Sequence record: ON528734
Strand: one strand, 5' to 3'
DNA length: 64,000 nt
Source of the DNA: Shigella phage ESh24
Shown here: positions 1 to 64,000 of the stretch, piece by piece
Numbering within the stretch: the first letter of the stretch is position 1
Layout: the number at the start of each line of letters is the position of its first letter
The notes under the pieces: model-generated
The model's database searches: none
Seen by the model: the letters and a program-made list of their open reading frames with translations, nothing else
Told to the model about the DNA's origin: nothing
Program-made: the position numbers and the translations under genes

Positions 1-1139
1 AAGTTTTGAACATCATTGTTCAATCTATTAACGGAAGTTTCAACTGTTGAAATTCTATTTAAAAGAGACCCAGGAGGAGAAGGTTGTCCACCGCTAGAAT
101 CAGTTCCAACAATTTGGTTTAGCCATGAAACATTTGCTCGTAGTCCAGATGAAGTGTTTTCACCAACAACTCCATTTAAAAACTCAATTGATGTGGTATT
201 ATCTTTAATTTGACCTTTAATACTAGAAGGAATATCATCTGAGCCAATTGATGTTTCAATGACAGTCAATCGTTGTTTAATACCTCCGCTTTTATTTAGT
301 TCATCATTTAAAGCTGAAATTTCTTGGGTATTAGTGTTAACATCTGTGATTATTGAAGTATTTCCTGGATATCCAATAGAAGTTTTGATAGATTTAATTT
401 CGGAACTAAGATTAATCTGTGATTGATCTAAATTATGCACACGTGAATATATGCTTTCACTAAATGAAGATGGTCTTTGTCCAAGTTCTTGTCTAAGATT
501 TCCGACTTCAATTGTCAGTGAACCTACATCAGATTCAATAAATTTTTCTTCCAAATCACTTAGACGTATTCCTTGGGAAGTTATAGCATCTGTATTATTA
601 ATGATACGGTGCTTCATACCCGTGCTGCTATTTCCTACAACAGGAAGACCATTAATGTCTTGCCCAGCATATTGTCCTAATTCCCTTTTAATCCATAACA
701 AATCATTTCTAATCGTTCTATAAACTGAATTTGCTTGCGAATTAAATGGACCAATGTCAGCAAGAATGCTATCGACAGTATTATTAGTTCCATTTAATAT
801 TTCGGTATGTTCACTCGTAAGCGTTTTAAGATCAGTGATATCCTTTTTATTGATACTTATTTGCGATAAAGCTTCTATATCACCAGATACATCTAAGATA
901 CCCTGAATGGTTTTAATATCTTCCTGGGATGTTTCTAATGCTGTTTTAAGAATTCCTATATTTTCGTCAAGAACCTCAACATTTTTAAACACGGAAACAG
1001 TTGGTCTATTCATTGACCCATCGTTTCCATACTTAGTACTAGCTCCTAATATTTCTTCACCATTTTTAATCCATGAAATACGTTCCTGACCTTCGCCAGG
1101 AACGCTATCAACAAAAGGTAACTCTTTTAATTCAATCAT
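1..1139 (-). CDS. wac: fibritin (whisker/neck protein), N-terminal ~379 aa; 3' end lies beyond the window
   Basis: Minus-strand ORF, ATG at 1137-1139 just downstream of gene 12, open to window edge; translation MIELKELPFVDSVPGEGQERISWIKNGEEILG... matches T4 fibritin N-terminus as I recall it. Confidence 0.85.
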   Translation of the reverse strand, partial: MIELKELPFVDSVPGEGQERISWIKNGEEILGASTKYGNDGSMNRPTVSVFKNVEVLDENIGILKTALETSQEDIKTIQGILDVSGDIEALSQISINKKDITDLKTLTSEHTEILNGTNNTVDSILADIGPFNSQANSVYRTIRNDLLWIKRELGQYAGQDINGLPVVGNSSTGMKHRIINNTDAITSQGIRLSDLEEKFIESDVGSLTIEVGNLRQELGQRPSSFSESIYSRVHNLDQSQINLSSEIKSIKTSIGYPGNTSIITDVNTNTQEISALNDELNKSGGIKQRLTVIETSIGSDDIPSSIKGQIKDNTTSIEFLNGVVGENTSSGLRANVSWLNQIVGTDSSGGQPSPPGSLLNRISTVETSVNRLNNDVQN

Positions 1140-1148
1140 TTGTAATCC

Positions 1149-2705
1149 TTAGTAATGAATTTTAATAATATAGTTTAATGATATATTCCATGGTCTAGTT
1201 TCATAACCAATTAATCCTTCACGGTTTAACGTGCCAAACGAGTCACGAGCGCCACCCATTTCAAATCCGTCGTTAGTAAAGAACAAATGGTTGTCCCAGT
1301 CGGCGCTTCTACCATTGCCTAAATATCCACTACCATTAGATGCGCCAAACGGTGCATAACCTCTGTTATTTCCATTTTCCCCCCAGGCACCAGCATGTTT
1401 ATGGTATGACATTTGTTGTGCCTGAACACCGCCAACATGCATTCCGTCACATCCTACACCAAGTCTATCCTTCCCATAACCATCTTGTCCGCGTTGATTT
1501 AAAATATGACTGCCTGTGCCAGCTCCTCTAACAAAAAGACCTCGCATATCAGGAATACCAGGATTATTCCAATCACCACCAAATCTTGTTCCAACTGTGT
1601 TTCTATAATCAGGAAATTGGGCACCTGAGATGGTTCCACCATGACACATAATCCAACCTGGAGGCGCTGAATCACCCGCAAACATCATAATAGTTCCAAC
1701 CGGAACCCTTTCGGACGCATATCTTTCAGTGGCAACAGGTTGATCGCCATTTTTCCACATTCCGCCGCGCGACCAAATTCCGTTTGCTGTAAGATGGTCT
1801 AAATTTAAAGAACCATTAATAGTTTGTCCACCACGAGTATTAATTACATCTGCGTTCCATGCTAATGCTCCAGAACTATCACCTTCAGGGGCAATACCAG
1901 CTTGCGTCGTTAATTTTACTACCCCACGCATAGAACCGGTAGCTCCTCGACCATTTAGTGTTTCACCTGTTACTGCAACATCCCCCAAATTATTATTAAT
2001 TTCTGCTTGTGTTCCTAGACGTATAACACCCTTATATTCTTGTGTTGCAACAGAATTCATAAAGGTATACGGGGAAATTGCATATCCTTCACGGAGAGTT
2101 CCTTGACGAGTTTGCGCAACAGTAGATAATTGAACTACACCTCTCACAGATTCTGATGCAGTATCTTCGGAAGGAGCTATTTGTGAAATTAATTTTATTG
2201 CAAGTTTTTGCGTTTTTAATGGAGTCATTGCCGTAGTATCATCTACTCCAGCTAAAGCTGCAGGTGTAGATGATATTTTAATAACCCCATTTGATGACTC
2301 AGACGAATATCTATTTTGGAACACATCGTCAGTATGGTATTTCAGTTTTTGCGGCGTTATTGATGAATTATTATCTGAGCCTTCTAATGTTTCTTCATTT
2401 GTTGAATAGCGCGTTAAACCATACTTAGTTTCAGTAGCATTTGGATACAATAATCTTGTTGCTAATGTAGCTGGTGTAACGATTTTAGAATTATTAGTTC
2501 CATCTAAAACCTCTTGCTCTGACGCAATCATTGCTATTCCTTTAACTTCCATAGTTGCATCAGGAATACCATTTACGCCGATATTACTTATTTTTGATAA
2601 TGCAGACTGCACTGTCGTGACAGTGTCAGGAAAATTCGATCCTACTGGATCGAATTTAACATATTTTGATTCATTTGATACGTGCTGATATGTATTGTTA
2701 CTCAT
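1149..2705 (-). CDS. 12: short tail fiber protein
   Basis: 518-aa minus ORF; Gly-rich C-terminal receptor-binding region; position between 11 and wac as in T4 (T4 gp12 is 527 aa). Confidence 0.9.
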
Positions 2706-3361
2706 GCTATTCTCTCAAAATAATAAAATACCGTAGGTTGTGTGTGACTATCTAGCGTAACAGTTTGCGCACCTAATAATTGCCAAGTTCCGTATCCAGG
2801 TTTAGAAGGAGAAATTATTTCTTGTTTGAAAGTAATTCCTTTATCAGAGTATTGTTCTAAGATATGTTCTTGGTTATCTAAATACTTAACTTGTATTTTA
2901 TTTCCTATGGTAGGATGGTCTTCAAATGAATCAATTGCAATAAATTTTGCAACCATTTCCTGCAGAGCTGTTCTAACGGCACTGGTAAATTCGATTGAAG
3001 TCATTCCATTAGTAGCTTTAACAGGAATGCCAAACATATTAACAATAACTGGGTCACCTGGTTTGGCTGAAGTATCAGTAACAGTTCCTTCAAATGACCA
3101 ATAGTCTGTTTGCTGCACGCCAGTAGGAGATACGCCACTTATATTAACTAATACAGCTCCAACCTGTTGCTCTGCCATATTTCTAACATCATTGATAGCA
3201 GATTCTACATTTGGGTCATAAAAACCTTTTGCTATTTGTGAAATTGTTACAGCGCCTACTGGCTGATTATTCATAACCGAAATATCATTTTTCTTAGTTC
3301 TAAAACCAAGAAAATCTGCTAAGCGGGAAATAACTCCCGCTTTATTATTAAGTAAACTCAT
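2702..3361 (-). CDS. 11: baseplate wedge / short tail fiber attachment protein
   Basis: Start set at [20 protein letters not shown] (219 aa, as T4 gp11); start ATG overlaps gene 10 stop (TAATG); six-frame ORF extends 6 codons upstream. Confidence 0.85.
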
Positions 3362-5166
3362 TATGCAATCCTTATCCAACGGTATACAGTAATAGACGGT
3401 TGAATATTACTAATATTAGCAGGAGGAGTATGTGAAGAGTTTGTTGTTGCATAATCTTCACGATATTTTGTATATATAGGACCAGTTTCATCTGGGTCAT
3501 ATTGGCAACCTCCAATAATAACCGATCCATTTTCGTCTTCAATTAAAACTCTTTCGTCGGTTTTAGTCGCAGGAAGATTTGCGTTTTCAAGTGTCACCGT
3601 TGTTGTTCCAACCGTTCCACCGGCAGTATGTGAAGGATTTCCGCTAGAATCTAAATCATTATTGTTTAAAGCAAAGTTTGGATCCGTAACATCATCATTC
3701 CATCCTACTAAAACTTGTCCTTTACCAAATAATTTCCATGAACCAAATCCCATATAAGTCACCGGATTATTTGGGTTTATAGCATTTTCATAAATTGAAC
3801 CAACAGGATAAATGCTGTCGAAAATAGATGATATTGAATTATACGTTCTAGTATAAGAATCAACTTTTTCAACATTTGGCCAACCGATTTTATCAAAATC
3901 TGTTAAGGCCACATCACCAGTAACTTCAGTAGATGATCCTTTACTAACATAACGGTCATCAGTCAATTCAATGATGTCATCTTTTTCTAAAAGAGTTCCT
4001 AAATCATTATTGAACCATGTTATAACGATTATATCACCTGATTCAAATTTTCTATCAAATAAAAGACTGATCGGTTTTCCATCTTCATATTCTATAGAAT
4101 AATCTGTGTTTGATTCTTTCCATTCACCGCCAAGAGATATACATCCTTCTTGCGTATCTGAATTAGCGCCTTCACATAAAAACAGAGGATATCCGGCTGT
4201 TCCAGCTTGTTGTTGTAAAATTCCATTAAAACGAACTTCAAGAGAGTTAGGATTAATAGGTTCACCAGGAATTAATCCAAAGGCAGAAAATGGAATTGAT
4301 TTCATCGTCGATAAATTAGTAACATAAATGCTTCCTTCTAAAGAAGTCTTTGATGTTAATTTTGAATCTAATACTTTTATTTGACGTCTTGTATATGAAC
4401 TTCTCCACTGCGATACACCATCCATAAATGTTTCAATTTGAACAGTGTCACCAACATTACAAGGCTGTCTTAATCTAATATTAAATCCATCAAGAGGAAT
4501 CAATTCTCCTTCATTTTCCCCAGGAGAGCCAAAGTCACTGTTTTCGCTAAATACATCACCGTAATACAATTCGTTACCACGATGTTTTACTCTGATGTTG
4601 TTGACATTATAACTAGTTCCATTAAAAACATCTAAAAAGTCTGTTTGTCCTTGAACTTCGACTAAAAATTCTTTACGAGCTACATTGCTAATGTCTGAAC
4701 TAATAATTTTGTCAATTTGTTTATTTTTGACATATTCCCAACGACCCGGAGCGCAATAAACTAGCTCTAAATCACTAAATTGAACGTTAATTTCAACCGA
4801 TGACGATGATCCTTTGATAGTATCACCAGAAGCGGCTACTAAAGTAACTGGATTAACATTCCATGTTGCAAATACATCCCTAGCTCTAATTACTTTATTA
4901 TAATCATTAACAGTTCCTTTAGGAAGTTGCAGTGTTACTCTTCCAGACGAAGTATTAATAGCGTATGATTTTCCCCATTCAGCTTTTAACGTTTGCCCAG
5001 ATGAAGCATTATAAGTTTTCCAGGCACCGGCTGAATATGGAACATTACCATCACCAAGTTCATAATAAAGCTCATCAAAGTTTTCATTTATTTTTATACC
5101 ACCTTTACGCAGGTAGTCACCGGTACCATCATCTACAACATTACCGATATTAATATTTTGTTTCAT
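3361..5166 (-). CDS. 10: baseplate wedge protein
   Basis: 601-aa minus ORF; size and synteny match T4 gp10 (602 aa). Confidence 0.9.
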
Positions 5167-6032
5167 TATTGAGCCACCCCGATTTTCTGCGTAGCGATAA
5201 CTTTAACTGCTGCTCTCATACCGACAGTTGAAGAACTTATAGTCGCCGTTACATAATTTTCTTTAATACTAAATGCAATATTAGCGATTTCGTCTTCTTC
5301 GGTTTCATTCCCAACTCGCATGACAGCATATTCAGAAGAAATGACCTCTGAATTAACAGTATCCACAAGAATATTTATTTCTGCTGTTTTAATTTTTCTT
5401 CCATCTACCGATTGGCACGTAACTAGTAATTTAGCCATATTGTATTCAGTACGATGAAATAGTGGAATATCAACTGATCCAGATGTAGAAATATTCCATG
5501 TACCTTCAGCTGGTGATTCCTTTTGTCCAAACATGCTTTCAATAGAATAATTCCAAACCGATGTAGAATTATCAGATGAAATACAGCGTAAAGTAACTTT
5601 ACTATATGGAGTAGTTACTACTAAATTACCTGAAACACCTTTAATTGAATCAATAGCCTGAATCGTTAAAGGATTAGTAACTGATATTGATCCATTAGAG
5701 TTAATGAATTCAACACAATCGCCAAGTTCTCCTCTTTCAATAATAACTTTAACACCTACAGTAGAGGTATCAATATCATGTCTAGTACCAACTTTCACCG
5801 GAGTTGCGTACTCTGTGATAGAATGCTTTTGATAATATCCAGTAGCATGGATAATTTGGCCGTCAGCACCAGTGCCATTTGCTACTGCCATTTTACGCTG
5901 ATCGCCAAACGCATTATAAATTGCATTAAAATCACTATTAATTTTATTACCACCGTCGAATAAGATATCACCAGTAGAAGCGTTACCAATTTCGCCGGTA
6001 TCAATCAATTTCTTTGGTTCTTGAATGAACAT
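5166..6032 (-). CDS. 9: baseplate wedge protein, long tail fiber socket
   Basis: 288-aa minus ORF, same length as T4 gp9; synteny. Confidence 0.9.
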   Translation of the reverse strand: MFIQEPKKLIDTGEIGNASTGDILFDGGNKINSDFNAIYNAFGDQRKMAVANGTGADGQIIHATGYYQKHSITEYATPVKVGTRHDIDTSTVGVKVIIERGELGDCVEFINSNGSISVTNPLTIQAIDSIKGVSGNLVVTTPYSKVTLRCISSDNSTSVWNYSIESMFGQKESPAEGTWNISTSGSVDIPLFHRTEYNMAKLLVTCQSVDGRKIKTAEINILVDTVNSEVISSEYAVMRVGNETEEDEIANIAFSIKENYVTATISSSTVGMRAAVKVIATQKIGVAQ

Positions 6033-6056
6033 AGCGGTTTCCTTATGAGTTTATAG

Positions 6057-6064
6057 TATTTATA
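6057..6064 (-). promoter_or_regulatory. late promoter TATAAATA for gene 9
   Basis: Plus-strand tatttata is TATAAATA on the minus strand, ~25 nt upstream of gene 9 start. Confidence 0.6.
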
Positions 6065-6073
6065 AAGAAAAAA

Positions 6074-6096
6074 GGGAGCCCATGGGCTCCCTTAAT
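6074..6096 (-). terminator. intrinsic terminator hairpin after gene 8
   Basis: gggagcc-catg-ggctccc stem-loop followed by a T-run on the minus strand. Confidence 0.6.
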
Positions 6097-7101
6097 TTAA
6101 AATGTAAACAGAATATTGATTTCTTCTGTTTGATCCATTGCCATGATAATGGGTGGCCTATTTTCCATATAAATCATTTCGCCCGAATGCCTCATTAAAT
6201 CTTCCGGATCATAGTAATCCTTTTCAGCTTTAACGTTTGGGTCATTTGGATGAACTTTAGCTTCAAGAGGATTCGTGATTATCGATATTTGTCTAAATCC
6301 TTTATTTCCTGGCAATGCAGCTTCAGGAAAATAAACTGAATCTAAATATGCTTTAAAACGGATAGTATTTGCCTTAACACGGTAAATTAATCCAAAATCG
6401 TCTTGTTGCCAAGTGAGATTATCTTCATACCCCCATCTAGTCGGGTCTTCTTTTAATTCCTCAGGCCAAGGAACTACGATATATTCATTCGTGCATCTGT
6501 TTATAGATACATCAGGCGGAATCTCAAAAAGATATTCCCATACATACCCATCTCCAGGTTCGATTGTTCCTTCAGCATCTCCTCGACCTTCAGGAGGAGT
6601 CATTGATCTAGCAGAAGGAGTCCATTTTCCACCTAACTTAAGGCATTCATCCTTATCAGTTAAAGATGCGATTGAACACATTCCGGTATCAGGAACATCT
6701 AAACAACGATATACTAACCAGCCTGCGCCTGATTCAGTAGCGTTGTAAGGAGCTGAGTTACACACTACAATATCGTTAATTCTAAATGTGTATGGATCCG
6801 GATATCTAGTATCTCCCCAATCTCTGCGAGGAATAACTGCATCAAGCATAGATGGAAGAACCTTCACGGTTCCCATCATATGAGTCCACATGTCAGTTAC
6901 ACCTAATACAGAATCGGTAGGATAAGGCGGGGCAAAGCCCGCCTCATTTTCATTTGATGACCACGGTTCTGATCTTCCAAATGTGATAAAGATAGTGTTT
7001 TTATCCGGACCACTTCCAATTGAATTATAAAAATTCAACATTTTTTCTGTTCTAAATTTTGAAGTAACTATCGCACGATAGATAACACTTGAATCATTCA
7101 T
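6097..7101 (-). CDS. 8: baseplate wedge protein
   Basis: 334-aa minus ORF, same length as T4 gp8; synteny. Confidence 0.9.
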   Translation of the reverse strand: MNDSSVIYRAIVTSKFRTEKMLNFYNSIGSGPDKNTIFITFGRSEPWSSNENEAGFAPPYPTDSVLGVTDMWTHMMGTVKVLPSMLDAVIPRRDWGDTRYPDPYTFRINDIVVCNSAPYNATESGAGWLVYRCLDVPDTGMCSIASLTDKDECLKLGGKWTPSARSMTPPEGRGDAEGTIEPGDGYVWEYLFEIPPDVSINRCTNEYIVVPWPEELKEDPTRWGYEDNLTWQQDDFGLIYRVKANTIRFKAYLDSVYFPEAALPGNKGFRQISIITNPLEAKVHPNDPNVKAEKDYYDPEDLMRHSGEMIYMENRPPIIMAMDQTEEINILFTF

Positions 7102-10100
7102 CTATTTTAACCTGTGTTGGATTTTCAGGGTCTCTTGGATTTCCTATATTATCTTTTAGACGTTTATTAACTAAATCTCTAAATTGCGCAAATGTTGTTC
7201 CAGATGCATCAAATAAAGGACTCATTAATTTACGTCGTTCAGATGGCAATTGACCTTGAAATATTGAATTATTATTTTCAGCATTATAGTCATCAGGAAG
7301 AGGATATTTTACACCAGCCATTGGGCCAGGCTCATAAATTGCTTCGCCTGTTACCGAATCATGCTCAATTTCACCAGTTGGAGTCAATTTAGCTACTCTA
7401 TCAGCATATTCAGTAGGCAATCCAGAATCCCATTTATAGTTTTTGTATTTATTAATTATAGTCTCTGTATGTTTAAGAGTTAAACCAACATTAATAAACA
7501 TTGTTAAAAGGGTAATTGCTATAAATCCAAATCCTACTGGATGAACAAAACGAATAACGTCAGATTTCCAGCGGGAAGAAGGTAAATTGGATTTAATTTT
7601 CATTACATAATATGATCTACTTCTATTAATATAGTCTATATTATTTTGAAGCAAGTCCTTTCCTTTAACCCCACGAATAATTTCGCCTTCAAAACTAGGA
7701 AGTCTTTCTGCTTTAACTTCTTGACCAGCAATTAATCGTCCCAAAAGATTATGAATAGTTACGGTCCATTGCAATTTACCATTAGAATAGCTTCTTTCTA
7801 TATAAGTAACATTACATCTTCCTGTAGCTGTATAAATCGTTTGTCCTACTAAGTCTTCAGTCAAAGAATCAGATTGAACGATTATATCATATTCAGTACC
7901 AGCCCCAGATTCAATTTCAATTTCAACCTCTTCATTATAAAGAACTTTAAAAAGAAATTTGTATGATGCTTCAATTCCTTTAGTAGAATAAAAATCATAG
8001 CTACGCGATTCGAAAAATCTTGCAACAGCATCACGTTTGTCAGCATTTAAATAAATGTTTCTTTTATATATCTCTGACCACAAATATTCCCACGCATGCT
8101 CTTCTCGTGGATATTTGTTACGAATTAAATTTCGTAAATTATTATACTGAGTTCCATATCCATCAGAAAGATACTGAATATATGCTTCGCAAAATGCCTC
8201 AAAATTCGAATCCTGTAACAAATAAGAATCAGGCATCATTGTGCCAATCAATGGTCTTAAATCAGGATCAGCTAATCCATGCTCTTCTTCCGGGGACCAA
8301 GGAGTTTCACGCTCTTGGTTTTGTAAAAATGCTTTTAAAAATATTCCAGTTGGCTTCCAAATTATTTCAACCGTGTCTCTCACCCGATAGTTAAAATCAT
8401 AGTAAGAAATTATTTCACCAGAAGACTTATAAAAAAGCATCCCAGATGCGTATTTTTTAAATCCCGTGAATTTAACATTTGGCATTACTATAGTACAATC
8501 GCCATCATCCCAGTATTCATGAACTAATCTATCTGGTGATGTTTCCGGAATATTTTCTATAACTTTAGTGTATTTTAAATCAGCATAAACTACTACAGCT
8601 CTATCAGAGTTGTTTATCCAACAGCGTGTGTTAGATTTTTTAGACCAGTTAAAGAATGGTTCTGCATAGTATTTCATCGGCTGAGGCGTAAAAGTTTCCC
8701 AATCAGATTTTTCATCTGCTATAAATGCCATCATATGATAATGCTTATCAGCTAACCATTCACGAGGAAATTCATATTTGACAGCACCAATTAACTGATA
8801 TTTTGCTGCAGTTTCAGGGTCATTAACAACATTATCACTTAAAAATTTAAAATTACTCGAAGACAGAGAAACTAATTTACCGTCAGTTGACATATTCGCA
8901 TATCCGGGTTGAATACGTCTTCTTTCTTCTTCGGTATTACCAAAAACTCTTTTCCACGTTTTTGTGTCATGATTTAAAACATATATTCCTTTATCAGCAG
9001 AATCAATTATTTTTGAAGTTCTCGGATTGGCATTTAATGTTTCAACTTCACCAATAATAAGAGCAAAAACTTTATCACCGATAGAATCCATTTTATAGCA
9101 TACTGCTTTAGGATTTCCGGTTATAGTCATTGTATCGGGCTCAAAAAGTCTTTCCGAATATGTTGGAGATAATGGATCAGAATCTATAGGTGCATTACTC
9201 GTTTTTATGTATCTAACTTTGTCTCTGGCGACAACGTAAATGTAATCATCGGTGCAAGTAATAGCTTCTGCAATGCGGTATACATTAGCTGGTAAAGTCG
9301 CATAAGTGGCAAAAATTTCTACATCAAATCCTAGATGCAATTGGTCACCAAGTTTAGCGAATGTTATATCCTGTGAACTAAATCTGACATCATCAGCTGA
9401 CCATCTAACATCAGTAGATTTACGGCCGTAGAAAATCTTGTCGTATCCTAGAACGTATGTTGTGTTTGCAGATTGGTAATATACTGTCTTAGATAAAGGA
9501 TATCCTACACGGTCATTGAAGAGCTTTACAGCTTTCCAAGTTTGTCCTTTATCATTGGATACTTTAACTACAGGTTGATAGCGCTCAAAAAGATATAGAA
9601 TTCCTTCTGATTCCATCAAATAAACACGGTTAATATCCTTACATACTTGCTGAATAGAACCTTGTATTTCATGATACTCATTTTCACCAATAATAAAATT
9701 ACTTATTGATGAAACATCAACATATGATGGGCTGAATTGGAACGATTCATTCATCAATGCAGCCATTATAGTGTCATTATTAAAATTGACATAATTAGAA
9801 TTGTTAAGAGTAAATTTTTCCTGAATGAATTTATTGGCTAATTGCATTTCAATCATGTTTTGAAATGTGTAAGCATTCGTAGCAAAAGTTTCAAACTCTT
9901 CTGTATAAACCCAATCAGATTGCTCAAAATCTTGTGCAGCTGTAGCTACTCTAATGATGTATGATGTTAGTGGATCAGCATCATCAAAAAAGAAACTATT
10001 ATTTGCTGTATATCCTAAATTAATCCAACGATATTGATCGCTCGGGAGATTTTCCCCCGAGTCTGTTTTTGTCTCAGCGATTTCTACAAAATAGTAGAAA

Positions 10101-10192
10101 TTAGCACCAACGTCATCCCAGCGTACTTGCACCTGATTTGCGGATAACTTGGAAATTCTGAGACTAGTGACTGAAGGTGCTTTTACTGTCAT
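7094..10192 (-). CDS. 7: baseplate wedge initiator protein
   Basis: 1032-aa minus ORF, same length as T4 gp7; synteny. Confidence 0.9.
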   Translation of the reverse strand: MTVKAPSVTSLRISKLSANQVQVRWDDVGANFYYFVEIAETKTDSGENLPSDQYRWINLGYTANNSFFFDDADPLTSYIIRVATAAQDFEQSDWVYTEEFETFATNAYTFQNMIEMQLANKFIQEKFTLNNSNYVNFNNDTIMAALMNESFQFSPSYVDVSSISNFIIGENEYHEIQGSIQQVCKDINRVYLMESEGILYLFERYQPVVKVSNDKGQTWKAVKLFNDRVGYPLSKTVYYQSANTTYVLGYDKIFYGRKSTDVRWSADDVRFSSQDITFAKLGDQLHLGFDVEIFATYATLPANVYRIAEAITCTDDYIYVVARDKVRYIKTSNAPIDSDPLSPTYSERLFEPDTMTITGNPKAVCYKMDSIGDKVFALIIGEVETLNANPRTSKIIDSADKGIYVLNHDTKTWKRVFGNTEEERRRIQPGYANMSTDGKLVSLSSSNFKFLSDNVVNDPETAAKYQLIGAVKYEFPREWLADKHYHMMAFIADEKSDWETFTPQPMKYYAEPFFNWSKKSNTRCWINNSDRAVVVYADLKYTKVIENIPETSPDRLVHEYWDDGDCTIVMPNVKFTGFKKYASGMLFYKSSGEIISYYDFNYRVRDTVEIIWKPTGIFLKAFLQNQERETPWSPEEEHGLADPDLRPLIGTMMPDSYLLQDSNFEAFCEAYIQYLSDGYGTQYNNLRNLIRNKYPREEHAWEYLWSEIYKRNIYLNADKRDAVARFFESRSYDFYSTKGIEASYKFLFKVLYNEEVEIEIESGAGTEYDIIVQSDSLTEDLVGQTIYTATGRCNVTYIERSYSNGKLQWTVTIHNLLGRLIAGQEVKAERLPSFEGEIIRGVKGKDLLQNNIDYINRSRSYYVMKIKSNLPSSRWKSDVIRFVHPVGFGFIAITLLTMFINVGLTLKHTETIINKYKNYKWDSGLPTEYADRVAKLTPTGEIEHDSVTGEAIYEPGPMAGVKYPLPDDYNAENNNSIFQGQLPSERRKLMSPLFDASGTTFAQFRDLVNKRLKDNIGNPRDPENPTQVKIDE

Positions 10193-12171
10193 TGTGATAT
10201 AGGCTCCAAATCGATAGTTAAGTATTGCGGACGTAAATCATTTTCAAATACAATCAGTGAACCATCACGGGTAAAGATAACATCATCGGTTGGGTCAGAA
10301 TATAATTCAATAGTCTGAACCTCAAATTTTTCAGATGTTAAATTAATTTTAGCGATATTCCAATAAATCATGTCAGCTGGATAATTTATTTCACCGATAA
10401 CATAGTATTTGTCGCGTCCATCAGAATTTGCTAATTTGTTAAAATCGTTGCCTGTATACGGCTGAATGTTTTCATTTTCTGTAACATCGCCAGAAGCAAA
10501 TGGACCAATAATAACTTTACCAATTCCTTTAGAATCTCGGTCTGTTGATACTATACGAACGTCATATAATACATCTTCTTCTAAACCAGTATCAGGATTT
10601 ACAACCTTTCGTCCAGAATTAAATGAAAACGTATTAGATTCCATAGAACGATCTTTTATTTGATTATTGTATTTAATACCTGCTTCAGGCGTTTTATAGA
10701 AGTTTTGTACTTCACGAACAATTTGAATAGTCGCTGATGAACCAATGATAGAATGATCTGCATCATCTACGTAAGTTAACATCTTAGACTTGGCAAAAGA
10801 TGAGTTAAAAATTTCTACATCTTCGATATAATAGCGATCAATTTTATCAATTATTTGACCTTCAAGCCACTGTTCGGATTCTTGCAGCTTATTTAAAGCA
10901 TATGTGACTTTTAAATTAGTCTTAATAAAAAGATAATTAGGAGAAATAATTGATGGCGTAATAGGAGCTAAATTATAGTCTTTGAGATAATTTTTAATAT
11001 CTTCACGTTGTACAGTAGTTAAATACAGACCTGATTTAGGTTTAGCAGCAATAAATGCATACCCAGGTTTAGTAGAATCAGTGAAAGTTTGAACTGCCTG
11101 AATAATAGAACCGAATCTCTCTGAAACGAATGTATCATAGTCAGTCGCAGTTACGCAGCGTTGCTGGGTTTCGCGTTTAATAGTACCCAATTCGCGAATA
11201 CGCTCAATATCTTCTGGATCGCCACCGCCATCTGCCCCAACAAAATCTGGGTCATCATTTGGATTTTCGTTAATATTGATGACAGTTATATTTGTTAATG
11301 TATCTGCGTATGAAAATCCGACTGCACCATTCGCATCTGCACCGTTAGTACTGATATACTCAATAACAATCGTAGAGTTCTGAGTAGGTTTAAGACCTCC
11401 AATATAATTAGCAGTCAATGCTCCTTCTGCCGCATTAACGGAAATCTCACCTTCACCAAAATAAAATTCAGTATTTCCATCAATAGTTTCACGCATGTAG
11501 TAAATTGTTGATGTAGAACCAGCATGAACCATTGACTTTCTTGTCCAGTTAATCCATTCTGCTCCATCAACGTATAGTTTAACTTGGTTTCTATCTATGT
11601 TTTTGTCATAAATGATAATAGGTGTTAATTTATCATAAATGATTTCAGTTCTTACTATACGTCCTTGAGCTAATTTTAATCGTGGAAAATATTGGTTATT
11701 TTTATCACGAATAGCAATAACATCTTCGGTAGATACAAAGTTATATGGATTAACAGAAGTATCTTTTGCATATGCTAAAAAGCGAGTACCGCGAGGAATA
11801 GTAATGTAATTCCTATTCAATGCGTCGGTGCATGTTAACATAATTTCAGTTTGAGCAGCTGATTTTGAAGTAGGTAAATATCCGTTATCTTGCGCAGCTT
11901 GAACAACTGAACTTCGTAAGTTAGCAGTACGCATAAAGCTTTCATACACAGCAGCATTACCAAACTGCTGAATGTACAGCGTATTATAAGCTAAAAGGTC
12001 GCACAGAACGTTTAATCTTGATCCTTCAAAATCATAATCCAAAAATTCATTTTGGCCATTAAGCCATTCAATGAGGTTTTGTTTTATTTCAGCAAATGTA
12101 CCCCCGACGAATATCTCGGGAATAGCATTTGCTGTTCTTGTTAATTGATAATTTACAGGGGTATTTGCCAT
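10189..12171 (-). CDS. 6: baseplate wedge protein
   Basis: 660-aa minus ORF, same length as T4 gp6; synteny. Confidence 0.9.
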   Translation of the reverse strand: MANTPVNYQLTRTANAIPEIFVGGTFAEIKQNLIEWLNGQNEFLDYDFEGSRLNVLCDLLAYNTLYIQQFGNAAVYESFMRTANLRSSVVQAAQDNGYLPTSKSAAQTEIMLTCTDALNRNYITIPRGTRFLAYAKDTSVNPYNFVSTEDVIAIRDKNNQYFPRLKLAQGRIVRTEIIYDKLTPIIIYDKNIDRNQVKLYVDGAEWINWTRKSMVHAGSTSTIYYMRETIDGNTEFYFGEGEISVNAAEGALTANYIGGLKPTQNSTIVIEYISTNGADANGAVGFSYADTLTNITVININENPNDDPDFVGADGGGDPEDIERIRELGTIKRETQQRCVTATDYDTFVSERFGSIIQAVQTFTDSTKPGYAFIAAKPKSGLYLTTVQREDIKNYLKDYNLAPITPSIISPNYLFIKTNLKVTYALNKLQESEQWLEGQIIDKIDRYYIEDVEIFNSSFAKSKMLTYVDDADHSIIGSSATIQIVREVQNFYKTPEAGIKYNNQIKDRSMESNTFSFNSGRKVVNPDTGLEEDVLYDVRIVSTDRDSKGIGKVIIGPFASGDVTENENIQPYTGNDFNKLANSDGRDKYYVIGEINYPADMIYWNIAKINLTSEKFEVQTIELYSDPTDDVIFTRDGSLIVFENDLRPQYLTIDLEPISQ

Positions 12172-12179
12172 TTTAAATC

Positions 12180-12473
12180 CTATTTAATGAATACTTTAGA
12201 TGATGCCTGAGCCACAGTATCACCGCATGATATTGGATCAGCCATTTGAACAGCTTTCTTTCCTGTGACATATACCTTAGAAGTTCTAGGTTGTGTCACT
12301 CCGCCATGTGTTTCATATGGCTTTTTAATTTCTGTATGTTCTGTAATTGGATCGCCTGCTATTAGAACAGCAATTCCTCCAGTGAATACTTTACTTTGTG
12401 TGGCATTCACAGCTGTTGGAGGCCAAGCTTCATGGCCAGCAGTAACACACTTATCATAACTTAATCCTGACAT
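12180..12473 (-). CDS. 5.4: PAAR-repeat spike tip protein
   Basis: 97-aa ORF with Gly/Thr-rich PAAR-like sequence (…[10 protein letters not shown]…GDPITEH…); same size and position as T4 gp5.4. Confidence 0.8.
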
Positions 12474-13031
12474 TTATTGCCTCTCATACACGTAGCTTCT
12501 TAATTTATTAGCCCAACGACTCCAATTTCCAACTATAGTTTTTGTGTAATTTTTAACGAGAGTTTTTCTTATTGGAGCAGGAGGATCCGTTGGTTCAGTA
12601 GTATCAGAAGATGACCTAGAATTACTGCCAGAACCTCCAGATTCACTTTGTTCTTGGTAGTCATATATTAATGTTACTTCGTAAGTGAATGTCTTCTGGA
12701 GATTTTGAGGAGCTTTCCATAAATATAACTGAGTATTAGAATCAGTTGGAAGGTCTTCCCATGAAGCAGCAGTTTTAAATTCATCATCTAAACGATATTT
12801 CAATGCGTCATTTCCAAATCCAAATACAGATTCATACGTTCCATATAAACGATTTTCTTCTACTAAAACCCCAGGAGTTTCTTCGTAACTAGTTATATTT
12901 ATAGATACTAACGTTTCACCTGTTTCTAATTGAGCGGTAAAGGTGACGTCGATAGAAGAACCTTCCATGGATTCTCCTAAATCAGCGCTCATTGGAAGTA
13001 TATTAGCCAATGTCAATCCTCGATCCATCAA
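12474..13031 (-). CDS. hypothetical protein between gene 5 and 5.4 (5.1-like position)
   Basis: 185-aa minus ORF; the annotated start overlaps the gene 5 stop by 29 nt, so the true start may be internal (e.g. ATG at 12992). Confidence 0.55.
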   Translation of the reverse strand: MMDRGLTLANILPMSADLGESMEGSSIDVTFTAQLETGETLVSINITSYEETPGVLVEENRLYGTYESVFGFGNDALKYRLDDEFKTAASWEDLPTDSNTQLYLWKAPQNLQKTFTYEVTLIYDYQEQSESGGSGSNSRSSSDTTEPTDPPAPIRKTLVKNYTKTIVGNWSRWANKLRSYVYERQ

Positions 13032-14730
13032 TTGTGTATTGACCAGATGAAATAGAACTCATAGATGCCATTTTTTCTGTCCAATCACCACCAACGTCCC
13101 AATCAACTGTCCCAGCAACTTTCCAAGAAAGATTTCCATTTACTGTATTAGTTTGATTTCCTTCAACTAAAGTAGTAGCATCTCCTTTAACTGTAATGTC
13201 AGCATTACCTTCAACTACAATAGTAACATTACCTTTAACTAGAATAGTTCCATTACCTTCAACCGTCTTAGTTTCATCGCCACGGACAAATATTGTGTTG
13301 CTTCCATCTATTTGGTGAAGACGATTATCCATATTGTAATAAATTTCTGATCCACCGACGTTAGTCTTTTTATCACCGGCTACCAAAAAATTACCATCAG
13401 CGTTGGTTATATCATACAAATTATCAACAGTTTTTCTTGTTCTTCTTCCTGACGGTGATACTTCTTCATAAGTTCCAGTTGGATGAACTAATCTATATCG
13501 TTCTTGCCCAGGGGTATCATCAAATTCCTGAATATGACCGCTTTCAGTTTCCATTGTGTGCACATAAGGATATTCGCCTTTATATGAAGAAACAGGTTCT
13601 TTGAATAAAATTCTCGAATCATTCGGAATAGGAGGATCGGCCGGGTCAGAAGACTTTACTACAGTAGCAGCCATTGCTGACAAAGACCTAGCTGGCGTTT
13701 TAACTTCAATACCGTATGATTCCAAATTCCCTGTAAGAATAATCATGGTAACACGGGATGCACGGCCTTTTGTTTGTTGATACCACAATGAATCACGACC
13801 GGCTTTATATGCTTTTTCCCAATCTCCGGCTAACATAGCAGTTAACATTGTGTTAAATTTAGCTACGCCACCAACGCCCATTTGGAATGCCATATTTTCT
13901 AACGCCATTTGACGAGAACGATTAACTGCTTGCCAAACTGGGCCAACTTTAGAATGTGATTTAATGTCACGTTGCATATCAGCCAAATCGCGTTCAAATA
14001 AAGTTACCGCTTCTTCCATTGTAATAGAACCTGGATTTCCGGTAATTTCACGACCAATTTGTTTTGATAAAACTTTATTAATTTGGGTCATATCACGAAC
14101 TGGCTGCTTCATGATAAGATGACCAATACCAATTGTCGGATATCCTTCGGTATCCCAATAAACTTTTAGTCTTAATCCTTCATCACGGCGAAGCATTTCA
14201 GCCATTGACATATTTGGATTATCATCAGTTGGAATCTCTGATAGCGGTCTATCATCAGGATTTATCGCAGTGTCTAGATTGCTATCTTGGATAATATTAG
14301 AAGACGAATCATATCCTACTTCTCCGCCTTGGTTTAATACGTTAGTATCATTTCCTAGACGTCTAGGATACTGTCCAGTTGGGTCAGAAAATCCTTCAAG
14401 TCTATTAGGTTTTTCGCGAACTATTCCGCCATAAGTGCCAAGGACAATTCCGTTAGTTTTCCATTTGTCTAAAAAATGACCATATACTCTAGTTCCTTCT
14501 ACTGGCCCTGTAACAGAACCTCCAATTCCAGACATTGCTGCAGAAGTTATCGGTTGAATAACTGACATCCATGGCAATTTATCGGTTGGAATACCCATTA
14601 CATCGCCTTGTGCTCTTTGGGGTGGATGCAGACCAACCACACGAACACGAACACGACCTAATTTTAATGGGTCCATTCTATCTTCAACAACACCAACAAA
14701 CCAATTAAGGTTATTACTTATCATTTCCAT
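13003..14730 (-). CDS. 5: baseplate hub / cell-puncturing protein with lysozyme domain
   Basis: 575 aa as T4 gp5; N-terminus MEMISNNLNWFVGVVED; internal lysozyme motif LKVYWDTEGYPTIGIGHL; C-terminal VEGN-type beta-helix repeats. Confidence 0.95.
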   Translation of the reverse strand: MEMISNNLNWFVGVVEDRMDPLKLGRVRVRVVGLHPPQRAQGDVMGIPTDKLPWMSVIQPITSAAMSGIGGSVTGPVEGTRVYGHFLDKWKTNGIVLGTYGGIVREKPNRLEGFSDPTGQYPRRLGNDTNVLNQGGEVGYDSSSNIIQDSNLDTAINPDDRPLSEIPTDDNPNMSMAEMLRRDEGLRLKVYWDTEGYPTIGIGHLIMKQPVRDMTQINKVLSKQIGREITGNPGSITMEEAVTLFERDLADMQRDIKSHSKVGPVWQAVNRSRQMALENMAFQMGVGGVAKFNTMLTAMLAGDWEKAYKAGRDSLWYQQTKGRASRVTMIILTGNLESYGIEVKTPARSLSAMAATVVKSSDPADPPIPNDSRILFKEPVSSYKGEYPYVHTMETESGHIQEFDDTPGQERYRLVHPTGTYEEVSPSGRRTRKTVDNLYDITNADGNFLVAGDKKTNVGGSEIYYNMDNRLHQIDGSNTIFVRGDETKTVEGNGTILVKGNVTIVVEGNADITVKGDATTLVEGNQTNTVNGNLSWKVAGTVDWDVGGDWTEKMASMSSISSGQYTIDGSRIDIG

Positions 14731-15304
14731 AAGATTTCTCCATTATACGTATAAGGTCGTTCATAAATGAATTGATGTCTGATTTTGCTATTATTTTTAT
14801 TTGACGAAGTTTTTCATTTTCAAGAACAGCAGCTTCATACGTATCGACCGCAGCAAGTGCTCCTTCGTATTGAGGATATTTTCTAGCTTTATCGCCTTTA
14901 TCATACCAAACATATGGATTATCATCGTATGATATTAAATTATAAAATTTTTCACCGTTCTCATTCACGTGATATACTATTTGGTCTCCACCTACATTTT
15001 TGTATTTTTGTATAGATGCTTGATAAGCAGCTTCTTGCGAAGTAATCCATCCATAATACGGGTCATAATTATCATTACACATCAATAAAACCCAATACAA
15101 CTGTGGATTTCCATATATAGCATTTGCTAATTCTTCCGGGCGTGGTGAACCTTTAATATAATAAGTACGTAAGCGGTATCCCGCAAGAGCGCGTTTAAAA
15201 TAGTCTTTATAGTTTCTAAAAATATCTGTCATAGGAATAGTCGGCGCGTTTTTATTCACCGTTTTGGCCGCATATTCAATCGGATCAAAAAATGTAAAGA
15301 GCAT
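14714..15304 (-). CDS. 53: baseplate wedge protein
   Basis: 196 aa, same length as T4 gp53; synteny. Confidence 0.85.
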   Translation of the reverse strand: MLFTFFDPIEYAAKTVNKNAPTIPMTDIFRNYKDYFKRALAGYRLRTYYIKGSPRPEELANAIYGNPQLYWVLLMCNDNYDPYYGWITSQEAAYQASIQKYKNVGGDQIVYHVNENGEKFYNLISYDDNPYVWYDKGDKARKYPQYEGALAAVDTYEAAVLENEKLRQIKIIAKSDINSFMNDLIRIMEKSYGNDK

Positions 15305-15317
15305 GGGCCCTCCTGTT

Positions 15318-15325
15318 TATAAATA
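15318..15325 (+). promoter_or_regulatory. late promoter TATAAATA for gene 4
   Basis: Exact TATAAATA 27 nt upstream of gene 4 ATG. Confidence 0.6.
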
Positions 15326-15332
15326 TATTATC

Positions 15333-15340
15333 TATTTATA
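15333..15340 (-). promoter_or_regulatory. late promoter TATAAATA for gene 53 (divergent)
   Basis: tatttata on plus strand is TATAAATA on minus strand, upstream of gene 53 start at 15304. Confidence 0.6.
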
Positions 15341-15351
15341 AGGAGAATCCA

Positions 15352-15804
15352 ATGGCATATTCTGGAAAATGGGTTCCTAAAAATATATCAAAGTATAGAG
15401 GTGACCCTAAAAAAATTACGTATAGATCAAATTGGGAAAAATTCTTTTTTGAATGGTTAGATAAAAATCCAGAAATTATTGCATGGGGTAGTGAAACAGC
15501 AGTAATTCCTTATTTTTGTAATGCAGAAGGGAAAAAACGTAGATACTTCATGGATATTTGGATGAAAGATTCTTCTAGACAAGAATTTTTTATTGAAATA
15601 AAACCTAAAAAAGAAACACAACCGCCAGTTAAACCAGCACATCTAACAACTGCAGCGAAGAAAAGATTTATGAATGAAATTTATACATATTCCGTTAATA
15701 CCGACAAATGGAAAGCAGCGCAAGCTTTAGCTGAAAAGCGTGGAATAAAATTTAGAATTCTAACAGAAGATGGATTACGAGCTCTTGGCTTTAAGGGGGC
15801 ATAA
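15352..15804 (+). CDS. 4: head completion protein
   Basis: 150 aa, [19 protein letters not shown]…; size and synteny match T4 gp4. Confidence 0.9.
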
Positions 15805-16628
15805 TGGCTATTTTTCAAATAATTAATGAAAGCACTCCCCAAGTTCCAAAGGTTAAGCAATCATTAAACGAAAAGAAATGGATTCAGATAGGTCTTGAAT
15901 ATAAAAAGGCCAAAGCAAAAGGAATGACAGGAAAGCAATTTGCTGAAGAAAGAGGAATCAAATACTCTACGTTTACTTCGGCAATGTCAAAATATGCTTC
16001 GGGAATTAAAACGGCTGAAAAGATTCAAAAGCTTGAATCAAAACCAATGAATAAGCTCAATAAGCAAGAAAGACAACTGCTTATGATAAATTCATTCAGG
16101 CAAACATTGCGTGATAAAATTCGTAATGAAGGTGCAGCAATTAATAATAAAACCAGAAAGTGGTTTGCTGAAACTATTAAGCAAGTAAAAGGACATAAAG
16201 TTGTTCGCCCGCAGCCGGGACGAATATATGCTTTTGCTTATGATGCTAAACACAAGGAAACTCTTCCTTACTGGGATAAATTTCCTTTGATAATTTACCT
16301 TGGTTTAGGTAAGCATAACTTAATGTACGGATTGAACTTGCACTATATTCCACCTAAAGCTCGTCAGCAATTTCTAGAAGAGCTTTTAAAGCAATATTCA
16401 AATACACCTACTATTACTAATAAAACGAAATTAAAAATTGATTGGAGTCAAGTGAAAGGATTTAGGGGTGCAGATCAAATGATTAAGGCATATATACCCG
16501 GTAATATTATGGGTAGCCTTGTTGAAATCGCCCCGAAAGACTGGGCGAACGTTGTGTTGATGCCACTTCAGCAGTTCGTTTCAAAAGGAAAACGTTTCTC
16601 TGCAAACAAAGTCTGGTCAAATATCTAA
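15804..16628 (+). CDS. 2: DNA end protector protein
   Basis: 274 aa, same length as T4 gp2; synteny. Confidence 0.9.
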
Positions 16629-16734
16629 TTCTATTATCTTCCATTCTTTTCTATTGTTTGTTCTAATTGGAATTGAATGGAAGGGACTTAGACCCATTAT
16701 ACCACTAACAGTTATAAAGCATTATGAGGAATAT

Positions 16735-17265
16735 ATGTCGCAAGCTCTGCAACAAATTTTTAACCAAGCAAATACAACTAACTTTGTAGTATCAATACCA
16801 CATAGTAATACTACATCTGCTTTTACTTTAAATGCTCAGTCAGTTCCTATTCCAGGAATTAGAATACCTGTTACTGATACCGTGACTGGGCCGTTTGGAC
16901 TAGGTCGAGCACAACGACCGGGTGCTACATTTGAGTATGATCCACTCATCGTGAGATTTATAGTTGATGAAGAACTTAAGTCATGGATAGGAATGTATGA
17001 ATGGATGCTAGGAACTAGCAACTATCTTACAGGTGAAAATACTGCCCAAAAAACAGGTCCTGAGTACATTACGCTTTACATCTTAGATAATAGCAAAACT
17101 GAAATCGTGATGTCAATAAATTTTTATAAGCCTTGGGTTTCTGACCTATCTGAAGTAGAATTTAGCTATACGGAAGATTCAGACCCGGCTTTAGTATGTA
17201 CTGCAACGATTCCTTACACCTATTTTCAAGTAGAAAAAGATGGAAAAATTATAGCAGAAGTTTAA
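16735..17265 (+). CDS. 3: tail completion / sheath stabiliser protein
   Basis: Start set at ATG 16735 (MSQALQQIF…, RBS tgagga) giving 176 aa as T4 gp3; the six-frame ORF extends upstream. Confidence 0.85.
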   Translation: MSQALQQIFNQANTTNFVVSIPHSNTTSAFTLNAQSVPIPGIRIPVTDTVTGPFGLGRAQRPGATFEYDPLIVRFIVDEELKSWIGMYEWMLGTSNYLTGENTAQKTGPEYITLYILDNSKTEIVMSINFYKPWVSDLSEVEFSYTEDSDPALVCTATIPYTYFQVEKDGKIIAEV

Positions 17266-17314
17266 TGCTTCAGTTTTGTGTGTTATAATCTTAATTAAAT
17301 TTGAGGAGAAACAC

Positions 17315-18039
17315 ATGAAACTAATCTTTTTAAGCGGTGTAAAGCGTAGTGGAAAAGATACTACTGCTGATTTTATCATGAGCAATTATTCTGCAGTTAA
17401 ATACCAACTTGCTGGTCCTATTAAGGATGCATTGGCTTATGCATGGGGAGTATTTGCAGCAAACACTGACTATCCTTGCTTAACTCGTAAAGAGTTTGAA
17501 GGAATTGACTATGATCGTGAGACTAATTTAAATCTGACTAAATTAGAAGTAATCACGATTATGGAACAAGCATTTTGCTATCTTAATGGTAAAAGTCCGA
17601 TTAAAGGCGTGTTTGTTTTTGATGACGAAGGACAAGAATCAGTTAATTCCGTAGCATTTAACAAAATTATTGACGTTATAAATAATATTGAAGATCAATG
17701 GTCAGTCCGTCGTCTGATGCAAGCCCTAGGTACGGATTTGATTGTTAATAACTTCGACCGCATGTACTGGGTAAAATTATTTGCTTTAGATTATCTTGAT
17801 AAATTTAACTCAGGTTATGATTATTATATCGTTCCTGATACTCGTCAAGATCATGAAATGGATGCGGCTAGGGCGATGGGTGCTACAGTAATTCATGTAG
17901 TTCGTCCTGGTCAAAAATCCAATGATACACATATTACAGAAGCTGGATTGCCAATTCGTGATGGCGATTTAGTAATTACAAACGATGGTTCTCTTGAAGA
18001 ACTTTTTTCTAAAATTAAAAATACACTAAAGGTACTATA

Positions 18040-18040
<1 letters not shown>
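17315..18040 (+). CDS. 1: deoxynucleoside monophosphate kinase
   Basis: 241 aa from ATG 17315 (RBS gaggaga); P-loop-like MKLIFLSGVKRSGKDT; same length as T4 gp1. Confidence 0.9.
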
Positions 18041-18737
<697 letters not shown>

Positions 18738-18749
18738 TTTCACAAAGTT

Positions 18750-18779
18750 GTTTACATACTGATGAGGTAGTGATACTAT
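18750..18779 (+). promoter_or_regulatory. early-type promoter (GTTTACA -35, TGATACTAT -10) inside a 10-bp inverted repeat
   Basis: gtttaca at 18750-18756; -10-like element in the loop of hairpin 18760-18789. Confidence 0.5.
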
Positions 18780-18809
18780 TACCTCATCAAAATTAATTAG
18801 GAAAATAAA

Positions 18810-19067
18810 ATGAAAACTTTCAAAGAGTTTGCTATAAAAACTACTATTACTGAATCTTCCCACGGTATGGAAGTAAAACTTGGAATGGCTTTAGCTGAAG
18901 CTGAGCGTCTTTTCTCTCGTATTAAAGAACTTGCTGCTGCAGTCGATCCTTCGTCTTTTAAAGGAGACCAAACGAAAGTTAAAGCACTTTTAGCATTATG
19001 CTCCGATGCGGGAGAAATCGCTAAAAATGGTTCTAAGATGAAGAAACGATTAGAAGATTTAAAATAA
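18810..19067 (+). CDS. internal-protein-like small protein at the ipI locus (capsid-targeting-like N-terminus)
   Basis: 85 aa, MKTFKEFAIK… resembles the MKTYQEFIAE capsid-targeting sequence; LAE cleavage-like motif; sits where T4 has ipI. Confidence 0.6.
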   Translation: MKTFKEFAIKTTITESSHGMEVKLGMALAEAERLFSRIKELAAAVDPSSFKGDQTKVKALLALCSDAGEIAKNGSKMKKRLEDLK

Positions 19068-19079
19068 TTTCACAAAGTT

Positions 19080-19110
19080 ATTTACATAGGGTTTTAGTTG
19101 TGATACTATT
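19080..19110 (+). promoter_or_regulatory. early-type promoter inside a 7-bp inverted repeat
   Basis: tttaca…tgtgatactatt flanked by atagggt/accctat (19086-19117); near-identical to the 18750 promoter. Confidence 0.45.
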
Positions 19111-19138
19111 ACCCTATCAACTACTGAGGAGAATAAAA

Positions 19139-19324
19139 ATGAAACGTTGTGAATTAATTCGAAATGTTGCTATTGCAATTTCTGCTTCCGCTTTTAGTTT
19201 TTCAATGTTTGTTGGATTTATATGCGGATTATTGACTACAGCAGAAAATGTTTTTTCACTTGTAGTAGCATTTTTAATTGGTTTAATCGCTATTGTTATG
19301 GATAAAATTTCTAAAGGTGAATAA
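19139..19324 (+). CDS. small membrane protein (2 predicted TM helices)
   Basis: ATG 19139 with RBS gaggagaataaaa; 61 aa, hydrophobic AIAISASAFSFSMFVGFICGLL…. Confidence 0.5.
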   Translation: MKRCELIRNVAIAISASAFSFSMFVGFICGLLTTAENVFSLVVAFLIGLIAIVMDKISKGE

Positions 19325-19729
19325 ATGAATATTAACGAATATTATGTTTATGCTGGAGATTATGCAAATCCTTCTCATTTTGAAGGTAATTTAATACCTG
19401 ATAGAGTTTTTAATACTCCTTTTGAAGCGTGGAGTTGGGTTGAAAGTAAAAATGGATTTTCTTATCGTTATGTTGAAGTAACTGATTGGAAAGGAACTAA
19501 ATATCCTAAAGAGCATTATTATGTAGACCCATCTAAAGTAAATTTTCTTTTGTTCGCAGGCGATAATTACTATCCTTGCGGTGGATATGATGATTTGATT
19601 GCGTATGCTGAAACAGAAGATGAATTACGCCAAATTATTGAAGACAATAAATCAAAACGATTTGGCGATAGTTTTGACTGGTGGCAAATCGTAAATGCCC
19701 ATACACATACTATTGTTGATAAAGGTTAA
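19325..19729 (+). CDS. hypothetical protein
   Basis: 134-aa ORF, start overlaps upstream stop; aromatic-rich. Confidence 0.6.
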   Translation: MNINEYYVYAGDYANPSHFEGNLIPDRVFNTPFEAWSWVESKNGFSYRYVEVTDWKGTKYPKEHYYVDPSKVNFLLFAGDNYYPCGGYDDLIAYAETEDELRQIIEDNKSKRFGDSFDWWQIVNAHTHTIVDKG

Positions 19730-19731
19730 TA

Positions 19732-20019
19732 ATGATTCTTTATGCGAAAGTATCATCCATTGAAAATGGATATAAATATGATCAAGAAGCAGCTAAAGCC
19801 TTGATTGATGATTATGGCATTTTAACATGTTTTGAAGTTGAAAAGGTTTACATTGATCGTTCATCTTCGCAAGTTAAATTAGTAAATGAAGACCGTAAAT
19901 TTAATACAGTAAATTTTGATTTCTTTATTGAAACAGAAAAAGGTCCTCTTGAATATGATATTTTCAAGAATCCTTTGGGTCTTGAATGCATCGTAAGTAT
20001 GTATCATCATAAATGGTAA
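19732..20019 (+). CDS. hypothetical protein
   Basis: 95-aa ORF immediately following the previous gene. Confidence 0.55.
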   Translation: MILYAKVSSIENGYKYDQEAAKALIDDYGILTCFEVEKVYIDRSSSQVKLVNEDRKFNTVNFDFFIETEKGPLEYDIFKNPLGLECIVSMYHHKW

Positions 20020-20116
20020 ATATGCTTTAAGAATTATTTGTTATTATTAACTCATACCGCACTGATTAATACCCTCTATCATCAAGGGTTCTTGTTTGAG
20101 AGCCTTTGTTAATAAT

Positions 20117-20189
20117 TGGGAATTAGCCAAGTTGGTAAGGCATAGCACTTTGACTGCTAGATGCAAAGGTTCGAGTCCTTTATTCCCAG
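20117..20189 (+). tRNA. tRNA-Gln (anticodon TTG)
   Basis: Cloverleaf: acceptor tgggaat/attccca, anticodon loop ctTTGac, T-arm ggttcgagtcc; no encoded CCA. Confidence 0.85.
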
Positions 20190-20190
20190 C

Positions 20191-20277
20191 GCGAGAATGG
20201 TCAAATTGGTAAAGGCACAGCACTTAAAATGCTGCGGAATGATTTCCTTGTGGGTTCGAGTCCCACTTCTCGCACCA
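20191..20277 (+). tRNA. tRNA-Leu (anticodon TAA), type II
   Basis: Acceptor gcgagaa/ttctcgc, anticodon loop ctTAAaa, long variable arm, 3' CCA encoded. Confidence 0.85.
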
Positions 20278-20282
20278 AATTT

Positions 20283-20356
<74 letters not shown>

Positions 20357-20402
20357 ATTTATGACTCGTCGTGAGACGCTCAGTTCTTTATTAGGGACTG
20401 AT

Positions 20403-21011
20403 ATGCATTTTTATCTTTATAAAATAACAAATAAAATTAATAATAAAATTTATATTGGTGTGCATTCTACCGAAAATTTAGATGATGGATATATGGGTTC
20501 TGGTAAATTATTAAAAAGAGCCCAAGATAAATATGGTATAGAAAATTTTTCTAAAGAAATATTAGAGTATTTTGACGATAAAGAATCTATGCTTGAAGCC
20601 GAGAAAAATATTGTCACAGAAGAGTTTTTAAATAGACCAGATGTGTATAATTTAAAACTTGGAGGTGAAGGTGGATGGGATCATATAAATAATTATCCTA
20701 TGACAGATCAGCAACGCGAATTAATTTCATTGGGTGTTAAAAAGGCACATTCTAATGGAAAATTAAAAGGATGGTCTTCAAATGGATTAATGAAGAATGG
20801 CTTTGCTGGTAAAACTCATTCTCAAGAAGCTAAACGTAAAATAGCAAAAGCAAACGAAGCAAAAGTTTCTGTGGATGAAAGAAAAAGAAGAATAGAAATT
20901 TCTAAATTATATGATTTTTCTAAACGTGGCGAATTGTCTAAATATGCTAAGCATATTGGCGTAAGTCATACTCAAGCAAAAAGAATTCTAAATCAAATTA
21001 ACAATATATAA
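20403..21011 (+). CDS. segB: GIY-YIG homing endonuclease in the tRNA cluster
   Basis: GIY-YIG motif FYLYKITNKINNKIYIGVHSTENLDDGYMGSGKLLKRA; start ATG 20403 (RBS aggga), alternative ATG 20361. Confidence 0.8.
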   Translation: MHFYLYKITNKINNKIYIGVHSTENLDDGYMGSGKLLKRAQDKYGIENFSKEILEYFDDKESMLEAEKNIVTEEFLNRPDVYNLKLGGEGGWDHINNYPMTDQQRELISLGVKKAHSNGKLKGWSSNGLMKNGFAGKTHSQEAKRKIAKANEAKVSVDERKRRIEISKLYDFSKRGELSKYAKHIGVSHTQAKRILNQINNI

Positions 21012-21017
21012 ATATTT

Positions 21018-21107
21018 GGAGGCGTGGCAGAGTGGTTTAATGCACCGGTCTTGAAAATCGGCAGTCGCTCCGGCGACTCATAGGTTCAAATCCTATCGCC
21101 TCCGCCA
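21018..21107 (+). tRNA. tRNA-Ser (anticodon TGA), type II
   Basis: Acceptor ggaggcg/cgcctcc, anticodon loop cTTGAaa, long variable arm, CCA encoded. Confidence 0.85.
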
Positions 21108-21112
21108 GTTTT

Positions 21113-21188
21113 GCTGATTTAGCTTAGTAGGTAGAGCAACTCACTTGTAATGAGAAGGTCGGCGGTTCGATTCCGTCAATCAGCACCA
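21113..21188 (+). tRNA. tRNA-Thr (anticodon TGT)
   Basis: Acceptor gctgatt/aatcagc, anticodon loop cTTGTaa, T-arm ggttcgattcc, CCA encoded. Confidence 0.85.
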
Positions 21189-21189
21189 A

Positions 21190-21264
21190 GGCCCTGTAGC
21201 TGGAAGGTTCAAGCAAGCGACTCATAATCGCCAGATGGTGGTTCAATTCCACCCAGGGCCACCA
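21190..21264 (+). tRNA. tRNA with anticodon CAT (Ile2 or Met; Ile by position in T4)
   Basis: Acceptor ggccctg/cagggcc, anticodon loop ctCATaa, T-arm ggttcaattcc, CCA encoded. Confidence 0.8.
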
Positions 21265-21276
21265 AATTATGAATTA

Positions 21277-21363
21277 GGGGAGTTATCCCGTAGAGGTAGC
21301 GGTGTGGACTGTAAATCCATTGTCATTGCGACTCGGGTGGTTCGACTCCATCACTCCCCACCA
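21277..21363 (+). tRNA. tRNA-Tyr (anticodon GTA), type II
   Basis: Acceptor ggggagt/actcccc, anticodon stem-loop gtgga-ctGTAaa-tccat, long variable arm, T-arm ggtgg-ttcgact-ccatc, CCA encoded. Confidence 0.75.
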
Positions 21364-21367
21364 ATTT

Positions 21368-21442
21368 GGATGTGTAGCTCAATGGCAGAGCGATCGCCTG
21401 TTAAGCGATTGGTTATAGGTTCGAATCCTATCACGTCCGCCA
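21368..21442 (+). tRNA. tRNA-Asn (anticodon GTT)
   Basis: Acceptor ggatgtg/cacgtcc, anticodon stem-loop atcgc-ctGTTaa-gcgat, T-arm ggttcgaatcc, CCA encoded. Confidence 0.8.
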
Positions 21443-21446
21443 AATA

Positions 21447-21522
21447 CGAGGCATAGCTCAGAAGGAAGAGCAAGGACCTTCTAAGTCCTAGGTCGTAGGT
21501 TCGATCCCTACTGCCTCGACCA
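21447..21522 (+). tRNA. tRNA-Arg (anticodon TCT)
   Basis: Acceptor cgaggca/tgcctcg, anticodon stem-loop aggac-cTTCTaa-gtcct, T-arm ggttcgatccc, CCA encoded. Confidence 0.85.
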
Positions 21523-21538
21523 ATTAAGTGAGGAAAAT

Positions 21539-21889
21539 ATGAAAGGTAATGTTTATTTAGTAGTTCACGATTTAACATTTTATTTTAATCACAATGACAC
21601 TGTTATTTCTGAACGTGTAATTAATTTGCTTTATCAACACGCGGATTATGTTTATGTCGAAAACGAATATGGTCATTGGCAATTTCTCAAAAATCGTTCA
21701 TTTGGCTTAGATGGTTACGAATACTTTGAACGTAAAGACCTTTTAGATAAAATTCCGTTATCTACGCAATATCAAAATCACGAGTCTTTATATAAATGCC
21801 GTCCAATTCGAAATGCTGAATCTGCGTATGAAGCAATTGATTTATGGCGTAAACGTCGTGAACAGATTGATGCTTTAAAAGAATATTAA
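21539..21889 (+). CDS. hypothetical protein
   Basis: 116-aa ORF with strong RBS (gtgaggaaaat ATG) immediately after tRNA-Arg. Confidence 0.65.
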   Translation: MKGNVYLVVHDLTFYFNHNDTVISERVINLLYQHADYVYVENEYGHWQFLKNRSFGLDGYEYFERKDLLDKIPLSTQYQNHESLYKCRPIRNAESAYEAIDLWRKRREQIDALKEY

Positions 21890-21894
21890 GAAAC

Positions 21895-22230
21895 CGGGTC
21901 GCTACCGGTAAGTCGTCGGACTGATGTTCCCTGGGTAAGGAATCGTGTTAATAAATCTTTATGATTTGTTGATGCCCTCTTACATCACAGCAGAAACGGC
22001 GCACCGAATTATCGATTCGAGGAAATATCTTTGCCGTAAGCCGAGTAGCGTTTTTGACGGAACGTTCGGATATGGTCGAGATATGGCCTTTTAAAAAAAT
22101 ATTGAGTAGCGTCAACTGCTTAATAACCGGGTTCGAATCCCGGCGTTTCGTACAAACACTTGCCTTAGCAGGTGGAACCCCGACAAGGTTGCCGCAAGGC
22201 TTAGCCCCGACCGAAAGGTTGGGGCTTTTT
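21895..22230 (+). ncRNA. candidate stable structured RNA(s), possibly the counterpart of T4 species 1/2 (rnaC/rnaD) RNAs
   Basis: Visibly more GC-rich than flanks; tRNA-like T-arm aaccgggttcgaatcccgg; ends in terminator gccccgacc-gaaa-ggttggggc + TTTTT (22204-22230); no convincing ORF. Confidence 0.4.
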
Positions 22231-22305
22231 AGTTTGAATCACTCAGAGAATGCTGTTACGGATAATAAATAATTAATAACCAATAAATTATTTCAAGGAT
22301 TTTAA

Positions 22306-22869
22306 ATGAAAACCTATGCCGAATTTTTAACCGAAGCAGCAAAATTACCATCTGAAGCAGATCTTACTAAAGTATTCTTCCACTTGGACCCAAAAGACCG
22401 GGGCGATTTTCTTAAGTGGAAAGCTAAAGCTATTGAAATGTATAACATCGATAATAGTTCTTTTACGATGAGTCAAGAAAATAAATTCAATAAAGCATTT
22501 TTCAAAATTTCTAAGAAACTTGCATCAGGCGCTCAGGTTCCTAAATCTGCCTTAGCTACTCCTGAACGTGCGCCTGTTAAAATTTCTAAGAATATGTTCG
22601 ATACTAAAAAATACGTTAATGCTTTGAATAAAGCTCTTGATGCATTGGATGATGCAAAGAAGGCAGCACACGATCTTCAAGACGTATACACCGATTTTGA
22701 TCGTAAAACTAAAGGTTCTATTTCAAATAGCGAACGCAATAGTGTAAGTGTTTATTCTGATAGCCTTGATGTTCTTGGCGATGCGTATACTGAAATTAAA
22801 AATCGTATTAACACCGCATCTAAGCTAAAAGCTGCCGCAGAAGCTATAATAACTAAACTAAGCAAATAA
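22306..22869 (+). CDS. internal-protein-like protein with capsid-targeting sequence (MKTYAEFLTE-A)
   Basis: 187 aa; first 10 residues match the CTS pattern shared with the 27137 and 27827 products; RBS aagga. Confidence 0.7.
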   Translation: MKTYAEFLTEAAKLPSEADLTKVFFHLDPKDRGDFLKWKAKAIEMYNIDNSSFTMSQENKFNKAFFKISKKLASGAQVPKSALATPERAPVKISKNMFDTKKYVNALNKALDALDDAKKAAHDLQDVYTDFDRKTKGSISNSERNSVSVYSDSLDVLGDAYTEIKNRINTASKLKAAAEAIITKLSK

Positions 22870-23035
22870 TTTTAAATCCCTATCTAAATGATAGGGCTTT
22901 TTGGTATCTAGGCCTTTCCAGGCCTCTCTAGGCATCATTTAGTTTCTACCCTTTATAATATATTATCCTATCCTTTGATTTCCCCTCCCTGCCCTAGAAT
23001 TCCCCAAAACTTTTTAAAAAATTTTTCACAAAACT

Positions 23036-23066
23036 GTTTACATCCTTGTCCTTCCATGGTACTATA
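23036..23066 (+). promoter_or_regulatory. early-type promoter (GTTTACA … TGGTACTAT) with conserved leader
   Basis: Same promoter/leader block (tggtactatacaactatcaact) recurs at 38667, 40106 and 34652. Confidence 0.5.
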
Positions 23067-23108
23067 CAACTATCAACTACTGATACAGAAAACAACTTGG
23101 AGAATAAA

Positions 23109-23372
23109 ATGGATAATTACGGTGAACTGTTCAACTTCTTTATGAAATGTGTTTCAGAAGATTTTGGTCGTACAGTGAATGATATTAAAGTTATCGGTCC
23201 TGACCATCCGATGTTTGAAACCTACGCAGTAATGGGTAATGAAGATGGTCAGTGGTATACTGTAAAAGTTGTGATTAACATGTTCACTGCTGAAGGTTAT
23301 GTTAAACTGTCTTCTAAAGTTTACCATGATAACGATGAAATCGCAGAAGAATATTTCAATAATATGAAATAA
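23109..23372 (+). CDS. hypothetical protein
   Basis: 87 aa from ATG 23109 (RBS ggagaataaa); the upstream in-frame extension covers the promoter and is rejected. Confidence 0.6.
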   Translation: MDNYGELFNFFMKCVSEDFGRTVNDIKVIGPDHPMFETYAVMGNEDGQWYTVKVVINMFTAEGYVKLSSKVYHDNDEIAEEYFNNMK

Positions 23373-23441
23373 TTGTGTACAAACACCAAGGACGGTGTTA
23401 TTATAGACTTATCAAAACAAATACAGAAAACGGAGAAATAA

Positions 23442-23618
23442 ATGACTACATTAATTATTTGGTTTGACGAAAATGAAGAAACATACTGCGTGAACATTGG
23501 AGAAAGCCCAATGCCAGAATTTGAATCTTCGGATAAAAACTCGGTTGTATCTTGGGCTGAAGGTTATAAAGCAGCAAAAGGCGATGTTGAAATAGTTTAC
23601 AAACTATCCGGAGTATAA
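23442..23618 (+). CDS. small hypothetical protein
   Basis: 58 aa, MTTLIIWFDENEETYCVNIGESPMPEF…; RBS cggagaaataa. Confidence 0.45.
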   Translation: MTTLIIWFDENEETYCVNIGESPMPEFESSDKNSVVSWAEGYKAAKGDVEIVYKLSGV

Positions 23619-23661
23619 TACTCTCGTGGATTTTAAATCTTAATTAACCTAAGGAAATACT

Positions 23662-24255
23662 ATGAACACACTGAAGAAAATTGTTGAGTTTATTCGCACT
23701 AAACTTGGTTCTGCTATGGCTAAAAATCTATCTGTTGAAGAGCAGTATACTGCTGCGGCAGCAAAATTGCTTGATAAAATTAAAGATCTAAAAACTGCTT
23801 CTGTTAAATCTATTAATGAAGAAAAGCGTATTCGTGAACTTATTGTCGAAAAGAATAAGCAGGCCGAATCAAAAGAGCGTGAAATTCGCAAGCTTCTTTC
23901 CGAAGGTCAAGATGTAACAATGCATGCTAAACTCGGTTTACTATATCGTCGAACAGCTGAGCAGTTGACTACTAAAGCTGATGGTTATGCTGAAATGCGA
24001 ATTGAAATTGCCAAGAAAGTAGTTGAGTTAGATGATGCTCGCCAAGAACTTGCAGTTAAATTGGAATATATCCGTGAAACTCGTGCAGCAAATGCCCTTG
24101 GAATTAGTACTGCTGATGATGTAGTTGAAATTGCAGCGCTGACTAAGGTTGATATTGAAGATACTCTTGCCCGAGTTGAAACCTTTAATGGCAATATTTC
24201 CGGGGTTGAAACTACCTCTGCCGATGTTCAGGAATATATTAATTCTCTGAAATAA
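23662..24255 (+). CDS. coiled-coil protein
   Basis: 197 aa, predominantly helical/heptad sequence; RBS aaggaaatact; followed by ggggcttcggcccc hairpin. Confidence 0.65.
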
Positions 24256-24261
24256 CGATAA

Positions 24262-24275
24262 GGGGCTTCGGCCCC
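24262..24275 (+). terminator. GC hairpin with UUCG tetraloop (terminator or RNA-stabilising element)
   Basis: ggggc-ttcg-gcccc; weak T-tract downstream. Confidence 0.45.
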
Positions 24276-24296
24276 TATTACTTGGAGTAAGTAGGA

Positions 24297-24905
24297 ATGA
24301 AAATGCAAAGTGATTTCAATTCAATGTTTGAAGAGTTCCAAAGACATGTTGATGTTCCAGACCAATTATTAAATGCTCTTAAACGTATGGCAGAAGGGCG
24401 TAATTATTATTGGGGTTCTTCATATGAAACTGATGAAAGTCTTTCTGGAAGATTTTCTAGAGGTAAAAAGTCTTTAATACGTCCTGGAATACTTATTAAC
24501 AGTATTGAATCAATTCATTTATTAACATGTGATTTTGACGTTGAATTTACTGATTTTGTTTCTCCTGAATGGACGGTCTGTTATTTAAACGACGATTATG
24601 ATTATCTTGGCGTTTATAGTTTAAGTGATGCATGGTTTAAACGTAATTTACAAAAGTCAAATTTATTCTATATTGATACTACTGTAAAGTTTCAGGGCAA
24701 GAAATATTTCTTTACTCTTATAGTTGATTCTGAAACGAAGCATGAAAATAAACGTATTCTTAGTAAAAAGAATATCTTAACTATTGTTGATGATCTTTTT
24801 GATAAATTCGTAGAAAATCCCAATTTTGAAAGCGATTTATTACTAGAAAAATTTGTTAAGGAATGTAGAGAATATGTCAAAGCCATCAATGTATCTTCCA
24901 AGTAA
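24297..24905 (+). CDS. hypothetical protein
   Basis: 202-aa ORF. Confidence 0.6.
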   Translation: MKMQSDFNSMFEEFQRHVDVPDQLLNALKRMAEGRNYYWGSSYETDESLSGRFSRGKKSLIRPGILINSIESIHLLTCDFDVEFTDFVSPEWTVCYLNDDYDYLGVYSLSDAWFKRNLQKSNLFYIDTTVKFQGKKYFFTLIVDSETKHENKRILSKKNILTIVDDLFDKFVENPNFESDLLLEKFVKECREYVKAINVSSK

Positions 24906-25266
24906 ACCCTTAAAGTATGAATTAAAGCGTCAGATAATTTCTACTGATGTATTAATAGGTCCTGTTATACTCATATCATTTGTAATTCTATTGATTATTG
25001 GAGGTGTTTTAGATGTTATGACTGATATTGATTCTGGCGAAATACTGGTATTAATGCTAATTCTTCCATTAATAGTTCCACTTTTATTAGTACCTGTAAA
25101 TTGGGTAGGATACTGGTATCAAGGAAGACATTATCGTAAACGCGTACGTGATTGGAAAGCACAGTGTGAAAAGATTAAAAAGGAACACCAGCTTAAACTT
25201 GCTGCGTATGAATTTAATGAAATTATGAAATTTGTTAAGGAATCACGATGCAAAAGCCAAAACTAA
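24874..25266 (+). CDS. small membrane protein, paralogue family member 1
   Basis: ~130 aa from ATG 24874; two hydrophobic helices; C-terminal tail FVKESRCKSQN; overlaps upstream gene end. Confidence 0.55.
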   Translation: MSKPSMYLPSKPLKYELKRQIISTDVLIGPVILISFVILLIIGGVLDVMTDIDSGEILVLMLILPLIVPLLLVPVNWVGYWYQGRHYRKRVRDWKAQCEKIKKEHQLKLAAYEFNEIMKFVKESRCKSQN

Positions 25267-25610
25267 ATAAAGTCAAATATTCGCTTCCTGAGTCATTTTT
25301 AATTTTTGCTGTGGCGTTGGCTGCAGCTCTTGCGGGTAGTCTTTTTGGATTGTTAATTGACTGTCTTATTTTAAACATTGACGGCACAGTAAATATAATA
25401 GAAGTTTGGAGTGAACTTCACTATACTAAAATTATTTCATTATTTTCATTCTTTGGTACCATGTTATATTTTCATTATGATAATTTTAAAATAAATTGGC
25501 AAAGAAAAAAAGATTACAAAATACAATTAAAAGAATATAATAGTTACATGTCTCATATTGAAAAAGAATCAATGGAAGAGTTTGTGAGTGATTGTAGGAA
25601 AATCAAATGA
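25248..25610 (+). CDS. small membrane protein, paralogue family member 2
   Basis: 120 aa; two TM helices; C-terminal EEFVSDCRKIK. Confidence 0.6.
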   Translation: MQKPKLNKVKYSLPESFLIFAVALAAALAGSLFGLLIDCLILNIDGTVNIIEVWSELHYTKIISLFSFFGTMLYFHYDNFKINWQRKKDYKIQLKEYNSYMSHIEKESMEEFVSDCRKIK

Positions 25611-25747
25611 TTTTAAAAACTCGCTGGTATGATTTAGATGATGGGGATGATGGCATTTCAGTTGATAGAGTTGATTGGAATGGTTGTTCCAAAGATATGA
25701 AAAATTTGTTGATTAGGGAGTTTAGAATGGGATTATCAAGCAACTAA
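25607..25747 (+). CDS. small hypothetical protein
   Basis: 46 aa; ATGA start/stop overlap with the previous gene. Confidence 0.35.
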   Translation: MILKTRWYDLDDGDDGISVDRVDWNGCSKDMKNLLIREFRMGLSSN

Positions 25748-25775
25748 GCCATCTATTATAACAGATGATAAATTC

Positions 25776-26077
25776 GTGTGTATTCATAATGGTCGCGCTA
25801 AGTTAACGAACGCTGATTGGTTCACAGATAAAATTATGATTCTGTGGTATATTATTAGTCTTCCTGTGACATCATTCGTATTTTACTTTTTTATAAAAAA
25901 TCCAATGGGCAGAATAGGAGATTGGATTCTTTTAACCATACTTGTTAATATTTTTACAGCAGCAATATTATCTGGGATATGGTACACGTTCATTGAAATG
26001 CCATGGCGGCTACGCAGACAACAAAAGATTTTTGATGAAAAGAAATATACTCAAAATTTAAATAACTTTATCACTGA

Positions 26078-26096
<19 letters not shown>
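25776..26096 (+). CDS. small membrane protein, paralogue family member 3
   Basis: 106 aa; two TM helices; C-terminal NNFITECRKLQ. Confidence 0.6.
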
Positions 26097-27065
<969 letters not shown>

Positions 27066-27069
27066 AGTT

Positions 27070-27101
27070 GTTTACTTTCTCCTAAAACTGTGATAGTATA
27101 T
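27070..27101 (+). promoter_or_regulatory. early-type promoter with -10 element in hairpin loop
   Basis: gtttac at 27070-27075; -10-like tgatagtatatt within inverted repeat aactgtga/tcacagtt (27086-27109). Confidence 0.45.
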
Positions 27102-27136
27102 TCACAGTTACTAATTAAAATATTTAAAGGAAACAC

Positions 27137-27718
27137 ATGAAAACGTATAAAGAATTTATCGCTGAAGCTTCTGTGGAAAAGGCCAAAGGCATTAATAAAG
27201 ATGAGTGGACCTACCGTTCGGGAAACGGCTTTGACCCTAAAACGGCTCCTATTGAACGGTACTTAGCTACAAAGGCTTCCGACTTTAAAGCCTTCGCTTG
27301 GGAAGGACTTCGTTGGCGTACCGATTTAAATATTGAAGTTGATGGACTTAAATTTGGCCATATTCAGGATGTTGTTGCTAGTAACTTAGACGCAGCTTTT
27401 GTTAAAGCCGACGGTGACCTTCGTCGCTGGAATTTAAAACTGTTCTCTAAACAGAAAGGCCCGGTGTTTGTGCCTAAAGCTGGTAAATGGGTTATTGATA
27501 ATAAATTAGCTAAGGCTGTCAACTACGCTGGTCTTGAATTCGCCAAGCACAAATCATCATGGAGAAGTCTTGATGCAATGGCCTTCCGTAAAGAATTCGC
27601 CGAGGTTATGACTAAAGGCGGCTTTAAGGCAGAACTAGATACCTCTAAAGGTACGTTTAAAGACGCTAATGTTCAGTACGCTTACGCCGTTGCTAATGCA
27701 GCCCGCGGTAATTCTTAA
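27137..27718 (+). CDS. ipIII: internal protein III-like (capsid-targeting sequence MKTYKEFIAE-A)
   Basis: 193 aa (T4 IPIII is 194 aa); CTS; position adjacent to e. Confidence 0.75.
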   Translation: MKTYKEFIAEASVEKAKGINKDEWTYRSGNGFDPKTAPIERYLATKASDFKAFAWEGLRWRTDLNIEVDGLKFGHIQDVVASNLDAAFVKADGDLRRWNLKLFSKQKGPVFVPKAGKWVIDNKLAKAVNYAGLEFAKHKSSWRSLDAMAFRKEFAEVMTKGGFKAELDTSKGTFKDANVQYAYAVANAARGNS

Positions 27719-27734
27719 TAAAGCCGAGTTCGAA

Positions 27735-27800
27735 CCTGGTAATTGATAAATACAGAAACGGGCAATTCATGTGTGTGAATTGCCTCAAACTTAAAGAATA
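27735..27800. repeat. intergenic direct repeat, copy 1 (core AAATACAGAAACGGGCAATTCATG), contains palindrome ggcaattca…tgaattgcc
   Basis: Second copy at 28360-28450; a partial third (aaatacagaaaacgg) at about 23421-23435. Confidence 0.6.
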
Positions 27801-27826
27801 AAACTATTTACATTTAAAGGAAACAC

Positions 27827-28300
27827 ATGAAAACATATCAAGAATTTATTACTGAAGCAGCTATTAATTCTCAAATTATTGCTGAATCTTTTACTGATCT
27901 TTTGAAATTTAAAAAAGGACAGAAAATCACTGCTGTATTGGATGATGGTACAGAAGTTGAGATGGATGTGCAAGGATATAATTATGCAGTAGATGGAAAA
28001 CTGTATAATAAATCTCATGCTAAATTTGATTCATTTGACGACTTTGTTAATACAGTTGAAGATGAAAAAACTCGTCGATCCATTGCAACTGGTGATGCTA
28101 AGGTTCTTATGGCACATGGTCATGAACGCATTCGCGCTAAACAGAATAAAATGGGTGAAGATAATTTTGCATTAGTCGGTTATCAATCTGGTAAACAAAC
28201 CTATGGTTATCAGCGTACTGCTACCATGTATAACAAAAATGGTAAAATTGCCTTTGTAAATAGTAAAGGTTCTATTCAGTACGTTAAATCATTCAAATAA
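27827..28300 (+). CDS. internal-protein-like protein with capsid-targeting sequence (MKTYQEFITE-A)
   Basis: 157 aa; canonical CTS; body unlike the 27137 product and longer than T4 IPII (100 aa). Confidence 0.7.
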   Translation: MKTYQEFITEAAINSQIIAESFTDLLKFKKGQKITAVLDDGTEVEMDVQGYNYAVDGKLYNKSHAKFDSFDDFVNTVEDEKTRRSIATGDAKVLMAHGHERIRAKQNKMGEDNFALVGYQSGKQTYGYQRTATMYNKNGKIAFVNSKGSIQYVKSFK

Positions 28301-28359
28301 GCAAATAAGAAATATGGGAACAAACTGGACCTCATGATTCTGTGAGGGATTCCCGCCAA

Positions 28360-28450
28360 CCTGTAATAAGGTCGAGCCCAAGTGCGGTAATGGGTAAATA
28401 CAGAAATGGACAATTCATGCGCCACGGAATGGCCCAAACTTAGAGAGAAT
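28360..28450. repeat. intergenic direct repeat, copy 2 (core AAATACAGAAATGGACAATTCATG)
   Basis: ~80% identical to 27735-27800; together they bracket the 27827 gene. Confidence 0.6.
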
Positions 28451-28453
28451 AAA

Positions 28454-28996
28454 ATGAGAACATTTTTAACTGGTCCTTATCTATCCCTGATGAATGCTTT
28501 TACACACCATTCTGATGCTAGAGTAGAAGAAATTTGTAAGAATGATTATCTTCCACCAATGGAAGATGTGCTCAAACAGTACTGCACACTTCGTATAGAT
28601 GGTGGACGTCAATCCGGTAAATCAATTGCTGTGACTAACTTTGCTGCTAATTGGCTGTATGATGGCGGAACAGTTATTGTTCTTTCTAATACTTCAGCTT
28701 ACGCTAAAATTTCTGCAAATAACATTAAAAAGGAATTTTCGCGTTATTCTAATGATGATATACGTTTTCGTTTATTTACTGATTCTGTCCGTAGTTTTAT
28801 CGGTAATGAAGGTCATAAATTCCGTGGGTTATCGCTTTCTCGTATCTTGTACATAATTGACGAACCTATTAAAGCTCCTGATATGGATAAGATTTACAAT
28901 ATCCATATTAAAACGGTACAACACTGTTGTCGAAGCTATAATGCTGAAACAGGTGAAACAGTTCGTCCTCAATTTTTTGTGATTGGAATGCAATGA
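28454..28996 (+). CDS. small P-loop NTPase
   Basis: 180 aa from ATG 28454 (RBS gagaataaa); Walker A GGRQSGKS, Walker B ILYIIDEP. Confidence 0.65.
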   Translation: MRTFLTGPYLSLMNAFTHHSDARVEEICKNDYLPPMEDVLKQYCTLRIDGGRQSGKSIAVTNFAANWLYDGGTVIVLSNTSAYAKISANNIKKEFSRYSNDDIRFRLFTDSVRSFIGNEGHKFRGLSLSRILYIIDEPIKAPDMDKIYNIHIKTVQHCCRSYNAETGETVRPQFFVIGMQ

Positions 28997-29322
28997 TGAC
29001 AGACACACAGCTTTTCGAATATCTTTATTTTTCGCCAAAAACTATTAAAAATAAATTGGTGAATCATTTTGAAATTTTGGCAAATAACAACATTTTGAGC
29101 GAATTTTATCCCAAGCAATACAAATTACAAAAAGGCGTATTCAAAGGATGCAGAGTTTTGTGCACGGCTCCTAATGCACGGCTAATGAATAAAATTCCAT
29201 ATTTTACCATGGAATTTATTGATGGGCCTTTTAAAGGACTAATCACGCAGAGTTTAATGGCATATGATTCTGAGCCATTTTTAATTAAAGAACAATCTTG
29301 GATAAATTTATTTTCTAATTGA
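28993..29322 (+). CDS. hypothetical protein
   Basis: 109-aa ORF overlapping the previous stop. Confidence 0.55.
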
Positions 29323-29329
29323 GGTTTAT

Positions 29330-29692
29330 ATGAAAGCATATCAAATTCTTGAAGGCACGCATAAAGGTACTATTTATTTTGAAGATGGTATTCAAGCACG
29401 AATTATTGTCTCTAAAACCTTTAAAGAGGACTCTTTTGTAGACCCAGAAATTTTCTACGGTTTGCATGCCCGTGAAATTGAAATTGAAACACAACCTACA
29501 GTTAAAATTGAAGGTGGTCAACACCTGAACGTTAACGTTCTGCGTCGTGAAACTCTGGAAGATGCAGTTAAGCATCCGGAAAAATATCCGCAGCTGACCA
29601 TCCGTGTATCCGGTTATGCAGTTCGCTTTAACTCTCTGACTCCGGAACAGCAGCGCGACGTTATCGCTCGTACCTTCACCGAGAGTTTGTAA
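29330..29692 (+). CDS. autonomous glycyl-radical cofactor (GrcA/YfiD-like)
   Basis: C-terminal [60 protein letters not shown] matches E. coli YfiD glycyl-radical domain (RVSGYAV); a T4 counterpart (Y06I) is described. Confidence 0.85.
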
Positions 29693-29913
29693 TGGCAAAG
29701 ATAATTATTGAAGGTTCTAAAGATGTGCTAAATGCTTTCGCCGAGTGGTTTAGTAATTCAGGCGAACAGCAATTTAATGAAGCATGGAACATGGGTGATA
29801 TTAATGGAATTTATCCTACGACAGAAATTTCTGTTCAGGGATATGGCATTCATGAACCTATTCGTTTAGTTGAATATGATTTATGCACTGGTGAGGAAGT
29901 CAAATATGATTGA
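29692..29913 (+). CDS. hypothetical protein
   Basis: 73-aa ORF, TAATG overlap with upstream gene. Confidence 0.5.
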   Translation: MAKIIIEGSKDVLNAFAEWFSNSGEQQFNEAWNMGDINGIYPTTEISVQGYGIHEPIRLVEYDLCTGEEVKYD

Positions 29914-30172
29914 AGATATTAAAGGTTATAAGCCACATACCGACGAAAAAATCGGTAAAGTAAATGCTATTAAAGACGCTGAAGTTCGTTTAGGACTTAT
30001 CTTTGATGCTTTATACGATGAATTTTGGGAAGCATTTGATAGCTGTGAAGATGATGAACTTGCGAAGAATTACGCCGAAAGCCTCGATCAGTTAACTATT
30101 GCTAAAACGAAACTCAAAGAAGCCAGTATGTGGGCTTGCCGTGCTGTGTTCCAACCAGAGGAAAAATACTAA
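29906..30172 (+). CDS. hypothetical acidic protein
   Basis: 88 aa from ATG 29906 (RBS gaggaag). Confidence 0.5.
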
Positions 30173-30450
30173 TGGCTCAATTAAGCGCAGGGTTTGGTTA
30201 TGAGTATTATACTGCACCTCGTCGTGTATCTGCCGCTCCTAAGAAAATTCAAAGTCTTGATGACTTCCAAGAAGTAATTCGTAATGCTTTCCAGGACTAT
30301 GCGCGTTATCTTAAAGAAGATTCACAGGACTGTCTCGAAGAAGATGAAATTGCTTACTATGCGCAGCGTCTTGAACAGCTTAAAAACTTACATGAGGTTC
30401 GTGCAGAAGTTTCAAAGTCTATGAATAAATTGATCAGATTTAAAGAATAA
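30172..30450 (+). CDS. hypothetical protein
   Basis: 92 aa from ATG 30172 (RBS ggaaaaatact). Confidence 0.55.
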
Positions 30451-30452
30451 CT

Positions 30453-30482
30453 GTTTACTTTTCCTCTTGACTGTGGTATAAT
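30453..30482 (+). promoter_or_regulatory. early promoter (GTTTAC -35, TGGTATAAT extended -10) for regB
   Basis: Well-spaced -35/-10; the -10 lies in the loop of an 11-bp inverted repeat (30463-30501) whose 3' arm contains the regB SD aagaggag. Confidence 0.6.
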
Positions 30483-30509
30483 TTTTCTATCAGTTAAGAG
30501 GAGAATAAC

Positions 30510-30971
30510 ATGACTATCAACACAGAAGTTTTTATCCGTCGAAATAAGCTCCGTCGTCACTTTGAGTCGGAGTTTCGTCAAATTAACAATGAGATTCGTG
30601 AGGCATCAAAAGCAGCAGGAGTCTCATCGTTTCATCTAAAATATTCTCAACATCTTCTTGATCGTGCAATTCAACGGGAGATTGATGAGACATATGTTTT
30701 TGAATTATTCCATAAAATAAAAGACCATGTTTTAGAAGTTAATGAATTCCTGAGTATGCCTCCGCGTCCTGACATTGACGAGGATTTTATTGATGGGGTT
30801 GAATATCGTCCTGGACGTTTAGAAATCACAGATGGAAATCTTTGGCTTGGATTTACAGTTTGTAAACCTAACGAGAAGTTCAAAGACCCGTCACTTCAAT
30901 GTAGGATGGCAATTATCAACAGTCGTCGTTTACCAGGAAAGGCTTCTAAAGCAGTAATTAAAACTCAATGA
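30510..30971 (+). CDS. regB: sequence-specific endoribonuclease RegB
   Basis: 153 aa as T4 RegB; MTINTEVFIRRNKLRRHFESEF…; synteny near tk/e. Confidence 0.75.
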   Translation: MTINTEVFIRRNKLRRHFESEFRQINNEIREASKAAGVSSFHLKYSQHLLDRAIQREIDETYVFELFHKIKDHVLEVNEFLSMPPRPDIDEDFIDGVEYRPGRLEITDGNLWLGFTVCKPNEKFKDPSLQCRMAIINSRRLPGKASKAVIKTQ

Positions 30972-30978
30972 GGTAAGC

Positions 30979-31524
30979 ATGAGAAAAGCACTACTCGCTG
31001 GTCTATTGGCCATTTCAATGATGGCACATAGCTCCGAGCATACTTTCAGTAATGTCCAACTCGATAACATGCGTTACGCGTATCAATTCGGGGAACAATT
31101 TTCTAAGGATGGAAAATATAAAACACACAAAAATATCCACAAGAGCGGATTAGGTCATATAATGGCTGCTATTTTATGGCAAGAAAGCTCTGGCGGAGTT
31201 AATTTAAAATCTAAACCAAAGCATCACGCCTACGGAATGTTCCAAAATTATTTGCCTACTATGCGAGCAAGAGTTAAGGAACTTGGTTATAATATGACCG
31301 ATGCTGAAATAAAAAGAATGTTGAATAAACGATCCAATTCAGCTTCCTGGGCGTACATTGAACTTTCTTATTGGTTAAATATACATAAGGGCGATATAAG
31401 AAAAGCAATATCCTCTTATAATTCGGGATGGAATGTTAAAGCTGGTTCTAAATATGCTTCTGAAGTCCTAGAAAAGGCTAATTACCTTAAAAATAATAAA
31501 CTTTTGGAAATAGTAAATGACTAA
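30979..31524 (+). CDS. secreted lytic transglycosylase-like (SLT domain) protein
   Basis: N-terminal signal peptide MRKALLAGLLAISMMAHS; SLT catalytic motif ILWQESSGG…AYGMFQ. Confidence 0.6.
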   Translation: MRKALLAGLLAISMMAHSSEHTFSNVQLDNMRYAYQFGEQFSKDGKYKTHKNIHKSGLGHIMAAILWQESSGGVNLKSKPKHHAYGMFQNYLPTMRARVKELGYNMTDAEIKRMLNKRSNSASWAYIELSYWLNIHKGDIRKAISSYNSGWNVKAGSKYASEVLEKANYLKNNKLLEIVND

Positions 31525-31864
31525 AATTTTGGTTTTATGTATAGGATTAATTTCATTTTCTGCTTCTGCATCAGCAGATACATCATATACTGAAATTAGA
31601 GAATATGTAAACCGCACTGCGGCAGATTATTGTGGGAAAAATAAAGCATGCCAAGCTGAATTTGCACAGAAATTAATATATGCATATAAAGATGGAGAAA
31701 GAGATAAATCAAGCAGATACAAAAACGATACATTATTAAAACGATATGCTAAAAAGTGGAATACCTTAGAATGTTCAGTTGCGGAGGAGAAAGATAAAGC
31801 CGCTTGTCATTCAATGGTTGACCGTTTGGTAGATTCTTATAATCGAGGATTGAGTACTAGATGA
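31517..31864 (+). CDS. secreted hypothetical protein (possible vs counterpart)
   Basis: 115 aa with signal peptide MTKILVLCIGLISFSASASA; four Cys. Confidence 0.55.
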   Translation: MTKILVLCIGLISFSASASADTSYTEIREYVNRTAADYCGKNKACQAEFAQKLIYAYKDGERDKSSRYKNDTLLKRYAKKWNTLECSVAEEKDKAACHSMVDRLVDSYNRGLSTR

Positions 31865-32340
31865 TTGTAAAATATATCAAGGGCGATATTGTCGCCCTAT
31901 TTCTTCAAGGTAATATTATTGCGCACGGGTGCAATTGTTTTCATACAATGGGCAGTGGTGTAGCTGGTCAATTAGCAAGAGCCTATCCCAAAATTTTAGA
32001 AATAGATAAGACCACAACTGAATATGGTTCGCGTGAAAAACTCGGTGATATGTCTATTGTTTTTAAACATAAACCTAATGGTTTTGGCATATGTTATAAC
32101 TTGTATACGCAATACGAACCAGGTCCTAATCTTGATTATGGTGCTTTAGTAAACTGTATGATAGAATTAAATCTACAGGCAGAAACCCTTTTGTTTAAAC
32201 CGATAATTTACATTCCACGCATAGGTTGTGGTATTGCTGGCGGCGATTGGGATAAAGTTTCTAAATTAATCGACATGTTTACTCCTGATATTGATTTAAT
32301 AGTGGTGGATTATGAAAGTACATTACCCGCATCCGTTTGA
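31861..32340 (+). CDS. macro-domain-like protein (ADP-ribose binding/processing fold)
   Basis: 159 aa; IKGDIV…NIIAHGCNCFHTMGSGVAGQLA resembles the TARG1/OARD1-type macro-domain motif. Confidence 0.5.
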   Translation: MIVKYIKGDIVALFLQGNIIAHGCNCFHTMGSGVAGQLARAYPKILEIDKTTTEYGSREKLGDMSIVFKHKPNGFGICYNLYTQYEPGPNLDYGALVNCMIELNLQAETLLFKPIIYIPRIGCGIAGGDWDKVSKLIDMFTPDIDLIVVDYESTLPASV

Positions 32341-32524
32341 TCCTAAAAACAAAGCAGTAATTATTCGTCAATGGGAACGCATTTGCCGTACTAAATGTCC
32401 AATTAATAGTCCACATGATGTAGATAAAGACTACATTGGAACATTCGTTGAATATACCTTTATTGATAAGAAAGGTCGTAAACAACATGTAGAAGAATAT
32501 TGCTTAAAGGTTACATGGTTATGA
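32312..32524 (+). CDS. small hypothetical protein
   Basis: 70 aa; RBS ggtgga; overlaps end of the previous gene in another frame. Confidence 0.4.
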   Translation: MKVHYPHPFDPKNKAVIIRQWERICRTKCPINSPHDVDKDYIGTFVEYTFIDKKGRKQHVEEYCLKVTWL

Positions 32525-32727
32525 GCCAAACTAATATTCTTAAAAATGCCCACTGTGAAAAGTGTAAGTGGCCGGTTGTTTTTGCTTTATGCAACGATGA
32601 AATGGCTTGTGATTTCGATTATTGGTGCTATTGTTCTAATAAAGGATGCATCAATCATAAAGGTGAAGGATTTTATTCAGGATTTTATCCTTATCCTGAT
32701 TTCGTTAAAGAAGGTAAACCAAAATGA
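32515..32727 (+). CDS. Cys-rich small protein (putative metal-binding)
   Basis: ~70 aa with 9 Cys (CEKCKW…CNDEMACDFDYWCYCSNKGC); six-frame start at 32500 is TTG, ATG at 32515/32521. Confidence 0.5.
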   Translation: MVMSQTNILKNAHCEKCKWPVVFALCNDEMACDFDYWCYCSNKGCINHKGEGFYSGFYPYPDFVKEGKPK

Positions 32728-32897
32728 ATAGTTTTGAGTTACAATACGAAGTGTTACGTGAGCTTGATAATTTAATTGAACTCGCTGTTAATAAAGGTTT
32801 TGCCATTGGAATCGGTCAAAAAGATACTGGTCATTTAACTATGGAAATATTTAAGCAAAAGCGAATTATTTTAAAACTCCTGGAAATTAATATATGA
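32724..32897 (+). CDS. small hypothetical protein
   Basis: 57 aa; ATGA overlaps on both sides. Confidence 0.4.
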   Translation: MNSFELQYEVLRELDNLIELAVNKGFAIGIGQKDTGHLTMEIFKQKRIILKLLEINI

Positions 32898-33079
32898 GTC
32901 TGAGTAAAGAACAAAAAGATAAATTGTTTGAGCTTATTCATGAACTTCTAGATGAGCATATAGAAGCAAACACCTTTTATGATGAATACGGCCCGCTATC
33001 TCCAGAACAGCAGGAAGAATTTGCTGATCGGTTTGATAAGAAAGAAAACGAATTAATAGCTTATGTGAATACGCTTTAA
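32894..33079 (+). CDS. small acidic helical protein
   Basis: 61 aa, MSLSKEQKDKLFELIHELLDEH…. Confidence 0.5.
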   Translation: MSLSKEQKDKLFELIHELLDEHIEANTFYDEYGPLSPEQQEEFADRFDKKENELIAYVNTL

Positions 33080-33088
33080 GAAGGTGAT

Positions 33089-33670
33089 ATGGCGAGTTTA
33101 ATTTTTACTTATGCAGCAATGAATGCTGGAAAATCTGCTTCTCTTTTGACTGCTGCACATAATTATAAAGAGCGTGGAATGAGTGTATTAGTTCTTAAGC
33201 CTGCTATTGATACTCGCGATTCTGTCTGTGAAGTCGTTTCTCGCATTGGAATTAAGCAGGAAGCGAATATTATTACAGATGATATGGACATTTTCGAATT
33301 CTATAAATGGGCTGAAGCACAAAAAGATATTCATTGCGTATTTGTAGATGAAGCTCAGTTTTTAAAAACTGAACAGGTGCACCAATTAAGCCGAATTGTT
33401 GATACATATAATGTTCCTGTTATGGCTTATGGATTAAGGACTGATTTCGCTGGAAAATTGTTTGAAGGTTCTAAAGAACTTTTAGCGATTGCAGATAAAC
33501 TTATTGAACTAAAGGCAGTTTGTCATTGCGGCAAAAAAGCGATTATGACAGCTCGATTAATGGAAGATGGAACACCAGTTAAAGAAGGTAATCAAATCTG
33601 TATTGGTGATGAAATTTATGTTTCTTTGTGTAGAAAACATTGGAATGAATTAACTAAAAAGCTTGGTTAG
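33089..33670 (+). CDS. tk: thymidine kinase
   Basis: 193 aa; P-loop AAMNAGKSASLL; C-terminal Zn ribbon cysteines; same length as T4 Tk. Confidence 0.93.
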   Translation: MASLIFTYAAMNAGKSASLLTAAHNYKERGMSVLVLKPAIDTRDSVCEVVSRIGIKQEANIITDDMDIFEFYKWAEAQKDIHCVFVDEAQFLKTEQVHQLSRIVDTYNVPVMAYGLRTDFAGKLFEGSKELLAIADKLIELKAVCHCGKKAIMTARLMEDGTPVKEGNQICIGDEIYVSLCRKHWNELTKKLG

Positions 33671-33712
33671 TGCAAAAGTTATAAATAGGTTTATCTAACT
33701 AAAGGGGTATAT

Positions 33713-33925
33713 ATGCTACAATTAACTGAAAAGCAACTTCGCAATCTTACTGTGCTTCAATTAGATGAAATTCGTAGGGAAGTTGGAAATATCATTTCAG
33801 CTTTGCGTCGAGAAGTATCACTCAACCAATCTCCGGCAGACTATACTAGATTGCGAAATTTTGAAAAATACCTTGATAAAGTTAAGGCCGTGCATCGGCA
33901 TAAAGTAAATACAGGACAAAAATGA
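33713..33925 (+). CDS. hypothetical protein
   Basis: 70-aa ORF, RBS aaagggg. Confidence 0.5.
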
Positions 33926-33937
33926 TAGGAGGCCTTT

Positions 33938-34231
33938 ATGGCCTTAAAAGCAACGGCACTATTTGCCATGCTAGGATTGTCATTTGTTTTATCTCCACCA
34001 ATTGAAGCGAATGTCGATCCTCATTTTGATAAATTTATGGAATCTGGTATTAGGCACGTTTATATGCTTTTTGAAAATAAAAGCGTAGAATCGTCTGAAC
34101 AATTCTATAGTTTTATGAGAACGACCTATAAAAATGACCCGTGCTCTTCTGATTTTGAATGTATAGAACGAGGCGCGGAGATGGCACAATCATACGCTAG
34201 AATTATGAACATTAAATTGGAGACTGAATGA
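33938..34231 (+). CDS. rI: lysis-inhibition regulator (antiholin) RI
   Basis: 97 aa with signal-anchor MALKATALFAMLGLSFVLS; matches T4 RI as I recall it. Confidence 0.85.
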   Translation: MALKATALFAMLGLSFVLSPPIEANVDPHFDKFMESGIRHVYMLFENKSVESSEQFYSFMRTTYKNDPCSSDFECIERGAEMAQSYARIMNIKLETE

Positions 34232-34614
34232 AATTCAGCGACTTTTCACAAAGTGGAAAACCTTCAAAGGCAGATGAATACTTAGGTTTATTAATGGCTG
34301 CACAAGCTTATTTTCATTCTGCACATTTTGAAACTAAAAGTTATGCTAGACACAAAGCATACGATTTTATTTTTTCTGAGTTACCAGATTTGATTGACAA
34401 ATTTGGTGAGCAATATTTGGGGTACTCTGGTAGAAAATACACACCTTCAATTCCAGATGCCAGTAAACTTCCTACCGACACAATTAAAATGATTGATCGC
34501 ATACTAGACCAATCTGACAGCATTTATAAAGAAATGCCTCCAGCCATCCAAAGCACGATAGATGATATTACTGGAATGTTTTACCAGAGTAAGTATCTTC
34601 TTTCCCTCGAATAA
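34228..34614 (+). CDS. hypothetical protein (rI-adjacent)
   Basis: 128-aa ORF, start overlaps rI stop; followed by a terminator. Confidence 0.6.
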
Positions 34615-34618
34615 CATT

Positions 34619-34642
34619 AGTCTCCTTCGGGAGACTTTTTTC
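34619..34642 (+). terminator. intrinsic terminator
   Basis: agtctcc-ttcg-ggagact hairpin followed by TTTTTT. Confidence 0.7.
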
Positions 34643-34651
34643 ATTTTACCG

Positions 34652-34682
34652 GTTTACTTTTCGTTTGAGCCGTGGTACTATA
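34652..34682 (+). promoter_or_regulatory. early-type promoter (GTTTAC … TGGTACTATA) with conserved leader
   Basis: Shares the tggtactatacaac block with promoters at 23036, 38667 and 40106. Confidence 0.5.
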
Positions 34683-34709
34683 CAACCATCGGATAAAGAG
34701 GAGAACATC

Positions 34710-34898
34710 ATGAAAATTGAAGCACTCAATCAAGAAGGAAATATTTACGTCATCATTAATGGTGATTTTTTCGTCGACATGGATGAAGTTACTAGTGAAG
34801 AACTTGTAGAACTTCTTAAGAAACGTTATAATATGTGTGATGAAGTTGCAACTCACATGGCGTGTGCAATATTCTCTCTTTCATATGTGGTGGAATAA
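34710..34898 (+). CDS. small hypothetical protein
   Basis: 62 aa from ATG 34710 (RBS aagaggagaac). Confidence 0.55.
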
Positions 34899-35101
34899 TG
34901 ATTAGTATAGAGCAAGCAGATAAAATCAAGGAATTAGTGGCTTCAATTCGTAAAGCAGATGAGGAACTTAGTGACTTTGCTTGGTTTTCGTCAGGCATTG
35001 CAAATAAAGGTATTGATGAACTTGAAACTAAAGTTGATAATGCTTTAGAAGCGTTAGATATGTTTCTTGATGAAATTATCGATCATAATACGAGAGTTTA
35101 A
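34898..35101 (+). CDS. small acidic helical protein (tandem family)
   Basis: 67 aa from ATG 34898. Confidence 0.5.
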   Translation: MISIEQADKIKELVASIRKADEELSDFAWFSSGIANKGIDELETKVDNALEALDMFLDEIIDHNTRV

Positions 35102-35103
35102 GT

Positions 35104-35298
35104 ATGCTAACACGCGAACAGTTTGAAAAAATCATTAAATTAGCACGTGATATTGAAATAGATTCATACCAATTAGCAGTTGAGCATTGTGAAGGATATT
35201 CATACGACGGTATAGAAACAGCTAAAAAGGATTTGGATAAATCTAAAGCTAAGTTAGTTCAATATCTTGAAATGATTAGGTGGAATAATGAAAACTGA
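35104..35298 (+). CDS. small acidic helical protein (tandem family)
   Basis: 64 aa, MLTREQFEKIIKLARDIEID…. Confidence 0.5.
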   Translation: MLTREQFEKIIKLARDIEIDSYQLAVEHCEGYSYDGIETAKKDLDKSKAKLVQYLEMIRWNNEN

Positions 35299-35461
35299 AA
35301 AGCAGATGCTTTTAATGAAACTAATTGAAGAATATGCTAACGCAGTTTCTGACTATGAATGTTCTTCTCGGGAAAGAGGTACAGCTTTCGCCAAAGAAGA
35401 AATGAAAATCATGGTTGATGCTCATACAAAGCTTCAAAATTTTATTGAAAACGTCATTTAA
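35288..35461 (+). CDS. small acidic helical protein (tandem family)
   Basis: 57 aa, MKTEKQMLLMKLIEEYANAV…. Confidence 0.45.
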   Translation: MKTEKQMLLMKLIEEYANAVSDYECSSRERGTAFAKEEMKIMVDAHTKLQNFIENVI

Positions 35462-35463
35462 TG

Positions 35464-35496
35464 GTTTACAAGTTGGCAAGGTTATGGTATAGTAAT
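35464..35496 (+). promoter_or_regulatory. early-type promoter (GTTTACA … TGGTATAGTAAT)
   Basis: -35/-10-like elements upstream of a 34-codon leader ORF (35522-35626) and gene 35626. Confidence 0.45.
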
Positions 35497-35625
35497 CTTG
35501 TCAACTGTTAAGGAGAAGAGAATGAAAGTTTTGTTTGTTGTGTATGTAATGATTCAATATAATCACCCAATGTTTACTTATAATCTGGTGAACAACATTA
35601 TTGATATTATTCAAAGGAGTATGTA

Positions 35626-35811
35626 ATGACAAGTGAGCAGGCTTTTAAATTAAGAGAATTAATTGAGACGTATAGTAAAGCTGTTCATACATCAACAATT
35701 ATTGATGAATCAGCTTTCTCCGGACATGCCAACAAGATTAAATACAAAACTCTTATGGAAGAAGCTAAAGTAAATCTTGATTCTTATATTGAAACTTTAA
35801 TTGGTGAATAA
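35626..35811 (+). CDS. small acidic helical protein (tandem family)
   Basis: 61 aa, MTSEQAFKLRELIETYSKAV…. Confidence 0.5.
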   Translation: MTSEQAFKLRELIETYSKAVHTSTIIDESAFSGHANKIKYKTLMEEAKVNLDSYIETLIGE

Positions 35812-35812
35812 C

Positions 35813-36079
35813 ATGGGCTTTCCTAAATTAGAAGTAGGTGATTTGGTCTTAACAAAATTATGGAATGATGTTCAATCAGTAGAAATCTGTCAATATCGTG
35901 GAGCAACAGGTAATTTGATGTACACGATTTATAATCCAGAAATTTTATTAGAGTGTCATTTGGAACGCTTTATAAAAGACACCGATAGTATGCCGTATAG
36001 TGTATCGATTGTACGTAAATCTGATACAAAGGAATACTCTAAAATTTTAGAACAAATCAGCGCAAATAAAAAGGATTAA
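35813..36079 (+). CDS. hypothetical protein
   Basis: 88 aa from ATG 35813; the six-frame start at 35801 is TTG. Confidence 0.5.
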   Translation: MGFPKLEVGDLVLTKLWNDVQSVEICQYRGATGNLMYTIYNPEILLECHLERFIKDTDSMPYSVSIVRKSDTKEYSKILEQISANKKD

Positions 36080-36080
36080 T

Positions 36081-36614
36081 ATGAAACGATTAGTATTAGA
36101 AGTTAGTCCACTTTTTGGTGAATTGGCTATAGAAAAAGTAAATAATATGTATCGTTTGACACAAGAAGACGATATGATGTATTTTACACCTAGTGAAATT
36201 ATTCATTTAACCCAAATTGAATATCCTTATACTGATAAAATAATAAGCATCAATGATGAGCACAAAATTCATTTTTATTCTTCATGCCCAGGATTTAATA
36301 TTAAAAGTGAGTCAATGTGTTTATCAGTTATCCATTGGGATAGTTTTATAGCCAAGATTAAATATTTTTATTATTCTAATGAAAGAAAACATAGTTTAAA
36401 ATGGCTCAAAAATTGTAATGCTATTATTACTAACGCTTGCAATCAGAATGATGAAACTCTTTTAAATGTATCAAAATGTTATGAAGAGGGAGATGTCTTA
36501 ACTATTCGTCAAATTGACGATTTTCGATCGCATATTGTCACATTTACCAAAGACGAAGCTATTGCACTAAAAGCTTATCTTGATTCTGTTATTCCAACTA
36601 TGATTTCAAAGTGA
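36081..36614 (+). CDS. hypothetical protein, paralogue A
   Basis: 177 aa; C-terminus …AIALKAYLDSVIPTMISK parallels the next gene. Confidence 0.6.
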   Translation: MKRLVLEVSPLFGELAIEKVNNMYRLTQEDDMMYFTPSEIIHLTQIEYPYTDKIISINDEHKIHFYSSCPGFNIKSESMCLSVIHWDSFIAKIKYFYYSNERKHSLKWLKNCNAIITNACNQNDETLLNVSKCYEEGDVLTIRQIDDFRSHIVTFTKDEAIALKAYLDSVIPTMISK

Positions 36615-36620
36615 GGAAAT

Positions 36621-37142
36621 ATGTTTATTTCAAGTGAAAGTGGTTTAATTCGTGCTGAATTTAAAAATGACATCTTTCTTATTCAAGGAGATGATATTAT
36701 TAAAATGAGTTATGACGAAATCAAGAAAATTTGTCATGCTCTTGAAAGTCATGGAAAAGTGAACGCTGTTATTGATATTGGCGATTTATGGGTGACACTT
36801 TATGAAGTATCCGAAGGATTTAACATTGAAGATGAAAATAACATTTTAGCTATTGATAAAAGAAGTGATTTGTTTGATGTATTAAAAGTTTATGAACAGT
36901 CAAATGGCGGAAGAAAAGCTGTATTGATTTATCAAAAACCGCATTCATGTGGAACTGCTTCAATCATTTCAAATATTGAAGATGAAACTGATACTTATAT
37001 GTGTGTTTTAAAAGCTGGTGGTGACCGTCATCCGGATTTTATTTCTATTCGTCAAAACAATGGAGAAATTTCATTATCAAAATCAGAAGCTGAAGCGATG
37101 ATTAAGTATTTAACAACCGTTACGCCTTCAATGAAAGGATAA
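36621..37142 (+). CDS. hypothetical protein, paralogue B
   Basis: 173 aa; C-terminus …AEAMIKYLTTVTPSMKG; RBS gtgaggaaat. Confidence 0.6.
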   Translation: MFISSESGLIRAEFKNDIFLIQGDDIIKMSYDEIKKICHALESHGKVNAVIDIGDLWVTLYEVSEGFNIEDENNILAIDKRSDLFDVLKVYEQSNGGRKAVLIYQKPHSCGTASIISNIEDETDTYMCVLKAGGDRHPDFISIRQNNGEISLSKSEAEAMIKYLTTVTPSMKG

Positions 37143-37144
37143 TT

Positions 37145-37606
37145 ATGATTATTAATGAAAACTCTTGGCACTATAAATTATTCAAATTGTTTAACGATGA
37201 ATGGCAACGACCTAAGACACTATGTGCATACTTTTGGTCTATTGTTATCCCTACATTTTTCGTTTCTATTTTTGGGTGTACTATACTCGTAGGGCTAACA
37301 ATTATTTGTGCAGAAAGCCTACAACGTTGGCTTATTTTCGGTAGTTTATGGACTCTTCTTCCATTAGCATTTATACTTGCGCTTTTGGTTGTTTTACTTA
37401 TTATCGGTTCATTTGTTATTCCTGCACATTTGCGTGAAAAATATAAAGATTATAAATGGAAAAAGGATTATGCTTTACACGTAGAAAATATTGATAGGGC
37501 GTATAAAGGTTTACCTCCTATTCAACCCAAGAAATCTATTATCGTCGAATTTTTAAAAGCTCGTAAAGCTAAAGTATGTCCTGTTATTGAATATAAGGCT
37601 GAATGA
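37145..37606 (+). CDS. integral membrane protein (~4 TM helices)
   Basis: 153 aa, strongly hydrophobic segments; RBS aaaggataatt. Confidence 0.6.
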   Translation: MIINENSWHYKLFKLFNDEWQRPKTLCAYFWSIVIPTFFVSIFGCTILVGLTIICAESLQRWLIFGSLWTLLPLAFILALLVVLLIIGSFVIPAHLREKYKDYKWKKDYALHVENIDRAYKGLPPIQPKKSIIVEFLKARKAKVCPVIEYKAE

Positions 37607-38616
37607 TGAAAACAGTAATGAAAAGCTATTTTGGTAGTCATCTTTATGGAACTTCTACCCCAGAATCTGATGTAGATTTTAAAGAAATTTTTGTTCCTCC
37701 TGCTCGCGATATTCTTATCGGAAATGTTAAAGAGCATATGAGCAAAAACACTAACAACACATCATCTAAAAACACTAAAGATGATATTGACCATGAACTA
37801 TACAGTCTTAAGTATTTCTTTAAATTAGCAGCAGATGGTGAAACCGTAGCATTGGATATGCTTCACACTCCACCTGAACTAGTGGTTAAATCTGATTTGC
37901 CTGATGTGTGGAAGTTTATTCAAGACAACCGTTCTCGTTTTTATACGACTAACATGAAATCCTATTTAGGATATGTTCGCAAGCAAGCTTCTAAATACGG
38001 TGTCAAGGGTTCTCGTTTGGCTGCATTACGCGATGTATTGAAAGTAGTTAATCAAATCCCTGAGCAATGGGTTGATTACCAAGAAGATGGTTCTATTAAG
38101 CAGCGTCGTACTAAAGTTGAAGATATTAAGCATCGTCTTCCAGAAAACGAATTCTGTGAATGGGTGTTCCATAATCATGAGAAAACAGGTCCACAAACGT
38201 TCTATACTGTATTGGGTCGTAAATATCAGACAACTCTTTCTCTTATTGAGCTTAAGCAGTCACTGAACAAATTAGATGCTGAATATGGTGAACGTGCTCG
38301 TAAGGCCGAAGCCAATGAAGGTATTGACTGGAAAGCACTAAGTCATGCTTGTCGTGGTGGACTTCAACTATTGGAAATTTACAAAACTGGCGACTTAGTT
38401 TATCCACTCAAAGATGCTCCTTTTATTCTCGACGTGAAGTTGGGTAAGCATCCATTTAAAACGGTTCAAGAGTTTTTGGAAGATGTGGTCGATCAAGTAG
38501 AAGCAGCATCTACTGAAGCTTCTAAGAACGGTATGCAACAAAAAGTAGACATGAGTTTCTGGGATGACTTCCTTGAGAAGGTCTATCTTGAAAACCACCG
38601 AAATTATTATAAATGA
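37603..38616 (+). CDS. nucleotidyltransferase-fold protein
   Basis: 337 aa; N-terminal NTase signature FGSHLYGTSTPESDVDF (GS…DxD); followed by a terminator. Confidence 0.6.
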   Translation: MMKTVMKSYFGSHLYGTSTPESDVDFKEIFVPPARDILIGNVKEHMSKNTNNTSSKNTKDDIDHELYSLKYFFKLAADGETVALDMLHTPPELVVKSDLPDVWKFIQDNRSRFYTTNMKSYLGYVRKQASKYGVKGSRLAALRDVLKVVNQIPEQWVDYQEDGSIKQRRTKVEDIKHRLPENEFCEWVFHNHEKTGPQTFYTVLGRKYQTTLSLIELKQSLNKLDAEYGERARKAEANEGIDWKALSHACRGGLQLLEIYKTGDLVYPLKDAPFILDVKLGKHPFKTVQEFLEDVVDQVEAASTEASKNGMQQKVDMSFWDDFLEKVYLENHRNYYK

Positions 38617-38618
38617 TA

Positions 38619-38642
38619 GGGAGCCTTCGGGCTCCCTTTTTT
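38619..38642 (+). terminator. intrinsic terminator
   Basis: gggagcc-ttcg-ggctccc hairpin followed by TTTTTT. Confidence 0.75.
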
Positions 38643-38666
38643 ATTTCAAAAATTTTTCACAAAGTT

Positions 38667-38697
38667 GTTTACAAGCATAAAGCTTTATGGTACTATA
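38667..38697 (+). promoter_or_regulatory. early-type promoter (GTTTACA … TGGTACTAT) with conserved leader
   Basis: aatttttcacaaagttgtttaca upstream block; leader tatacaactatcaact…ggagaataaaATG near-identical to that of the 23109 gene. Confidence 0.5.
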
Positions 38698-38730
38698 CAA
38701 CTATCAACTGATACGGATTTGGAGAATAAA

Positions 38731-39699
38731 ATGAAAACTGTAACTATCAATAAGGGTATCTACTTTGGCAAAGAAATCTCTGGAACTTTTGAACTCTTAG
38801 GTGAATGGTTCCCAGATAATGCTCCAGTAGATGCACAAGGAGATGGTAAAGTTTTTGTTGAAATTGACGGTAAACGTCGCGGTGTTTGGGTTTACAAATC
38901 AGACATTTCATATGATGGTGTAAAAGTTGAAGAAGTTAAAGAATCGTATGAAGATATGAAAACCCGCATTAATAAAAGATTTAATGTTATGGGAATGATG
39001 ACGAATGGTATTATTAACGGAAACATTCGTTCATTAATTATCTCTGGTGCGGCGGGTATTGGTAAAACGTATTCTTTAGATAAAGCTTTAAATAAAGCAA
39101 ATGATATTGGATACATTGAATATAAAAGCATTAACGGTAAAATCTCTGGTATCGGTCTTTATGAACAGCTTTGGAATAATCGTGAAGAGAATTCTGTCCT
39201 TTTGATTGATGATGTGGATGTTTTCTCTGATATGGACATTCTTAATCTTCTGAAAGCTGCTCTGGACACCGGAGAGACCCGTAAAGTCTGCTGGAGCACC
39301 GCATCTTCTTACTTAGAAGAAAAAGGCATTGAGCGTGAGTTTGAATTTAAAGGAACGATTGTTTTTATCACAAACGTTGACATTGACCGCGAATTAGACC
39401 GTGGTACTAAACTTGCTCCACATTTACAAGCATTAGTGTCCCGCTCAGTTTATTTGGATTTGGGTGTTCACACTAATGAAGAAATTATGGTCAGGGTTGA
39501 AGATGTTATTCTTTCAACTGACATGATGCAAAAGCGCGGTCTTTCTGATGAAGAAACTTATAAAGCATTATCATGGATGAAAGTCAATGTTAATCGTTTA
39601 CGCAATGTTTCACTGCGTACTGCACTTTATCTTGCTGACTTTATTATGACCGACAAAAATGGTTGGGAAGAAATTGCTGAGGTTACTCTTCTGAAATAA
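38731..39699 (+). CDS. AAA-type P-loop ATPase
   Basis: 322 aa from ATG 38731 (RBS ggagaataaa); Walker A GAAGIGKT, Walker B-like VLLIDDVD. Confidence 0.65.
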   Translation: MKTVTINKGIYFGKEISGTFELLGEWFPDNAPVDAQGDGKVFVEIDGKRRGVWVYKSDISYDGVKVEEVKESYEDMKTRINKRFNVMGMMTNGIINGNIRSLIISGAAGIGKTYSLDKALNKANDIGYIEYKSINGKISGIGLYEQLWNNREENSVLLIDDVDVFSDMDILNLLKAALDTGETRKVCWSTASSYLEEKGIEREFEFKGTIVFITNVDIDRELDRGTKLAPHLQALVSRSVYLDLGVHTNEEIMVRVEDVILSTDMMQKRGLSDEETYKALSWMKVNVNRLRNVSLRTALYLADFIMTDKNGWEEIAEVTLLK

Positions 39700-39797
39700 T
39701 TCATAAGAGGCCTTCTAAGATAAAAAGGCAGTTCAGAAATAGATTATATGGACTGCCATTAAAAAGATGACTAGAATTAAACTGGTAAATGGAGGTA

Positions 39798-40103
39798 ATG
39801 ATGTTATACTCAAAGGCTCGTGAAATTTACGAAACTAAAATTAAAGAAGCAGTATTTCAGTTCGCAACAACGATGCGATGGACAAATGATTGGGAATATT
39901 CAAAAAATCATAAGAAGCCCATGGTGACAAGAAAGGCTCATGTGTTAGTGTTAATAGACCGTGAGCAGATTAAAGCCCGAGAAGCCCTCCAGAATCATAA
40001 AAAGGCTGCCTTTGAATGGTTTATGGATAACACTGCTCCTGAGACTAAGAAAGCAGTGAGCGCTTGGTTCAGTGGAAAAAATTGTGAAAGAAGTTTCTTT
40101 TAG
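39798..40103 (+). CDS. hypothetical protein
   Basis: ~101 aa; RBS ggagg; start among ATGs at 39789/39798/39801. Confidence 0.55.
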   Translation: MMLYSKAREIYETKIKEAVFQFATTMRWTNDWEYSKNHKKPMVTRKAHVLVLIDREQIKAREALQNHKKAAFEWFMDNTAPETKKAVSAWFSGKNCERSFF

Positions 40104-40105
40104 TT

Positions 40106-40136
40106 GTTTACAAGACAGTTCCTCTGTGGTACTATA
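40106..40136 (+). promoter_or_regulatory. early-type promoter (GTTTACA … TGGTACTAT) with conserved leader
   Basis: Same cassette as at 23036 and 38667. Confidence 0.5.
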
Positions 40137-40163
40137 CAACTATCAACTACGGAGGAACAGAAA

Positions 40164-40691
40164 ATGAATGCTAAAGATATTTTCAACTTGGTAAACTACA
40201 ATGATGGTAAATTTAAATCTGAAGCTCAAAGCAAGTTTTTTAATGATGTCTCAATCGGTGGTGAAATCACGGTTGATGGAGGACAAGTTTATAAATCTCG
40301 TTGGAATTGGATCGTTATTATCGATGAGATTGGTATTGTAGAAATTTACAAGAATACGAATAAAAATCGTACATTACACTGGTCTCGTGATACTAACGAA
40401 CAGTACAAAAAGGATAAAGCATCTAAATTATCTCGTGTAACTCAAGAAGATATTGAGTTCATCAAAAAGGATATTTTGATGTATGATAACTTAATTGCTG
40501 AAGAGCAAGCTGTTATTGATAAATTTGACGAGATTAAAGCTTCTCGTGAAATTCCTGATTTTATGAAAGAATCAGTAAATGAACGATACACTCTCATTTC
40601 AGAGCGTATTGAAACTTACAAAAAGCAAAGAGCTGAACGCCAGAACACTCTTCGGAAATTTGAAGAACGGTTAAAGACGGTACTCGCATAA
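40164..40691 (+). CDS. hypothetical protein
   Basis: 175 aa from ATG 40164 (RBS ggaggaacag). Confidence 0.6.
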   Translation: MNAKDIFNLVNYNDGKFKSEAQSKFFNDVSIGGEITVDGGQVYKSRWNWIVIIDEIGIVEIYKNTNKNRTLHWSRDTNEQYKKDKASKLSRVTQEDIEFIKKDILMYDNLIAEEQAVIDKFDEIKASREIPDFMKESVNERYTLISERIETYKKQRAERQNTLRKFEERLKTVLA

Positions 40692-40715
40692 CCGCTTTAT
40701 ACCAAGGATGGTATA

Positions 40716-41150
40716 ATGGTTCTAAGCCCTTTAATTGAGAATATGAATATGAAACAGTTAATAATTAAAAGATTGAATTTATTGATATGTTGTTTATGTG
40801 TAATAGTTGCATATGGTTATTACGCAATTAATGATTATATGCATTATAAAGATTATGATGTTACTGTAGTTAATACCCTTACAGGAACTCAAGGAAAGGG
40901 ATCTAGTTTATCGTTTATTGCCGTATATGAACTCAAAGACGGTTATAGATTTAGTGAATATATTTCCCCAGAGATGTATTCATCAATAGAAAAAGGCGAT
41001 AATATTACTGTAAGTTTACGTCCTTTTGACGTAAAACAGACATGGTTTGATAATATTATTTGGTTCTTTGGAATGGCATTAGTTCAATCTATATGTGGTA
41101 CTTATATAGTATGTTCAATCTTATTCCGCATAATTGATAAAATTGAGTGA
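40716..41150 (+). CDS. membrane protein
   Basis: 144 aa; N-terminal TM LNLLICCLCVIVAYGYYAI and C-terminal TM segment; RBS aaggatgg. Confidence 0.6.
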   Translation: MVLSPLIENMNMKQLIIKRLNLLICCLCVIVAYGYYAINDYMHYKDYDVTVVNTLTGTQGKGSSLSFIAVYELKDGYRFSEYISPEMYSSIEKGDNITVSLRPFDVKQTWFDNIIWFFGMALVQSICGTYIVCSILFRIIDKIE

Positions 41151-41157
41151 GGAAAAT

Positions 41158-42048
41158 ATGTCAGTAGTAATTAATAATGTCAATGCAGTAATTAAATCTT
41201 TAGTTAATAAGAAAATGATGAATGAATGGACTGTACTTCGTCGTGGAGAGCCAGATAAATTTTTTCATAGATTTAACCCAACTTTGGATTTGAATGTTAT
41301 TGACAGAGATGTTCATGCAGAAATTTTAGATAAGTTTAAAGTTGATATTGGATTTGGATTAGAAAAACATTTACAGCGAACAAACGGGTCTGGAATGGGT
41401 TTATCTAATCGCATTATGAAAGCCCTTAATAAAATTGGAGCATTGTCTCGTATTAATGCAAGTGAAATTCTTCGCAATTATAATAAAGGCTATGATCTTT
41501 ATGGTCGATTAATGCCGAAATTATCATTTGACCAAATGATCGCGGATTTGTGGGAAAATCAACGACGATTATTAGCATTAGGCGCTCGATTAGCTAAAGG
41601 TCTAGATAAACAAATGATTTTTAAGACCAATAATACAGAAGACCTTAAATGCTTTAAATTTAGTACTCGTGGAGATGATTATTACATCAGAGCTCGCTCT
41701 ACTGATTATGCCAATATGGGTCATCATCTCTGTTTAGCTTTTGAAGTTTTAAAAGAAGCCGGAACATTAGAATATTCATCTGGTGCAAAATGCCCGATTG
41801 GTTCAAGTTGTATTTTAATTTATCGTCCGGATGAATCCAGTTCAACTAAATTGCCTACAAAACCTGTACCAGTTCGTAGTAATGAAAAACATTCTGAACA
41901 AATTGATTATTTTAATAAGCAAATTGAAGAGCTGAATATTTCTATTCAACAGTATGACGATGAAATTTTCAGACTATCTGGATTGAGTAGTAAAGCTAAA
42001 TCTGAGCGTGAAAAATTAATTAAAATTGTTGATTTACTTAAATCTTAA
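41158..42048 (+). CDS. hypothetical protein with C-terminal coiled coil (family member 1)
   Basis: 296 aa from ATG 41158 (RBS gaggaaaat); C-terminal heptad region. Confidence 0.65.
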   Translation: MSVVINNVNAVIKSLVNKKMMNEWTVLRRGEPDKFFHRFNPTLDLNVIDRDVHAEILDKFKVDIGFGLEKHLQRTNGSGMGLSNRIMKALNKIGALSRINASEILRNYNKGYDLYGRLMPKLSFDQMIADLWENQRRLLALGARLAKGLDKQMIFKTNNTEDLKCFKFSTRGDDYYIRARSTDYANMGHHLCLAFEVLKEAGTLEYSSGAKCPIGSSCILIYRPDESSSTKLPTKPVPVRSNEKHSEQIDYFNKQIEELNISIQQYDDEIFRLSGLSSKAKSEREKLIKIVDLLKS

Positions 42049-42056
42049 GGAACACC

Positions 42057-43079
42057 ATGAAAACTCGTTCTCAAATTGAAGATATGGTTCGTAATGCCAG
42101 CTATACTCGTGATGTTATGACATTTTTGTGCCAAAATAATTTAGACCCTGATAAAGTTAATCGTGTTATTCATCACTTTAAGTATACGAATAGCAGTGAA
42201 TGGGTGCGTAATTTTAGTAAAGCAGGGTATATTACGCAAATGACTGCTCGTGAACAGCTCACCGATTTCTGTAAAACTATTGATTATAAAAATCCTCTAT
42301 TTGTTCAAGGTGTTGGTCAAAGTAAGGTCGATTTATCATCTGGATTTTTCAATCCAAATCATTATCGTATTGAATGGAGATTTATTGCTCTATTCCGTAA
42401 ACAATTAAAGCAAATTTTGTCTACTGCTAGTCGATTAAAAGGTTCTGATATTAACTTAAAGAATCTGAAATTTGATGGTTATACTCTTCAGATGGAAGTA
42501 AGACCATTAAAAGAAAATAATAGAACTGCACGAATTAGCTTTAAACCTAATACAAAAAATTCTCTTTCAATTTGTGAATGCCTTAAATCACAGTTGACAG
42601 AAGCATTTAAGTATATGGATGTTGTTGCTGCTGTTCAATCTAAGATTTTACCTCGTTTTGAACGATTTAAGTTAGATACAACAACATATGAACTTGATAT
42701 GATTGTTTCATTTAAATACGATTTTTTGAGAAAGGACGAAGTCCCGCAAGAGAAAAAGCAGGAAGTGCAAGATACCTTAAATTCATCTAATTACTCATCA
42801 AACGATCCTAAATTTTGGATGTATAGCTCAAGCAATATAGATGCATGTAAACTTAATAAAGTGAGTTTTCTTCCTACTGAAAATTCAAATTTTAAACCTG
42901 TAGAAAAATGGCACGCTGACGCGATTGAGAAGTCTCTTAAGGCAGTAGATGATGAACTCGTTAAAGCGACCAATGAAGTGCTAGAAGCTGAAAAGGTGTT
43001 AGAACAAGCTCAGTCAAGGGTTCAAAATCTGACAAAGCAACGTTCTAAACTGAACAATGCACTAAATGCACTGAACTAG
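42057..43079 (+). CDS. hypothetical protein with C-terminal coiled coil (family member 2)
   Basis: 340 aa; N-terminus MKTR…; C-terminal coiled coil …LEAEKVLEQAQSRVQNLTKQRSKLNNALNALN. Confidence 0.65.
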   Translation: MKTRSQIEDMVRNASYTRDVMTFLCQNNLDPDKVNRVIHHFKYTNSSEWVRNFSKAGYITQMTAREQLTDFCKTIDYKNPLFVQGVGQSKVDLSSGFFNPNHYRIEWRFIALFRKQLKQILSTASRLKGSDINLKNLKFDGYTLQMEVRPLKENNRTARISFKPNTKNSLSICECLKSQLTEAFKYMDVVAAVQSKILPRFERFKLDTTTYELDMIVSFKYDFLRKDEVPQEKKQEVQDTLNSSNYSSNDPKFWMYSSSNIDACKLNKVSFLPTENSNFKPVEKWHADAIEKSLKAVDDELVKATNEVLEAEKVLEQAQSRVQNLTKQRSKLNNALNALN

Positions 43080-43108
43080 TTTACTTTGCCACAAGGATGT
43101 GGTATAAT
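43079..43108 (+). promoter_or_regulatory. early promoter (GTTTAC -35, TGGTATAAT -10)
   Basis: Near-consensus spacing and extended -10 upstream of gene 43137. Confidence 0.55.
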
Positions 43109-43136
43109 GTTCTTACTTTCTACTGAGGAGATTAAT

Positions 43137-44138
43137 ATGACTCGTAACGAATATATCAAATCATTCAATAGCGTTATTGATGATAAAGCTATACCGATGT
43201 TTGGCCAAAATAGCGTTCTTTCTATTATTAATCAATGGCTCAATAGTGTTGATGCAAGTATTGTTTCTTCTACTAAATTTATTCATGAAATTCGTAAAAT
43301 TTCTAGCCGTGTAGATAAAGATCTTATCAAGAAAACCTTTAAAGAGTCTCGTCTTCTTTCATATTTGGTTAATCGGGATATTCTTGGTAATTTTGGGAAA
43401 GAAATTAAACGAACCAAAGATGTAGTAGGATATAATTGGTTCGGTGATGTTAATTCTTATCATCTTAATAATAAAGAAGACCCTGAGAATATTTTTACTC
43501 GTCGTTGGATTAGTAATTTCAGACTTTTCAAAGGACAAATTCTAAAATCAGCTTCTAAATTATGTTATGGCGATTATCGTCAAATTCATCCTTTGGCTTC
43601 TGATATGATTATCGTAAAAGAATATGAGCTTGATGAAAATAAAGTAGCTATTTTTGTGAATTATGGATTTTTTACACCAAACGCTAACCAAAAGAATATT
43701 AATAAATTTTTCTCAATTGCTAGCACTATAACTCGTCAGTTAGAGACTGCATTACTTTGTATGGAAACAGTAGAAAATATTCATACATATCCTTTTAAGA
43801 ATATATGCGGATGGGAAGGATATAAAATTGTAATTAGTCTTCGTGAAGTGAAATGTGCTTATTCACCTACTGATAAAGAAATTTACCAACAAAAATGCGA
43901 AGAAATTGTGAATACTCCTAAAGAAGAAACTACCCTTGAGGAACTAATGGATAATCTTGATGATTCGCCTGAACCGGTAGAAATTCGTCCAGAAGTTATT
44001 GCGTTAGAAAAAGCTTATAAAGAAGTTCTAGAAATTTCTAATAAAGCACAGAAAGAATATGAGCAGGCTAAAAGGATTTGGGAAGAATCTGTTAATCGTC
44101 TTGATCGTTTGGAACAAGCTTTACAGTTAATTAAGTAA
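43137..44138 (+). CDS. hypothetical protein with C-terminal coiled coil (family member 3)
   Basis: 333 aa from ATG 43137 (RBS gaggag); C-terminal coiled coil. Confidence 0.65.
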   Translation: MTRNEYIKSFNSVIDDKAIPMFGQNSVLSIINQWLNSVDASIVSSTKFIHEIRKISSRVDKDLIKKTFKESRLLSYLVNRDILGNFGKEIKRTKDVVGYNWFGDVNSYHLNNKEDPENIFTRRWISNFRLFKGQILKSASKLCYGDYRQIHPLASDMIIVKEYELDENKVAIFVNYGFFTPNANQKNINKFFSIASTITRQLETALLCMETVENIHTYPFKNICGWEGYKIVISLREVKCAYSPTDKEIYQQKCEEIVNTPKEETTLEELMDNLDDSPEPVEIRPEVIALEKAYKEVLEISNKAQKEYEQAKRIWEESVNRLDRLEQALQLIK

Positions 44139-44190
44139 TTTAAAGCCAAGGATGGCTCGGAGTATAAACCATTAACCAAGTGAGAAGAAT

Positions 44191-45117
44191 ATGAAAACTC
44201 GTAAACATTATATTGATTATTTTGACAGTCTTATTACTAAACATCGTGATTATCAGATAGGACACAGAACAGTAGTTAATAATATTCTTCGTGATTTTTT
44301 AGACTATATTGGATGGGAAAACCATATTTGTAAAGATACACAAAATGCGTATTCACATTCTCTTGGTTCTTTGCTAGGGTGGTTCAAACGTTCCCGATTA
44401 CTATCTTCTGTGATAGCTGTTAATAATGTTAAAAAATTTATGTATCCAAGCTATATTGAGACTAATGTATCAAATGCTAATGTTGTTACATTTAATATTA
44501 TTAATGACGTGAAAAGAACTTATTTAGAAGAATGGTTTTCTAAAAATAGTAAAGAAAAATTTGCTAGTGAGTTTTCACACGAATTTAATAATAATGTGAA
44601 TATGCTTTTTAAGCATTCTCGTAGACTGTTTTGTCATGGCGATGACCGTACTATTAATGTAAATGTAAAAGATTGGGTTACGGCTAAATTCATTCCATCA
44701 TCACAGAATGGACCATTTGAATTGTCAATTATTGTTTGTGCTCCACATGAAATATATAAAAATCTTCCATATATGAAACCATGTGAAGCTAATAAACATA
44801 ATAAAACGATTCGTTCTTTGACTTATAATCTTCGTACGTTATTGTCTAAAATGGACGTAGTTGAATCCTTTGATGATAATACGAATTATGGTCTTTCACT
44901 GTTTGAAACTAAAGTTGTTATTAAGTTAAAGGACCCTAGTAAATTTAAACCTACGCCAAAATCCAATCATGAAAATGATACTATGAAAGAAGAACGCGAA
45001 TATCTCAATGCTCGTTTGATTGAAGTTGAAGCCCAAATTGCAGAACACACCAAATTGTTAAAAGCTCTTAATGCAAAAGCAAATGGTTTACGTAATGCTA
45101 TTGAGGTATTGAAATGA
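44191..45117 (+). CDS. hypothetical protein with C-terminal coiled coil (family member 4)
   Basis: 308 aa; N-terminus MKTR…; C-terminal coiled coil …[29 protein letters not shown]. Confidence 0.65.
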   Translation: MKTRKHYIDYFDSLITKHRDYQIGHRTVVNNILRDFLDYIGWENHICKDTQNAYSHSLGSLLGWFKRSRLLSSVIAVNNVKKFMYPSYIETNVSNANVVTFNIINDVKRTYLEEWFSKNSKEKFASEFSHEFNNNVNMLFKHSRRLFCHGDDRTINVNVKDWVTAKFIPSSQNGPFELSIIVCAPHEIYKNLPYMKPCEANKHNKTIRSLTYNLRTLLSKMDVVESFDDNTNYGLSLFETKVVIKLKDPSKFKPTPKSNHENDTMKEEREYLNARLIEVEAQIAEHTKLLKALNAKANGLRNAIEVLK

Positions 45118-45431
45118 AAAAGCGTCTATTAGAAGACATTGCAGCTTCAAGTAATTCTAGTCTAATTAAAATTATTATGGCTGGTGAAGAAGACGATCTG
45201 GAAATGCGTGGAAAGATTCATGGTTGTGACGATTTAGATTTTAAACCGCCAGCCTGGGACGCTATTATGGTTATGGTTGAACGTCGCGAAAGGGCTTCTA
45301 AAAACGTTCCTAATTGCCCTGAATGCGGTACTGAACAGGTGCAATTGGTCCATTGGCAGACTAGTAATCTTCGTTATAAATGTCGCCATTGTAAACACCG
45401 ATTTGACCGAGAAGAAAATGACCAAGCGTAA
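45114..45431 (+). CDS. zinc-ribbon-containing small protein
   Basis: 105 aa; CPECG…(17)…CRHCKH four-Cys ribbon at the C-terminus. Confidence 0.55.
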
Positions 45432-45660
45432 AGAATATATGGAGGCTGCTGAAAAGGCAGTCCGTGAATTAGCAATAGCTTATTATAATGAACATGGTAA
45501 ATTTCCTGATAGATACAGCGTGCTTAAATCTGCTTTAACTCGTTCATATAAAAATATGCTATCAGAAGTAAGTGATATTATATACAAACATAAAGAACAA
45601 ACAGGCCAAAGTCTTGATTACGACGAGACTTTTAAACAAGTACTAGGAATTAAGGAATAA
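45418..45660 (+). CDS. hypothetical protein
   Basis: 80 aa from ATG 45418; the upstream extension overlaps the previous gene. Confidence 0.5.
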
Positions 45661-45661
45661 T

Positions 45662-45925
45662 ATGTTTAAAGTATATGGTTATGATAGCAACATCCATAAA
45701 TGCGTGTATTGTGATAATGCAAAACGTCTTTTGACCGTGAAGAAACAGCCATTTGAATTTATCAACATTATGCCGGAAAAAGGTGTTTTTGATGATGAGA
45801 AAATTGCTGAGCTTCTGACTAAACTAGGTCGTGATACTCAAATTGGATTGACAATGCCGCAGGTATTCGCTCCAGATGGAAGTCATATTGGTGGATTTGA
45901 CCAATTGCGGGAATATTTTAAATGA
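45662..45925 (+). CDS. nrdC: thioredoxin/glutaredoxin (ribonucleotide reductase hydrogen donor)
   Basis: 87 aa; CxxC active site CVYC; same length as T4 NrdC. Confidence 0.85.
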   Translation: MFKVYGYDSNIHKCVYCDNAKRLLTVKKQPFEFINIMPEKGVFDDEKIAELLTKLGRDTQIGLTMPQVFAPDGSHIGGFDQLREYFK

Positions 45926-46137
45926 TGCTTGAAGGAACTGATTATATCCATGACTACCGCGGAAGCGCGGTATATGTAGGTGATGAAGTTGCAGTTTACT
46001 ACGGGTATGGAACTTTGATGACAGCTAAGGTTATTCAAATTAAAAATAATCGTGCTAAACTCGAAGTTTATTATTCTAATGGTGAAAAGTCTATTTCTAA
46101 ATGGAAATATGGCGATTGCATGGTTAAACTGGGGTAA
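45922..46137 (+). CDS. hypothetical protein
   Basis: 71-aa ORF, ATGA overlap with nrdC. Confidence 0.5.
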   Translation: MMLEGTDYIHDYRGSAVYVGDEVAVYYGYGTLMTAKVIQIKNNRAKLEVYYSNGEKSISKWKYGDCMVKLG

Positions 46138-46139
46138 AT

Positions 46140-46310
46140 ATGATTTACGATATTAGTGTATCAAGAACTCCGTCAATGGTTACTATTCCAGCTGAAGAAT
46201 TAGATCGTCTTCATAAAATTGAAGAACTTCTTTGGGAAATTGAATGTGACCTGCCATCAGGACTAGAATCCTGGATTGAATATGAAGAACTTAATAAGCT
46301 TCGGGATTAA
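46140..46310 (+). CDS. small hypothetical protein
   Basis: 56 aa. Confidence 0.4.
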   Translation: MIYDISVSRTPSMVTIPAEELDRLHKIEELLWEIECDLPSGLESWIEYEELNKLRD

Positions 46311-46432
46311 ACCTTGGTGGGCGGCTAGATGGGAAACTGTAGAGCCAGAGCCGGAAGAACCGGTTTACACAGATGAAGAAATAGTATATAATGAACCAAC
46401 AATAAATGACTTAATTGATATGGAGATGGGAC

Positions 46433-46879
46433 ATGATTACAGTAAATAAATGGTTTAGAATTAATCGTGCTGATAATGGTCTTTGTACATACTGGCCAGA
46501 ACTCAATGTAGGCACCGTCTTTAAAGTTCGTCAAATTGCATGTGAAGATCTTGATAGTATAGAATCTGATACTGGAATTATTGAAATTGAACTTTCTGAC
46601 GGAAAGATTATTAATATCTACGATAAGCCAATTACTTACTGGTGTTTGTGGAATAACGAATCTGTCGAAAATGGCGAAATTGAAGAAGTTGTAGAACGAA
46701 TTGATCAAGTTCTTCATAAACCCAAAGCTGAATTCCAAGGTGAACGTATTTCTTATGCTCTAGCTAAATTAGCTGGGCAAGAGAATAATGATGGTTATGA
46801 AGGTAACCTGATGCAAGCTGCGGCAGAATATATTGAATGGCTTGAAACTCAAAAATCTTTTTCTGACCGAGCGTTTTAA
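46433..46879 (+). CDS. hypothetical protein (at the position of T4 pin/49.x genes)
   Basis: 148 aa from ATG 46433 (RBS ggagatggga); the six-frame start at 46415 is TTG. Confidence 0.55.
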   Translation: MITVNKWFRINRADNGLCTYWPELNVGTVFKVRQIACEDLDSIESDTGIIEIELSDGKIINIYDKPITYWCLWNNESVENGEIEEVVERIDQVLHKPKAEFQGERISYALAKLAGQENNDGYEGNLMQAAAEYIEWLETQKSFSDRAF

Positions 46880-47055
46880 TGAAAACTGAACTGATTTATA
46901 CAGAAAAACTGAATGGCGGCAAGGTCTGGAAACTTTTTATTAAAGGAAGTCCTGTCGATCCCAATATGACTACTTGTGTAGGAACTTATTCCCGTCCTAC
47001 TAAAAAGATGATTCGACAATATAAGCGATTGCATCGTGCATTTTACAATACTTGA
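46879..47055 (+). CDS. small basic hypothetical protein
   Basis: 58 aa. Confidence 0.4.
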   Translation: MKTELIYTEKLNGGKVWKLFIKGSPVDPNMTTCVGTYSRPTKKMIRQYKRLHRAFYNT

Positions 47056-47096
47056 AAATAATAAATACCCTTATCTATTTAAGGTAAGGGTTTATT

Positions 47097-47570
47097 ATGT
47101 TATTGACTGGCAAATTATACAAAGAAGAAAAACAGAAATTTTATGATGCACAAAATGGTAAATGTTTAATTTGCCAGCGAGAACTAAATCCTGATGTTCA
47201 AGCTAATCATCTTGATCATGACCATGAATTAAATGGACCAAAAGCAGGAAAGGTACGTGGATTGCTTTGTAATCTCTGCAATGCCGCAGAAGGTCAAATG
47301 AAACATAAATTTAATCGTTCTGGCTTAAAGGGGCAAGGTGTTGATTATCTTGAATGGTTAGAAAATTTACTTACTTATTTAAAATCCGATTACACCCAAA
47401 ATAATATTCACCCTAACTTTGTTGGAGATAAATCAAAGGAATTTTCTCGTTTAGGAAAAGATGAAATGATGGCTGAGATGCTTCAAAGAGGATTTGAATA
47501 TAATGAATCTGACACTAAAACACAGTTAATAGCTTCATTTAAGAAGCAGCTTAGAAAGAGTTTAAAATGA
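47097..47570 (+). CDS. 49: endonuclease VII (Holliday junction resolvase)
   Basis: 157 aa; Zn-binding cysteines CLICQ…CNLCN and HLDHDHE motif; same length as T4 gp49. Confidence 0.85.
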   Translation: MLLTGKLYKEEKQKFYDAQNGKCLICQRELNPDVQANHLDHDHELNGPKAGKVRGLLCNLCNAAEGQMKHKFNRSGLKGQGVDYLEWLENLLTYLKSDYTQNNIHPNFVGDKSKEFSRLGKDEMMAEMLQRGFEYNESDTKTQLIASFKKQLRKSLK

Positions 47571-49384
47571 CAATTGAAAAAGAAATTGAAGGATTGATTC
47601 ATAAAACTAATAAAGACCTTTTGAACGAGAATGCTAATAAAGATTCTCGTGTTTTTCCAACTCAACGGGACCTTATGGCTGGTATTGTGTCTAAACACAT
47701 TGCCAAAAATATGGTCCCGTCTTTTATTATGAAAGCGCATGAAAGCGGAATTATTCATTTCCATGATATTGATTATTCCCCTGCTCTTCCATTTACTAAT
47801 TGTTGTTTAGTAGATTTAAAAGGAATGCTTGAAAACGGATTTAAGCTTGGTAATGCACAGATTGAAACTCCTAAATCAATTGGAGTTGCTACTGCAATTA
47901 TGGCACAAATTACTGCGCAAGTTGCTTCTCACCAATACGGCGGAACGACCTTTGCGAATGTAGATAAAGTACTTTCTCCTTATGTTAAACGCACCTATGC
48001 AAAACATATTGAGGATGCAGAAAAATGGCAAATCGCCGATGCGTTGAATTATGCTCAATCTAAAACAGAAAAAGATGTATACGATGCATTCCAAGCTTAT
48101 GAATATGAAGTAAATACTCTCTTTAGTTCAAACGGACAGACTCCTTTTGTAACAATTACATTTGGTACGGGAACTGACTGGACTGAACGAATGATTCAGA
48201 AAGCAATTCTGAAAAATCGTATTAAAGGTCTTGGTCGTGATGGGATAACTCCTATTTTCCCTAAGCTTGTTATGTTCGTCGAAGAAGGTGTTAATCTTTA
48301 TAAAGACGATCCGAACTATGATATTAAGCAACTTGCTCTAGAGTGCGCAAGTAAAAGAATGTATCCTGATATTATTTCAGCTAAGAACAATAAAGCTATC
48401 ACTGGCTCATCTATTCCTGTTTCTCCAATGGGTTGTCGTAGTTTCTTGAGCATATGGAAAGATTCGACTGGTAATGAAATTCTTGATGGACGTAATAATC
48501 TTGGCGTTGTAACACTGAATCTTCCTCGTATCGCATTAGATTCTTATATTGGAACACAGTTCAATGAACAGAAATTTACTGAATTATTCAATGAACGAAT
48601 GGATTTATGTTTTGAAGCTTTGATGCGTAGAATTAGTTCCTTAAAAGGAGTTAAAGCTACTGTTGCTCCTATTCTTTACCAAGAAGGTGCATTCGGGGTT
48701 CGTCTTAAACCTGACGACGACATAATTGAGTTATTTAAAAACGGTAGAAGTTCAGTGTCTTTAGGATACATTGGTATTCACGAATTGAATATTCTTGCCG
48801 GTCGTGATATTGGACGAGAAATTTTAACTAAAATGAATGCTCGTCTTAAACAGTGGACTGAAAGAACTGGATTTGCTTTTAGTTTATATTCGACTCCTGC
48901 TGAAAACCTTTGTTATCGCTTCTGTAAACTTGATACTGAAAAATATGGAAGTGTAAAGGATGTTACCGATAAAGGCTGGTACACTAATAGTTTCCATGTT
49001 TCAGTAGAAGAAAATATTACTCCGTTTGAAAAGATTTCTCGTGAAGCGCCATATCATTTCATTGCGACAGGTGGTCACATTTCTTATGTTGAACTTCCTG
49101 ATATGAAAAATAACTTAAAGGGTCTTGAGGCTGTCTGGGATTATGCTGTGCAGCATTTAGATTATTTTGGTGTTAACATGCCAGTAGATAAGTGTTTTAC
49201 ATGCGGAAGTACCCATGAAATGACTCCTACTGAAAGCGGATTTGTTTGTTCTATTTGTGGAGAAAGTGATCCTAAAAAGATGAACACAATAAGAAGAACA
49301 TGTGGTTATTTGGGAAATCCGAACGAGCGCGGATTTAATCTTGGCAAAAATAAAGAAATCATGCATAGGGTTAAACACCAATGA
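47567..49384 (+). CDS. nrdD: anaerobic ribonucleotide reductase large subunit (class III)
   Basis: 605 aa contiguous ORF; C-terminal Zn-ribbon CFTCGS…CSICG and glycyl-radical tail RRTCGYLGN. Confidence 0.92.
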   Translation: MTIEKEIEGLIHKTNKDLLNENANKDSRVFPTQRDLMAGIVSKHIAKNMVPSFIMKAHESGIIHFHDIDYSPALPFTNCCLVDLKGMLENGFKLGNAQIETPKSIGVATAIMAQITAQVASHQYGGTTFANVDKVLSPYVKRTYAKHIEDAEKWQIADALNYAQSKTEKDVYDAFQAYEYEVNTLFSSNGQTPFVTITFGTGTDWTERMIQKAILKNRIKGLGRDGITPIFPKLVMFVEEGVNLYKDDPNYDIKQLALECASKRMYPDIISAKNNKAITGSSIPVSPMGCRSFLSIWKDSTGNEILDGRNNLGVVTLNLPRIALDSYIGTQFNEQKFTELFNERMDLCFEALMRRISSLKGVKATVAPILYQEGAFGVRLKPDDDIIELFKNGRSSVSLGYIGIHELNILAGRDIGREILTKMNARLKQWTERTGFAFSLYSTPAENLCYRFCKLDTEKYGSVKDVTDKGWYTNSFHVSVEENITPFEKISREAPYHFIATGGHISYVELPDMKNNLKGLEAVWDYAVQHLDYFGVNMPVDKCFTCGSTHEMTPTESGFVCSICGESDPKKMNTIRRTCGYLGNPNERGFNLGKNKEIMHRVKHQ

Positions 49385-49851
49385 ATTATGACAGAATATA
49401 CCCGTGCTGCTTTGTGAATGGCCCTGGATGCAGGACTGTTCTTTTCGTTACAGGTTGTTTGCATAAATGCGAAGGGTGTTATAATAAATCAACATGGAAT
49501 GCTAGAAATGGTATTCCATTCACTGGTGAAACACTAGAGCAATTAATTGAATGTTTGAATAATGATTATATAGAAGGATTAACTATAACTGGAGGAGACC
49601 CTCTCTATCCTGATAATCGAGATGTTATTCATTGCATTGTTCAAACAGTAAAAAATCTTTATCCCAATAAAAGCATTTGGTTGTGGACAGGATATAAATT
49701 TGAAGATATTAAACAACTAGAAATGCTTAAATATGTTGATGTTATTATTGATGGGAAGTATGAGAAAAATCTTCCGACTAAAAAGCTGTGGCGAGGATCA
49801 GATAATCAGCGACTTTGGTCAAATACCGATGGGGTGTGGAAACATGATTAA
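49381..49851 (+). CDS. nrdG: anaerobic RNR activating protein (radical SAM)
   Basis: 156 aa; Cys cluster CLHKCEGC; directly follows nrdD. Confidence 0.85.
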   Translation: MNYDRIYPCCFVNGPGCRTVLFVTGCLHKCEGCYNKSTWNARNGIPFTGETLEQLIECLNNDYIEGLTITGGDPLYPDNRDVIHCIVQTVKNLYPNKSIWLWTGYKFEDIKQLEMLKYVDVIIDGKYEKNLPTKKLWRGSDNQRLWSNTDGVWKHD

Positions 49852-49953
49852 ATTGAATTATATTATGGATACTATAAATGATATGATTTTTCATTTTGGT
49901 CCACAGTATAGTTTAGTGCTTATCAATGCTTGGTTAATTAATTAAGGGTAAAT

Positions 49954-50166
49954 ATGTATAAATTTCGTAAAGGTTTAGCTGATTTTCTTACAACTGTAAC
50001 ATTCTTTCTGTTTATGGCAGTTGGAGCTATTTTCCTTATTCCTTTTATTGCTATATTTTTCGTGATTAGTTTAATTTCTCCAGAAAAGGGCTTATCTTCT
50101 AGTGAGTTTAATGAGCGTCTGGATAAAATTACTAACAAGCTGAATGCTGCTCTTAGTAAGGAATAG
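49954..50166 (+). CDS. small membrane protein
   Basis: 70 aa with hydrophobic core TVTFFLFMAVGAIFLIPFIAIFFVISLI. Confidence 0.5.
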   Translation: MYKFRKGLADFLTTVTFFLFMAVGAIFLIPFIAIFFVISLISPEKGLSSSEFNERLDKITNKLNAALSKE

Positions 50167-50168
50167 TT

Positions 50169-50477
50169 GTGAAACAAAATAAGATTGAAGTCTATGGAAT
50201 TCCAGATGAAGTAGGTCGTTGTCCTGGATGTCAATCAGTTACAAAACTTCTAAAGGAGCTCAATGCTCCTTTTACTTTCTATAAAGTTCTTACAAATAAC
50301 GGTAAGATTGAGTATGATCGTCCGCTGATTGTATCTCTTGCTAAACGCGCTGGATTCACATCTCTTAACATTCGTTATCCAGTCATTTTCATTAATGATT
50401 CTAGACAAAAGAACATTAAACACTTCAAAGAAACTCTCATTTCACTTGGATATGATAGAGATATCATAGAAGACTAA
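50169..50477 (+). CDS. nrdH: glutaredoxin-like protein
   Basis: 102 aa; CxxC motif CPGC near the N-terminus; followed by a terminator. Confidence 0.65.
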   Translation: MKQNKIEVYGIPDEVGRCPGCQSVTKLLKELNAPFTFYKVLTNNGKIEYDRPLIVSLAKRAGFTSLNIRYPVIFINDSRQKNIKHFKETLISLGYDRDIIED

Positions 50478-50480
50478 GAC

Positions 50481-50500
50481 GGGCCCTCTGGGCCTTTCTT
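50481..50500 (+). terminator. intrinsic terminator
   Basis: ggccc-tct-gggcc hairpin followed by a T-rich tract. Confidence 0.5.
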
Positions 50501-50575
50501 TCTTACATTCTGTATATTACCATTCTAAGCTATCGTTCCATTCTTATCATTCCCTAAAATAATTTTCACAAAGTT

Positions 50576-50606
50576 GTTTACAACAAGTTCAAACTGTGGT
50601 ATTATT
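50576..50606 (+). promoter_or_regulatory. early-type promoter (GTTTACA … TGGTATTAT)
   Basis: aattttcacaaagttgtttaca block as at 38651 and 18741. Confidence 0.5.
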
Positions 50607-50635
50607 AACACATGAATTGCCTTTGAGGAATTGAT

Positions 50636-50818
50636 ATGGTTGTGGTTGATAAAGAAATTAAAAAGGGACAGTATTATCTTATTAATGGTAATGCTGTTCG
50701 CGTTACTTACGTAAATGGTTATGATGTTTATTATCTTATACTTAAGTTACATAAACACATGATTTGTGACCGTGCTGTATTTAGTTCAGTTGCTAAGGAA
50801 ATTAAACTCCATGGGTAA
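50636..50818 (+). CDS. small hypothetical protein
   Basis: 60 aa; RBS gaggaattgat. Confidence 0.5.
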   Translation: MVVVDKEIKKGQYYLINGNAVRVTYVNGYDVYYLILKLHKHMICDRAVFSSVAKEIKLHG

Positions 50819-51104
50819 AACGTATCGTCGTAAAGACTTAAAAGTGCGTGATTATGACTATTTCGGAAAGCGTAAAGCTCCTGACGGTGTTAGCCACAAA
50901 GACATGGTTGAAAACATTTTCCGCTCAGATAAATGGAAACGTATGAAAGGCGTTGATTCTGAAGTCAAGAACGAAATGAATCGACAACTCCGCAAAGAAG
51001 TTCGTAAGTTGAAAAAAGATGTTTACAGTAAAGAAGAGTATGATTATAATACTTCTCATACTGAAGCCAAACGTAAAGCTAACGAATGTTATCGTTACAG
51101 TTGA
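50811..51104 (+). CDS. highly basic small protein
   Basis: 97 aa from ATG 50811; Lys/Arg-rich. Confidence 0.5.
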   Translation: MGKTYRRKDLKVRDYDYFGKRKAPDGVSHKDMVENIFRSDKWKRMKGVDSEVKNEMNRQLRKEVRKLKKDVYSKEEYDYNTSHTEAKRKANECYRYS

Positions 51105-51111
51105 GGAAAAT

Positions 51112-51243
51112 ATGAATATCAAACGCTGGCTTTTTAAGCAAGGGTTCTACACTTTAAATTCTGCTCCAAAAGGCGATACAACTAAGTGGTCAGTAAATGA
51201 CTGGATTAAATTCATTGATGAAAATGGTAATTGGAAAATTTAA
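51112..51243 (+). CDS. small hypothetical protein
   Basis: 43 aa; strong RBS gaggaaaat. Confidence 0.4.
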   Translation: MNIKRWLFKQGFYTLNSAPKGDTTKWSVNDWIKFIDENGNWKI

Positions 51244-51444
51244 ATGAATCCTGAATCTAAATTATCGCAACGAATTGCTGAAGCTCGTCGCCAGTTCTTT
51301 GAAAATATGATAGCCCAAGGTATTGATGACGAAGTTTTTCTAAACTGGTTTTGGAATCACAAATATTCAAGTTGCTCAGGAGCAATATTAATATCAGCCG
51401 CAATGATGTACGAAGGCTGGAAGGGTGCCAAACAGTTTAGCTAA
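51244..51444 (+). CDS. small hypothetical protein
   Basis: 66 aa; followed by terminator agggc-ttcg-gccct + TTTTT (51444-51462). Confidence 0.5.
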   Translation: MNPESKLSQRIAEARRQFFENMIAQGIDDEVFLNWFWNHKYSSCSGAILISAAMMYEGWKGAKQFS

Positions 51445-51496
51445 GGGCTTCGGCCCTTTTTGGATAATAAAATTTTAATGCAATTGAGGATAATGT

Positions 51497-51823
51497 ATGA
51501 CTATTCAAATTAAAAACGCCATCAATTCTTACGCATATGATAAAGTAGTTTCTTTGCTAGAAAAAGGCGATATTGTAACTCCTCAAATTTTGGATAAATG
51601 GGAAAAAGAGCTTCATCAGACGATGAAACAGAATGATCAGAAGATTGGACGCAATACTGTCCGTGAATTGTTGGTTCAATATATCTTGTCAGAATTTGAT
51701 GTTAAAGCTTTTGGTGTAGAATCTAAAGCTTATCAAAAGCATGAAATTTCCGATAAGACTATTCGTCGCATGAAAAATCAACGCAAGAAAAAATTTGCAG
51801 ACCTGAAAATTACTAAGGTATAA
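51497..51823 (+). CDS. hypothetical protein
   Basis: 108 aa; RBS tgaggataatgt. Confidence 0.55.
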   Translation: MTIQIKNAINSYAYDKVVSLLEKGDIVTPQILDKWEKELHQTMKQNDQKIGRNTVRELLVQYILSEFDVKAFGVESKAYQKHEISDKTIRRMKNQRKKKFADLKITKV

Positions 51824-51825
51824 TT

Positions 51826-52041
51826 ATGAACGAAGCTCTTATTAACGATTTACGTCTTGCCGGATATGAAGTAAATACAAACGGCAATGGTTTAACTCAA
51901 ATTGAAGGAAATGGATTCATCCTTGAGTATGAATTTAGCCAATGGTGGTTATATGCTAATTACGGCGAATTAATTAAATATGTTGACCAATTTGATTCAC
52001 TAGATGCAGCTCTTGGAGCGGCTAAGCTAATGAATGCTTGA
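51826..52041 (+). CDS. small hypothetical protein
   Basis: 71 aa. Confidence 0.5.
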   Translation: MNEALINDLRLAGYEVNTNGNGLTQIEGNGFILEYEFSQWWLYANYGELIKYVDQFDSLDAALGAAKLMNA

Positions 52042-52123
52042 AATTGATTCATCCTCTATGCTTTAAGATAGATCTTCAAATATTATGATATAATAGATCT
52101 ATGAATTGAGCTAAGAGGTGAAA

Positions 52124-52681
52124 ATGTCAGAAACTAAGCCTAAATATAATTACGTAAACAATAAAGAGCTTTTACAAGCTATTATTGATTGGAAAACAGA
52201 ATTAGCAAATAATAAAGACCCAAATAAAGTAGTTCGTCAGAATGATACTATCGGATTAGCCATTATGCTTATTGCAGAAGGCTTATCTAAACGTTTCAAC
52301 TTTTCAGGATACACCCAGTCTTGGAAACAAGAAATGATTGCAGATGGTATAGAAGCTTCTATTAAGGGGCTTCATAATTTTGATGAAACGAAATATAAAA
52401 ACCCACATGCATATATAACTCAAGCTTGTTTTAATGCATTCGTCCAGCGTATTAAAAAAGAACGTAAGGAAGTTGCAAAGAAATATAGTTACTTCGTTCA
52501 CAATGTCTATGACAGTCGTGACGACGATATGGTTGCGTTAGTAGATGAAACTTTTATTCAAGACATCTATGATAAAATGACGCATTACGAAGAATCAACC
52601 TATAGAACACCGGGGGCTGAAAAGAAAAGTGTTGTAGACGATTCTCCTAGTTTGGATTTTTTATATGAGGCTAACGATTAA
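52124..52681 (+). CDS. 55: late-transcription sigma factor
   Basis: 185 aa from ATG 52124 (RBS aagaggtgaaa), [20 protein letters not shown]…; same length as T4 gp55. Confidence 0.9.
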
Positions 52682-52883
52682 CCTCTCCGGATTCTTGGAA
52701 GAAATACCTGAAGTTGAAGCTATTCCCTATTTACTTAAAATGTATCTCAGGGAAGTTTTAGCTCTTGACATTGATATTGATCCAGAAAATCCGTATGATA
52801 CCGCTTTTAAATCTAATGGTGTAGAATTAAACTATCGGTATCATTTAACAGATGATGATTTTTATTTTATATTAGAGAAATAA
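52665..52883 (+). CDS. small hypothetical protein
   Basis: 72 aa; overlaps the end of gene 55. Confidence 0.45.
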
Positions 52884-52884
52884 T

Positions 52885-53202
52885 ATGACTGATAAACCCG
52901 AAATTAATGATGAAGTGGAAAAGCTTATTTCTTCTATTGAAGAAAAGAACCGTCTTGAAGCAGAAAGAAAAGCAAATAAGTTATTGTCTAAAAACAAACG
53001 CGAACTGAATCGTCTTTATAAGCACGCTCAGATCGCAGCTGAAAATAATAATTTTGCTCAATACGAATATGCTATCAAGAAAAGTCGGGATATTCTAAAA
53101 CAGCCATATAACGATGAACTCATCAGTATTCTTTGGAAGACTACTAGATCGCAAATTGAGGATATGATTGATGCTTACACACGTAAAATTCAAGCGTCTT
53201 AA
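52885..53202 (+). CDS. hypothetical protein
   Basis: 105 aa, helical/charged. Confidence 0.5.
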   Translation: MTDKPEINDEVEKLISSIEEKNRLEAERKANKLLSKNKRELNRLYKHAQIAAENNNFAQYEYAIKKSRDILKQPYNDELISILWKTTRSQIEDMIDAYTRKIQAS

Positions 53203-53374
53203 AATTAATGCAGGATTTACTGAATCTTTGAATGGTCATCTTTGTGTGAAAATTTCTGAAAAAGAATACCATGATAGTTCAATTAAAGAAGTTAATCCTC
53301 CTATTGTAAGAGCAGACCCTAATATGAAAGTGTGGGTTGATTCCTATCAAGTCAAAAAATGGTGGCAACTGTGA
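53171..53374 (+). CDS. small hypothetical protein
   Basis: 67 aa from ATG 53171; overlaps the previous gene. Confidence 0.4.
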   Translation: MLTHVKFKRLKINAGFTESLNGHLCVKISEKEYHDSSIKEVNPPIVRADPNMKVWVDSYQVKKWWQL

Positions 53375-53377
53375 AAG

Positions 53378-53551
53378 ATGAACGCCCAGACTTGTGAAAT
53401 AGATTATAATAAAATTCGTTCCTCTAAAGTAGAAATGATGAGACGCTTTAAAGAGTCTCATGATAAAGCTAAAGCAGAAGGAACTATAAAATATAAGCGC
53501 ATAAAATTTAAAAGTTCTAACGAGCCTCTGTATGGCGTATTATGCGGATAG
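53378..53551 (+). CDS. small basic hypothetical protein
   Basis: 57 aa; followed by hairpin ataggagc-ttcg-gctcctat. Confidence 0.4.
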   Translation: MNAQTCEIDYNKIRSSKVEMMRRFKESHDKAKAEGTIKYKRIKFKSSNEPLYGVLCG

Positions 53552-53617
53552 GAGCTTCGGCTCCTATATTGCTTTATAAATTTTTGGTAAAATAAACCAA
53601 AACAAAGAGGATATTAA

Positions 53618-54820
53618 ATGAAAGTATGTATTTTTATGGCTCGAGGTCTTGAAGGTTGTGGTGTAACAAAATTCTCACTCGAGCAACGTGATTGGTTTAT
53701 TAAAAATGGTCATGAAGTAACTTTGGTTTATGCTAAAGATAAATCATTTACTCGTAATTGTGCGCATGATTATAAGTCATTTTCAATTCCGGTTTTATTG
53801 GCAAAAGAATATGATAAAACACTTAAGCTGGTAAATGATTGTGATATTCTAATTATCAATTCAGTTCCTGCTACTTCGGTTGAAGAAGACACTATTAATA
53901 ACTATAAAAAAATTATTGATAACATTAAACCTTCTGTTCGTGTTGTAGTTTATCAGCATGACCATTCTTCTCTTTCTTTGCGCCGAAATTTGGGATTAGA
54001 AGAAACTGTTCGTCGAGCTGATGTTATTTTTAGCCATTCTGATAATGGTGATTTTAATAAAGTTCTGATGAAAGAATGGTATCCAGAAACTGTTTCTCTG
54101 TTTGATGATATTGAAGAAGCACCGACCGTATACAACTTTCAGCCTCCGATGGATATTGCTAAGGTTCGGTCAACCTACTGGAAAGATGTTTCTGAAATTA
54201 ACATGAATATTAACCGTTGGATTGGTCGTACGACTACATGGAAAGGTTTTTATCAGATGTTTGATTTTCACGAAAAACATCTTAAACCTGCAGGACTAAG
54301 TACTATTATGGAAGGTCTGGAACGTTCTCCAGCGTTCATTCCTATTAAAGAAAAAGGAATTCCATACGAGTATTATCGTCTTCATCAAGTAGACCAAATT
54401 AAAATTGCTCCTAATTTGCCAACGCAAATTCTTGACCGTTATGTAAATAGCGAAATGCTTGAACGCATGAGTAAATCCGGTTTTGGTTATCAGCTGAGTA
54501 AATTAGATAAAAAATATCTACAACGTTCTTTAGAATATACTCATCTCGAGCTTGGTGCATGTGGAACAATTCCGGTATTTTGGAAATCTACTGGCGAAAA
54601 TTTAAAATTCCGTGTTGATAATACTCCTTTGACCTCGCATGATAGCGGTATCATTTGGTTTGATGAAAATGACATGGAATCAACATTTGAACGTATTAAA
54701 GAACTGTCATCTGACCGAACTCTTTATGACCGCGAACGCGAAAAAGCTTATGAATTTTTGTATCAGCATCAAGATTCAAGCTTCTGCTTTAAAGAACAGT
54801 TTGACATTATTACAAAATAA
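53618..54820 (+). CDS. a-gt: DNA alpha-glucosyltransferase
   Basis: 400 aa, MKVCIFMARGLEGCGVTKFSLEQRDWF…; same length as T4 AGT. Confidence 0.9.
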   Translation: MKVCIFMARGLEGCGVTKFSLEQRDWFIKNGHEVTLVYAKDKSFTRNCAHDYKSFSIPVLLAKEYDKTLKLVNDCDILIINSVPATSVEEDTINNYKKIIDNIKPSVRVVVYQHDHSSLSLRRNLGLEETVRRADVIFSHSDNGDFNKVLMKEWYPETVSLFDDIEEAPTVYNFQPPMDIAKVRSTYWKDVSEINMNINRWIGRTTTWKGFYQMFDFHEKHLKPAGLSTIMEGLERSPAFIPIKEKGIPYEYYRLHQVDQIKIAPNLPTQILDRYVNSEMLERMSKSGFGYQLSKLDKKYLQRSLEYTHLELGACGTIPVFWKSTGENLKFRVDNTPLTSHDSGIIWFDENDMESTFERIKELSSDRTLYDREREKAYEFLYQHQDSSFCFKEQFDIITK

Positions 54821-54840
54821 AGGGCTTCGGCCCTTTAGCT
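54820..54840 (+). terminator. GC hairpin after a-gt
   Basis: aagggc-ttcg-gccctt stem-loop. Confidence 0.5.
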
Positions 54841-54859
54841 TTATACGGAGTTTGATATA

Positions 54860-55000
54860 ATGATATTTCTTGGATATGTGGTACTTTTTCTTGCATTTTA
54901 TCTATTCACTAGAGCATGTTGGATTGGATTCTTTAGCACACCAGATGGGTTTATTTCAATAATTTTATTTTGCATTTCAATGACGGTTCTTGATATATGA
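54860..55000 (+). CDS. small membrane protein
   Basis: 46 aa, hydrophobic; RBS acggag; ATGA overlap with gene 47. Confidence 0.4.
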   Translation: MIFLGYVVLFLAFYLFTRACWIGFFSTPDGFISIILFCISMTVLDI

Positions 55001-56016
55001 AAATTTTAAATTTAGGTGATTGGCATTTAGGCGTTAAAGCTGATGATGAGTGGATTCGCGGTATTCAAATTGATGGAATTAAGCAAGCGATAGAATATTC
55101 TAAGAAAAATGGAATTACGGTATGGATTCAATACGGTGATATTTTTGATGTGCGAAAAGCGATCACGCATAAAACTATGGAGTTTGCCCGTGAAATAGTT
55201 CAAATGCTTGATGGTGCTGGAATCACATTACATACTATTGTAGGAAATCACGATCTCCACTACAAAAATGTAATGCATCCAAATGCCTCTACTGAGCTTT
55301 TGGCTAAATATCCTAATGTTAAAGTATATGATAAGCCTACTACAGTAGATTTTGACGGATGTTTGATTGATTTAATTCCTTGGATGTGTGAAGAAAATAC
55401 TGGTGAAATTCTTGAACACATCAAAACTTCATCTGCTTCTTTTTGTGTTGGTCACTGGGAGCTGAATGGATTTTATTTTTATAAAGGAATGAAATCTCAC
55501 GGTCTTGAACCTGATTTCCTTAAGACTTATAAAGAAGTGTGGTCTGGTCACTTCCATACTATCTCTGAGGCTGCTAACGTCAGATATATTGGGACACCAT
55601 GGACACTAACTGCAGGTGACGAGAATGACCCTCGTGGGTTCTGGATGTTTGATACAGAAACAGAACGAATGGAATTTATTCCAAACAATACTACCTGGCA
55701 TCGTAGAATTCATTATCCATTTAAAGGAAAAATTGACTATAAAGATTTTACAAATCTATCAGTACGTGTTATAGTAACTGAAGTAGACAAAAATCTGACG
55801 AAGTTCGAATCTGAACTAGAAAAAGTTGTGCATTCATTACGAGTTGTGTCAAAAATTGATAACTCTGTCGAGTCAGATGAAAGTGAAGAAGTTGAAGTTC
55901 AATCTCTTCAGACGTTGATGGAAGAATACATCAATGCAATTCCAGACATCACTGATTCTGACCGTGAAGCACTTATTCAATATGCAAATCAGCTATATGT
56001 AGAGGCAACACAATGA
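54997..56016 (+). CDS. 47: recombination endonuclease subunit (Mre11-like)
   Basis: 339 aa; phosphoesterase motifs DWHLG, GDIFD, GNHD; same length as T4 gp47. Confidence 0.92.
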   Translation: MKILNLGDWHLGVKADDEWIRGIQIDGIKQAIEYSKKNGITVWIQYGDIFDVRKAITHKTMEFAREIVQMLDGAGITLHTIVGNHDLHYKNVMHPNASTELLAKYPNVKVYDKPTTVDFDGCLIDLIPWMCEENTGEILEHIKTSSASFCVGHWELNGFYFYKGMKSHGLEPDFLKTYKEVWSGHFHTISEAANVRYIGTPWTLTAGDENDPRGFWMFDTETERMEFIPNNTTWHRRIHYPFKGKIDYKDFTNLSVRVIVTEVDKNLTKFESELEKVVHSLRVVSKIDNSVESDESEEVEVQSLQTLMEEYINAIPDITDSDREALIQYANQLYVEATQ

Positions 56017-56276
56017 CTTTTGATGAATTTAAAAATGTTATGATGAGTCAGCATTTTGAATGCGAAGTAAAAGATGATATTGGTCATAAAGAAATTATTG
56101 AATATTGGTTTGAACCGCTAGAGGTTGAAGATAATTGTATTAAAAAGGTTACAGTCTGCACTGACTGGGCTGTATCTTTTAACTTCAACATTTTAGATAA
56201 TGACACACCTAAATCATTACGAGATATGGCTGTATCTTGTATTAAGGATGCATACTGTGAAGTTTTCGACATTTGA
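56013..56276 (+). CDS. hypothetical protein
   Basis: 87-aa ORF, ATGA overlap with gene 47. Confidence 0.5.
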   Translation: MTFDEFKNVMMSQHFECEVKDDIGHKEIIEYWFEPLEVEDNCIKKVTVCTDWAVSFNFNILDNDTPKSLRDMAVSCIKDAYCEVFDI

Positions 56277-56463
56277 CGTTAACGATGAATTCATAGCAAA
56301 TATTGATTATACCGAAGAAGATTCTAGATATGTTGGAATAATTTATATTACATCAAAAACAGCACAAGGTGTTGTTTGCATGGCTGAATTTGATGAATAC
56401 TTTTTAGATTATGATGATATGATAGAATGGTCTAAAAGATACATTAAAAGGAATCTTTTGTGA
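56248..56463 (+). CDS. hypothetical protein
   Basis: ~71 aa; start uncertain (ATG 56248 or GTG 56257). Confidence 0.4.
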   Translation: MHTVKFSTFDVNDEFIANIDYTEEDSRYVGIIYITSKTAQGVVCMAEFDEYFLDYDDMIEWSKRYIKRNLL

Positions 56464-58142
56464 AGAATTTTAAACTAAACCGAGTTAGGTATCAAAATAT
56501 AATGTCAGTAGGTGGAAATCCTATTGACATTCAATTAGATAAGGTTCAAAAAACTCTTATTACTGGACGAAATGGCGGTGGTAAGTCTACTATGTTAGAA
56601 GCCATCACATTTGGGCTTTTTGGCAAGCCATTTCGTGATGTAAAGAAAGGTCAATTAATAAACAGCACAAATAAGAAAGAACTTTTAGTTGAACTGTGGA
56701 TGGAATATGATGAGAAAAAGTACTATATCAAAAGAGGACAAAAACCAAACGTTTTCGAAATCACCGTTAACGGTACACGTCTTAATGAATCTGCCAGCAG
56801 TAAAGATTTCCAAGCAGAATTTGAACAGCTTATCGGAATGTCATATGCCAGTTTCAAGCAGATTGTTGTCCTTGGTACAGCAGGGTATACCCCTTTCATG
56901 GGTTTGTCGACCCCTGCACGAAGAAAGCTTGTGGAAGACCTGCTTGAGGTAGGAACATTAGCTGAAATGGATAAGCTTAATAAAGCACTAATACGTGAAT
57001 TAAATTCACAAAACCAAGTGCTTGATGTTAAAAAAGATAGTATTATCCAACAAATTAAAATATATAATGATAATGTTGAACGTCAGAAAAAATTAACGGG
57101 TGACAACCTTACTCGTCTTCAAAATATGTATGATGATTTGGCAAAAGAAGCTAGAACGCTAAAATCGGAAATAGAAGAAGCTAATGAAAGATTAGTTAAT
57201 ATTGTTTTGGATGAAGACCCGACTGATGCATTTAATAAAATCGGTCAAGAAGCATTTTTAATTAAATCAAAAATTGACTCGTATAATAAAGTCATTAACA
57301 TGTATCACGAAGGTGGATTATGTCCAACCTGCTTGTCACAATTAAGTTCCGGTGATAAAGTTGTTTCTAAAATTAAAGATAAAGTTTCTGAATGTACGCA
57401 TTCATTTGAACAGCTTTCAACACACCGTGATAATTTAAAAGTTCTTGTTGACGAATACCGAGATAATATTAAAACCCAGCAGTCGTTGGCAAATGATATT
57501 CGCAATAAAAAGCAATCTCTAATCACGACGGTAGATAAAGCTAAAAAAGTTAAAGCAGCTATAGAAAAAGCATCTTCTGAGTTTATTGACCATGCTGATG
57601 AAATAGCACTGCTTCAAGAAGAACTTGATAAAATTGTTAAGACAAAAACTAATTTAGTAATGGAAAAATACCACCGAGGAATTTTGACTGATATGCTCAA
57701 AGATTCTGGTATTAAAGGTGCTATTATTAAAAAGTACATTCCATTATTTAATAAGCAGATTAACCATTATCTTAAAATAATGGAAGCGGATTATGTGTTT
57801 ACATTAGATGAAGAATTTAATGAGACAATTAAATCCCGTGGTCGTGAAGATTTTAGTTATGCTTCATTTAGTGAAGGCGAAAAAGCGCGAATTGATATTG
57901 CTCTTTTATTTACTTGGCGTGATATTGCTTCTATTGTATCTGGTGTTAGTATTAGTACATTAATACTCGATGAAGTGTTTGATGGGTCATTTGATGCCGA
58001 AGGTATTAAAGGTGTAGCTAATATTATAAATTCAATGAAAAACACTAATGTTTTTATAATTTCGCATAAAGACCATGACCCGCAAGAATATGGTCAGCAT
58101 CTTCAAATGAAGAAAGTTGGTCGATTTACTGTAATGGTTTAA
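56460..58142 (+). CDS. 46: recombination endonuclease ATPase subunit (Rad50/SbcC-like)
   Basis: 560 aa; GTG start; Walker A GRNGGGKST, central coiled coil with CPTC zinc hook, signature SEGE and Walker B ILDEVFD. Confidence 0.92.
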   Translation: MKNFKLNRVRYQNIMSVGGNPIDIQLDKVQKTLITGRNGGGKSTMLEAITFGLFGKPFRDVKKGQLINSTNKKELLVELWMEYDEKKYYIKRGQKPNVFEITVNGTRLNESASSKDFQAEFEQLIGMSYASFKQIVVLGTAGYTPFMGLSTPARRKLVEDLLEVGTLAEMDKLNKALIRELNSQNQVLDVKKDSIIQQIKIYNDNVERQKKLTGDNLTRLQNMYDDLAKEARTLKSEIEEANERLVNIVLDEDPTDAFNKIGQEAFLIKSKIDSYNKVINMYHEGGLCPTCLSQLSSGDKVVSKIKDKVSECTHSFEQLSTHRDNLKVLVDEYRDNIKTQQSLANDIRNKKQSLITTVDKAKKVKAAIEKASSEFIDHADEIALLQEELDKIVKTKTNLVMEKYHRGILTDMLKDSGIKGAIIKKYIPLFNKQINHYLKIMEADYVFTLDEEFNETIKSRGREDFSYASFSEGEKARIDIALLFTWRDIASIVSGVSISTLILDEVFDGSFDAEGIKGVANIINSMKNTNVFIISHKDHDPQEYGQHLQMKKVGRFTVMV

Positions 58143-58197
58143 TTTATAAGAGATTATGCTTTAATTTATTAGAGTATAATCTCTGTGGAGGAAAAAC

Positions 58198-58386
58198 ATG
58201 GAATATTCAACTGGACAGCATCTATTAACTTTTCCTGAAATAAAACGATATATTCTGAGAAATAATTTTTCTAATGAAGAGCATATAGTTACTGAATCTA
58301 TGCTTAGGAATGCATTTAAAGCAGAATATACAAAAATAATGTCCAATAGAAATGAAGCTTGGACTGTTACTGATTATTATGACTAA
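58198..58386 (+). CDS. small hypothetical protein
   Basis: 62 aa; RBS ggaggaaaaac. Confidence 0.5.
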   Translation: MEYSTGQHLLTFPEIKRYILRNNFSNEEHIVTESMLRNAFKAEYTKIMSNRNEAWTVTDYYD

Positions 58387-58395
58387 AGGTGTATT

Positions 58396-58785
58396 ATGAC
58401 TAAAATTACCGTGAATTATACTGTTGATGTAAAAGATATTCAGCCAAAACACGTGCGTTCTGAATCAAATCCACAAAACCAAAATAAAATTCGTCGAGCA
58501 TGGGTTTTGTCTCTTTCTGATAACGCAATGGAAGTTATTCAGAACAAAATTAAATCTGCACCTGCTCGTCATGCGTATTATGAAGCTATCGATCGTGAAG
58601 TAAGTAATAAATGGATTGAACTAATGCGCAAACATACTACAGAATCCCTAAACGCTGGTGCTAAATTTATTATGACTTCATGCGGTGAACGTCTTGAAGA
58701 TGATTATTGCGGTAATGCAGATGAACGTCTAATTGTTGCTGCTCAAATTGTTGCGGAAACAATTGTGGCCGAGTTTAATAAATGA
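58396..58785 (+). CDS. rpbA: RNA polymerase-binding protein
   Basis: 129 aa as T4 RpbA; position between 46 and 45. Confidence 0.75.
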
Positions 58786-59670
58786 ATTTAGTATATCTTA
58801 TTAGCTTTCCAGAGCGGGAAGCTAAAAATATTTTTCCGTGTTATTATATAGGTTCAAAAATTAACGCAATTTTCGATGGAACAAATATAATTGATTCAGC
58901 TGGAAAGATTTATACTGGAAGCGTGTCATCGAGTTATAGTGATGAATATTTTGAGCTTATTAAAACCACTAAATATACCGTCAAAATTTTAGCTGAAACT
59001 ATATTAGATCCAAGAAAATTGGAAAGATTTTTTTCAATTAAAAGTTAAAGCAAAAAGCAATATAAAATATTTTAATAAAGCATACGCAGATGAAAATACT
59101 TTAATTGGCGCTAAAGGATATGGAACATATAAAAATGTTTTAACTGGAAAAATTGTAAAGCTTTCGCAATCTGAAATTACGCCCGATTATGTTGGTATTC
59201 GTAAAGGTTACAAACATAGTTCTGACGTAAAATATAAAATATCTAATTCAATGAAGAATCACTGGACCGATGAGAAAAAGCTTAAACTTTCAAATAAGAT
59301 GAAATTGAAATATCTTGATTGTAGTTATGCTAAAAAGTTTAGTGATATAATGAATTCAGAAAGTGTAAGATCAAAAATTTCTAAATCTCAAAAAGAGTTA
59401 TGGAATAATGCTGAAAGAAGACAGAGAGCTTCAATTCAAGCAACTGTTAGAAATAATTTACCGGAATTCAAATCAAAATTTAGAAAATCTAAAGCTAGAG
59501 GAACTTGGATTGAACATGAAGATGAATTAAAAACTTTATGGCATGCTTACGGAAAACCGAGTTATAATAAATTTCGTAAAATTGCAGTAGCTAATGGGTT
59601 TAACGACGAATCTTATCAGGGTGCTGTACGGTCCTGGTCTAACTATTATGTAAATAGGAAATTGAAATGA
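58782..59670 (+). pseudogene. seg-like GIY-YIG homing endonuclease, split by a frameshift
   Basis: Frame A 58782-59048 encodes a GIY-YIG-like N-terminus (VYLISF…YYIGSKI); frame B is open from 59008 to 59670 and encodes a Lys/Ser-rich tail (KISNSMKNHW…, VRSKISKSQKELW) of the kind found in homing-endonuclease DNA-binding regions; the frames overlap at 59008-59048. Confidence 0.5.
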
Positions 59671-60353
59671 AATTATCTAAAGACACACTGAATATTTTGA
59701 AAAATTTCGCTACTATTAACTCCGGTATTATGCTTAAATCTGGTCAATTTATTATGACTCGCGCAGTTAATGGTACAACTTATGCGGAAGCAAATATTTC
59801 TGACGTTATTGATTTTGATGTAGCAATTTACGATTTGAACGGTTTTCTCGGTATTCTGTCTTTAGTTAATGATGATGCAGAAATTTCCCAGTCAGAAGAT
59901 GGAAATATTAAAATTGCTGATGCCCGCTCAACAATTTTTTGGCCAGCAGCCGATCCGAGTACAGTAGTTGCTCCTAATAAACCAATTCCATTCCCGGTAG
60001 CATCTGTTGTTACTGAAATTAAAGCTGAAGACCTTCAACAGCTGTTGCGTGTATCTCGTGGTCTGCAGATTGATACAATTGCTATCACGGTAAAAGAAGG
60101 TAAAATCGTAATTAACGGTTTTAATAAAGTAGAAGATTCTGCTCTGACCCGCGTTAAATATTCTTTGACTCTTGGTGATTATGATGGTGAAAATACATTT
60201 AATTTCATTATCAATATGGCAAATATGAAAATGCAACCAGGAAATTATAAACTTCTGCTCTGGGCAAAAGGTAAACAAGGTGCTGCTAAATTTGAAGGTG
60301 AACACGCGAATTATGTAGTAGCTCTTGAAGCTGATTCTACCCACGATTTTTAA
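59667..60353 (+). CDS. 45: sliding clamp
   Basis: 228 aa, MKLSKDTLNILKNFATINSGIMLKSGQFIMTRAVNG…; matches T4 gp45. Confidence 0.95.
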   Translation: MKLSKDTLNILKNFATINSGIMLKSGQFIMTRAVNGTTYAEANISDVIDFDVAIYDLNGFLGILSLVNDDAEISQSEDGNIKIADARSTIFWPAADPSTVVAPNKPIPFPVASVVTEIKAEDLQQLLRVSRGLQIDTIAITVKEGKIVINGFNKVEDSALTRVKYSLTLGDYDGENTFNFIINMANMKMQPGNYKLLLWAKGKQGAAKFEGEHANYVVALEADSTHDF

Positions 60354-60355
60354 TA

Positions 60356-60371
60356 GAGGGCTTCGGCCCTT
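60356..60371 (+). terminator. GC hairpin between 45 and 44
   Basis: gagggc-ttcg-gccctt. Confidence 0.5.
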
Positions 60372-60404
60372 TATAATTTACACTAAAACTTGAATGAGGA
60401 AATT

Positions 60405-61364
60405 ATGATTACCGTAAATGAAAAAGAACACATTCTTGAACAGAAATATCGTCCATCTACTATCGATGAATGTATTCTTCCCGCCTTTGATAAAGAAACC
60501 TTTAAATCTATTACAAGTAAAGGTAAAATTCCACATATTATTCTTCATTCTCCTTCTCCAGGAACAGGTAAAACAACTGTAGCGAAAGCATTGTGTCATG
60601 ATGTAAATGCTGATATGATGTTTGTGAATGGATCAGATTGTAAAATTGATTTCGTTCGTGGTCCTTTGACTAATTTTGCCAGCGCCGCTTCATTTGATGG
60701 TCGTCAAAAAGTAATCGTTATTGATGAATTTGACCGCTCAGGATTAGCAGAGTCTCAGCGACATCTTCGCTCCTTTATGGAAGCTTATAGTTCAAACTGT
60801 AGTATTATTATTACTGCTAACAATATTGATGGTATTATTAAACCACTTCAGTCACGCTGTCGAGTTATTACATTCGGTCAACCGACCGATGAAGATAAAA
60901 TTGAAATGATGAAGCAGATGATTCGTCGATTGACTGAAATCTGTAAACATGAAGGTATTGCTATAGCTGATATGAAAGTTGTAGCAGCTTTGGTTAAAAA
61001 GAATTTTCCTGATTTTCGTAAAACTATTGGCGAGCTCGATAGTTATTCATCTAAAGGTGTTTTGGATGCTGGTATTTTATCACTGGTTACTAACGATCGT
61101 GGTGCTATTGATGATGTTCTTGAGTCTCTCAAAAATAAAGATGTTAAACAACTCAGAGCTTTAGCACCAAAATATGCAGCCGATTATTCGTGGTTCGTTG
61201 GTAAACTTGCCGAAGAAATCTATACACGTGTAACACCACAGAGTATTATTCGTATGTACGAAATTGTCGGCGAAAATAATCAGTATCATGGTATTGCAGC
61301 TAATATTGAATTGCATCTAGCTTATCTTTTCATTCAGTTAGCATGTGAAATGCAGTGGAAGTGA
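60405..61364 (+). CDS. 44: clamp loader large subunit
   Basis: 319 aa from ATG 60405, [27 protein letters not shown]…; Walker [11 protein letters not shown]. Confidence 0.95.
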
Positions 61365-61365
61365 T

Positions 61366-61929
61366 ATGAGCTTATTTGAAGATGATATTCAATTAAACGA
61401 GCATCAAGTTGCTTGGTATTCTAAAGATTGGACAGCTGTCCAATCCGCTGCTGATTCTTTTAAAGAAAAAGCTGAAAATGAGTTTTTTGAAATAATTGGA
61501 GCTATTAATAATAAAACTAAATGCTCTATTGCTCAAAAAGATTATTCAAAATACATGGTTGAAAATGCATTATCACAATTTCCAGAGTGCATGCCAGCTG
61601 TATATGCTATGAATTTAATTGGATCAGGCTTAAGTGATGAAGCCCATTTTAATTATCTAATGGCTGCAGTTCCTCGTGGTAAAAGATATGGTAAATGGGC
61701 AAAACTAGTTGAAGATTCCACCGAAGTATTGATTATTAAGTTACTTGCTAAACGGTATCAAGTTAATACAAATGATGCAATTAACTATAAATCAATTCTT
61801 ACTAAAAATGGAAAACTTCCTTTAGTATTAAAAGAACTAAAAGGTTTAGTCACGGATGATTTTTTGAAAGAAGTGACTAAGAACGTAAAAGAACAGAAAC
61901 AACTCAAAAAACTAGCATTGGAATGGTAA
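61366..61929 (+). CDS. 62: clamp loader small subunit
   Basis: 187 aa from ATG 61366, [22 protein letters not shown]…; same length as T4 gp62. Confidence 0.9.
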
Positions 61930-61930
61930 A

Positions 61931-62299
61931 ATGATTGAAATTACTCTTAAAAAACCTGAAGATTTTCTGAAAGTAAAAGAAACTTTGACTCGTATGGGAA
62001 TTGCTAATAATAAAGATAAAGTTCTGTATCAGTCCTGTCATATTCTTCAGAAAAAAGGACTATACTATATCGTTCATTTTAAAGAAATGCTTCGTATGGA
62101 TGGCCGTCAAGTTGAAATGACAGAAGAAGATGAAGTTCGTCGTGATTCGATTGCATGGCTGTTAGAAGATTGGGGGCTGATTGAAATCGTTCCTGGACAA
62201 AGAACTTTTATGAAAGATTTAACTAATAACTTCCGAGTTATTTCTTTTAAACAAAAACATGAATGGAAACTCGTTCCTAAATATACGATTGGTAATTAA
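61931..62299 (+). CDS. regA: translational repressor RegA
   Basis: 122 aa, MIEITLKKPEDFLKVKETLTRMGIANNKDKVLYQSCHILQKKGLYYIVHFKEM…. Confidence 0.95.
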   Translation: MIEITLKKPEDFLKVKETLTRMGIANNKDKVLYQSCHILQKKGLYYIVHFKEMLRMDGRQVEMTEEDEVRRDSIAWLLEDWGLIEIVPGQRTFMKDLTNNFRVISFKQKHEWKLVPKYTIGN

Positions 62300-62317
62300 G
62301 CAAGGGGCTTCGGCCCC
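62300..62317 (+). terminator. GC hairpin between regA and 43
   Basis: aagggg-cttcg-gccccctt-type stem-loop (aaggggcttcggcccctt). Confidence 0.5.
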
Positions 62318-62377
62318 TTATTTGGAGTATAATATATCAAGAGCCTAATAACTCGGGCTATAAACTAAGGAATATCT

Positions 62378-64000
62378 ATGAAAGAATTTTATATCTCTAT
62401 CGAAACAGTCGGAAATAACATTGTTGAACGTTATATTGATGAAAACGGAAAGGAACGTACTCGTGAAGTAGAATATCTTCCAACTATGTTTAGGCATTGT
62501 AAGGAAGAGTCAAAGTACAAAGACATCTATGGCAAAAATTGTGCTCCTCAAAAATTTCCATCAATGAAAGATGCTCGAGATTGGATGAAACGAATGGAAG
62601 ACATCGGTCTCGAAGCTCTCGGTATGAACGATTTTAAACTCGCTTATATCAGTGATACATACGGTTCAGAAATTGTTTATGACCGAAAATTTGTTCGTGT
62701 AGCTAACTGTGACATTGAGGTTACTGGCGATAAATTTCCTGACCCAATGAAAGCTGAATATGAAATTGATGCTATTACTCATTACGATTCAATTGATGAT
62801 CGTTTTTATGTTTTCGACCTTTTGAATTCAATGTATGGTTCAGTATCAAAATGGGATGCAAAGTTAGCTGCTAAGCTTGACTGTGAAGGTGGTGATGAAG
62901 TTCCTCAAGAAATTCTTGACCGAGTAATTTATATGCCATTCGATAATGAGCGTGATATGCTCATGGAATATATCAATCTCTGGGAACAGAAACGACCTGC
63001 TATTTTTACTGGTTGGAATATTGAGGGATTTGACGTTCCGTATATCATGAATCGCGTTAAAATGGTTCTCGGTGAACGTAGTATGAAACGCTTCTCTCCA
63101 ATCGGTCGAGTAAAATCTAAACTTATCCAAAATATGTACGGTAGCAAAGAAATTTATTCTATTGATGGCGTATCTGTTCTTGATTATTTAGATTTGTATA
63201 AGAAATTCGCATTTACTAATTTGCCGTCATTCTCTTTGGAATCAGTTGCTCAACATGAAACCAAAAAAGGTAAATTACCATACGATGGTCCTATTAATAA
63301 ACTTCGTGAGACTAATCATCAACGATATATCAGTTATAACATCATTGACGTAGAATCAGTTCAAGCAATTGATAAAATTCGCGGGTTTATCGATCTAGTT
63401 TTAAGTATGTCTTATTACGCTAAAATGCCTTTTTCCGGTGTAATGAGTCCTATTAAAACCTGGGATGCTATTATTTTTAACTCATTGAAAGGTGAACATA
63501 AGGTTATTCCTCAACAAGGTTCGCATGTTAAACAGAGTTTTCCGGGTGCATTTGTGTTTGAACCTAAACCAATTGCTCGTCGATATATTATGAGTTTTGA
63601 CTTGACGTCTCTGTATCCGAGCATTATTCGTCAGGTTAACATTAGTCCTGAGACTATTCGTGGTCAGTTTAAAGTTCATCCAATTCATGAATATATTGCA
63701 GGAACAGCTCCTAAACCGAGTGATGAATATTCTTGTTCTCCGAATGGATGGATGTATGATAAGCATCAAGAAGGTATCATTCCAAAGGAAATCGCTAAAG
63801 TATTTTTCCAGCGTAAAGACTGGAAAAAGAAAATGTTCGCTGAAGAAATGAATGCCGAAGCTATTAAAAAGATTATTATGAAAGGCGCAGGATCTTGTTC
63901 AACTAAACCAGAAGTTGAACGATATGTTAAGTTCAGTGATGATTTCTTAAATGAACTATCGAATTATACTGAATCTGTTCTCAATAGTTTGATTGAAGAG
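62378..64000 (+). CDS. 43: DNA polymerase (family B), N-terminal ~540 aa; 3' end beyond window
   Basis: MKEFYISIETVGNNIVERYIDENGKERTREVEYLPTMF…; exonuclease motif region FDIEV-like (ANCDIEVTG); open to window end. Confidence 0.95.
   Translation, partial: MKEFYISIETVGNNIVERYIDENGKERTREVEYLPTMFRHCKEESKYKDIYGKNCAPQKFPSMKDARDWMKRMEDIGLEALGMNDFKLAYISDTYGSEIVYDRKFVRVANCDIEVTGDKFPDPMKAEYEIDAITHYDSIDDRFYVFDLLNSMYGSVSKWDAKLAAKLDCEGGDEVPQEILDRVIYMPFDNERDMLMEYINLWEQKRPAIFTGWNIEGFDVPYIMNRVKMVLGERSMKRFSPIGRVKSKLIQNMYGSKEIYSIDGVSVLDYLDLYKKFAFTNLPSFSLESVAQHETKKGKLPYDGPINKLRETNHQRYISYNIIDVESVQAIDKIRGFIDLVLSMSYYAKMPFSGVMSPIKTWDAIIFNSLKGEHKVIPQQGSHVKQSFPGAFVFEPKPIARRYIMSFDLTSLYPSIIRQVNISPETIRGQFKVHPIHEYIAGTAPKPSDEYSCSPNGWMYDKHQEGIIPKEIAKVFFQRKDWKKKMFAEEMNAEAIKKIIMKGAGSCSTKPEVERYVKFSDDFLNELSNYTESVLNSLIEE

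Follow-up and report, generated by a model that had tools for sequence, protein, structure and literature searches.

A T4-type vs.6 gene of a Shigella phage in which the 3' half appears to be recent host grcA DNA

The gene at 29330-29692 of the window (the whole 64,000-nucleotide stretch of Shigella phage ESh24 analysed here, record ON528734) is a T4-type vs.6, encoding the phage autonomous glycyl-radical cofactor of the GrcA/YfiD type, and its 3' half is, judged by its nucleotide sequence, recent host DNA from Escherichia that passed from host to phage. Neither the gene nor its likely function is new, both being known from T4 Y06I; what is added here is evidence that the structured domain has undergone gene conversion repeatedly and in a host-specific way, a moderately surprising finding in T-even phages of strictly lytic habit. 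Taken as a whole, the explanation set out below, comprising the identity and function of vs.6, the host-overwritten 3' half and a recombination mechanism, is in our view very probably correct.

The open reading frame runs on the + strand from ATG to TAA with exactly these bounds and encodes 120 residues. At the nucleotide level the gene is 99.4% identical to that of Tequatrovirus vB_EcoM_G4507, which places the window in Tequatrovirus, and the protein is identical to T4 Vs.6 at 118/120 residues, the two differences being T54 against P54 and R73 against H73. In the T4 reference record vs.6 lies at 63557-63919, annotated as autonomous glycyl radical cofactor GrcA; that record is reversed in orientation relative to the window, and vs.6 has the orientation of the prereplicative genes of T4. 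The gene order vs.7 - vs.6 - vs.5 is the same in the window, T4 and RB69. Full-length membership of PHROG 1209 (E 5.4e-63, positions 1-120 of 121) and a Pfam PF01228 Gly_radical match over residues 60-101 (E 2.2e-18, 67.2 bits against a cut-off of 22.2) complete the assignment. A promoter and terminator scan of 27500-31000 returned nothing usable, with 10 promoter-like sites against 11.1 expected. The features of the locus are as follows.

28993..29322, + strand: vs.7, the upstream neighbour (open reading frame, PHROG 2049, T4 gene map)
29321..29324, + strand: GAGG ribosome-binding site, 5 nt before the vs.6 ATG, read from the sequence; it overlaps the vs.7 TGA stop (29320-29322)
29330..29692, + strand: vs.6 (phage grcA) coding sequence, 120 residues plus stop, orthologue of T4 vs.6 (Y06I)
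[quoted passage not shown]
29508..29676, + strand: host-identical tract, a 169-nt exact match to E. coli grcA covering nearly the whole structured glycyl-radical domain
29603..29623, + strand: RVSGYAV glycine loop, residues 92-98, from the sequence and alignments to 6owr and 1h16
29677..29689, + strand: phage-type tail, from the codon alignment, holding the likely vs.5 ribosome-binding region
29690..29694, + strand: TAATG, the vs.6 stop overlapping the vs.5 start, where host similarity stops
29692..29913, + strand: vs.5, the downstream neighbour (open reading frame, PHROG 1986, T4 gene map)

Vs.6 has the features of a GrcA: it is a small stand-alone protein (~14 kDa) with a C-terminal PF01228 half and a PFL-type RVSGYAV loop. 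BLASTP against E. coli GrcA gives 74/100 identities, and residues 61-120 are identical (60/60) to E. coli GrcA residues 68-127. Among solved structures the best match is YfiD (6owr, E 4.6e-42), with which Vs.6 shares the same C-terminal 60 residues and an N-terminal half homologous at the profile level, although the phage protein is 7 residues shorter and its N-terminal half is only ~33% identical. Gly95 (29612-29614) aligns with G102 of GrcA (6owr) and with G734 of PflB (1h16), the radical site. The C-terminus of PflB (1h16, 2pfl) is matched at 94 bits (E 4.8e-26) and has the same fold segment and 13-residue motif; while this radical domain of PflB is the segment for which a spare part substitutes, Vs.6 stands alone as a protein of 14 kDa. 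On the NCBIfam equivalog TIGR04365 (spare_glycyl), with a cut-off of 170, Vs.6 scores only 154.6 bits against 233.9 for E. coli GrcA, a shortfall due to divergence in the N-terminal 20-60 residues. The two genes also differ in setting, since E. coli grcA sits at the ung-grcA locus whereas vs.6 lies in a phage transcription unit. An earlier note, made from the sequence of the window without database searches, had recognised a GrcA/YfiD gene here, with a C-terminal 60 residues matching E. coli YfiD through the RVSGYAV loop, a divergent N-terminal half and a described T4 counterpart. All of this is borne out, the last by the T4 annotation and by the citing of Y06I as a PFL spare part (PMC8683613), with the refinement that the N-terminal half is a diverged GrcA homologue and not foreign.

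That half has a distinctly phage-like character. It is identical to E. coli GrcA at 17/51 aligned residues and 49.7% of aligned nucleotides, and its GC3 is 0.20, compared with 0.47 for the 3' half and a range of 0.24-0.33 for the genes on either side. On their own the N-terminal 60 residues match no NCBIfam family, but profile comparison by hhalign of 16 phage N-parts with 66 bacterial GrcA N-parts gives a probability of 96% (E 3.8e-9, 59 columns). The N-part is under purifying selection (pN 0.046 and pS 0.305 between T4 and RB69), and the N-plus-C architecture is common to every phage lineage sampled, whether converted or with a phage-type C-part. From this profile homology, shared architecture and purifying selection it follows that the phage lineage appears to have long carried a full-length grcA homologue of which the structured domain was then overwritten, rather than to have gained the gene by fusion.

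The change of character within the gene is abrupt. In a three-way alignment of the window, T4 and E. coli the switch falls at 29508, from which the longest exact match runs to 29676 (positions 1501-1669 of the E. coli locus examined, L001), covering phage residues 61-115, the counterparts of YfiD 68-122. Upstream of 29508 nothing in the gene matches any of 5426 complete E. coli genomes, while 29508-29692 matches grcA at 97.3% identity in 5426/5426 of them. Dividing the C-part into an interior, its first 54 codons (29510-29671), and a tail, its last 6, we find that 54/54 interior codons are those of E. coli grcA. Over aligned nucleotides, identity rises from 49.7% in the N-part to 97.2% in the C-part (Fisher P = 4e-26 at all positions, 4e-11 at third positions), and G+C climbs across the gene from about 0.30-0.34 to 0.51, with codons CTG, CGT and CCG in use in the C-part. 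KaAlpha, the closest unconverted relative sampled, has a GC3 of 0.22 in the C-part region. Among 81 genome-derived grcA genes Escherichia is the best match, the next-closest host genera being ~90% identical.

Conservation of the protein is insufficient to explain this codon identity, because phages encoding the same residues share only about half of the codons. RB43 has 53/54 of the same interior residues, yet only 26 codons in common with E. coli, and in the unconverted non-Klebsiella lineages 41-58% of codons are shared (P ~1e-12 to 1e-17 against the 54/54 of the window). When the whole 64-kb window was compared with the 5426 E. coli genomes by megablast, the only chromosomal matches were this tract and pflB at ~80%; the others were tRNA genes on ~95-113 kb plasmids. 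As a donor of the tract pflB was considered and rejected, its nucleotide identity being only ~80%.

The 5' edge of the tract is sharp, and its 3' end varies between phages. In the window there are 5 differences from E. coli grcA, all synonymous and all in the last five codons (29677, 29680, 29683, 29686 and 29687; TTC ACC GAG AGT TTG against TTT ACT GAA AGC CTG in E. coli). T4 vs.6 shares the host-identical tract and departs from E. coli grcA at 3 positions in 183 nt, but the window tail holds three more synonymous phage-type codons than that of T4, so that the 3' ends differ. Tails are patchy and variable between phages, and the endpoint is therefore not constant: Nispero is host-like to site 168, T4 to site 174, and p000v is patchy. 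Beyond the stop, the E. coli counterpart of TAATG is TAAGG, followed by unrelated sequence. The whole E. coli grcA locus, queried against phages, gave no tract that reached the N-part or continued beyond the stop. Where alignments begin at query position 255, as in Mosigviruses such as RB69 and in Tequatrovirus RPN187, they are low-identity BLAST extensions. The earlier note had proposed a mosaic origin with recent host acquisition, to be judged by nucleotide alignment to E. coli grcA, and the 169-nt exact match and the fully identical interior codons agree with it; nucleotide divergence typical of old phage genes, which it had named as the sign of the contrary, is the opposite of what the 3' half displays.

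The tract recurs well beyond this phage, and in more than one host type. It occupies the same in-frame position in more than 600 independent phage genomes, among them T4, RB69 and phages isolated in many countries, and is also present in a contig (L180) whose IMG/VR identifier suggests a metagenome origin. Tequatrovirus and Mosigvirus have an E. coli-type tract with 0-4 interior differences; between these genera dS is 0.35-0.39 in the N-part and 0.096-0.12 in the C-part, and for T4 and RB69 themselves it is 0.39 and 0.096, i.e. 4-fold lower in the C-part. Jiaodavirus interiors, by comparison, differ from K. pneumoniae-complex grcA at 0-8 sites per 162 nt, and the same phages differ from other Klebsiella species, Raoultella and E. 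coli at 12-22; their tails are phage-type (8/18 differences). Against the closest Klebsiella donors, metagenome contigs L097-L100 that are assigned to the K. pneumoniae complex by collinearity only, Mineola differs at 0/162 sites, the IMG/VR contig L202 at 2/162 and JD18 at 3/162. Over 1.58 kb, collinearity at 92-97% links these donor contigs to two NCBI assemblies in which ung, grcA and a gene for a DEAD-box helicase are present, and the GrcA of those two assemblies belongs to a protein cluster named K. variicola by NCBI. The E. coli type in Tequatrovirus and Mosigvirus and the K. pneumoniae-complex type in Jiaodavirus thus represent more than one independent exchange.

Evidence for repetition within lineages comes from phages with the same 5' half. 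Nispero, KMI13, K65_evo8 and KP182 have identical N-parts (0/180), yet 4-10 differences in 162 sites separate their interiors (Fisher P 0.05 to 0.0005), and this pairing of identical 5' halves with different host alleles points to repeated host-to-phage gene conversion. Of the sites variable in Jiaodavirus, 9/19 are also polymorphic in K. pneumoniae-complex hosts, an overlap with a hypergeometric P of 3e-7 over all sites and 0.004 when restricted to third positions. JD18 and Mineola have the L100 allele at sites 39, 45 and 126, whereas L202 has the L097 allele at all three and TNG87 has it at sites 39 and 45 only; KP182 has 120T/132A/135A in common with another host type (L101). Among the E. 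coli phages, host polymorphisms are matched by three variants (39C, 102A and 15T), which is no more than suggestive of several events; for these phages alone, a single conversion followed by spread from phage to phage may also fit.

Across 80 IMG/VR loci the distribution is bimodal, with the three genera above at 98.8-100% identity to a host and all remaining genuine phage lineages at 72-88%. No other converted lineage was found among the Pseudotevenviruses RB43 and Miller, Karamvirus, Krischvirus and Morganella phage MP1, nor in the unclassified Klebsiella phage Snake_ER16, Aeromonas phage 44RR, BUCT695, T5-like Epseptimavirus and jumbo-phage contigs, all at 72-88% to the best of 161 host genes, the hosts being sampled through 80 genome and 80 metagenome loci, among which a donor may have been missed. 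The E. coli-type tract is present in Tequatroviruses that were isolated on Yersinia, Salmonella or Citrobacter, and the K. pneumoniae-complex type in Jiaodaviruses whose isolation host was K. oxytoca, K. aerogenes or Raoultella; since isolation host and tract type can thus mismatch, any tracking of the host is not immediate. There is perhaps an even chance that strictly lytic T-even phages have in the 3' half of vs.6 a hot spot, anchored by homology, into which the grcA allele of the current host is copied again and again, a reading that would extend to at least three genera and two host species complexes.

These patterns bear on several other accounts of the gene. Were the whole of grcA captured once, in the distant past, and the C-half kept host-like by purifying selection and codon preference while the N-half drifted, no recent exchange would be needed; the C-terminal protein is indeed extremely conserved in all phage lineages, and C-part GC3 exceeds that of the N-part in several unconverted lineages too (0.45 against 0.25 in RB43). 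This is nevertheless highly improbable, as lineages with the same residues share only about 41-60% of codons with E. coli against 100% here (the P values being those above), the identity is specific to the host type of each phage group, and the between-genus dS falls 4-fold in the C-part. An illegitimate fusion, in which an unrelated phage reading frame supplied a novel N-terminus to a piece of host grcA, would account for the abrupt boundary at 29508 and for the N-terminal residues having no NCBIfam match of their own. We consider it very unlikely, given that homology between the N-parts of the phage proteins and those of bacterial GrcA spans their full length, that unconverted RB43, Karamvirus, T5-like and Aeromonas phages already have the N-plus-C architecture, and that both junctions lie in frame within a homologous gene.

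Transfer in the reverse direction, with E. coli and Klebsiella taking their grcA 3' halves from T-even phages, has a precedent in the two-way exchange between host and phage reported for cyanophage psbA (PMC1484495). We give it almost no credence here: the composition and codons of the tract are host-like, the two halves of E. coli grcA agree in GC3, at 0.42 (N) and 0.43 (C), and the tract coincides with a gene annotated grcA in all 5426 E. coli genomes, adjoining ung in the one locus examined. It is on these three grounds that we read the direction as host to phage. The N/C dS values of E. coli grcA, 0.63/0.36 to Citrobacter, 0.81/1.02 to Salmonella and 0.86/0.72 to Klebsiella, are broadly similar between the halves and are compatible with vertical descent of the host gene. 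Most sequenced phages have been propagated on laboratory hosts, and common E. coli alleles have exactly the sequence of the tract; an assembly chimera, contamination with host DNA, or conversion confined to propagation on E. coli K-12 or B was also weighed. Such an artefact is extremely improbable in view of the hundreds of independent genomes with the tract in one in-frame position, its presence in the L180 contig, and the private substitutions and phage-type tails of the phages, which are contrary to fresh contamination.

We infer, as regards both mechanism and frequency, that the overwriting of an existing vs.6 would proceed by homologous recombination (a double crossover) or gene conversion, with host DNA and replicating phage DNA as the partners. 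Short stretches of homology available inside the cell are efficient recombination substrates for T4. The anchors would be the conserved ends of the domain, namely the stretches coding for a 10-residue segment and for EQQRDVIAR, and the part replaced begins at the EGGQH codons and ends about 5 codons short of the stop. The 5' edge of the tract lies where similarity between host and phage collapses, and its 3' edge just before the stop that overlaps the vs.5 start; loss of homology in the N-terminal half would set the former limit, and the end of homology together with the overlapping vs.5 start region the latter. Conversion through the stop would change TAATG to TAAGG and destroy the vs.5 start, which would explain why the phage-type tail is retained. 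Once host-identical, the tract would be a better substrate for recombination and so could be refreshed with local host alleles.

As for function, YfiD and T4 Y06I are the two validated spare parts of PFL and are activated by PFL-AE (PMC8683613); as that paper reports from Wagner 2001, T4 Y06I together with PFL-AE reconstitutes oxygen-cleaved PFL. The structured residues 61-127 of YfiD enter the PFL active site, and its disordered residues 1-60 are required for binding of cleaved PFL and for efficient activation (PMC8683613). From G102 of GrcA the radical passes to C419 of PflB (PMC12338860). By orthology, the window protein most likely performs the same rescue of PFL in infected cells. The host activase PflA would place the radical on Gly95 of Vs.6, and the C-terminal domain would slot into oxygen-destroyed or inactive PFL and pass the radical to PflB Cys419, so maintaining the flux of pyruvate into acetyl-CoA plus formate in the infected cell. 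T4 shuts off host transcription and gene expression; if this holds, induction of the cell's own grcA would no longer be possible after infection, and it is from this shut-off that a phage copy would derive its value.

The same phage encodes a further glycyl-radical system, and the presence of NrdD and NrdG at 47567-49851, mentioned by the earlier note, is confirmed. It lies outside the vs.6 system, although NrdD, like Vs.6, matches PF01228, and is listed for context.

47567..49384, + strand: nrdD (Pfam NRDD 1.8e-170, plus Gly_radical)
49381..49851, + strand: nrdG (Fer4_12 plus Radical_SAM)

Endonuclease VII is encoded at 47097-47570. That Vs.6 might serve NrdD, as a spare radical domain or as a partner of NrdG, instead of host PFL is encouraged by the occurrence of all three genes in one window and by the position of the grcA homologue directly downstream of nrdD in Aeromonas phage BUCT695; Nolan et al. 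2006 (PMC1524935), who noted only a Pfam match for vs.6, speculated on a role in nucleotide metabolism. We nonetheless judge this role very unlikely. BLASTP of Vs.6 against the radical region of the window NrdD gives a best E of 9, no significant similarity, while the match to the PflB C-terminus is of the strength given above, and the domain is identical to that of the PFL-type host GrcA; the reconstitution of cleaved PFL by Y06I, as cited, points the same way. NrdD has its own radical domain and its own activase, and nothing indicates that Vs.6 can substitute for the former. The interaction with NrdD that the earlier note had raised is accordingly not upheld, and rescue of host PFL is the function we retain.

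The closest known parallel is that of cyanophage psbA and psbD (Zeidner 2005; Sullivan 2006, PMC1484495), where a host-derived metabolic gene in T4-like myoviruses has patchy G+C and exchanged segments. In vs.6, likewise, a segment of host identity and composition is flanked by phage-type sequence within one gene. It differs from psbA and psbD in forming a single fixed block with a sharp 5' edge and 100% identity to a named host species, in indicating transfer from host to phage only, in belonging to a model coliphage lineage, and in having alleles that differ between otherwise identical phages. The nucleotide-level mosaic of vs.6 is not described in the searchable literature, beyond the reach of which lie key T4 papers under subscription, where a prior mention is possible.

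T-even phages degrade host DNA. They share almost no nucleotide similarity with their hosts, and the vs.6 tract is, pflB aside, the single chromosomal match in the 64-kb window. A tract kept identical to the local host allele would mean that natural conversion from host to lytic phage is frequent enough to show between near-identical phages. A functional reading is suggested, in that the domain that has to fit host PflB and PflA is host-identical and the N-half, under purifying selection, is phage-specific; this raises the question of how the phage-specific N-terminus acts differently from that of YfiD. If the hot-spot reading is true, a tract of ~165 nt would evolve in concert with the host gene and record the recent host species or lineage, and could be used for host assignment as a cheap marker of recent host use. 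The pair vs.6 and grcA would also make a simple experimental system for measuring recombination between phage and host.

The 3' half of the phage grcA homologue vs.6 carries a tract that does not always agree with the named host of the phage. In two Yersinia phages (H21 and H60), a Pseudomonas phage (H69) and a Salmonella phage (H71), the 3' tract is 97.8–99.5% identical to the E. coli-type tract of the window, and this similarity in sequence suggests that E. coli is the present or a recent natural host of these four phages, or that the hosts given in their labels cannot be relied on. The match to Citrobacter phage PhiZZ6 (H126) covers only the phage-type 5' half, the tract itself lying outside it. 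Within the converted domain, the vs.6 of T4 differs from E. coli GrcA by a single non-synonymous change, CGT to CAT at codon 73 (window 29546–29548), which replaces Arg73 with His; CAT at this codon is found neither in the window phage nor in the other E. coli phages of the panels (nine compared).

A terminator scan placed a hairpin right where the host-identical tract starts at its 5' side, but on the other strand:

29512–29526, minus strand, hairpin AGGTG-TTGAC-CACCT with a T-rich run after it, resembling a terminator

Its sequence is that of the conserved GGTGGTCAACACCT codons, common to host and phage, and its position at the junction is probably coincidental.

In the Klebsiella phages of the genus Jiaodavirus, one IMG/VR contig (L202, IMGVR_UViG_2974754850_000001) has a vs.6 whose N-terminal half (about 301–480) is split by a frameshift, perhaps through an error in sequencing or because the gene is a pseudogene; the 3' half still differs from Klebsiella-type grcA at only 2 of 162 positions. 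Other nominally viral IMG/VR contigs probably represent flanking host DNA or a wrong classification rather than carriers of phage vs.6, namely L205, with a host-type, Yersinia-like grcA whose product begins MITGIQITKA, and L246–L250 and L253–L256, where a pflB-like gene is represented by its 3' end (L251, from the same L246–L256 series, gave no parsable gene). Typical enterobacterial grcA is also present in a pair of genome contigs (L023/L032), from a Klebsiella sp. WOUb02 replicon of 275 kb named ‘plasmid unnamed4’, which may be a chromid or a misassembly, and from an assembly labelled Vagococcus sp. WN89Y, where contamination or mislabelling is the probable source.

A grcA homologue lies directly 3' of nrdD in Aeromonas phage BUCT695 (L096, 1–683), an 86-kb phage that, unlike the phages of the T4 group, belongs to the Grimontviridae. 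This adjacency is the sole hint from gene order that GrcA-like proteins may be tied to the anaerobic reductase.

Elsewhere in the window, the phage tRNA region at 21274–21428 had no chromosomal match in any of 5426 E. coli genomes; its matches, in 255 of the 5426, are to tRNA-Tyr/tRNA-Thr genes (83–91% identity) on plasmids of about 95–113 kb, which may be phage-plasmids.

What the first reader, a model, noticed from the sequence alone, without database searches (positions are those of the whole stretch)
30453..30501. Promoter -10 elements embedded in hairpin loops; the regB hairpin sequesters the Shine-Dalgarno
At regB an 11-bp inverted repeat (cctcttgactg / cagttaagagg) encloses the TGGTATAAT -10, and its 3' arm contains the SD aagaggag. 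Transcripts reading through from upstream would fold the SD into the stem, whereas transcripts starting at this promoter begin inside the loop and leave the SD free. The same geometry recurs at 18760-18789, 19086-19117, 27086-27109 and at the lysozyme late promoters (26540-26569). This matches the described T4 lysozyme mechanism and appears to be used repeatedly here.
Basis: partly seen in the sequence, partly recalled or inferred. Interest (0 to 1): 0.4.

Follow-up and report, generated by a model that had tools for sequence, protein, structure and literature searches.

The report
regB promoter-in-hairpin hides its ribosome site
In this T4-type phage the start signal for translating the RNA-cutting enzyme RegB is locked in a conserved RNA hairpin whose loop carries the gene's own early promoter, so probably only transcripts that start at that promoter are translated. 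The hairpin was drawn in 1986 and is a further example of the known T4 lysozyme trick.

Summary
At regB, 15 uninterrupted pairs (30459-30473 / 30491-30505, 2 G.U) enclose the extended -10 TGgTATAAT and bury the Shine-Dalgarno GGAG. It is the most stable long-loop hairpin in the 64 kb. It is under selection: in about 12 Tevenvirinae lineages the promoter spacer and the SD flank covary (cognate -18.6 vs non-cognate -9.9 kcal/mol, p<1e-5), and GGA is paired in 14 of 14.

The predicted cost of opening the regB ribosome site in read-through RNA (17.7 kcal/mol) ranks first of 61 genes. It sits just above the two published cases in this window, genes 49 and e. It falls to 6.9 in RNA started at the predicted TSS.

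- Sites 18760 and 27086 are real hairpins around a -10, but they do not touch the SD.
- Site 19086 is not above chance.
- The true further parallels, nrdC.8 (40118-40158) and gene 1, were missed.

The hairpin itself is not new. GenBank X04567 (1986) annotates it as inverted repeat D/D', a 'potential terminator', and stem-loops over -10 boxes are known as PeSL cassettes. The translational reading for regB was not found in the literature I could read. Verdict: new member of a known kind; function not yet tested.

The parts
30448..30450 (+). Stop codon (TAA) of the upstream gene vs.3. It lies 8 nt before the first base of the 5' arm.
   Evidence: That a terminating ribosome cannot reach the core of the stem is my inference.
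30454..30459 (+). -35 hexamer TTTACT of the regB early promoter (T4-type GTTTAC at 30453-58).
   Evidence: It is invariant across lineages.
30459..30473 (+). 5' arm TTTTCCTCTTGACTG. It is the promoter spacer and doubles as the anti-SD strand.
   Evidence: It covaries with the 3' arm.
30474..30490 (+). Hairpin loop containing the extended -10, TGgTATAAT (hexamer 30477-82).
30489..30489 (+). Predicted transcription start: an A, 7 nt after the -10. RNA started here lacks the 5' arm.
   Evidence: Spacing rule applied; not mapped here. The analogous mapped start for gene 1 (P1, T4 position 75393; PMC2988021 Table 1) falls in the equivalent position.
30491..30505 (+). 3' arm CAGTTAAGAGGAGAA, containing the Shine-Dalgarno sequence.
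30500..30510 (+). GGAGAATAACA: the SD core GGAG, which is also a RegB/S1 target. It matches the consensus GGAGRAYARAA at 10 of 11 positions.
   Evidence: Sequence. Consensus and the single-strand requirement from PMC1702504. RegB cutting its own SD from PMC3014915.
30510..30971 (+). regB coding sequence (153 aa, 100% identical to T4 RegB).
40118..40158 (+). Second instance, at nrdC.8: GTTCCTCTGTGGT / ACTACGGAGGAAC, with the -10 TACTAT (40130-35) in the loop and the SD GGAGGA in the 3' arm.
   Evidence: A Dhaka-like orthologue has a covarying stem.
17272..17322 (+). Third instance, at gene 1: spacer AGTTTTGTGTGTT pairs with AACACATGAAACT, which includes the start codon. The -10 TATAAT is at 17284-89.
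   Evidence: Pairing is kept by changes in ime09. The mapped P1 start comes from PMC2988021.
26540..26570 (+). Lysozyme (e) hairpin with two late promoters TATAAATA (26537-44, 26550-57). This is the published positive control.
   Evidence: PMC3014915.
27086..27109 (+). Hairpin around the -10 of the ipIII early promoter. The SD is not involved (PeSL-type).
   Evidence: There is a compensatory C-G to T-A change against T4. X04567 annotates it as inverted repeat A/A'.
18760..18789 (+). Hairpin around the -10 of an internal-protein gene promoter. The SD is not involved (PeSL-type).
35471..35506 (+). Hairpin around the -10 of the mobD.2 early promoter. The SD lies just outside the stem (PeSL-type).
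19086..19117 (+). Weak 6-7 bp inverted repeat at the trna.4 promoter. It is not distinguishable from chance.
   Evidence: z = -0.18.

Best explanation
The regB leader is a promoter-embedded translational gate. The 17-nt spacer of regB's own early sigma-70 promoter is complementary to the regB Shine-Dalgarno region.

RNA that enters from upstream carries both arms. Such RNA would come from early transcripts started at the ipIII promoter or from middle transcripts started at Pvs.7. It folds into a hairpin of about -19 to -24 kcal/mol that buries GGAG, so regB is not translated from it. Because RegB needs single-stranded GGAG, the site would also escape RegB cleavage.

RNA that starts at the regB promoter begins in the loop (about A30489) and lacks the 5' arm. 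Its SD is open, both for ribosomes and for autoregulatory cutting by RegB. Since the early promoter is shut off 2-3 min after infection, RegB synthesis would be confined to the first minutes.

Shown here: the structure, its statistical excess, its conservation with covariation, and the predicted difference in accessibility. Inferred: the TSS position, the existence of read-through RNA, and the effect on translation and cleavage.
For: - **Structure and excess over chance:**
- **Same sequence in T4 itself:**
- **Covariation:** about 12 Tevenvirinae lineages carry different stems that all pair the spacer with the SD flank. Cognate spacer/SD pairs average -18.6 kcal/mol against -9.9 for non-cognate pairs, and the cognate partner ranks first in 10 of 12 rows, permutation p<1e-5. 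GGA is paired in 14 of 14 sequences. Positions -2 and -4 to -7 from GGA each show 3-5 different pair types.
- **Nested variants:** Karamvirus and Jiaodavirus keep the outer anti-SD:SD helix even though a separate inner hairpin is nested inside it.
- **Accessibility:** the RBS opening cost ranks regB first of 61 genes, next to the proven cases 49 and e. It drops from 17.7 to 6.9 kcal/mol for RNA from the predicted TSS, and e drops from 16.1 to 1.4-4.1.
- **Not a terminator:** no U-tract follows the stem, and no + strand terminator-like site occurs between 27000 and 30600.
- **An upstream promoter exists:** the middle promoter Pvs.7 is published for T4 (PMC2988021), and a matching motif is present in the window.
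- **Strand preference:** G.U pairs make the sense-strand fold 9.9 kcal/mol more stable than the antisense fold for the T4-type sequence.
- **Biological context:** RegB requires single-stranded GGAG and is inhibited by structure (PMC1702504). regB expression is known to be tightly limited and autoregulated at this SD (PMC3014915).
Against: - No transcript 5' ends, read-through RNA, structure probing or translation data were available. The TSS is predicted from spacing alone.
- The review of T4 translational control lists e, soc, 49 and I-TevI as inhibitory structures, not regB.
- Similar hairpins around the -10 occur at promoters where the SD is not involved (ipIII, ip 18810, mobD.2). In one lineage of regB itself (L063-65) the hairpin excludes the SD. 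A hairpin may therefore be selected for another reason, with SD inclusion secondary.
- Krischvirus and Gualtarvirus have regB with no promoter or hairpin.
- Across all lineages the sense-versus-antisense stability difference is not significant (p = 0.08).
- The short transcript still has a residual 6.9 kcal/mol opening cost.
Confidence: 0.6

Rival explanations
1. The hairpin is a PeSL-type insulator. Its main job is to terminate, pause or attenuate transcription coming from upstream, or to give upstream mRNAs a protective 3' hairpin. The conserved promoter-hairpin cassette also serves as a recombination site for gene shuffling. Burial of the SD is a by-product of a very short intergenic region.
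For: - GenBank X04567 (1986) annotates exactly this element as 'put. stem-loop structure; pot. transcription terminator (ORF 62.2)'. It does the same for the ipIII, ipII and denV hairpins.
- Hairpins with no SD involvement exist at ipIII, ip 18810 and mobD.2, and they keep their pairing through compensatory changes.
- The T4 denV cassette is nearly identical to the regB cassette of Dhakavirus-like phages, as expected for a mobile cassette.
Against: - There is no U-tract after the stem in any lineage, and it is not called by the terminator scan.
- The 5' partner of GGA is kept in 14 of 14 lineages, including those that already have an independent inner hairpin. That is unnecessary for a mere terminator or stabiliser.
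- This rival is not exclusive of the translational gate; both could hold.
Confidence: 0.25
2. The inverted repeat acts on DNA, not RNA. It would form a cruciform or a symmetric protein-binding site over the -10 that modulates promoter activity, for example the unexplained shut-off of early promoters.
For: The repeat straddles the -10 of several early promoters. The shut-off mechanism of early promoters is stated to be not fully understood (PMC3014915; PMC2988021).
Against: - Only about 5 of 16 early promoters have such a repeat.
- Stem sequences differ completely between lineages, so there is no common protein site.
- G.U pairs make the T4-type regB, nrdC.8, gene 1 and mobD.2 stems 7-11 kcal/mol more stable as sense RNA than as antisense. 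In double-stranded DNA these positions are mismatches in a cruciform.
- Loops of 8-21 nt are unfavourable for extrusion.
Confidence: 0.05
3. The complementarity is chance, arising between a pyrimidine-rich promoter spacer and a purine-rich SD.
For: Cross-paired spacers and SD regions from unrelated promoters still reach about -6 to -10 kcal/mol because CTCC-like and GGAG-like runs are common.
Against: - z = -6.2, and 0 of 240 cross pairs reach the observed energy.
- It is the strongest such hairpin in 64 kb.
- Lineage-specific compensatory changes give p<1e-5.
Confidence: 0.02

Closest known systems
T4 lysozyme (gene e) leader hairpin, and the like cases soc, 49, I-TevI, I-TevII/III, Aeh1 mobE (McPheeters et al. 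1986; reviewed in PMC3014915)
   Same: The SD and/or AUG is paired with an upstream strand. A promoter lies inside the hairpin, so its transcripts lack the 5' strand and are translatable, while read-through RNA is silent. The predicted opening cost is the same size: regB 17.7, gene 49 16.6, e 16.1 kcal/mol.
   Different: In those cases the embedded promoter is a late one (gp55, TATAAATA), and the hairpin delays translation until late. Here it is an early sigma-70 promoter whose own spacer is the anti-SD strand, so translation would be restricted to the earliest RNA. The buried SD is also the autoregulatory RegB cleavage site. No experimental proof exists for regB.
PeSL cassettes (promoter-early stem-loop; Arbiol et al. 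2010, PMC2839356; Comeau et al. 2014, PMC4122927)
   Same: A strong early promoter with an AT-rich upstream region, a stem-loop lying between -35 and -10 or over the -10, then an SD and ATG. The cassette is repeated in hyperplastic regions and shared between different genes (T4 denV and Dhaka-like regB).
   Different: PeSL stem-loops are interpreted only as terminators/attenuators and recombination sites. Neither paper mentions translation or ribosomes. For PST/T4 the stem-loops are described as lying just upstream of the promoter. The regB, nrdC.8 and gene 1 stems specifically include the ribosome site and have no U-tract.
'imp. inverted repeat D/D'' in GenBank X04567 (T4 58.3-65.5 kb early region, 1986)
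   Same: It is the same element in T4, whose sequence is identical to the window. It is annotated as enclosing the '-10 region (ORF 61.9)' and overlapping the 'rRNA binding site (ORF 61.9)'.
   Different: It is annotated as a potential transcription terminator of the upstream ORF. No translational role is given in the record, and no comparative evidence.
RegB autoregulation at its own SD (Sanson & Uzan 1993; Piesiniene et al. 2004; summarised in PMC3014915)
   Same: The same GGAG (30500-03) is the site that RegB cuts in its own mRNA. GGAG is conserved as the regB SD across T4-related phages.
   Different: That control acts on single-stranded SD. The hairpin would define which transcripts are subject to it. 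I did not find this link stated in the literature I could read.

Membership tests
Promoter-embedded TIR-sequestering hairpin (T4 e / soc / 49 / I-TevI type) | SD and/or start codon base-paired in a stable helix in the long transcript | tested here: met
   15-bp stem containing GGAG. Opening cost 17.7 kcal/mol, rank 1 of 61.
Promoter-embedded TIR-sequestering hairpin (T4 e / soc / 49 / I-TevI type) | A promoter placed so that its transcripts start inside the hairpin and lack the 5' strand | tested here: met
   The -10 lies in the loop and the 5' arm is the spacer. The start itself is predicted at 30489, not mapped.
Promoter-embedded TIR-sequestering hairpin (T4 e / soc / 49 / I-TevI type) | The embedded promoter is a late promoter (TATAAATA) | tested here: not met
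   It is GTTTAC-N17-TGnTATAAT, an early sigma-70 type promoter. This is a difference in timing, not in mechanism.
Promoter-embedded TIR-sequestering hairpin (T4 e / soc / 49 / I-TevI type) | Read-through transcripts from upstream promoters exist | tested here: inconclusive
   No + strand terminator-like site between 27000 and 30600. Upstream there is the published T4 middle promoter Pvs.7 and an early promoter at 27071. No RNA data.
Promoter-embedded TIR-sequestering hairpin (T4 e / soc / 49 / I-TevI type) | Long transcripts poorly translated, short transcripts well translated | not testable with these tools
   Only the predicted accessibility difference is available, 17.7 vs 6.9 kcal/mol.
PeSL (promoter-early stem-loop cassette) | Strong sigma-70-like early promoter in an intergenic region, followed by SD and ATG | tested here: met
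PeSL (promoter-early stem-loop cassette) | Stable stem-loop within or overlapping the promoter | tested here: met
   The position class 'overlapping the -10' is described in PMC2839356.
PeSL (promoter-early stem-loop cassette) | Stem-loop acts as a terminator or attenuator of upstream transcription | not testable with these tools
   There is no U-tract, and it is not called terminator-like. Activity was not assayed.
PeSL (promoter-early stem-loop cassette) | Cassette sequence shared between loci, allowing modular exchange | tested here: met
   The T4 denV cassette is nearly identical to the regB cassette of Dhaka-like phages. A family of related cassettes occurs in the window.
Intrinsic (Rho-independent) terminator | G+C-rich stem followed directly by a run of U | tested here: not met
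   The stem is followed by AGAAUAACAUG. It is absent from the terminator scans.
RegB/S1 cleavage site | Single-stranded GGAG followed by an A-rich 7 nt (GGAGRAYARAA) | tested here: met
   GGAGAATAACA matches 10 of 11 positions (against PMC1702504). It is single-stranded only in the short transcript.
Rfam families | Match to any curated RNA family | tested here: not met
   Only tRNAs were found in 16000-52000.

The most novel reading that the evidence does not exclude
Tevenvirinae carry a portable class of 'self-insulating' early expression cassettes in which the promoter spacer is the anti-SD strand. A gene equipped with one is then translated only from RNA made at its own promoter, whatever reads through from upstream. 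The cassette moves between genes: denV in T4, regB in Dhaka-like phages, and also nrdC.8 and gene 1. For regB it additionally decides which transcripts are exposed to RegB autoregulatory cleavage.
Probability: 0.4. Interest if true: 0.55.

Novelty: new member of a known kind. Interest (0 to 1): 0.4.

Why it matters
RegB is the nuclease that ends the early period of T4 infection by cutting early mRNAs at their ribosome sites, and its dose is known to be tightly limited. A gate that ties RegB synthesis to transcripts from a promoter active for only 2-3 minutes would be a third layer of control, beside promoter shut-off and self-cleavage. It would also explain why middle-period read-through RNA does not keep making the enzyme.

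More broadly, the stem-loops of PeSL cassettes have been read only as terminators. Showing that a subset (regB, nrdC.8, gene 1, T4 denV) are translational gates would change how these very common cassettes are annotated in T4-like phage genomes. It would also offer a compact, portable design for promoter-of-origin-specific translation.

Tried and rejected
- **MAFFT alignment for RNAalifold and pair counting:** the stems sit in different registers relative to the -35, -10 and SD, so the columns do not correspond. I replaced it with a cross-pairing energy test and a GGA-anchored pair table.
- **The repeat finder on the whole window:** the output was dominated by short palindromes and allows Watson-Crick pairs only. 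I replaced it with my own hairpin scan.
- **Intrinsic terminator:** rejected. There is no U-tract and no call by the scanner.
- **Chance:** rejected.
- **Sense versus antisense folding as proof of an RNA-level structure:** clear for the window's own hairpins but not significant across lineages (p = 0.08), so I used it only as weak support.
- **Rfam:** no family matched.
- **Literature I could not read:** Valerie et al. 1986, Piesiniene et al. 2004 and Miller et al. 2003 are not held. A prior statement of the translational idea for regB in those papers cannot be excluded.
- **Mapped T4 early TSS or RNA-seq evidence at regB:** searches found nothing usable.
- **Site 19086-19117:** rejected as a significant hairpin.

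Full report
**What the window is.** The window is a Tequatrovirus (T4-type) genome segment, 95-99% identical over the regB region to hundreds of T4-like phages. It is oriented so that the early genes run on the + strand. The ORF at 30510-30971 is regB; its protein is 100% identical to T4 RegB. The 66 nt around the promoter are identical in T4 itself, so everything below applies to T4.

**Checking the observation at regB.** The sequence reads GTTTAC (30453-58), a 17-nt spacer, TGgTATAAT (hexamer 30477-82), then ...CAGTTAAGAGGAGAATAAC ATG. The promoter scan reports TTTACT-17-TATAAT with TG.
- The helix actually runs for 15 uninterrupted pairs, 30459-73 / 30491-505, with two G.U pairs and a 17-nt loop that holds the whole extended -10.
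- GGAG (30500-03) lies in the 3' arm.
- Folding 30440-30530 gives -24 kcal/mol, z = -3.1.
- When only pairs that enclose the -10 are allowed, the energy is -23.1 kcal/mol, z = -6.2 against shuffles that keep the -35, TG and -10. None of 240 controls that join the spacer of one promoter to the leader of another reaches it.
- By the usual spacing rule the transcript should start at A30489, 2 nt before the 3' arm. This start is predicted, not mapped.

- 18760-89 is a perfect 10-11 bp repeat around TGaTACTAT (z = -3.6).
- 27086-109 is an 8-bp repeat around TGaTAGTAT (z = -3.7).
- In both, the SD lies well outside the stem, and the predicted cost of opening the ribosome site is low whether or not the 5' arm is present: 2.5-2.6 kcal/mol long, 1.4-2.1 short.
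- 19086-117 is a 6-7 bp repeat no better than shuffles (z = -0.18).
- 26540-70 is the published lysozyme hairpin with its two TATAAATA late promoters (PMC3014915).

**Is it more than chance?** I scanned both strands of the 64 kb for uninterrupted stems of at least 9 pairs with loops of 8-24 nt and energy of -9 kcal/mol or lower.
- The scan finds 26 hairpins on the + strand, against 12 ± 4 in Markov-1 random sequences.
- The two most stable anywhere are regB (-18.7) and nrdC.8 (-17.9). Only 1 of 30 random 64-kb sequences contains even one hairpin at -17.9 or below.
- Four of the 26 have an early-promoter -10 in the loop, against 0.07 expected from random placement (P<5e-5).
- Over 16 candidate early promoters, cognate spacer/leader pairs are more stable than permuted pairs (mean -9.1 vs -6.5 kcal/mol, p = 0.00075). 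The effect is carried by five promoters.

**Comparative evidence.** I collected regB loci from named genera with tblastn and from IMG/VR, which gave 43 distinct upstream regions. In Tequatro-, Mosig-, Gelderland-, Dhaka- and Roskildevirus and several unnamed lineages, the stretch right after GTTTAC is complementary to the SD flank, but with different sequences:

| Lineage | 5' arm | 3' arm |
|---|---|---|
| T4 | TTTTCCTCTTGACTG | CAGTTAAGAGGAGAA |
| Mosigvirus | TTCTCCTCTAGTTG | CAACTAGAGGAGAA |
| Dhakavirus | TCTCCTGTAG | CTACAGGAGA |
| L049 | TCTCCTGTAAG | CTTACAGGAGA |
| L045 | ATCTCCTTTTAGT | ACTAAAAGGAGAT |
| L044 | ATCCTCATTTG | CAAATGAGGAT |
| L055 | CCTCCTTTT | GAAAGGAGG |
| Cronus | CTCCTCTTG | CAAGAGGAG |

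- Karamvirus and Jiaodavirus have an independent inner hairpin over the -10 and still keep an outer TCTCC/GGAGA or TTTCCTT/AAGGAGA helix.
- A 12 x 12 cross-pairing matrix gives cognate -18.6 vs non-cognate -9.9 kcal/mol. The cognate partner ranks first in 10 of 12 rows, permutation p<1e-5.
- Anchored on GGA, that triplet is paired in 14 of 14 sequences. Positions -2 and -4 to -7 each show three to five different standard pair types.
- Exceptions: one Klebsiella-phage lineage (L063-65) has a hairpin over the -10 that excludes the SD. In Gaprivervirus and Tegunavirus the -10 region itself pairs with the SD/AUG. Krischvirus and Gualtarvirus have no intergenic promoter at all.
- A MAFFT alignment was unusable for column-based covariation, because the stems sit in different registers.

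**How the ribosome site compares with known cases.** I mapped 61 gene starts from the T4 annotation into the window. For each I computed the ensemble free-energy cost of making positions -15 to +5 single-stranded in a -120 to +60 context.
- The top of the list is regB 17.7, gene 49 16.6, e 16.1, nrdC.8 15.6, gene 1 14.2 and rI 14.0 kcal/mol. All other genes are at or below 9.6, with a median near 5.
- Genes 49 and e are the two experimentally established sequestered initiation regions that lie in this window (PMC3014915), so they serve as positive controls.

Opening cost (kcal/mol) in read-through RNA versus RNA starting at the embedded promoter:

| Gene | Read-through | From embedded promoter |
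|---|---|---|
| regB | 17.7 | 6.9 |
| nrdC.8 | 15.6 | 3.4 |
| gene 1 | 14.2 | 4.1 |
| e | 16.1 | 1.4-4.1 |

For gene 1 the published mapped start of P1 (T4 75393; PMC2988021 Table 1) corresponds to window 17296. That lies between the arms, as the model requires.

**Is there read-through?** This is inferred, not shown.
- The vs.3 stop codon (30448-50) lies 8 nt before the stem.
- No + strand terminator-like site occurs between 27000 and 30600.
- An early promoter lies at 27071.
- The published T4 middle promoter Pvs.7 (64382) has a plausible counterpart near 28834-28867.
- The hairpin has no U-tract, so it is not an intrinsic terminator.

**What was already known.**
- GenBank X04567, the 1986 sequence of the T4 58.3-65.5 kb region, annotates 'imp. 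inverted repeat D' and D' as a 'put. stem-loop structure; pot. transcription terminator (ORF 62.2)'. The repeat encloses the 'pot. -10 region (ORF 61.9)' and overlaps the 'pot. rRNA binding site (ORF 61.9)'. ORF 61.9 is regB.
- The same record marks repeats A (ipIII, which is window 27086-109), B (ipII) and C (denV, with its ribosome site in C').
[quoted passage not shown] They read them as terminators/attenuators and recombination sites and never mention translation.
- The 2010 review of T4 post-transcriptional control lists e, soc, 49 and I-TevI as inhibitory structures, all with late promoters. [quoted passage not shown]
- RegB needs an 11-nt single-stranded site GGAGRAYARAA and is inhibited by secondary structure (PMC1702504). 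The regB site GGAGAATAACA matches at 10 of 11 positions.
- I could not read Valerie 1986, Piesiniene 2004 or Miller 2003.

**Interpretation.** The best-supported reading is a translational gate of the lysozyme type built around an early promoter. Read-through RNA folds and hides the SD from ribosomes and from RegB. Promoter-proximal RNA is open to both.
- What favours specific selection on SD pairing, rather than on 'a hairpin' in general, is the universal pairing of GGA, the retention of the anti-SD helix outside an inner hairpin, and the lack of any terminator tail.
- The main rival is the PeSL view (terminator, attenuator or stabiliser plus recombination cassette). It is supported by the class of -10 hairpins that do not touch the SD.
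- These SD-free hairpins also keep their pairing by compensatory changes. At ipIII a C-G pair is replaced by T-A relative to T4, at mobD.2 a G.U by A-U, and at gene 1 two pairs change in ime09.
- The PeSL view is also supported by the near identity of the T4 denV cassette with the regB cassette of Dhaka-like phages. The two views are compatible.
- A DNA-level role is unlikely, because the stems contain sense-specific G.U pairs (regB, nrdC.8, gene 1 and mobD.2 are 7-11 kcal/mol more stable as sense RNA) and share no common sequence. Across all lineages this asymmetry is not significant (p = 0.08).
- nrdC.8 orthologues repeat the pattern: a Dhaka-like phage has ATCTCCAGTAG/CTACTGGAGGT in place of GTTCCTCTGT/ACGGAGGAAC, while Mosigvirus has only a hairpin over the -10.

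**Verdict.** The structure is 40 years old in the database, and the mechanism is a known one. What appears new is assigning that mechanism to regB (and to nrdC.8, gene 1 and T4 denV), with an early rather than a late promoter, together with the covariation evidence. It remains untested experimentally.

Noticed in passing
window 27700-28420 (and the whole window): denV (T4 endonuclease V) has no tblastn hit anywhere in the 64 kb. Where T4 has ipII-denV, this phage has a single 157-aa internal-protein-like ORF (27827-28300), followed by a 105-nt spacer with no recognisable promoter before vs.8.
   Followed up: partly
window 18740, 19070, 23025, 38656, 40095, 50565: A family of near-identical early-promoter cassettes (ttcacaaagttgTTTACA ... 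TGnTACTATacaactatcaacta) recurs upstream of unrelated small genes. This is the PeSL-like repeat pattern. T4 denV upstream even cross-matched the window's trna.4 upstream in blastn.
   Followed up: partly
L057/L050 (Dhaka-like regB upstream) vs L014:1718-1779 (T4 denV upstream): The promoter-hairpin-SD cassette in front of T4 denV (GTTTACATCTCCTGTAGGTATGATACTATAGACCTATCAACTACAGGAGAA) is almost identical to the one in front of regB in Dhakavirus-like phages. This suggests the cassette moved between genes.
   Followed up: partly
window 33920-33960 (rI start 33938): The rI initiation region has its own local hairpin, in which SD GGAGGCC pairs with GGCCUU just after the AUG. Its opening cost is 14 kcal/mol, sixth highest of 61 genes. 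No embedded promoter was seen.
   Followed up: no
L018 (Gaprivervirus VR25) and L022 (Tegunavirus) regB upstream: In these genera the -10 region itself (for example GTTATGATTATC) pairs with the SD/AUG region (GAGATAATCATGAC). This is a different hairpin with the same logic.
   Followed up: no
window 27760-27785: A stable hairpin GGGCAATTC/GAATTGCCT (-11.7 kcal/mol) lies between the ipIII-like gene and the next internal-protein gene. It has no T-run on the + strand, and the terminator scan calls it on the - strand only.
   Followed up: no
window 20117-21519: Nine tRNA genes on the + strand (Rfam). The ime09 record annotates the homologous tRNAs on the opposite strand to their neighbouring genes, which looks like an annotation error in that record.
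   Followed up: no
window 50666-50699 and 58149-58184: Two further strong hairpins (-15.5 and -15.2 kcal/mol, 13-14 bp stems, 8-nt loops) lie inside or next to coding regions (55.6 region; 58149). They are not linked to any promoter I identified.
   Followed up: no

What the first reader, a model, noticed from the sequence alone, without database searches (positions are those of the whole stretch)
31861..32340. Macro-domain-like protein in an early-gene block
The 159-aa product has the arrangement GDIV…(10)…NIIAHGCNCFHTMGSGVAGQLA. This resembles the substrate-binding loop of TARG1/OARD1-type macro domains (…AHCISEDCRMGAGIA…), which bind and hydrolyse ADP-ribose conjugates. A phage macro-domain enzyme could reverse ADP-ribosylation imposed by host defence toxins, or trim modifications made by the phage's own ADP-ribosyltransferases.
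Basis: inference. Interest (0 to 1): 0.6.

Follow-up and report, generated by a model that had tools for sequence, protein, structure and literature searches.

The report
T4-like phage macrodomain Tk.4/AdfM allele
The gene is a real macro-domain enzyme, a divergent allele of phage T4 gene tk.4 (recently renamed adfM), which in T4 protects the phage from the DNA-ADP-ribosylating DarTG2 defence; this role is already published, so the find is correct but ordinary.

Summary
The ORF at 31861-32340 (+) exists and encodes a 159-aa macro-domain protein. It matches Pfam Macro above threshold. The AlphaFold2 model has pLDDT 94, and its best structural match is human TARG1.

The window is a Tequatrovirus (T4-like) genome. 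The gene lies between vs and tk.3, where T4 has tk.4. T4 tk.4 has long been annotated as an "A1pp phosphatase motif" protein. A 2025 preprint showed that deleting it sensitises T4 to DarTG2 and renamed it AdfM.

Three details go beyond the T4 annotation and the AdfM preprint:
- **Divergent allele.** The protein is only 57% identical to T4 AdfM, although the flanking DNA is 98-100% identical. It is a sharply bounded allelic cassette. About 312 phage records carry this allele and about 377 carry the T4 type.
- **Different catalytic residues.** The catalytic Lys of TARG1 and DarG is an invariant Gln here (Q84), and TARG1 D125 is Ala. The residues proven essential in Streptomyces SCO6735 are all conserved. 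SCO6735 is a Gln-type macrodomain that removes ADP-ribose from thymidine in DNA.
- **A second proven activity in the family.** A homologue 39% identical, Adpp of Vibrio phage Gary, is an ADPR-1''-phosphate phosphatase.

The biochemical substrate of this allele remains inferred.

The parts
31861..32340 (+). tk.4 / adfM coding sequence: 159-aa single-domain macrodomain protein (stop codon included)
   Evidence: ORF; Pfam Macro; PHROG 335 at 5.7e-71; AF2 pLDDT 94; Foldseek TARG1/BT1257/Poa1p/DarG; same locus as T4 tk.4, between vs and tk.3.
31845..31848 (+). GAGG Shine-Dalgarno-like motif 12 nt upstream of the ATG. The ATG overlaps the vs stop codon (ATGA), which suggests translational coupling.
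   Evidence: Read directly from the sequence. Function is inferred.
31924..31977 (+). Codons 22-39, HGCNCFHTMGSGVAGQLA: ADP-ribose-binding loop 1. H22, G23, N25, C26, G33 and A35 are invariant. N25 aligns to DarG N22 and SCO6735 N27; H22 aligns to SCO6735 H24 and Poa1p H23.
   Evidence: Family alignment; profile alignments to PDB sequences.
32098..32112 (+). Codons 80-84, NLYTQ: catalytic strand. Invariant Q84 (32110-32112) occupies the position of TARG1 K84, DarG K80 and SCO6735 Q85.
   Evidence: Q85A abolishes SCO6735 activity (PMC9411070).
32215..32250 (+). Codons 119-130, PRIGCGIAGGDW: phosphate-binding loop 2. G122 and G124 align to SCO6735 G126 and G128. A126 occupies the position of TARG1 D125.
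31899..32335 (+). Allelic-replacement segment. Nucleotide identity to T4 is 45-82% here, against 97-100% in the flanks over the preceding 1.3 kb (regB body, vs.1, vs) and 100% in tk.3 at 32396-32455.
   Evidence: Pairwise alignment and sliding identity. Protein identity 57%. Allele counts 312 and 377 phage records.
31880..31898 (+). Perfect 8-bp hairpin AGGGCGATATTGTCGCCCT inside codons 7-13, followed by ATTTCTT. It is terminator-like, and its 3' end coincides with the left edge of the divergent segment.
   Evidence: Consensus scan; RNA MFE -12.9 kcal/mol; boundary. Function unknown.
30454..30482 (+). Best sigma-70-like promoter match upstream of the co-directional cluster (TTTACT-17-TATAAT with TG), just before regB. 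A candidate early promoter that could also drive tk.4.
   Evidence: Consensus scan only. The number of matches in the region is not above the shuffle expectation, so this is weak.

Best explanation
The gene is the tk.4/adfM orthologue of a T4-like phage: a stand-alone macrodomain ADP-ribosyl hydrolase made before DNA replication.

Most likely mechanism: when the host toxin DarT2 attaches ADP-ribose to thymidine in single-stranded phage DNA, which blocks replication, the protein binds the ADP-ribose in its two Gly-rich loops. It then cleaves the C1''-N3(thymine) bond, releasing free ADP-ribose and restoring the base.

The chemistry should follow the Gln-type route described for Streptomyces SCO6735, not the Lys(-Asp) route of TARG1 and DarG. 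In that route Q84, held by N25, positions the distal ribose, and a backbone-held water starts the reaction.

Shown here: the macro fold, orthology with T4 tk.4, and conservation of the SCO6735-validated residues. Shown by others, for the 57%-identical T4 protein only: genetic protection against DarTG2. Inferred: that this allele does the same, that protection is enzymatic, and the catalytic route.
For: - Macro fold: Pfam, AF2 pLDDT 94, Foldseek TARG1/BT1257/Poa1p/DarG at probability 1.00.
- Orthology: the window is a Tequatrovirus, 99.6% identical to Shigella phage Phaginator over this gene. The gene lies between vs and tk.3, as T4 tk.4 does. Flanking DNA is 98-100% identical to T4. A rough NJ tree puts this allele and the T4 allele in one T-even clade that shares a 10-residue loop, Q[YF]xPGPNxxY.
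- Function of the orthologue: T4 tk.4 was the only significant hit on DarTG2 cells, and its knockout is DarTG2-sensitive. T4 and T2 lacking adfN remain DarTG2-resistant, as does T4 lacking both adfA and adfN, which pointed to a further factor.
- Catalytic plausibility without the Lys: SCO6735 has Gln85 at that position, removes DarT-made ADP-ribose from thymidine and rescues cells from DarT. Its Q85A mutant is dead and N27S and G128E are strongly impaired. The equivalents H22, N25, Q84, G122 and G124 are invariant across 95 family members.
- The PADLOC DarG model is the only defence-library hit (3.3e-7).
- A different, DarG-type phage macrodomain (PhiKZ gp104) has been shown biochemically to strip DarT2 marks from DNA, so the strategy exists in phages.
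Against: - No biochemistry exists for T4 Tk.4 or for this allele. The preprint itself says only 'it seems likely'.
- This allele is only 57% identical to the tested protein, and 24-38% identical in residues 46-79 and 131-155.
- The two lysines implicated in substrate handling in SCO6735 (K34, K89) are not conserved: S32 replaces K34, and the loop after Q84 is 5 residues shorter with no basic residue. The protein is acidic (pI 5.3 against 9.5 for SCO6735).
- A family member 39% identical with the same catalytic residues is a proven ADPR-1''-phosphate phosphatase. The residues therefore do not discriminate between substrates.
Confidence: 0.6

Rival explanations
1. The main substrate is a small molecule. 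The protein would be an ADPR-1''-phosphate phosphatase (Adpp/Poa1p-like), or a hydrolase of other soluble ADP-ribose derivatives, that converts products of host NAD+-targeting defences such as aRES into plain ADP-ribose.
For: - The RefSeq T4 annotation is 'phosphatase; contains A1pp phosphatase motif', and PHROG 335 is labelled 'phosphatase'.
- Vibrio phage Gary Adpp converts ADPR-1P to ADPR in vitro and is required in the Adps-Adpp-Namat operon to beat aRES.
- Gary's protein is 98.7% identical to Cilsick gp173, which is 39% identical to the window protein with the same H/N/Q/G residues.
- H22 and T29 align to Poa1p H23 and S30, the residues mutated in PDB entries 6lfs and 6lft.
- Both substrates carry their leaving group on C1'' of the distal ribose, so one site could handle both (inference).
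Against: - There are no Adps or Namat genes in the window (no tblastn hit below E = 0.2). Without NARP1, making ADP-ribose from ADPR-1P does not rebuild NAD+.
- The NARP1-linked proteins branch outside the T-even clade and have a 15-17-residue loop after the Gln, against 10 here.
- The T4 orthologue has a DarTG2 phenotype.
Confidence: 0.15
2. The protein protects against DarT2 mainly without catalysis. It would bind and inhibit the toxin, or bind and shield ADP-ribosylated DNA.
For: Catalytically dead SCO6735 Q85A, DarG K80A and TARG1 K84A all inhibit DarT in vitro, and SCO6735 does so most strongly. The hypervariable surface segment 46-79, which shuffles independently between lineages, could be a protein-contact surface under arms-race selection (inference).
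Against: All residues needed for catalysis in SCO6735 are invariant across 95 diverse family members, which argues that catalysis is selected. The protein lacks the C-terminal DarT-binding domain of DarG: it is 159 aa against a 338-position DarG model, and only the macro part matches.
Confidence: 0.07
3. It reverses protein ADP-ribosylation, either marks written by the phage's own Alt/ModA/ModB enzymes or marks written by host toxin ADP-ribosyltransferases.
For: TARG1 and SCO6735 also hydrolyse protein (Glu-linked) ADP-ribose. T4-like phages encode three ADP-ribosyltransferases (general knowledge; reference list).
Against: Alt, ModA and ModB modify arginine (general knowledge), a linkage the ALC1/TARG1-like class is not known to cleave. 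The T4 transposon screen found tk.4 dispensable on plain K-12 and specifically needed on DarTG2.
Confidence: 0.06
4. It reverses RNA base ADP-ribosylation, for example on uracil, imposed by RNA-targeting defence transferases.
For: TARG1, DarG and SCO6735 all remove ADP-ribose from uracil in ssRNA. An mRNA-ADP-ribosylating defence (CmdTAC) acts on T-even phages (abstract of PMC11618068).
Against: CmdT modifies adenine, and that mark is described as irreversible. T-even phages are sensitive to CmdTAC despite carrying tk.4. There is no direct evidence.
Confidence: 0.04

Closest known systems
Phage T4 Tk.4 = AdfM (anti-DarT factor Macrodomain), NP_049723, T4 60922-61389
   Same: Same locus (vs / tk.4 / tk.3) with flanks 98-100% identical in DNA. 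Single macro domain of about 155 aa. Same invariant H22, N25, N80, Q84, G122, G124 and W130, and the same short Q[YF]xPGPNxxY loop.
   Different: Only 57% amino-acid identity: 84% in residues 1-45 but 24-38% in 46-79 and 131-155. Loop 2 here is the family-consensus GCGIAGG, whereas T4 has GAGIGKG. A 13-nt deletion gives a 4-residue longer C-terminus that overlaps tk.3 by 29 nt. This allele is untested.
Streptomyces coelicolor SCO6735 (PDB 5e3b) and Bacteroides BT1257 (2afc/2fg1): Gln-type ALC1-like macrodomains
   Same: Gln at the catalytic-Lys position. Conserved His-x-x-Asn, G-C-G and AGG-W motifs. BT1257 is the best PDB sequence match (2.7e-19). SCO6735 removes DarT-made thymidine ADP-ribose.
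   Different: Low sequence identity (26% to BT1257 in the Foldseek alignment). The mobile loop after the Gln is 5-6 residues shorter here and has no lysines. SCO6735 K34 is Ser here. The window protein is acidic rather than basic. It is phage-borne rather than chromosomal.
Human TARG1/OARD1 (PDB 4j5r/4j5s)
   Same: Best structural match (TM 0.72-0.81). TARG1 also removes thymidine-linked ADP-ribose.
   Different: The catalytic dyad is absent: K84 is Q84 and D125 is A126. TARG1 S35 is N25 here. About 20% identity.
DarG antitoxin macrodomain (PDB 5m3i, 5m31) and PhiKZ gp104 'AdfM' (DarG-type phage macrodomain)
   Same: Macro fold, a conserved active-site Asn (DarG N22 / PhiKZ N23 = N25 here), and the same biological target (DarT2) for the T4 orthologue.
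   Different: Those proteins carry the FPTK motif with catalytic K80/K78, whereas here the motif is NLYTQ. There is no DarT-binding C-terminal domain. The NCBIfam DarG equivalog scores 28 bits against a cut-off of 250. They form a separate clade in the tree. Two unrelated phage macrodomain lineages now share the name AdfM.
Adpp, the NARP1-associated ADPR-1''-phosphate phosphatase of Vibrio phage Gary (KNV71_gp137)
   Same: Same family by reciprocal tblastn: the window protein finds Cilsick gp173 at 2e-19, and gp173 as a query recovers about the same roughly 2,700 phage records. 39% identity with the same H/N/Q/G residues.
   Different: Encoded between Adps and Namat, which the window lacks. 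Has a 17-residue loop after the Gln. Branches outside the T-even clade.

Membership tests
Macro domain superfamily (Pfam PF01661) | Profile score above the curated gathering threshold | tested here: met
   34.2 bits against a cut-off of 22, E = 2.6e-8, profile positions 2-117 of 118.
Macro domain superfamily (Pfam PF01661) | Three-layer alpha/beta macro fold | tested here: met
   AF2 pLDDT 94, pTM 0.89, with alternating strands and helices. The named Foldseek top hits are macro domains, apart from serine hydrolases designed on such scaffolds, at probability 1.00 and TM about 0.7-0.8.
Macro domain superfamily (Pfam PF01661) | Two Gly-rich ADP-ribose/phosphate-binding loops | tested here: met
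   MGSGVAG (30-36) and IGCGIAGG (121-128) align to the corresponding loops of TARG1, BT1257, SCO6735 and DarG. G33, G122 and G124 are invariant.
TARG1/OARD1-type hydrolase | Catalytic Lys84-Asp125 dyad | tested here: not met
   Q84 and A126 occupy those columns, and Q84 is invariant in 95 family members.
DarG antitoxin (NCBIfam NF048014 equivalog) | Score above the equivalog cut-off | tested here: not met
   28.2 bits against a cut-off of 250. Only the macro part (model positions 2-142 of 338) matches.
DarG antitoxin (NCBIfam NF048014 equivalog) | Catalytic Lys80 in an FPTK motif | tested here: not met
   NLYTQ aligns to NFPTK, so Q84 stands in place of K80.
DarG antitoxin (NCBIfam NF048014 equivalog) | C-terminal DarT-binding domain and an adjacent darT gene | tested here: not met
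   The protein is 159 aa and consists of a single domain. Its neighbours are vs and tk.3.
Gln-type ALC1-like macrodomains (SCO6735 / BT1257 subclass) | Gln at the catalytic-Lys position, held by the conserved Asn, plus the G-x-G of loop 2 | tested here: met
   Q84 = Gln85, N25 = Asn27, G122/G124 = Gly126/Gly128, H22 = His24, all invariant. Their roles come from PMC9411070.
Gln-type ALC1-like macrodomains (SCO6735 / BT1257 subclass) | Extended mobile loop after the Gln, carrying lysines, said to distinguish this subclass | tested here: not met
   The loop from Q84 to Y93 is 10 residues (QYEPGPNLDY), as in TARG1 and DarG. It is 15-16 residues in SCO6735 and BT1257. There is no basic residue.
Gln-type ALC1-like macrodomains (SCO6735 / BT1257 subclass) | Hydrolysis of thymidine-linked ADP-ribose on ssDNA | not testable with these tools
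   Needs an enzyme assay. Only genetic evidence exists, and only for the T4 orthologue.
T4 Tk.4 / AdfM orthologous group | Conserved position between vs and tk.3 in a Tevenvirinae genome, and significant full-length similarity | tested here: met
   (2e-69, 57% identity over 155 aa, no gaps).
T4 Tk.4 / AdfM orthologous group | Protection of the phage against DarTG2 | not testable with these tools
   Shown for T4 only.
Adpp (NARP1-AP ADPR-1P phosphatase) | Encoded within or next to an Adps-Namat operon | tested here: not met
   No Adps or Namat homologue in the 64-kb window. The neighbours are vs and tk.3. The rest of the genome was not available.
Adpp (NARP1-AP ADPR-1P phosphatase) | ADPR-1''-phosphate phosphatase activity | not testable with these tools
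   Needs LC-MS with purified protein. The positions mutated in the Poa1p structures, H23 and S30, are H22 and T29 here.

The most novel reading that the evidence does not exclude
The tk.4 alleles circulating in T4-like phages may not be interchangeable. This allele and the T4 allele are each present in several hundred sequenced phages. They sit as sharply bounded cassettes in otherwise near-identical DNA, and the 46-79 segment is hypervariable and shuffles independently. That pattern would fit balancing or diversifying selection. Under this reading, different alleles would handle different ADP-ribose linkages or different DarT2 variants. Alternatively, they would escape a host factor that recognises or inhibits the macrodomain.
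Probability: 0.12. Interest if true: 0.55.

Novelty: already known. Interest (0 to 1): 0.25.

Why it matters
DNA ADP-ribosylation by DarT toxins is a widespread anti-phage defence, and T-even phages stack several counter-measures against it (AdfA, AdfN, AdfM). Recognising this gene as an adfM allele explains a conserved 'hypothetical protein / phosphatase' in hundreds of therapeutic-candidate coliphage genomes. It also predicts that they resist DarTG2 hosts.

The points worth carrying forward are modest:
- The T-even AdfM lineage lacks the catalytic lysine of DarG and TARG1. It probably uses the SCO6735-type glutamine mechanism. It is therefore a different lineage from the PhiKZ protein that bears the same name.
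- The same family contains a proven ADPR-1''-phosphate phosphatase, so substrate assignment by homology alone is unsafe.
- The gene is exchanged between phages as a discrete cassette.

Tried and rejected
- **TARG1-type membership:** rejected, because the Lys/Asp dyad is absent.
- **DarG membership:** rejected, on the NCBIfam score, the missing Lys and the missing C-terminal domain.
- **NARP1 partners in the window:** none found, which weakens the Adpp reading.
- **First structure job:** It was rebuilt without that sequence.
- **3D check of Q84, N25 and the Gly loops:** not possible, because model coordinates are not exposed to scripts.
- **Poa1p structure paper:** looked for to learn the roles of H23 and S30, but it is not in the library. 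Only the PDB entry titles could be used.
- **Reviews on phage ADP-ribose systems:** searched for a prior statement on T4 Tk.4. They contain general statistics only, for example that 41% of myoviruses carry a macro domain.
- **dN/dS between the two alleles:** not attempted, because synonymous sites are saturated at 45-80% nucleotide identity.
- **Promoter scan:** gave no more matches than shuffled sequence, so it says little about timing of expression.
- **DarG sequence:** TARG1 was likewise checked against the PDB alignment.
Full report
**1. Observation**

The window holds an ATG-to-TGA ORF at 31861-32340 on the + strand, encoding 159 aa that begin MIVKYIKGDIVALFLQGNIIAHGCNCFHTMGSGVAGQLA. The quoted motif is present. 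The only slip is that GDIV and NIIAHG are separated by 6 residues, not 10. The start codon overlaps the stop of the upstream gene (ATGA), and a GAGG lies 12 nt upstream. The 3' end overlaps the next ORF by 29 nt.

**2. Is it a macro domain?**

Yes, by every test available.
- Pfam Macro (PF01661) matches end to end, above its curated threshold: 34.2 against 22 bits, E = 2.6e-8.
- The single sequence finds solved macro domains in the PDB: BT1257 1e-10, yeast Poa1p 1.5e-9, DarG 2e-5, TARG1 7e-3.
- A profile of 96 relatives raises these to 2.7e-19 (BT1257), 4.7e-17 (TARG1), 1.8e-15 (SCO6735), 6.4e-15 (Poa1p) and 3.2e-12 (DarG).
- An AlphaFold2 model built on 95 sequences has mean pLDDT 94.0 and pTM 0.89.
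- Foldseek against the PDB ranks TARG1 first (E = 2.7e-10, TM 0.72/0.81), followed by BT1257, Poa1p and DarG.

**3. Where the window comes from and which gene this is**

The gene is 99.6% identical in DNA to Shigella phage vB_SboM_Phaginator, a Tequatrovirus, and 581 phage records match it. In Phaginator and in T4 the neighbours are regB, vs.1 and vs upstream, and tk.3 through tk downstream. The gene therefore occupies the position of T4 tk.4. RefSeq annotates T4 tk.4 as 'phosphatase; Tk.4; contains A1pp phosphatase motif'. PHROG 335 ('phosphatase') matches at 5.7e-71. Other GenBank records call the homologue 'Appr-1-p processing protein', 'macro domain protein' or 'O-acetyl-ADP-ribose deacetylase'. 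Its macro-domain nature is thus already on public record.

**4. What is known about the orthologue**

A November 2025 preprint (HIDEN-SEQ, bioRxiv 10.1101/2025.11.20.689424) screened a T4 transposon library on E. coli expressing DarTG2. It found tk.4 as the single significant hit, and a clean knockout became DarTG2-sensitive. The authors renamed the gene adfM and proposed, without biochemistry, that it removes ADP-ribose from DNA. Earlier work had shown that T4 and T2 lacking adfN, and T4 lacking both adfA and adfN, stay DarTG2-resistant, and had predicted a further factor. A Cell Reports 2026 paper gave the same name, AdfM, to PhiKZ gp104. It showed in vitro that gp104 strips DarT2-made ADP-ribose from a TNTC oligonucleotide.

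**5. How this allele differs from T4's**

The protein is only 57% identical to T4 Tk.4, with no gaps over 155 aa. Identity by segment is:
- residues 1-45: 84%
- residues 80-96: 71%
- residues 118-130: 62%
- residues 97-117: 57%
- residues 46-79: 38%
- residues 131-155: 24%

At the DNA level the contrast with the surroundings is stark. Over the preceding 1.3 kb (regB body, vs.1 and vs), 60-nt windows are 97-100% identical to T4. Identity drops to 45-82% immediately after nucleotide 31898 and returns to 87-100% from about 32336. The gene body is therefore an allelic cassette swapped into an otherwise T4-identical background, not the product of divergence in place.

Both allele types are common. 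312 phage records carry this type over at least 80% of its length, and 377 carry the T4 type. Intermediate alleles of 62-81% identity also exist. Residues 46-79 shuffle independently: cluster P0005 is 95-100% identical to this protein in residues 80-130 but only 32% identical in 46-79.

**6. Active site**

The family profile was aligned to verified PDB sequences. In those alignments:
- invariant Q84 falls on TARG1 K84 and DarG K80
- A126 falls on TARG1 D125
- N25 falls on DarG N22

The protein is therefore neither a TARG1-type (Lys/Asp) nor a DarG-type (Lys) enzyme. It also fails the NCBIfam DarG equivalog, at 28 against 250 bits.

PhiKZ gp104, by contrast, has the DarG FPTK motif and groups with DarG. 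The two proteins called 'AdfM' belong to different macrodomain lineages.

The missing lysine has a precedent. Streptomyces SCO6735 has Gln85 at this position, yet it efficiently removes DarT-made ADP-ribose from thymidine and rescues cells from DarT. Its Q85A mutant is dead, and N27S and G128E are strongly impaired (PMC9411070). I retrieved the SCO6735 sequence. Its H24, N27, Q85, G126 and G128 correspond to H22, N25, Q84, G122 and G124 here, and all five are invariant in 95 family members.

The differences from SCO6735 are these:
- The extended lysine-bearing loop after the Gln is absent (10 residues here against 15-16).
- SCO6735 K34 is Ser here.
- The protein is acidic, with pI 5.3 against 9.5.

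How it would grip DNA is therefore unclear.

**7. A second experimentally grounded function in the same family**

While sampling distant homologues I saw the gene sitting between a 'ribose-phosphate pyrophosphokinase' and a 'nicotinate phosphoribosyltransferase' in Vibrio phage Cilsick. It sits next to the same pair in Pseudomonas phage B55. These two flanking genes are the Adps and Namat genes of the NAD+ reconstitution pathway NARP1.

A January 2026 preprint (bioRxiv 10.64898/2026.01.28.702374) showed that the macro protein in this position in Vibrio phage Gary, Adpp, converts ADPR-1''-phosphate to ADP-ribose. This lets NARP1 overcome the aRES defence. Gary's protein is 98.7% identical to Cilsick gp173, which is 39% identical to the window protein and has the same H/N/Q/G residues.

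The catalytic residues therefore cannot tell the two activities apart. Both substrates carry the leaving group on C1'' of the distal ribose, so dual activity is plausible (inference).

Several points argue against Adpp being the main role here:
- The window has no Adps or Namat.
- The NARP1-linked proteins branch outside the T-even clade and have a 15-17-residue loop after the Gln.
- The preprint counts 859 NARP1 pathways, of which 15% include a macro gene. The family itself is present in about 2,760 phage records.

**8. Verdict on mechanism**

The most likely reading (about 0.6) is that this is an AdfM orthologue that hydrolyses DarT2-installed ADP-ribose from thymidine in phage ssDNA by a Gln-type, SCO6735-like mechanism.

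- **Shown here:** the fold, orthology with T4 tk.4, and conservation of the validated residues.
- **Shown by others, for T4 only:** the DarTG2 phenotype.
- **Inferred:** activity of this allele, enzymatic rather than inhibitory action, and the catalytic route.

The rivals are ADPR-1P or other small-molecule processing (0.15), non-catalytic DarT2 inhibition (0.07), protein de-ADP-ribosylation (0.06) and RNA de-ADP-ribosylation (0.04).

**9. Novelty and interest**

The macro domain in T4 tk.4 has been annotated for two decades. Macro domains occur in 41% of myoviruses (PMC9503650). The anti-defence role has been published for the orthologue.

Three points are less obvious:
- the Gln-for-Lys active site, which separates T-even AdfM from DarG and PhiKZ AdfM
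- the coexistence of AdfM-type and Adpp-type functions in one family
- the cassette-like allelic polymorphism with a hypervariable 46-79 segment

The last point leaves room for allele-specific function, at a probability of about 0.12.

Noticed in passing
window 31880-31898 (+): A perfect 8-bp GC-rich hairpin (AGGGCGATATTGTCGCCCT, RNA MFE -12.9 kcal/mol) followed by ATTTCTT lies inside codons 7-13 of tk.4. It is identical in T4, and its 3' end is exactly where identity to T4 collapses. The Yersinia phage fPS-2 record lists a 'terminator' feature among those under the tk.4 match. It could be an attenuator, an RNA-stability element or a recombination boundary.
   Followed up: partly
window 32516-33099 (+): A second mosaic patch relative to T4, with 23-57% identity and many gaps, lies between tk.3 and tk. 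The window has three small ORFs: a Cys-rich protein of about 68-75 aa (PHROG 2306, 32500/32521-32727), a 57-aa protein (PHROG 3452, 32724-32897) and a 61-aa protein (PHROG 653, 32894-33079). T4 has tk.2 and tk.1 in this interval. All are of unknown function.
   Followed up: partly
window 31996-32097 (codons 46-79 of tk.4): This segment (helix 2 to the beta3-beta4 hairpin) is hypervariable across the family and recombines independently of the rest of the gene. Cluster P0005 is 95-100% identical to the window protein in residues 80-130 but only 32% identical here. No explanation was tested.
   Followed up: partly
L003 3132-6138 (Vibrio phage Cilsick); L004 1-3483 (Pseudomonas phage B55): Distant family members (39% identity) are embedded in or adjacent to Adps-Namat (NARP1) operons in two unrelated phage groups. 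The Cilsick protein is 98.7% identical to the characterised ADPR-1''-phosphate phosphatase Adpp of Vibrio phage Gary.
   Followed up: yes
window 32312-32340 (+): The tk.4 stop codon lies 29 nt inside tk.3, whereas in T4 the overlap is 4 nt. A 13-nt deletion relative to T4 causes this. The resulting C-terminal tail (STLPASV) has low confidence in the model: residues 157-159 have pLDDT below 50.
   Followed up: partly
literature: Two independent papers gave the name AdfM to non-orthologous phage macrodomains: T4 Tk.4 (Gln-type, NLYTQ) and PhiKZ gp104 (DarG-type, FPTK with K78). Annotation transfer by name would conflate them.
   Followed up: yes
window 30454-30482 (+): This is one of the two highest-scoring sigma-70-like matches on the + strand in the region (TTTACT-17-TATAAT, 10 of 12, the only one with an upstream TG). 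It lies just before regB and could drive the regB-vs.1-vs-tk.4 run. The overall number of promoter-like matches is no higher than in shuffled sequence.
   Followed up: no

Follow-up and report, generated by a model that had tools for sequence, protein, structure and literature searches.

Five small genes around tk and rI

We analysed a 64,000-nt stretch of Shigella phage ESh24 (ON528734), hereafter the window, which comes from a Tequatrovirus and is 97.8% identical to Shigella phage Sf23. A sequence-only reading had pointed to five similar small ORFs around tk and rI, and all five are present on the + strand, at 57-67 aa and with the N-termini it had quoted (Table 1). It had also grouped four of them into a tandem array; only three are contiguous (34898-35461), and a 60-nt spacer and mobD.2 come before the fourth.

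Table 1 Features of the tk to mobD.2 region of the window, with the Pfam and PHROG matches of the five ORFs
Feature	Position	Strand	Description	PF24219 match	PHROG match
DUF7438 paralogue 1	32894..33079	+	61 aa, net charge -10; T4 Tk.2 orthologue	E 3.2e-19, 69.5 bits	phrog_653, E 1.9e-26
Terminator-like hairpin with T-run, 3' of rI.-1	34619..34636	+	consensus scan		
DUF7438 paralogue 2	34898..35101	+	67 aa from ATG, net charge -9; T4 MobD.4 orthologue	E 2.3e-15, 57.1 bits	phrog_653, E 2.6e-22
DUF7438 paralogue 3	35104..35298	+	64 aa; T4 MobD.3 orthologue, 95% identity	E 2.6e-17, 63.4 bits	phrog_653, E 2.3e-25
DUF7438 paralogue 4	35288..35461	+	57 aa; intact form of T4 mobD.2a	E 8.6e-15, 55.3 bits	phrog_2758, E 5.9e-35
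Sigma-70-type promoter-like site	35465..35493	+	TTTACA, 17 nt, TATAGT, with TG before TATAGT; consensus match only		
mobD.2	35522-35626		34 aa, unrelated to DUF7438; between paralogues 4 and 5		
DUF7438 paralogue 5	35626..35811	+	61 aa; no T4 counterpart	E 1.4e-15, 57.8 bits	phrog_4859, E 5e-39

The genes belong to early operons of a T4-type phage, where they are closely packed and translationally coupled. The first paralogue and the ORF before it share a start-stop overlap (ATGA), and the paralogue ends 9 nt upstream of tk; the start of the second overlaps the mobD.5 stop (TAATG), and the fourth overlaps mobD.3 by 11 nt. From an alternative GTG start at 34862, the second paralogue would reach 79 aa. 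The terminator-like hairpin, found at the same place as an annotated terminator in phage e11/2, divides the region into a tk-rI transcription unit and the mobD.5-mobD.4-mobD.3-mobD.2a block, and a T4 mobD.5 promoter has been reported (PMC1702504). The promoter-like site, which matches 10 of 12 consensus positions in our scan, lies upstream of mobD.2 and the fifth paralogue. Regulation by RegB (GGAG) was considered and rejected: the window shows no enrichment of GGAG, and the mobD.5 transcript of T4 has been reported as RegB-insensitive (PMC1702504).

Four of the five ORFs are counterparts of named T4 ORFs (54-95% identity), within the same family and with no difference in kind. The neighbour of tk at 32894 is the orthologue of T4 tk.2, not tk.1, and represents a 'window-type' allele (54% identity to T4 Tk.2, blastp 2.8e-21). 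The 34898 ORF is 73% identical to T4 MobD.4 and, in the allele alignment, proves to be a long-loop allele with seven more residues than that of T4. Relative to the T4 reference, this phage thus carries a long-loop mobD.4 and a divergent tk.2; it is also without tk.1, has one extra member at 35626 and keeps mobD.2a intact. DNA comparison with the window places a 1-nt deletion in the T4 reference mobD.2a, which leaves only 38 aa.

The five ORFs are paralogues of DUF7438

All five ORFs match Pfam PF24219 (DUF7438; a 57-position model with a gathering threshold of 25 bits) end to end, covering positions 1-56/57 at 55-70 bits and E 3e-19 to 9e-15, and no match was seen in four small neighbouring control ORFs (32724, rI.1, mobD.5 and the tudor ORF). 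Compared by hhalign, the five orthologue groups are joined into a single graph by full-length alignments (probability 46-96.5%, E 2e-4 to 9e-10); the six controls reached at most 1% probability. An HMM built from the family picked just these five among the 926 ORFs of the window at E <= 10, and searches with family HMMs brought up no other member, either in the window or elsewhere in a near-identical genome. Alignments and column statistics further reveal two motifs conserved across DUF7438 single-domain proteins of ~55-67 aa, M-[ILS]-[TS]-x-E-Q at the N terminus and L-x-x-[YF]-[LIV]-x-x-[LI] at the C terminus. PHROGs splits the family three ways and Pfam unites it; the three PHROGs cross-match one another, with the 35626 ORF also matching phrog_653 and phrog_2758. 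Pairwise similarities, drawn as a graph, have this ORF as their hub.

Direct pairwise comparison bore the relationship out only in part. Smith-Waterman scores with shuffling ranged from z = 0.4 to 7.2 and were weak for many pairs, with only 4 of 10 above z = 3.9, and it is the profile tests that decide. Several raw comparisons are non-significant (z 0.4-1.3), as would be seen if short, helical, compositionally similar ORFs resembled one another by chance without homology. That reading is barely conceivable: it is refuted by the full-length Pfam matches, which similar-sized neighbours lack, by the selectivity of the family HMM and by the hhalign graph with its near-zero controls. On these sequence comparisons, the five ORFs are true paralogues of DUF7438, and the earlier proposal of a paralogue family is borne out by the Pfam, PHROG and hhalign results. 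DUF7438 was already catalogued, and with it the paralogy that we confirm here; the finding is in this sense a rediscovery.

Distribution and allelic variation among phages

Across 1.84 billion (1.84e9) representatives, we found 33 DUF7438 clusters at E <= 1e-3, a count that includes two long multi-stretch matches taken as false positives and several fragments or chimeric ORFs. The domain was seen solely in phage sequences; rows labelled E. coli or Shigella were roughly 166-168 kb contigs or near-identical to phage proteins and were taken as phage. Copy number runs from 1 to 6 and differs between close relatives, and one copy usually adjoins tk. A member ends within ~10 nt of tk, on its upstream side, in Tequatrovirus, Mosigvirus, Gelderlandvirus, Yersinia phage P8, Roskildevirus, Jiaodavirus and Edwardsiella phages; in Krischvirus, Pseudotevenvirus and Biquartavirus, tk is present and no member was detected beside it. 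Members also lie among early genes in an N4-like contig and in a contig with PolA and SNF2 genes, both outside the T4-like phages.

Closely related genomes differ in which members they hold and in what form. Within a sample of 10 Tequatroviruses, the 35626-type gene and tk.1 were each present in 5. MobD.4 occurs as long-loop and short-loop alleles across phages, and Tk.2 as two alleles that are ~52% identical. Frameshifted copies also occur, namely mobD.2a in the T4 reference and tk.2 in ECML-363.

Purifying selection on old paralogues

The paralogues are only 17-31% identical among themselves, and no DNA-level similarity was found between them beyond a common 13-nt start context. Recent duplication or repeat-driven unequal crossing-over was rejected, as there are no DNA-level repeats between paralogues. 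Crude Nei-Gojobori estimates put dN/dS at 0.06-0.32 overall, at 0.03-0.13 in the N-terminal helix and at 0.08-0.72 in the middle segment; no gene or segment reaches 1. On these crude estimates we make no claim of positive selection in the loop, and the values give no evidence of an arms race. The sequence-only reading had called the family diversifying. This holds in that the paralogues are old and divergent, the alleles differ by loop indels and copy number varies; it does not extend to a dN/dS above 1. Judged from substitution patterns, purifying selection that is relaxed in the loop, together with exchange of alleles, seems a better description than positive selection.

DUF7438 proteins are predicted helical hairpins

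AF2 models the 34898 protein as an antiparallel two-helix hairpin (H4-30/H36-66, pLDDT 91.2) and the 35626 protein in the same way (H3-28/H34-60, pLDDT 86), and each of the five proteins is predicted to be a ~7-kDa hairpin of this type. Foldseek searches of the PDB with the two models returned generic helical hairpins only (best E 0.37 and 0.48), so the fold carries no functional information. Against BFVD, the best matches (E 9e-3) were family members, and the top neighbours were uncharacterised ~60-aa proteins of T4-like phages with TM-scores of 0.89-0.94. A sequence search of solved structures yielded noise and no relative, NCBIfam gave no meaningful match, and PADLOC models, which describe host defence proteins and not phage counter-defence, gave only noise (E 0.008, 12.5 bits, a methyltransferase model). 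Reading the five sequences by eye, we saw no evident signal peptide, transmembrane segment or metal-binding motif.

Conservation in DUF7438 falls on hydrophobic positions, not on charged ones. Those at the hairpin's open end make up a conserved and unusually wide hydrophobic a/d/e face (positions 10, 11, 13, 14 and 17 together with 51, 54, 55, 58 and 59), which is at most suggestive of a four-helix-bundle homodimer. Net charge across the five proteins runs from -2 to -10, which speaks against nucleic-acid binding. The description of the family as acidic fits the two members at -10 and -9; the other three carry just -2 to -3.

Two known proteins offer points of comparison. Rop/ROM, the ColE1 repressor of primer, is 63 aa long and folds as a helical hairpin, two copies of which form a four-helix bundle. 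DUF7438 proteins are similar in size, share its antiparallel two-helix topology (TM-score ~0.85, rmsd 1.0-1.3 over 57 residues) and have a heptad-like hydrophobic pattern that includes small residues at some core positions. However, there is no significant homology (Foldseek E 1.4-1.6, and no match in the solved-structure sequence search), and DUF7438 is acidic rather than RNA-binding in character. Aqs1 of Pseudomonas phage DMS3 is a small helical-hairpin early protein that inhibits host LasR and PilB. We use it as a working analogy only: its structure (6v7w) is among the structural matches (TMq 0.65 and 0.53), but the match is non-significant (E 3.5 and 1.4) and without sequence similarity; the resemblance is one of kind.

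A putative role in host takeover or counter-defence

Although no virulent phage has been studied better than T4, roughly half of its genes are without known function, and most of these are small early ORFs. Treating tk.1, tk.2, mobD.4, mobD.3, mobD.2a and the 35626-type gene as one family turns six unknowns into one question. In T4, MobD.3 and MobD.4 are classed as early RNA and early protein, and Tk.1 and Tk.2 as early RNA and middle protein, the same class as Tk (PMC9697503 supplement). Knockdown of tk.1, tk.2, mobD.2a, mobD.3 and mobD.4 was scored 'Not Fit' for each gene by CRISPRi-ART (PMC11879866 supplement), and the nrdC.11-mobD.3 block is dispensable and can be lost (PMC9825161). The T4 members are individually dispensable on laboratory E. 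coli. A silent knockdown would be expected just as well from redundancy, from a role confined to certain hosts or from a marginal function; single knockdowns may be silent because the paralogues may be redundant. Our search of the literature on DUF7438, on the mobD.x/tk.x names and on helical-hairpin phage proteins found no functional study of these genes.

Our best guess, a tentative one, is that the hairpins bind proteins as small accessory factors, needed conditionally, in host takeover or counter-defence. The 'small regulators or inhibitors' of the sequence-only reading are a plausible guess at their putative role, because the hairpins are early, cytoplasmic, dispensable and phage-only. 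Small protein-binding modules of this kind would act stoichiometrically, binding host proteins and thereby inhibiting or modulating them. The hydrophobic open-end face may pair two hairpins into a four-helix bundle or dock onto a partner, and the variable loop with its flanking surface could make specificity differ from one paralogue or allele to the next. A more elaborate version, which we regard as somewhat doubtful, makes DUF7438 a modular toolkit for inhibiting host factors or the immune system; the open end would be the common scaffold or dimer interface, and the target would depend on the indel-rich loop and the helix surface next to it. In such a toolkit, turnover of copies and alleles between near-identical T4-type phages would be adaptation to host strains or defence repertoires, and hetero-dimers among paralogues could widen specificity. 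Should the proteins turn out to block host factors or defences, the family would count as a small scaffold new to the counter-defence repertoire of phages.

The position of one copy almost always directly upstream of tk, translationally coupled and ending within ~10 nt of its start in all seven phage groups listed above, suggests another role, as partners or regulators of the phage's own proteins, notably thymidine kinase or nucleotide metabolism; the common 'early RNA, middle protein' class of T4 Tk.1, Tk.2 and Tk points the same way. We consider this unlikely. A terminator sets the mobD-block copies apart in a transcription unit of their own, none of the called genes matches a TK Pfam model in the loci fetched from the N4-like and PolA/SNF2 contigs, and three genera have tk without a detectable adjoining member. 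Adjacency in related phages may, moreover, be inherited gene order.

We give still less credence to the idea that the ORFs are decaying or functionless filler, selfish or neutral passengers of a hyperplastic region. Knockdown without fitness effect, loss of the region, the two frameshifted copies and presence or absence that differs among genomes would all fit, but dN/dS values far below 1, very strongly constrained helices, retention across several Tevenvirinae genera with reach into other phage types and detection of the proteins in infected cells argue against it. Least probable of these alternatives are acidic nucleic-acid mimics or Rop-like nucleic-acid binders, whose targets would be DNA- or RNA-binding host proteins. 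The two very acidic members and the presence of Rop-type hairpins among the best structural matches speak for such a function; against it stand the net charge of just -2 to -3 on the other three members, Foldseek E values above 1 with no sequence relationship to Rop, and the hydrophobic character of the conserved positions.

Database labels

Two functional labels attached to these proteins were examined and rejected as artefacts of annotation. For molybdopterin-guanine dinucleotide biosynthesis (RefSeq), we found no MobA or MobB match in Pfam, NCBIfam or the structure searches, and proteins of 57-67 aa are too small for a MobA nucleotidyltransferase or MobB P-loop domain. In T4, 'MobD' denotes a mobile homing endonuclease, and the molybdopterin label is therefore a name collision. 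The 'helicase loader' label of PHROG 4859 finds no Pfam or NCBIfam match at E <= 1 other than DUF7438, and no solved-structure match; the genuine gp59 homologue is another gene, of 217 aa, which the Sf23 annotation places at 68129-68782.

A paralogue family already recorded in Pfam

The five small ORFs scattered around tk and rI (ORFs 1–5; table below) are a genuine paralogue family of two-helix hairpin proteins that is early, expressed and constrained yet dispensable. The family is phage-restricted and its copy number varies. It is already known, because Pfam DUF7438 (PF24219) and the T4 tk.x and mobD.x ORFs record it. The sequence-only reading had the sizes, coordinates and N-termini of the five ORFs right when compared with our ORF list, and its claim of a paralogue family was borne out by Pfam, PHROGs and hhalign.

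All five ORFs matched PF24219 across the whole 57-position model (cut-off 25 bits), and the neighbouring small ORFs (32724, rI.1, mobD.5 and tudor) gave no match to it. PHROGs placed three ORFs in phrog_653 and one each in phrog_2758 and phrog_4859, with cross-hits among these. Using orthologue-group alignments made from 119 database relatives, hhalign joined the five groups by full-length, colinear alignments: 34898 with 35104 at 96.5% (E 9e-10), 32894 with 35104 and 34898 with 35626 at 86.8% (E 4e-6), 35288 with 35626 at 55.7% and 35104 with 35626 at 46%; six control ORFs reached at most 1%. Pairwise Smith-Waterman scores, judged against 300 shuffles, supported similarity for four pairs, namely 35626 against 34898 (z 7.2), 35288 (6.4) and 32894 (5.1), and 34898 against 35104 (3.9); the remaining pairs, at z 0.4-2.8, resembled some control pairs. 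Of the window's 926 six-frame ORFs, the family HMM retrieved precisely these five at E <= 10, and it found no further member in bases 1-135000 of Sf23. The window and this Sf23 segment together amount to one whole genome of this type, if both genomes are colinear.

Features of the tk–mobD region, with gene order read from the T4 and ECML-363 annotations combined with the ORF list (dN/dS, pooled Nei-Gojobori, by orthologue group)
Feature	Position	Strand	Remark	PF24219 E-value	dN/dS
vs.1, vs, tk.4, tk.3		+	first in mapped series
Cys-rich ORF	32500-32727	+
57-aa ORF	32724-32897	+
ORF 1 (tk.2)	32894-33079	+		3.2e-19	0.32
tk	33089-33670	+	then rI.1, rI		0.02
rI.-1	34228-34614	+			0.02
Terminator-like hairpin	34619-34636		after rI.-1
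mobD.5	34710-34898	+			0.03
ORF 2 (mobD.4)	34898-35101	+		2.3e-15	0.26
ORF 3 (mobD.3)	35104-35298	+		2.6e-17	0.12
ORF 4 (mobD.2a)	35288-35461	+		8.6e-15	0.06
Promoter-like site	35465-35493		inside 60-nt spacer after ORF 4
mobD.2	35522-35626	+	34 aa
ORF 5 (35626-type)	35626-35811	+		1.4e-15	0.21
Phage_tudor ORF	35813-36079	+	88 aa, directly 3' of ORF 5; PF24144, E 8e-40; then mobD.1

Orthology and distribution

ORF 1 is the orthologue of T4 Tk.2 (54% identity); assignment to Tk.1 was rejected, and the family's sixth and more divergent member, T4 Tk.1, is absent from the window. ORF 2 is MobD.4 (73% identity, with a loop 7 residues longer), ORF 3 is MobD.3 (95%) and ORF 4 is an intact, 57-aa mobD.2a, also intact in RB59, T2, wV7 and others. 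In the T4 reference (NC_000866, 3997-4178, minus strand), a 1-nt deletion cuts mobD.2a to 38 aa, with the C-terminal half still readable in a different frame. ORF 5 has no T4 counterpart. Two wrong labels are spreading through public records of the genes at 34898-35811, both artefacts unsupported by any search: 'molybdopterin-guanine dinucleotide biosynthesis protein MobD' on MobD.x ORFs, a mix-up with the name of the mobile endonuclease mobD of T4, and 'helicase loader' on the 35626-type ORF, via phrog_4859.

Searched exhaustively by profile, a set of 1.84 billion representative proteins yielded no more than 33 clusters with E <= 1e-3. The majority hold proteins of ~53-67 aa; a few others consist of fragments or chimeric ORFs, and the two long, multi-stretch matches are presumed false positives. 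Around tk, Mosigvirus and Roskildevirus carry three members, Gelderlandvirus and Yersinia phage P8 two, Edwardsiella phages one or two, Jiaodavirus one, and Krischvirus, Pseudotevenvirus and Biquartavirus none.

Turnover and alleles

Of the ten Tequatroviruses compared, five had tk.1 and five had the 35626-type gene, and all six orthologue groups occurred together in wV7 and e11/2. Tk.2 has two alleles, ~52% identical with dS ~0.6 between them: the T4-type allele always accompanies tk.1 (T4, wV7, T2, RB59, e11/2), and the version found in the window occurs without it (window, Sf25, Sf21, CHD94UKE2). This perfect segregation, together with the dS, is more suggestive of a cassette swapped by recombination than of divergence in situ. 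MobD.4 likewise has long-loop, short-loop and intermediate alleles. In ECML-363, one additional A within an A-run (AAAAAGA to AAAAAAGA) shifts the frame of the unannotated tk.2 orthologue (1695-1880) by +1 at codon 9; the gene may be a true pseudogene, or the added base a sequencing error in the homopolymer.

The only DNA similarity between paralogues is a 13-nt stretch around the translation start, GGTGGAATAATGA, identical in mobD.4 (34889-34901) and mobD.2a (35279-35291), whose ribosome-binding site is supplied by the upstream gene's last codons. The paralogues have no DNA-level repeats in common, so the duplications are old. The proposal that the family is diversifying held in part: turnover and alleles agree with it; dN/dS, which exceeded 1 in no segment, speaks against it.

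Predicted fold and possible roles

AlphaFold2, run with family alignments, predicted one and the same fold, an antiparallel two-helix hairpin, for two members: the 35626 protein (H3-28/H34-60, pLDDT 86, pTM 0.70) and the MobD.4-type protein (H4-30/H36-66, pLDDT 91, pTM 0.75). Foldseek found nothing significant in the PDB for either model (best E 0.37 and 0.48), its matches being generic hairpins (Rop, DUF683, Fap1, Mediator subunits, Aqs1), and the top BFVD matches, ~60-aa uncharacterised proteins of T4-like phages, are the DUF7438 family itself. Solved-structure sequence search, PADLOC and NCBIfam gave only noise. Over 38 diverse members, two leucines are near-invariant and helix 1 begins with a T/S-x-E-Q motif, probably a helix cap. 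Large hydrophobics at positions 10, 11, 13, 14, 17 and 51, 54, 55, 58, 59 line the hairpin's open end, and core positions closer to the loop are small (Ala/Ser). Two helices do not require so broad a hydrophobic face, and its width suggests that the proteins dimerise or dock onto a partner.

T4 MobD.3 and MobD.4 belong to the early RNA and early protein classes, and Tk.1 and Tk.2 to the early RNA and middle protein classes (PMC9697503 supplement); T4 has a mobD.5 promoter, with a transcript insensitive to RegB (PMC1702504). Our literature search found no mention of DUF7438 and no function given to T4 tk.x/mobD.x family genes. We tentatively propose that the proteins may serve host takeover or counter-defence as small accessory factors that bind other proteins, perhaps in the form of four-helix-bundle dimers, with surfaces specific to each paralogue.

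With profile methods taken as decisive for homology, chance as the source of the similarity is refuted and close to inconceivable. One family copy nearly always ends at the start of tk, and distant members lie among small early-type genes on two contigs, one N4-like and one with genes for PolA and SNF2. A Tk-linked role of the hairpins is unlikely. CRISPRi-ART knockdown of tk.1, tk.2, mobD.2a, mobD.3 and mobD.4 carried no fitness cost (all 'Not Fit'; PMC11879866 supplement), and a genome-reduced T4 lost the nrdC.11-mobD.3 block (PMC9825161); segment dN/dS is 0.03-0.13 in the first 20 codons and 0.08-0.72 in the middle. That the ORFs are near-neutral filler is very unlikely. Net charges of ORFs 1–5 are, in order, -10, -9, -3, -2 and -3, and nucleic-acid mimicry or binding is hardly credible.

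Genomic neighbourhood

The phage is a T4-type myovirus (Tequatrovirus), and the window runs in reverse of the standard T4 map. Starts and stops of adjacent genes abut or overlap (ATGA, TAATG, an 11-nt overlap), as is usual in T4 early operons. Region 32700-36100 matches 557 phage records, with 97.8% identity to Shigella phage Sf23 and Escherichia phage ECML-363. Between tk.3 and the 57-aa ORF lies a Cys-rich ORF of RB32ORF111c type (C-x2-C ... C-x-C ... C-x5-C-x-C ... C), without counterpart in the T4 reference, whose product may be a small zinc-binding protein. The Phage_tudor ORF is found in only 4 of 10 sampled Tequatroviruses and is missing from T4.

Upstream of regB, in the corresponding early region, related phages AP014714/AP014715 (3459-3736) and a third related locus (3434-3700) have a gene for an Acb2_Tad1_hairpin (PF24729) protein. 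This is a known anti-CBASS/Thoeris sponge fold, so the neighbourhood carries counter-defence genes in those relatives. Krischvirus phage vB_EcoM_G2248 has a 714-aa ORF (6376-8520) inserted after rI.-1, at a site that in the MIZ4 relative is just a gap between genes; this is a further sign that the region is a hotspot of gene gain and loss.
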